From: Verrucomicrobiota bacterium
Lineage (GTDB): Bacteria > Verrucomicrobiota > Verrucomicrobiia > Limisphaerales > CANJSG01
NCBI GenBank assembly: GCA_038209745.1
Contig: JBBQXJ010000108.1
Location: 1-12,280, forward strand
DNA: 12,280 nucleotides
Direction: 5' to 3'
This document shows, in pieces, positions 1 through 12,280 of this stretch (its first letter is position 1; every line of letters starts with the position of its first letter). The notes beneath the pieces were generated by a model. That model did not search any database. It was not told the DNA's origin and worked only from the letters and a program-made list of their open reading frames with translations. The position numbers and the translations under genes were made by a program.

Positions 1-84
1 GTCCTTCGGCGCATACTCGCAGCGCGTCACCCGCCACTGCCGGCCCAAACCGAGGAGTTCATGAAACAATTGCTCAGGTGTCAT
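1..84 (-). CDS. ISL3-family transposase, N-terminal 28 codons (partial; not in ORF track)
   Basis: Hand translation from ATG at 84 gives MTPEQLFHELLGLGRQWRVTRCEYAPKD, matching the typical ISL3 N-terminal pattern LFxxLLGLxxxWxV. The upstream sequence is purine-rich. Confidence 0.8.
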   Translation of the reverse strand, partial: MTPEQLFHELLGLGRQWRVTRCEYAPKD

Positions 85-137
85 CCCCCTTGCTGACCCA
101 TCTCCTACCCTCTACCCACTGAAAACAGCGAGGAACC
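1..137 (-). mobile_element. ISL3-family insertion sequence, left end (continues beyond window start)
   Basis: The minus strand from 137 reads GGTTCCTCGCTGTTTTCAGTGGGTAG, resembling ISL3 terminal inverted repeats. An ISL3-type transposase N-terminus begins 53 nt inside. The flank at 138-145 (ACAACTGT) is a candidate 8-bp AT-rich target duplication. Confidence 0.8.
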
Positions 138-289
138 ACAACTGTTTACTAGGGTCCCATCGGGCTTTCCCGTGTTGAGAACCGCTCGGCAGTGGTTACA
201 GGCCTTCGAGGCGAGATCGCGTTCGGGCGCGCCGCAGCTCGAGCAATACCGTCGCTCAAAATCCGACAGGTGATGCCGTGCAAATATGT

Positions 290-323
290 GGCAGCACCCG
301 ATCTCTCCAACTCAGGTGCTGTC
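290..323. terminator. Stem-loop downstream of xylB, possible terminator or RNA-stabilising hairpin
   Basis: CAGCACC (292-298) pairs with GGTGCTG (315-321) and can be extended with wobble pairs. There is no clear U-tract on either strand. Confidence 0.3.
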
Positions 324-457
324 ATCCACCCATCAAGCCATCGGCAGCCTTTCGTCGAACGGTCCCTATCAGGGCGTTTCCCGAAGGCGAATCCTCCTCC
401 ACCTTCGTCATGCGTGCCCTGCGTCGGCTCATCCACAGACCAGATGGCCTGTGGTTA

Positions 458-1984
458 TCAGGTCACCAATTTCCGATGTTTCCCGAACACCCCGCGCAGC
501 GCCTCGGAGGTATCGTCCTGAAGGGCTTGGAGTTCGGCGTAACGGGCGGAGGCTTTGGCGTTGGGCGTGGCGGTCTCGGTCTTGTTCAGGGTCACGAAGG
601 TGTCGGTCAGGTCTTCGATGGCGACCTTGTCGCCCTGTTGCAGGCGCCAGCTCCAGAGGGCCTGGAGGGCGGCGCCGTAGGCCGCACCTTCGCTGACCTT
701 CAGCGTGACGACTTCGGAGTTGAAGATATCGGCCATGATCTGGCGCCAGAGCTTGGACTTGGCCCCGCCACCAGTGGCACGGATCTGGGTGGCCTTGACC
801 CCGAGTTCGGTCAGGCGGCGCAGGCCGTAGTTCATGCCGAGGGTGACACCTTCCATGGTGGCGCGGGCGAAGTGGGAGGCGGTGAAGGTGCGGGTGTTTA
901 CGCCGAGGTAGACGCCGGTGCCGTCGGGGATATTGGGGGTGCGTTCACCTTCGAGATAGGGGAGGAGCATGAGGCCGTCACAACCGGCGGGGGCCTTGGC
1001 CGCCGTTTTCTCGAACGCTCCGTGGTCGAGGCCGAAATCCTTGCGGACCATCTCGGTGGCGACGGTCACGTTCATGGTGCAGAGGAGCGGCAGCCAGCGA
1101 TTGGTGGAATCGCAGAAGGCGGCGATCTCGCCCCGGGGGTCGACAACCGGCTTGTCGGCGCAGGCGTAGATGGTGCCGCTGGTGCCGAAACTGGCGGTGA
1201 CGATGCCAGGCCGGGTATTCCCGGTACCGATAGCTCCCATCATGTTGTCGCCACCGCCGGCGCTGACGAGCGTGCCCACGTTCAGACCAAGAGCCTTCGC
1301 GGTGGCCGCCTGCAAGGCCCCGGCGGGCTGGTCGCTCGAAGAGAGCACGGGGAGCTTGCCCATGAGGTCGCTGTCAATGGCATTTACGGCGGCTTCGCAC
1401 CAGCGGCGTTTGCGGACGTCCATGAGTGCAGTGCCGGAGGCGTCGCCATATTCCATAAAAGCGTGGCCGGTGAGCCACCAGTTCAAGTAGTCGTGCGGAA
1501 GAAGGACGGTGGCGAGCTTGGCGAAATTCTTTGGCTCATGCTTTTTCAGCCAAAGTATCTTGCTGGCGGTGAAGCCGGGGAGGACGGAGTTGCCAATGGC
1601 CTTGATAGTGGCTTTGGGGCCCCCGAGGGCGGCGGTGATATCGGCACATTCCTCGGCGGTGGCGGTGTCGCACCAGAGCTTCGCGGGCCGGATAACCTGA
1701 CCGGACTTGTCGAGCGGGACGAAGCCATGCTGCTGGCCGCTGACCCCGATGGCGACGACGTCGGAGCCGCTGGCCTTGGCGGCCTTGAGCGCCGCTTTGA
1801 TGGCCTCGCCGGTGGCGTCGATCCAGTCCTGAGGACGCTGTTCCTTGACGCCCGCCGGGAGGTTCGGAATCAGGTCGTAAGAGGCGGAAGCGGCACTGAG
1901 GACCTTGCCATTGCGGGCGTCCACAACAAGCGCCTTGGTGGACTGGGTTCCGGAATCAATGCCAATAAGGAGCGTCTTTTTCAT
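458..1984 (-). CDS. xylB: Xylulokinase (FGGY carbohydrate kinase), 508 aa
   Basis: Motifs IGIDSGTQSTK, GVSGQQHG, AKLWCD, GFTASKILWL, LLPHDYL, GGGDN, GTSG, LPYLEGERTP, RATMEGV and GGGAKSKLWRQI. Start reassigned to ATG at 1984 (MKKTLLIG) because homology begins there. Confidence 0.93.
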   Translation of the reverse strand: MKKTLLIGIDSGTQSTKALVVDARNGKVLSAASASYDLIPNLPAGVKEQRPQDWIDATGEAIKAALKAAKASGSDVVAIGVSGQQHGFVPLDKSGQVIRPAKLWCDTATAEECADITAALGGPKATIKAIGNSVLPGFTASKILWLKKHEPKNFAKLATVLLPHDYLNWWLTGHAFMEYGDASGTALMDVRKRRWCEAAVNAIDSDLMGKLPVLSSSDQPAGALQAATAKALGLNVGTLVSAGGGDNMMGAIGTGNTRPGIVTASFGTSGTIYACADKPVVDPRGEIAAFCDSTNRWLPLLCTMNVTVATEMVRKDFGLDHGAFEKTAAKAPAGCDGLMLLPYLEGERTPNIPDGTGVYLGVNTRTFTASHFARATMEGVTLGMNYGLRRLTELGVKATQIRATGGGAKSKLWRQIMADIFNSEVVTLKVSEGAAYGAALQALWSWRLQQGDKVAIEDLTDTFVTLNKTETATPNAKASARYAELQALQDDTSEALRGVFGKHRKLVT

Positions 1985-2163
1985 GTTTGTGCCACGCGGA
2001 CAATCTGACAATTTCGACACTGAATCTGCTGACTGTCCATCCAAACGTCTCCGACATTTCATTCACCTCGATCCAATTTGGCTCACACATCCCGTCGGTA
2101 GAAATGGCCAACCGCTCGACCGTCGCCCACCGGCGACGAATGAAAGTCTCAGTCAAATTAGGC

Positions 2164-2191
2164 TTGCCAGCCAACTCATCAATGGTATCTC
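2164..2191 (+). promoter_or_regulatory. Possible sigma70-type promoter for the RRM gene
   Basis: TTGCCA (2164-2169), a 16-nt spacer ending in TGG, then TATCTC (2186-2191, an imperfect -10 with an extended TG). This would start transcription just before the structured leader. Confidence 0.35.
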
Positions 2192-2203
2192 AAGACCCGC
2201 GTG

Positions 2204-2297
2204 TTAGACAGCTCGTCCCTCAAGGACCTGGTAAATCCTCAGTTGAACGTTAGTAATTCAGTGGCGATTTGAAACCCGACAGTCGGGAACAGTCTGA
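2204..2297 (+). ncRNA. Putative structured 5' leader RNA (four-helix junction) of the RRM gene
   Basis: P1 UUAGAC 2204-2209 / GUCUGA 2292-2297 encloses three hairpins. P2 is GUCC 2215-2218 / GGAC 2224-2227. P3 is AAAUC 2233-2237 / GAUUU 2266-2270 with inner UUGAA 2243-2247 / UUCAG 2257-2261. P4 is CCCGA 2275-2279 / UCGGG 2283-2287. Confidence 0.55.
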
Positions 2298-2329
2298 GAT
2301 TAGGAAGTTAGCCTGGCAGCAATCATTGA

Positions 2330-2716
2330 ATGAGCACGAAATTGTTTGTTGGAAACCTTTCCTTCAACACCACTGAAAACGACATCGAAGACGCATTCGC
2401 CGCCCACGGCACTGTTTCCCGGGTCGACCTGATGATGGATCGCATGAGCGGGAAGTCCCGTGGCTTCGCCTTCGTCACCATGGAATCGCCCGAAGCGGCC
2501 CAAGTCGCAGTCAGCGCCATGAACGGAGCCCAGCTGGACGGACGGGCCTTGACCGTCAACGAAGCTCGCCCCCGTGAAGAACGTCCCCCCGGAGGCGGTG
2601 GTGGAAGCGGTGGTGGAAGCGGTGGTGGAAGCGGCGGCGGCGGATACGGCGGTGGCGGTGGCGGTGGCGGCCGCAGCAGCGGCGGCGATCGCGGGCCTCG
2701 TCGCGAGCGCTATTAA
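2330..2716 (+). CDS. RNA recognition motif (RRM) RNA-binding protein with glycine-rich C-terminal tail, 128 aa
   Basis: RNP2 motif LFVGNL, RNP1 motif RGFAFVTM and a GRALTVNEARPREER segment, followed by a Gly/Ser/Arg-rich tail. Confidence 0.96.
   Translation: MSTKLFVGNLSFNTTENDIEDAFAAHGTVSRVDLMMDRMSGKSRGFAFVTMESPEAAQVAVSAMNGAQLDGRALTVNEARPREERPPGGGGGSGGGSGGGSGGGGYGGGGGGGGRSSGGDRGPRRERY
2595..2630 (+). repeat. Perfect 12-bp tandem repeat (GCGGTGGTGGAA)x3 encoding GGGS units
   Basis: Three exact copies at 2595, 2607 and 2619, followed by degenerate GGC/GGT runs. Confidence 0.9.
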
Positions 2717-2734
2717 CACCTATCGACTTTCGAC

Positions 2735-2776
2735 GGCGCGGAGATCCGGAAGCCTGGACTCCGCGCCTTTCGTCTT
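2735..2776 (+). terminator. Rho-independent terminator after the RRM gene
   Basis: GGCGCGGAG-A-TCCGG-aagc-CTGGA-CTCCGCGCC hairpin followed by TTTCGTCTTT. Confidence 0.8.
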
Positions 2777-2848
2777 TGCCGGAACGAATTGCCGCCCGCC
2801 CAGCAAAGACCGTTTTCATCCTCTTCGGTGGCTTTGGAAAGAATTACT

Positions 2849-3064
2849 TTGGACGACTGCATAGTATTGGAAGGACGGATCAAGAACGTGCTCGCCGGAA
2901 CCATGTTCCGGGTCGAGCTGGAGAATAAACACGAAGTTTTGGCACACATCTCCGGCAAGATGCGAAAGCGTTTCATTCGGCTCAATCTGGGCGACCGGGT
3001 CCGCTTGGAGATGTCCCCCTACGATTTGAACAAGGCCCGCATCACCTACCGGCTCGCCGGATAG
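2849..3064 (+). CDS. infA: Translation initiation factor IF-1, ~71 aa (start codon uncertain: TTG 2849 preferred)
   Basis: [51 protein letters not shown] is the IF-1 S1-fold signature. Canonical length points to a start near 2843-2849, with GGAAAG just upstream. Confidence 0.95.
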
Positions 3065-3100
3065 GATCCCGTCTTAAATTGCTGATGCCATCGACCCATT

Positions 3101-3130
3101 GGCAGGCTTTACCGCCTGCCTTTTGCGTTT
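3101..3130 (+). terminator. Rho-independent terminator after infA, overlapping the 3' end of the convergent methyltransferase
   Basis: GGCAGGC (3101-3107), loop TTTACC, GCCTGCC (3114-3120), followed by TTTTGCGTTT. Confidence 0.75.
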
Positions 3131-3879
3131 TCTGGCAGGTCGCCGGGCTTTCTGGCTTCGACGAGGAGAAAATGGCCGCGCCGAATGCAAAGCGGCTCCA
3201 GAATCCGACTCAACCAATCTGGCAGGGGAGTCATACCCAACGACGTAACCGATGCGTCGAATCCTATCTTCCTAAACATCTCCTGCGCCTGCAGCACGCC
3301 GAGGGCTCGAACATGCCCCGTCACGCCGGCGAATGCGGGATCGGTAATCGGCACGTCTTCTGGTATCTGCTCCTGATAGTGCAGACCCAGCGGATTACCA
3401 AGATACCAACCGCAACAGCGCATCAGGGTAAACGGTGTGTATCCCAAAACCATAGCCCCGAGGTTGAGCAGGCTCGTCAGGTTTTCAGACGTGATCAGGG
3501 CCGTCCCTCCCGGTTTTAAAACACGGAACGCTTCGGAAGCAAAGAGCCGCGAATTGTGAAGATGTTCGATGACCTGCGACGAATGCACGACATCGAACGA
3601 GTTGTCCGCATAGGGCCAGATTCCATTGAGATCAACTGACTGGACCTCGATTCCACGCGTGAGAGCCCGCTCCATCAGTGAAGGCGCTGCTTCGATGCCA
3701 CAGAACCGGATCGGTTTATGTTTGAGATATTTGAAGAGAAAGCTTCCGTCCCCGCAACCCACATCCAACAAAGCCTTTGGCTGGAGGCGGGCAACACGCT
3801 CGCCGCTCCAGTCGGTGCACCGAACCGCTCCGGTCACGTAGCCTGACACAGTGAGACGTTGCAGCAGTTTTACGATCAT
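3109..3879 (-). CDS. Class I SAM-dependent methyltransferase (Methyltransf_11-like), 256 aa
   Basis: Motif I LLDVGCGDG, then DNSFDVVHSSQVIEHL and FRVLKPGG. Start reassigned to ATG 3879 (MIVKLLQ) because the longer ORF overlaps the GT2 gene out of frame. Confidence 0.88.
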   Translation of the reverse strand: MIVKLLQRLTVSGYVTGAVRCTDWSGERVARLQPKALLDVGCGDGSFLFKYLKHKPIRFCGIEAAPSLMERALTRGIEVQSVDLNGIWPYADNSFDVVHSSQVIEHLHNSRLFASEAFRVLKPGGTALITSENLTSLLNLGAMVLGYTPFTLMRCCGWYLGNPLGLHYQEQIPEDVPITDPAFAGVTGHVRALGVLQAQEMFRKIGFDASVTSLGMTPLPDWLSRILEPLCIRRGHFLLVEARKPGDLPENAKGRR

Positions 3880-3947
3880 AGGTATCCGTCCGGTTATAGA
3901 TTGGACGTTCGGATGTTCTGAAGGCGTCCGGCAATAGTCGAGCCCCC

Positions 3948-4958
3948 TCAAGGTTTTAGCTTCTGTTGCGGTTGAAGCTTTGCCACCAGCTTTTGGTCGC
4001 GTGAATGCATCTTGTGGGTCATCACCCCCCATACCGTTCCGACCACGGAGGCCAAACATGCCGGAAAATGCCACAGCCAGCGCGGATCCTTCGAGCGAAA
4101 AAAGCCTCTGGCGACATGCCAAGCAGGCCCGAAAAAACTGACGCAATAGGCACACGCAAGCCATCCCGGCACGGGCGGTTTCTGCTCCAACCACATGTTG
4201 CCAAACTCTCGGCGGACATTCAGGAAGTGGACGGTGGCGCGACGGCGCTTCCGGAGAAAATTGATCAGTGTGTCCACGTAATAGTGGTGAACGCCGCGGC
4301 CGGAGATTCTGAGCCACTCCCGCTTACCAGAACGCATGAGGAAGAGCGCGACGTGGGTGTCCTGAAACTTTTGGCCGGCTTTCACTAAGTCAAGGTCCGC
4401 CCTCCGATAGACGAACCCATTGGCTCCGAGAGGATACGATTCCGTCCCCGCGCGCAGCTTCCAAGTCTCGAACTCCCCCGCAGTGGAAACCTGCTCCGGA
4501 TTTGCGCTCATCAGCCAGCAAAGCGGGTCGCTGATATGGAGCAACTGGGTGAGATAGACACAGAGCGAGGTCATCTTGGCCGAAGGCAGATAATAGGCCT
4601 CGACACCAAGAGCCTGAGGCCGGTCGCGAAGCGCCGTGACGGCCAACTCCACATAGTCTGGATGAGTGATCTCGTTGTCGGCGTCGATGAAGACAACGAA
4701 TTCACCCGCGGCCCGGCCAAGTGCCACTCCCTTGCTTTCCTCCATGTTGCGACTGGCCCGGTCATCGATCACGACGGCGCCGTGCGCCCGACCGATCTCC
4801 TGGGTCCCGTCAGTGGAACCGCCATCCGCGAGAATCACTTCGTAGCGATCATGCGGATAGGTCTGGCGCGCGATCGACTCCAGACAATTGCCGAGCATGC
4901 CCGCGGCATTGAGCACGGGAATCACGAAGCTCACTTTTGGCAGCGGCGAATCAGCCAT
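3948..4958 (-). CDS. Glycosyltransferase family 2 protein, 336 aa
   Basis: Motifs VSFVIPVLN, EVILADGGSTDGT and DxD motif FIDAD, with hydrophobic C-terminal segments. Confidence 0.92.
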   Translation of the reverse strand: MADSPLPKVSFVIPVLNAAGMLGNCLESIARQTYPHDRYEVILADGGSTDGTQEIGRAHGAVVIDDRASRNMEESKGVALGRAAGEFVVFIDADNEITHPDYVELAVTALRDRPQALGVEAYYLPSAKMTSLCVYLTQLLHISDPLCWLMSANPEQVSTAGEFETWKLRAGTESYPLGANGFVYRRADLDLVKAGQKFQDTHVALFLMRSGKREWLRISGRGVHHYYVDTLINFLRKRRRATVHFLNVRREFGNMWLEQKPPVPGWLACAYCVSFFGPAWHVARGFFRSKDPRWLWHFPACLASVVGTVWGVMTHKMHSRDQKLVAKLQPQQKLKP

Positions 4959-5109
4959 GAGCGAGGGAGCCTAGGGCGGCCCGGTTTCAAGACAAGCGAT
5001 TCGTGGAACTCCCGATCACCGCAGGGCAAACTCCTGTTGTGCCGCTGTCGGCGCATCCAATAGTTTCGCTCCGACCCGAGACGACCCGCCGATCGGCTCC
5101 CCGAAGAAA

Positions 5110-6027
5110 ATGTTCGAAGACATGAATCAATTCCTGCTCTACGCGAAAAAACTCTTCGAGTATCCATTGGTCCGTCTGGGCAGCACCGACCTGACACTCA
5201 AGGGACTCGTCCTCGTGGCCGTGTGGATGACCCTGATCGTGGTGATCGACCGGACGATGCGCAGGATCGTGGTAGAACGAATCCTGCGCCGAACCCATCT
5301 CGAGCCGTCGCTCCAGTTCGCCATCAGCCGCATCATCGGCTATTGCCTCGTGGTATTGGGAGGCTACATCGCCCTGCAGGCGGCCGGCATCGACCTCAGT
5401 TCTCTCGCCATCGTGGCCGGTGCCGTCGGGGTCGGCATCGGGTTCGGTCTCCAGAACATCATCAACAACTTCGTCAGCGGACTTATTATCTTGGCGGAAC
5501 GGCCCGTGGCCTTGGGTCACCGGGTCGAGGTCGCTGGCGTCGCCGGCATCGTCACCCAGATCAAGCTTCGCAGCACCGTCGTCGTAACCAACGACAACAT
5601 CTCGATCATCGTCCCGAATTCCGAGTTTATCGCCCGCCCGGTGACCAACTGGAGCCACGGCGACCCCAAGGTCCGGCTCCGGCTGGCCATCGGCGTGGCC
5701 TACGGGTCCGACGTCGAAAAGCTCGCACGCCTCATGGTCGAAGTGGCAGCGGCCCACCCCGCAACCCTGAAGGACCCGCCTCCGAAGCTCTTTTTTGTCG
5801 GCTTTGGCCAAAGTTCCCTGGACTTCGAACTGGGGGTCTGGACCGCCACCATGTCCGCCCGTCCGATTCAATATCGGAGCGACCTGTTCTACGCCATTGA
5901 ACGGTCCCTCCGGCAAAACCACATCGAAATCCCCTTCCCGCAGCGAGACCTCCACATCCGCAGCGGCACCCTCAAAATCGACCAGGACCCGCAAGGCCCC
6001 CCGTCGGGACCGTCGGCACGTATGTAA
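5110..6027 (+). CDS. Small-conductance mechanosensitive channel (MscS family), 305 aa
   Basis: TM3 signature GAVGVGIGFGLQNIINNFVSGLIIL, plus IIVPNS, VTNWS, GVAYGSD and IEIPFPQRDLH. Confidence 0.94.
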   Translation: MFEDMNQFLLYAKKLFEYPLVRLGSTDLTLKGLVLVAVWMTLIVVIDRTMRRIVVERILRRTHLEPSLQFAISRIIGYCLVVLGGYIALQAAGIDLSSLAIVAGAVGVGIGFGLQNIINNFVSGLIILAERPVALGHRVEVAGVAGIVTQIKLRSTVVVTNDNISIIVPNSEFIARPVTNWSHGDPKVRLRLAIGVAYGSDVEKLARLMVEVAAAHPATLKDPPPKLFFVGFGQSSLDFELGVWTATMSARPIQYRSDLFYAIERSLRQNHIEIPFPQRDLHIRSGTLKIDQDPQGPPSGPSARM

Positions 6028-6158
6028 CCGACCCGTCACTTCGGGGTCTTGATTGCCGACCGGACAAAGCGCCGGACTCCCGAATGAACGCGACCTGTTT
6101 GCCAAAGCCCAAATCATTGGTGGACATTCGTCGGCGATAATTCCAGCACCCCAATCCC

Positions 6159-7619
6159 ATGGCCCGAAAATCAGGCGGCGGTTTCTTCAAATGGCTCGTT
6201 CTCCTCGCCCTCCTCGGCACCGCCGGGTATGGCGGCTGGTGGTGGTTCAACAAGAAGCCCGAAGTGGCGACGATCGAGTTCCGTTCGGCCAAACCGACCC
6301 GCGGCGATGTGATCCAGTCGGTCAGTGCCAACGGCCCGCTTTCTCCCCTTAAGAGCGTCACAGTGGGCAGCCAGATCTCAGGACAGATCACGAACATCAC
6401 GGTCGATTTCAACTCGCGCGTGACCGCCGGCCAGCTCCTGGCCGAGATCGATCCCGCCACCTACCTCACCAAGCTGACCGAGGGCAAGGCCAACCTGGTG
6501 AACGCCAAAGCCTCCCTCAAGCTCGCGGCCGTCAACTATCGCCGCTCAAAGGAGCTCTACGAGGCTAAGCTCATCTCTCAATCGGACTACGACACGGCCG
6601 ATGCGAATCTCCAACAGGCCCAGGCCACCGTGGAAATCCGCGACTCGGCCGTGGCGACCGCCGAGGTCGACCTGTCCCGCAGCAAGATCTACGCACCCAT
6701 TGACGGCATCATCATCGGCCGCGCCGTCGATGTAGGCCAAACCGTCGCCGCCAGCCTCAATTCGCCGACTCTGTTCATCATCGTGAACGACCTTTCCAAG
6801 ATGCAGATCGACGCGCTCGTATCCGAAGCCGACGTGGGCAATGTGACCGAAGGCCAAAAGGTAAACTTTACGGTCGACGCGTTCCCCTCGCGGACCTTTC
6901 TCGGCCAAATACGCCAAGTCCGCTTCGCCGCCGTCACCAACCAGAACGTGGTCAACTACACTTCCATCGTCGACGTGGACAACAGCGACCTGAAACTTCG
7001 TCCCGGGATGACAGCCACTGTCAACATCATCACCGACCAAAAAAACGGCGTCCTCCGTCTCCCCAAATCCGCCCTCCGCGTCAAACCGCCTGAAGCGCTC
7101 CTCGTAAAGTCCACCAGTCCCAAGGACGGCCAGTCCGGCACCAATTCGCTGACAACCGCCAATAACGACGAGCTGCCCACACCTCCCTGGCGTGCCGCGG
7201 GTCGCCGCCCCGAGCAGGGCGAGATGCAAAAATGGATGGCTTCGCTGACTCCCGAGCAGCAGGAAAAGATGAAGCAATCGATGCAGCGCCGAGGTGGTGG
7301 CGGAGGTGGTGGTGGCGATGGCGGAGGTTTTGGCGGAGGTGGATCCCAAGCCCCCCGTCCCAAACCCGAGGGTCCCCAGATCCAAACGGCCTACCTTCTG
7401 GTGAAGACCAACTCGCCCAGTGGTCCACCCGTCGAAATGGCGAAGGCCGTCACGATCAAGACCGGTGCCGAGGATGCCACCTATGTGGAGGTAATCAGCG
7501 GTCTGACCGAAAGCGACGATGTCATCATCGGCATCACCACCAAGAGCGCCGCAACTCCCGGAGCCGGGTCCGTCAGCAGCGCCATGAGCCCGTTCGGAGG
7601 CCGCCGGCCCGGCCGTTGA
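6159..7619 (+). CDS. Efflux periplasmic adaptor (MacA/HlyD-family membrane fusion protein), 486 aa
   Basis: N-terminal membrane anchor, VTVGSQISGQI, coiled hairpin, IYAPIDGIII, VGQTVAASL and LRPGMTATV. It lies directly upstream of the ABC ATPase and permease. Confidence 0.93.
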   Translation: MARKSGGGFFKWLVLLALLGTAGYGGWWWFNKKPEVATIEFRSAKPTRGDVIQSVSANGPLSPLKSVTVGSQISGQITNITVDFNSRVTAGQLLAEIDPATYLTKLTEGKANLVNAKASLKLAAVNYRRSKELYEAKLISQSDYDTADANLQQAQATVEIRDSAVATAEVDLSRSKIYAPIDGIIIGRAVDVGQTVAASLNSPTLFIIVNDLSKMQIDALVSEADVGNVTEGQKVNFTVDAFPSRTFLGQIRQVRFAAVTNQNVVNYTSIVDVDNSDLKLRPGMTATVNIITDQKNGVLRLPKSALRVKPPEALLVKSTSPKDGQSGTNSLTTANNDELPTPPWRAAGRRPEQGEMQKWMASLTPEQQEKMKQSMQRRGGGGGGGGDGGGFGGGGSQAPRPKPEGPQIQTAYLLVKTNSPSGPPVEMAKAVTIKTGAEDATYVEVISGLTESDDVIIGITTKSAATPGAGSVSSAMSPFGGRRPGR

Positions 7620-7642
7620 TCCTTCCTCTTCAAGCCACGATC

Positions 7643-8401
7643 ATGCAGCCCGTCATCCAGCTGGTAGACTTCAAGAAGACCTACCGGAACGGCGAACTCG
7701 AGGTCCACGCAGTCAAAGGCGTCACCCTCGAGATCCAACCCGGAGAGTTCGTCGCCGTCATGGGCTCTTCCGGCTCCGGCAAGTCCACCCTCATGAACAC
7801 GCTCGGTTGCCTCGATCGTCCCACAGCCGGGGATTTCCTGCTCGACGGAGTCAACGTGAACGAACTCAACCGCGACGAATTGGCCGATCTCCGGAACGAA
7901 AAGATCGGCTTCGTCTTTCAGGGCTTCAACCTCCTCGCCCGCACGAGCGCTCTGGAGAACTGCGAGCTGCCCATGCTCTACGCCCGTCCCGCCATCCGTG
8001 CCTCCATCCAGCGAGAGCGCGCGATGGACGCTCTCGAAAAAGTCGGGCTCGGCGATCGATTCGACCACACTCCGAACCAACTCTCTGGCGGCCAGCAGCA
8101 ACGGGTCGCCATCGCCCGGGCCCTCGTCAACCAGCCTACCCTGCTGCTCGCCGACGAACCGACAGGCAACCTGGACACCCAGACCAGCATCGAGATCATG
8201 GGCATTTTCCAGTCGTTGAACGAAGCCGGCATGACCGTCGTGATGGTCACCCACGAACTCGACATCGCCAGCTATGCCAAACGGATGATCGTGATGAAGG
8301 ATGGCCGCATCGTCCGCGACGACGTTGTCTCGCCCCGGTTCAACGCCGCCGGCGAGTTGGCCAAGCTCACCCAGGAACAGGCCGCCGTCAGCCTCGCCTA
8401 A
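7643..8401 (+). CDS. MacB/LolD-type ABC transporter ATP-binding protein, 252 aa
   Basis: Walker A GSSGSGKST, signature LSGGQQQRVAIARAL, Walker B LLADEPTGNLD and H-loop VTHE. Start reassigned to ATG 7643 (MQPVIQL). Confidence 0.95.
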   Translation: MQPVIQLVDFKKTYRNGELEVHAVKGVTLEIQPGEFVAVMGSSGSGKSTLMNTLGCLDRPTAGDFLLDGVNVNELNRDELADLRNEKIGFVFQGFNLLARTSALENCELPMLYARPAIRASIQRERAMDALEKVGLGDRFDHTPNQLSGGQQQRVAIARALVNQPTLLLADEPTGNLDTQTSIEIMGIFQSLNEAGMTVVMVTHELDIASYAKRMIVMKDGRIVRDDVVSPRFNAAGELAKLTQEQAAVSLA

Positions 8402-8407
8402 CGCGCC

Positions 8408-9625
8408 ATGATCCTCCTCAACGCCTTCAAGCTCGCCCTGCGCGCCCTCAAACGGAACACCCTCCGTTCCCTTCTGACCATGCTCGGCATCATCATCGGC
8501 GTCGGAGCCGTGATCGCCGTCGTCAGCATCGGCAACGGCGCCCGGGTCCAGATCGAGAGCAACATCGCCGGTCTCGGCCAGAACGTCGTCCAAGTCATGT
8601 CCGGCGCCGTCCGGCGTGGCGGCGTCAGCCAGGGATTCGGCAGCGCCGGCACGCTGACCAAGGAAGACTACGACGCCCTCCGCAGCGAAGTTTCCGGCGT
8701 GGTCGGCATCAGCCCAGAAGTGAGGAGCCAGTCCCAGGTCGCCGTTGGCAACCAGAATTCGCGGGTCCAGATCATGGGAGTCGGACCCGACTACGCCAGC
8801 ATCCGCTCGTGGAACTTCGCCAGCGGTGACAACTTCACCGACTACGACGTGGACCGGGCCAACAAGGTCGCCGTGATCGGGAAGACCACGGCCGATTCGC
8901 TCTTCGGCGAAGGGACGGATCCGGTCGGCCAGATCGTCCGCATCGGCAATGCGCCCTTCACCATCGTCGGCTATCTCACACCGAAAGGCATGAACATGTT
9001 CGGCAGCGACCAGGACGACATCATCCTCGTGCCCTACACCAGCGCGATGAAGCGACTCTCCGGAGGCACCGCTTTCCGCTCCATTGTCATGGAGGCGGCC
9101 GGCCCGTCCTACAGCAAATCCATCCAGACCCAGATCACCGATCTCCTCCGCCAACGCCATCGGACGACCGAGGAAACCGATGATTTCAACGTCCGCACCC
9201 AGCAGGAACTGACGGAAGTGTTCACGGCCCAGTCCAAGACCATGACGATGCTTCTCGGTTCCGTGGCGGGCGTCTCCCTTTTCGTCGGCGGCATCGGCAT
9301 CATGAACATCATGCTCGTCAGCGTCACCGAGCGGACCCGTGAAATCGGAGTGCGCCTCGCCGTGGGCGCCCGAGGACGCGACATCCTCATGCAGTTCCTC
9401 ATCGAGGCCGTCACTCTCAGCATCGTAGGAGGCATCATCGGCATTTTTGCCGGGGGAATCGTCTCCAACCGATTGGCAGCATTGATGGGTTCTCCCACTT
9501 TGATCGACCCTCAATCTGTCCTCTTGGCTTTTTGTTCCAGCGCGGTAATCGGCATCTGCTTCGGTTTTTTCCCCGCCTTCAAAGCCAGCCAGCTCGATCC
9601 CATCGACGCACTCCGCTACGAATAA
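8408..9625 (+). CDS. MacB-type ABC transporter permease (MacB periplasmic core + FtsX domain), 405 aa
   Basis: RSLLTMLGIIIGVGAVI, VGGIGIMNIMLVSVTERTREIG, QFLIEA and LDPIDALRYE. Confidence 0.95.
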   Translation: MILLNAFKLALRALKRNTLRSLLTMLGIIIGVGAVIAVVSIGNGARVQIESNIAGLGQNVVQVMSGAVRRGGVSQGFGSAGTLTKEDYDALRSEVSGVVGISPEVRSQSQVAVGNQNSRVQIMGVGPDYASIRSWNFASGDNFTDYDVDRANKVAVIGKTTADSLFGEGTDPVGQIVRIGNAPFTIVGYLTPKGMNMFGSDQDDIILVPYTSAMKRLSGGTAFRSIVMEAAGPSYSKSIQTQITDLLRQRHRTTEETDDFNVRTQQELTEVFTAQSKTMTMLLGSVAGVSLFVGGIGIMNIMLVSVTERTREIGVRLAVGARGRDILMQFLIEAVTLSIVGGIIGIFAGGIVSNRLAALMGSPTLIDPQSVLLAFCSSAVIGICFGFFPAFKASQLDPIDALRYE

Positions 9626-9804
9626 AGTTGATCGACTCCAAAAATGTGCTTAAAGAGCCCCCGTTTGACCCAACTCCGGCCGGTTGAAGGGAACAAAATC
9701 TGGAGCACCGCTTAGAATTCCCTGTCCCAATCTCTTCCCGATCTGAAAGCGAAACGGATCGCCCCGCCAACAAGCGTCGGGCAAAAAGTCCCGACCAACC
9801 AAAA

Positions 9805-10191
9805 TCACTTCACCATCTGCTGCCACTGGTTTTCGCGGGCGGAACGGGCCGCCTTCAACGCGCCGATCGCGACAAACTCGCGGTATCTTTCGGCGGCGGG
9901 CAGGACGCAGGGGTGTTCGTAACCTTCGTCGGTGAGACGGCGCTGGAGGTTCTCAGCGAGGCTGCGGATCTGGCTGCCGCCGTCCGTCAGGACCATTTGC
10001 TGCAGAAGCTCGACGACGCTGTCGGAAGACGTGCGGGAGATCAGCGCCTTCACCGCGTCCATGATCTGGGAAACGAGCGCCTCGCAGGCCTCGAGCAACG
10101 CCGCCGCGATGTCGATCGTCCTCGGTTTTCCGGCAACCATCACGCTGACCGTCGAAAGGGGGACGGGCGTGATCTCTTGGATACCCACCAA
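9805..10191 (-). pseudogene. C-terminal fragment of a MamK/MreB-like actin ATPase
   Basis: EACEALVSQIMDAVKALI...LLQQMVLTDGGSQIRSL...FVAIGALKAA resembles the actin-fold adenosine motif (I-L-[TA]GGGS) and the connect-2 helix. The motif appears degenerate (TDGG for TGGG), and the N-terminal phosphate-1/2 regions are absent. Confidence 0.6.
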
Positions 10192-10496
10192 GGAACAGAT
10201 CGGAAGCCATACTGTGACCCCTGCCGGGCCAAGTTCTCCATTTCCCGTTTTGACGCCCGAGCCATGCCCCCGCTCTGGAGGAAGGCGACGATGCGCTGGA
10301 GTTCATCGCGGAAGAACCACGCTCCGTGGACCGGGCAGACGCAGACGATCACTCCGGAGAAACCCGAGAAGCTCACGCGGTTCATGAGATGGGTGCAGAC
10401 GAGGCATTTCCGTCGGCGCACCGCGTCTCCAAGGCTCCCTCCCGTTCCGACCAAAACGAGTCCCCCAATAGGTGGGGTGGTTGCTGGCAAGTCCAC
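10140..10496 (-). pseudogene. Decayed zinc-ribbon (zf-TFIIB-like) domain protein remnant
   Basis: RKCLVCTHLMNRVSFSGFSGVIVCVCPVHGAWFFRDELQRIVAFLQSGG follows the CxxC..M..(D)xCxxHGxWxDxxEL pattern with the expected Asp positions replaced. An in-frame TAG lies just upstream and there is no good start. Confidence 0.55.
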
Positions 10497-10662
10497 ACGC
10501 TAAAACATTCCCGGGCGATCCAGGCCCGGCCCAGCGGATTTGTATCGGGGAGACAACCAACCACCCTGCAGCTCTCTGTCATGCCGGAGGTCTGCCCCTG
10601 TGCGGTCCAAAAAATCGAGTTTCGTCAACCAGTCGCAACCTCATCCAAAAAACTGTGCTCCC

Positions 10663-12183
10663 ATGAAAACCACCACCTGTCTGAATTCCATCCGCACCTT
10701 GAGCAGCGCCGCCGCCATGAGCGTCGGCCTCTCTTTGGCGAGCATTTCCCTCCAAGCCGAAGTCGTCTTTCGCTTCGGTTTCGATGAAGGAACCGGCTCC
10801 ACCGTGACCAACGCCGCCGGAACTCTGACCGGCATTCTCGGGCCGCCCGTAGTTCCGAACAGCAATCCGACCACCAGCGACGCCTCGCCTTCCGGCGGCG
10901 CGACCGACAAGTCGGTTGTCATCGCCGCTCCTGCCGCCTATCTGCTGATGGACTCGACCAACAACCCGGCGCTCCACGATGTTACCCAGCCCATTACCGC
11001 CGAGGCGTGGATCAAAATTCCCGAGGGCACGACGTTTAGTTTCCAGGGCATCACGGGCTACGGCAGATCATGGAAGATGGGGCTCTTGGACAATGGAGAT
11101 TTGGCGTTCACCCTGTTCGGGGTTGTGGACATCGATTCGCAGGTGTTCGTCCCACAGGGGTCGTGGGTGCATGTGGCTGCGGCCTGGGAACCAGGGGTTG
11201 GCGTCAGGTTCTATCTGAACGGCGTGGCATCGAGTTTCATCGAAGAAACACGCGCAATGACGACACCGATCAACTCGTATCTCGCAGTCGGCGCAGCGGG
11301 TTTCAGCGGTGAGCCTCTGACCGCCTCGATGGACCGGGTCAGGGTCCACCGCGCGGTCCTGACCGTCGACCAGCTCGATTCGGACGCGGCCACGCCCAAA
11401 GCGCCGTTGGGATCGACCGTCGCAGCGTTTGACTTCACCGAGGCCACGCCGCCGTATTCGAACACCGGCAGTCTCCCCATCCCCGCCCGGCCGGCCCAGC
11501 CGATCCAGATCGCGCTAAGCTCGCCGAAGTTCGTCACCGGGTCGCCCTCCGCGAAATCCGGCGACACGGCGCTTTTTTTCGACGGAAACGACACGCTCGC
11601 GATCGACGATCCGTCCCAGATCTTCAATCTCCCGACCGGCAACTTCACGGTGCAGGCCTGGGTGAAGTTCGACATCCTGCCCGTCACCCGCCAAGTCCTG
11701 CTCGGCAATTTCGGCCCCGGCGGCGCGTTGAGCTTCTCGGTCGCCGGTGGCGGCGCCGTGCAGATGACGACCTACGGGATCAGGGACGTTCCTTCGGCCG
11801 CCAAAGTTCCGGATGACGGCCTCTGGCATCATCTCGCGATCGTGCACAGCAATGGCACCGACCTGAAATTCTACGTGGACGGCGTGCTCGGCGACACGAT
11901 CGCCTACACCAGCGGTCTGGGCACCCGGGCCACGACGACCTTCCACATCGGCAGCGAATTCGGCACGGGCCTCCTCCTCAACGGATCGATCGACCGCGTC
12001 CAAATGGACGATGTCCCGCTGGCGCAAAAGGACCTCGACTATCTCGCCATCCCCGGTGTCACCCCCGACGCACCGACACTGGCAATCGGCACCGCCGTTT
12101 CCATCGCGTGGCCCACGGTCGCGACGGGCTTCATCCTCCAGGGAACCGCTGATTTAATCGCGCTCCCACGGAAAGCGAGCTGA
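10663..12183 (+). CDS. Secreted protein with two tandem LamG/concanavalin-like (Laminin_G_3) domains, C-terminus replaced by IS sequence, 506 aa
   Basis: Signal peptide ending SLQA-E, then FGFDEGTGSTV. Repeat 1 shows ITAEAWIK..WVHVAAAW..FYLNG..MDRVRV. Repeat 2 shows FTVQAWVK..WHHLAIV..FYVDG..GSIDRVQM. Start at ATG 10663. The last 13 codons lie inside the IS5 end. Confidence 0.85.
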   Translation: MKTTTCLNSIRTLSSAAAMSVGLSLASISLQAEVVFRFGFDEGTGSTVTNAAGTLTGILGPPVVPNSNPTTSDASPSGGATDKSVVIAAPAAYLLMDSTNNPALHDVTQPITAEAWIKIPEGTTFSFQGITGYGRSWKMGLLDNGDLAFTLFGVVDIDSQVFVPQGSWVHVAAAWEPGVGVRFYLNGVASSFIEETRAMTTPINSYLAVGAAGFSGEPLTASMDRVRVHRAVLTVDQLDSDAATPKAPLGSTVAAFDFTEATPPYSNTGSLPIPARPAQPIQIALSSPKFVTGSPSAKSGDTALFFDGNDTLAIDDPSQIFNLPTGNFTVQAWVKFDILPVTRQVLLGNFGPGGALSFSVAGGGAVQMTTYGIRDVPSAAKVPDDGLWHHLAIVHSNGTDLKFYVDGVLGDTIAYTSGLGTRATTTFHIGSEFGTGLLLNGSIDRVQMDDVPLAQKDLDYLAIPGVTPDAPTLAIGTAVSIAWPTVATGFILQGTADLIALPRKAS

Positions 12184-12280
12184 CGCGGGAGGAGCGTTGG
12201 GGGAGGATGGTGGGCATGGAAGCACAGAGGAGTTTCGCGGAGGCGGAGTTCATGGCGAAGAAGAAGACCACGCGGCGGGA
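12142..12280 (+). mobile_element. IS5-family (IS5 subgroup) insertion sequence, left end (continues beyond window)
   Basis: Begins GGAACCGCTGATTTA, resembling IS5-subgroup terminal inverted repeats. It is preceded by CCAG (candidate 4-bp target duplication). There is an abrupt switch from C-rich to G/A-rich sequence, and a transposase start follows. Confidence 0.82.
12216..12280 (+). CDS. IS5-family transposase, N-terminus (partial; not in ORF track)
   Basis: GGAGG at 12202-12206, then ATG 12216 giving MEAQRSFAEAEFMAKKKTTRR, matching the IS5 N-terminal pattern QxSFAxAExxxKxKxTRRE. Confidence 0.85.
   Translation, partial: MEAQRSFAEAEFMAKKKTTRR

Follow-up and report, generated by a model that had tools for sequence, protein, structure and literature searches.

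A conserved, structured leader RNA of RRM genes in Verrucomicrobiota, with a candidate fold switch at the start codon

A leader between a sugar-kinase gene and an RRM gene

The stretch of DNA analysed here (the window; 12,280 nt) comes from a Verrucomicrobiota bacterium of the order Limisphaerales (GenBank assembly GCA_038209745.1, contig JBBQXJ010000108.1). In it, a gap of 345 nt separates two divergent genes, one encoding an FGGY-family sugar kinase and the other a small glycine-rich RRM protein, whose residues 5-74 match Pfam RRM_1 at 77.1 bits (gathering cut-off 20.7). The gap contains a leader RNA motif with the following parts, listed with the flanking genes and the predicted promoter:

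458-2062, minus strand: FGGY sugar-kinase ORF; likely ATG near 1984, as judged from the sequence
2164-2191, plus strand: predicted promoter, with a -35-like TTGCCA (2164-2169) and a weak -10-like TATCTC (2186-2191)
2202-2299, plus strand: conserved leader RNA motif, four-way junction (covariance model R1, 90.0 bits)
2204-2209, plus strand: P1 5' strand UUAGAC, pairing with 2292-2297
2215-2227, plus strand: P2 hairpin GUCC-cucaa-GGAC (strands 2215-2218/2224-2227), short and lineage-specific
2228-2232, plus strand: junction CUGGU (consensus YUGGU), unpaired and nearly invariant in alignments, its UGG kept class-wide
2233-2270, plus strand: P3, a long interrupted arm (strands 2233-2247/2257-2270), from RNAalifold and pairing counts
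2261-2271, plus strand: candidate switch box GUGGCGAUUUG (family consensus GUGAUGAUUUG), in the P3 3' strand and complementary also to bases just before the ATG
2271-2274, plus strand: junction GAAA between P3 and P4, nearly invariant in alignments
2275-2287, plus strand: P4 hairpin CCCGA-cag-UCGGG (strands 2275-2279/2283-2287), stem conserved, loop variable
2288-2291, plus strand: junction AACA (consensus AACR), nearly invariant in alignments
2292-2297, plus strand: P1 3' strand GUCUGA, pairing with 2204-2209
2298-2329, plus strand: linker to the start codon, with a conserved GGCAGCAA element (2315-2322) and an anti-box AAUCAUUG (2321-2328)
2330-2716, plus strand: gene for the 128-residue glycine-rich RRM protein (Pfam RRM_1)

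An earlier note, made from the sequence alone, had proposed that four helices tile this leader, and a check of the sequence finds all four at the positions it gave; the four helices and the leader are present in the window. Within P3, the lower stem is formed by AAAUC.UCA with UGG.GAUUU and the upper hairpin by UGAA-loop-UUCA. The note was also right that the ATG (at 2330) lies 32 nt past P1 and has no well-spaced Shine-Dalgarno sequence, the only purine-rich run (AGGAAG, about 2302-2307) being too far upstream for a normal one.

Two further observations concern the surrounding genes. At 2594-2630 a tandem GGTGGTGGAAGC-type repeat encodes the glycine-rich tail of the RRM protein, and the length of this tail seems to vary among strains, since an insertion of 24 nt follows 2594 in one metagenome contig. 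On the minus strand at 3109-4958, a methyltransferase ORF (3109-4317) and a GT2 glycosyltransferase ORF (3948-4958), as listed, have about 370 nt in common; translation of the methyltransferase probably begins further downstream.

The boundaries of the leader are drawn by its relatives. A 321-nt DNA query (2100-2420) matched 35 of 41 related genomes, and nearly all alignments begin sharply at query position ~103, that is, at window position 2202, upstream of which the relatives have only a TTGC box in common. The conserved block (2202-2299) is thus slightly wider than P1, and the linker, too, is conserved as far as the ATG. In 88 of 129 copies the TTGC starts 34-41 nt before the motif, with a peak at -37, a position that would put the transcription start site (TSS) at about 2198-2202. 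A sigma-70 consensus scan around the leader returned no promoter site; both the promoter at 2164-2191 and a TSS near 2200 are accordingly given as predictions from sequence. One 166-nt contig, from two sequencing runs guessed to be RNA, covers 2210-2373 and is silent on transcript start and on expression.

Folding energies say little about a single leader. The four-way junction is the minimum-energy fold (ViennaRNA) both for 2204-2329 and for 2202-2299. The longer segment folds at -24.8 kcal/mol, compared with -29.5 ± 3.5 for shuffled sequences (z = +1.37; 186 of 200 shuffles fold as well), and the shorter one is no better placed (z = +0.07; 96 of 200). Seven other copies score between -0.03 and -1.33 (+0.07 to -1.33 for the eight copies including that of the window), indicating no unusual stability, and the reverse strand of the leader folds about equally well (-24.3 kcal/mol). 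As such energies do not exceed those of shuffles, one sequence cannot show a fold beyond chance, for which the support comes from comparison with other genomes alone.

Conservation, covariation and the link to RRM genes

R1, a covariance model for the leader (95 positions, 27 pairs), was built from 19 leaders with the coding sequence excluded. It matches 130 of 151 sampled genomes of the order, with one to six copies in each and E-values down to 1e-28. Samples of 151 genomes each from the class and from the phylum gave 82 and 16 matched genomes, three of the latter in other classes. Several families yielded no R1 match; in the class sample, for example, none of the 17 genomes of genus g112 was matched.

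In the order alignment, which was fitted to the covariance model and therefore leans towards its structure, 93.3% of cells in 68 copies (64 distinct rows) can pair, compared with 27-59% when partners are slid, and both sides have changed in 18 of the 27 pairs, a number reached by none of 500 shuffles (6.0 ± 1.6). The paired share is 84.7% for P1, 87.2% for P2, 97.8% and 94.8% for the two parts of P3, and 99.1% for P4. Compensatory changes, which the earlier note had looked to as the test of its helices, are found in all four of them (4 of 6 pairs in P1, 3 of 3 in P2, 9 of 13 in P3 and 2 of 5 in P4), those in the three modelled pairs of P2 coming from few sequences. The class alignment, fitted in the same manner and leaning likewise towards the model, comprises 101 copies in which 88.1% of cells pair (23-58% when slid) and 26 of 27 pairs have varied on both sides, a count that none of 500 shuffles attained; class-wide, P3 pairs at 95.4%, 93.9% and 89.6% with many such changes, and P4 at 95.1%. 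Compensatory variants of P4 in the two alignments include CCCGG/CCGGG, CCCAC/GUGGG, UCCGG/ACGGA and CCCUC/UAGGG. An independent alignment of 19 close sequences (MAFFT and RNAalifold) recovered P3 and P4 only, and a count over the four helices in these 19 showed little covariation.

The strand can be read from the same alignments. Frequent G-U pairs identify the plus strand as the RNA-sense strand: among the 64 distinct rows of the order, P1 columns contain UG 48 and 50 times, a P3 column contains GU 28 times and a P4 column 23 times, which bears out the earlier argument from wobble pairs for a plus-strand RNA.

The four-helix junction proposed for the window stands for this order and its near relatives, while other clades of the class differ. 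What is constant class-wide is a core of YUGGU, P3 (a lower stem with a freely covarying apical hairpin), GAAA, P4, AACR and the P1 3' strand. Large sister clades have the P1 5' strand, CAGUGA (with UCACUG), immediately next to this core, making a three-way junction, whereas in the order of the window that strand sits further upstream, with the short P2 hairpin inserted. P2 is therefore lineage-specific; together with the distal position of the P1 5' strand, it is limited to this order and its near relatives. Linkers in the three-way-junction clades (e.g. L135, L141 and L143) carry a conserved CCUCCUACCGCAGCAGAAAG of their own, followed by an A/G-rich run; CCUCC could pair with this purine run, and these linkers may represent a different expression platform on the same core.

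Almost all leader carriers among the matches listed in a pattern scan have titles that name Verrucomicrobia or Verrucomicrobiota, with Limisphaerales, Chthoniobacterales and Opitutaceae among them as well as one isolate of Verrucomicrobium and one Kiritimatiellae metagenome-assembled genome (MAG). The copy in the cultured Verrucomicrobium sp. BvORR034 (L171) scores 64 bits. Some leader records are titled otherwise: Bifidobacteriaceae or Bifidobacterium (L147, L161, L177, L204, L222 and L223), Limnocylindria (L193 and L205), Methylomirabilota (L224) and an Akkermansia muciniphila MAG (L225). These score 47-101 bits, like the order's own copies, and are probably mislabelled or misbinned.

Which genes the leader precedes is strikingly uniform. 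An RRM gene follows 146 of 151 leader copies, the others including two DEAD-box helicase genes and two IF-1 genes. At 131 R1-matched loci, an RRM ORF starts within 120 nt in 124, the spacing from motif to ATG being 23-42 nt in the first 64 copies checked; the remaining seven consist of an RRM gene 142 nt away, an RRM gene with an in-frame stop, a truncated locus, two DEAD-box helicase genes (one genus) and two IF-1 genes (two orders). Twenty further low-scoring R1 matches all precede RRM genes. A second sample of 80 loci among the matches listed, which may have genomes in common with the 151-copy sample, comprises 75 RRM genes, one IF-3 gene (IF3_N, 107 bits), two unclear cases and two that were too short. 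The earlier note recorded an impression that RRM genes of related Verrucomicrobiota are preceded by similar leaders; these counts bear it out, and the DNA query and R1 searches show the leaders ahead of RRM orthologues to be conserved in both sequence and structure.

The non-RRM carriers (34-75 bits) are L100:1501-1593 and L101:1501-1593 for the helicase, L104:1501-1594 and L078:1501-1595 for IF-1, and L162:392-485 for IF-3. Such carriers hint that genes for RNA handling and translation initiation form a small regulon. In the L100 helicase leader, a perfect local hairpin (GAAUCC-UCAA-GGGAUUC) lies 8-40 nt past the motif; the 5' arm has the same sequence as the P3 5' strand and could compete for the box.

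The genome from which the window comes has two leader copies, that of the window and one on another contig (C2:76443-76536, 89.7 bits); nhmmer and a regular-expression search of the genome found no more, a weak match on contig C26 lying inside an ORF. Two of the three RRM genes in this genome, which also encodes one cold-shock-domain protein, are thus preceded by the leader. For the third (G000:C44:32003-32212; L268) the model has no match on the gene strand, even with filters off, and its best match there is 8.9 bits on the other strand. The leader is, in short, a structured element upstream of an RRM gene that is shared by paralogues. Elsewhere, tandem RRM genes about 700 nt apart each have their own leader copy (G316:C10:419202-419980, G304:C3:234584-235373, G321:C1:199680-200466 and G338:C472:2458-3258; L123, L137 and L145); in L123, the RRM gene of the first copy has an in-frame stop after 10 codons.

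Catalogues contain no counterpart of this family. As the earlier note had anticipated, a search against Rfam 15 (cmscan) gave no match, either in the whole window at the gathering score or at E-values up to 10 in 1950-2450. Literature searches on bacterial RRM genes, on cyanobacterial rbpA UTRs and on structured or cis-regulatory RNA in Verrucomicrobia turned up no account of the leader, and the main texts of the 2017 and 2024 motif surveys, so far as these were available, mention neither RRM nor Verrucomicrobia; a motif given solely in the supplement of the 2017 survey would escape such a search, though Rfam 15 is empty too. The leader family is previously uncatalogued. Its nearest counterpart by gene context is the Chlorobi-RRM motif (Rfam RF01697; Weinberg et al. 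2010, PMC2864571), which, in the portion of that paper available, is likewise a candidate cis-regulatory RNA upstream of RRM genes in one bacterial phylum, for which autoregulation is the natural guess. The phylum differs, however, and the RF01697 model, which the library searched includes, does not match the leader, so that the likeness is one of gene context alone.

Alternative pairing over the start codon

The 3' strand of P3, together with the UUUG that follows it (consensus GUGAUGAUUUG), is complementary not only to the P3 5' strand but also to the bases that touch the AUG (CAUCAC-AUG or AAAUCAUC-AUG). A duplex between this box and the tail before the start codon, of -6 kcal/mol or stronger and ending between -5 and +8 of the AUG, can form in 64 of 113 unique copies and, by the same criterion, in 49 of 70 copies of a second sample among the matches listed. 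Boxes pair better with their own tails than with swapped ones, at -6.66 compared with -5.61 ± 0.15 kcal/mol (0 of 5000 permutations) and, in a replicate among the matches listed, at -7.73 compared with -7.08 ± 0.15 kcal/mol (0 of 5000), in tests that overstate the signal because kin sequences have both box and tail in common.

Compensatory cases therefore weigh more. In L071, all three strands are altered together (C to U in the P3 5' strand, box GUAAUGA, tail CAUUAC). L058 combines GGGAUGAUUUG with CGAAUCAUCC, keeping the tail pair although the P3 pair is broken; L111 combines GUGGUGAU with AUCACCAC, and L075 UUGAUGAUU with GAUCAUCAA. Some copies have UUCG with CGAA where others carry UUUG with CAAA. 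A fixed-column test (MAFFT, all 113 copies) lends modest support: 62.4% of cells pair, compared with 21-38% when slid, apart from a slide of +3, at which the 3-nt periodicity of UGAUGA raises the share to 80.9%. In this test both sides have changed in 17 cells, compared with 10.7 ± 2.7 in shuffles (reached by 10 of 500).

Computed energies place the two folds close together. Of 14 leaders, eight had a junction constraint that matched P3, and for these the junction and start-hiding folds lie 0-7 kcal/mol apart; the start-hiding fold is the minimum-energy fold in 7 of the 14, among them the second copy of the window's own genome. Energies computed at 37, 20 and 5 °C do not shift towards the junction fold; at 20 and 5 °C they move slightly towards the start-hiding one.

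The pairing has a limited distribution, being missing from the three-way-junction clades and from other classes. It is weak in the window itself (box GUGGCGAUUUG, tail AAUCAUUG), where four Watson-Crick pairs are accompanied by one mismatch and three wobbles; in L002, the closest relative, eight box/tail pairs are kept. In favour of the switch, CATCACATG is not a general start context in the genome of the window, where it occurs 17 times (about 35 expected). This complementarity between box and pre-AUG bases, with some compensatory changes, is new in this analysis and, as a pattern in sequence, suggests a fold switch that would hide the start site.

Function and rival explanations

Comparison across genomes establishes the conservation of the leader, its covarying helices, its location where transcripts are predicted to begin and its almost exclusive association with RRM genes, and firmly supports a conserved, structured, cis-acting leader RNA, which probably controls the amount of RRM protein made. 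The reading of the earlier note, a cis-regulatory leader RNA of the RRM gene, is in this sense supported; its suggestions for function were that the leader might act as a thermosensor, a stability element or an autoregulatory binding site. We consider it reasonably likely that the leader is a cis-acting element that works as a two-state switch at the start site, set by the RRM protein and perhaps also by temperature. Control of initiation through two mutually exclusive folds is the most likely mode of action, and the switch itself is supported, short of proof.

Under this reading, the 5' end of the RRM mRNA (2202-2299) would fold into a junction of P1, P3 and P4, to which P2 is added in this order. 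With the P3 3' strand on the P3 5' strand, the junction would be built and the start codon left free; with the same strand on the bases touching the AUG, the start site would be hidden, in an mRNA that has no usable Shine-Dalgarno sequence. The RRM protein, by contacting either the AUC-rich strand once displaced or the conserved, single-stranded bases of the junction, could set the balance between the folds, perhaps together with temperature, and so exert negative feedback on its own synthesis; this feedback might extend to the few helicase and initiation-factor mRNAs that carry the motif.

We infer that the leading candidates for the effector are the RRM protein itself and cold. The protein is favoured because the leader is linked almost exclusively to RRM genes and is common to paralogues, and because its invariant single-stranded bases suit binding by an RRM. 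It is favoured too by the rbpA, rbpB and rbpC genes of Bacteroides thetaiotaomicron, which encode RRM-1 proteins and, according to the parts of a 2026 bioRxiv preprint available to us (PMC13370968), have 5' untranslated regions (UTRs) of 122-155 nt, are induced by cold and regulate themselves and one another negatively in a way that depends partly on the UTR. These UTRs resemble the leader in protein family and in length, but belong to another phylum, and conserved structure is not described for them in those parts of the preprint (PMC13370968). A natural target is not, to our knowledge, known for any of the present RRM proteins, unlike ribosomal proteins with their site on rRNA.

Two well-studied kinds of leader offer parallels. 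Leaders of ribosomal-protein operons are bound by the encoded RNA-binding protein, mimic its rRNA site and block initiation; like them, the RRM leader is a structured 5' leader that combines conserved unpaired bases with covarying helices, protein binding being only proposed here. In Escherichia coli, the cold-shock RNA-chaperone gene cspA has a long 5' UTR whose alternative folds decide access to the start site. Our leader would likewise give a small RNA-chaperone gene a long 5' UTR, and alternative folds are proposed for it at the start site. CspA, however, has a cold-shock domain rather than an RRM, and the RNAs are unrelated, with no match to the Rfam cspA model; unlike cspA, the leader has unpaired junction bases that are invariant class-wide and is used by several paralogues and, in rare cases, by genes for a helicase, IF-1 or IF-3. 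According to a citation in the available part of the Bacteroides preprint (PMC13370968), the expression of cspA is also under feedback from its own protein.

Direct sensing of temperature comes a strong second among the readings and may act jointly with the RRM protein. In its pure form, an intrinsic thermosensor of the cspA type, in which a protein-free change of fold sets translation or stability across a limited group of cold-shock genes (RRM, DEAD-box helicase, IF-1 and IF-3), is in our view possible without being probable. Genes for helicases, IF-1 and IF-3 belong to classes that are induced by cold in model bacteria, and the set downstream of the leader fits this pattern; the two competing folds have similar energies; and the authors of the Bacteroides work, where RRM-1 genes combine cold induction with long UTRs, raise a thermosensor as a question (PMC13370968, in the parts available). 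Simple thermometers, however, do not usually need junction bases that are nearly invariant across a class, and the slight movement of computed energies on cooling is towards the fold that hides the start, a direction that kinetic trapping could reverse.

More speculative, and improbable as it stands, is a proposal in which one regulon spans the phylum, reports the capacity for RNA folding and has the leader as its shared operator. Here the junction fold would form first, during transcription, and allow translation, and the more stable start-hiding fold would be reached only with enough RRM chaperone or at high temperature.

The remaining readings are weaker. It is quite unlikely that the leader is a constitutive element that does not switch, either a 5' structure protecting against RNases or a platform recruiting the 30S subunit to an mRNA without a Shine-Dalgarno sequence. 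Its position at the predicted extreme 5' end and the want of a well-spaced Shine-Dalgarno sequence would suit such a role, as would the three-way-junction clades, which do without alternative pairing at the start site; a protective hairpin, however, would not call for some 20 unpaired bases without variation, nor for confinement to a single class of genes, and the compensatory changes between box and pre-AUG bases would be left unexplained. Very unlikely is a riboswitch in which a small molecule or ion would bind the junction as aptamer, with the box/pre-AUG pairing as expression platform: the architecture is aptamer-like, with covarying helices around invariant junction bases and a mutually exclusive pairing over the start site, but the downstream genes encode RNA-binding and translation proteins rather than enzymes or transporters, and so suggest no metabolite, and no riboswitch in Rfam matches. 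Chance pairings, or a DNA-level operator or promoter element, would agree with the shuffle-like energy of the single sequence and with the similar folding of the reverse strand, but are scarcely credible given the both-side changes in 18 (order) and 26 (class) of 27 pairs that no shuffle reached, the G-U pairs, which on the other strand or in DNA would be C-A mismatches, and a block that spans from the predicted TSS to the ATG.

Three other candidates were tried and rejected. An upstream ORF or leader peptide does not agree with the NUG of the CAUGG junction, which varies among CUG, AUG and UUG, or with loop insertions and deletions that are not multiples of three. GUGAUGA as a kink-turn or C/D box fails because the opposite strand pairs with it in Watson-Crick fashion and covaries, and the CUGA partner is absent. 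A scan for intrinsic terminators, as an attenuator would require, found none in 1900-2900, P4 being followed by AACAGUCUGA.

What the leader offers is a concrete RNA for experiment: about 95 nt of defined structure, with a testable candidate switch, that implies a small regulon of RRM proteins, a DEAD-box helicase, IF-1 and IF-3. Its conservation extends over a whole class, and a few genomes in other verrucomicrobial classes carry it as well, within a phylum for which we know of almost no RNA biology. Bacterial RRM proteins have only recently been recognised as global RNA regulators and as factors in cold adaptation, and how their own level is controlled is a point left unresolved in the available parts of the 2026 Bacteroides preprint (PMC13370968). 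If the RRM protein binds the leader, the invariant junction bases would be the first natural high-affinity target of this family in bacteria. Should the regulon proposal hold as well, the cell would gauge its own RNA-chaperone activity and couple RRM proteins, DEAD-box helicase, IF-1 and IF-3 through a single RNA, a cold-shock logic built on RRM proteins instead of CspA.
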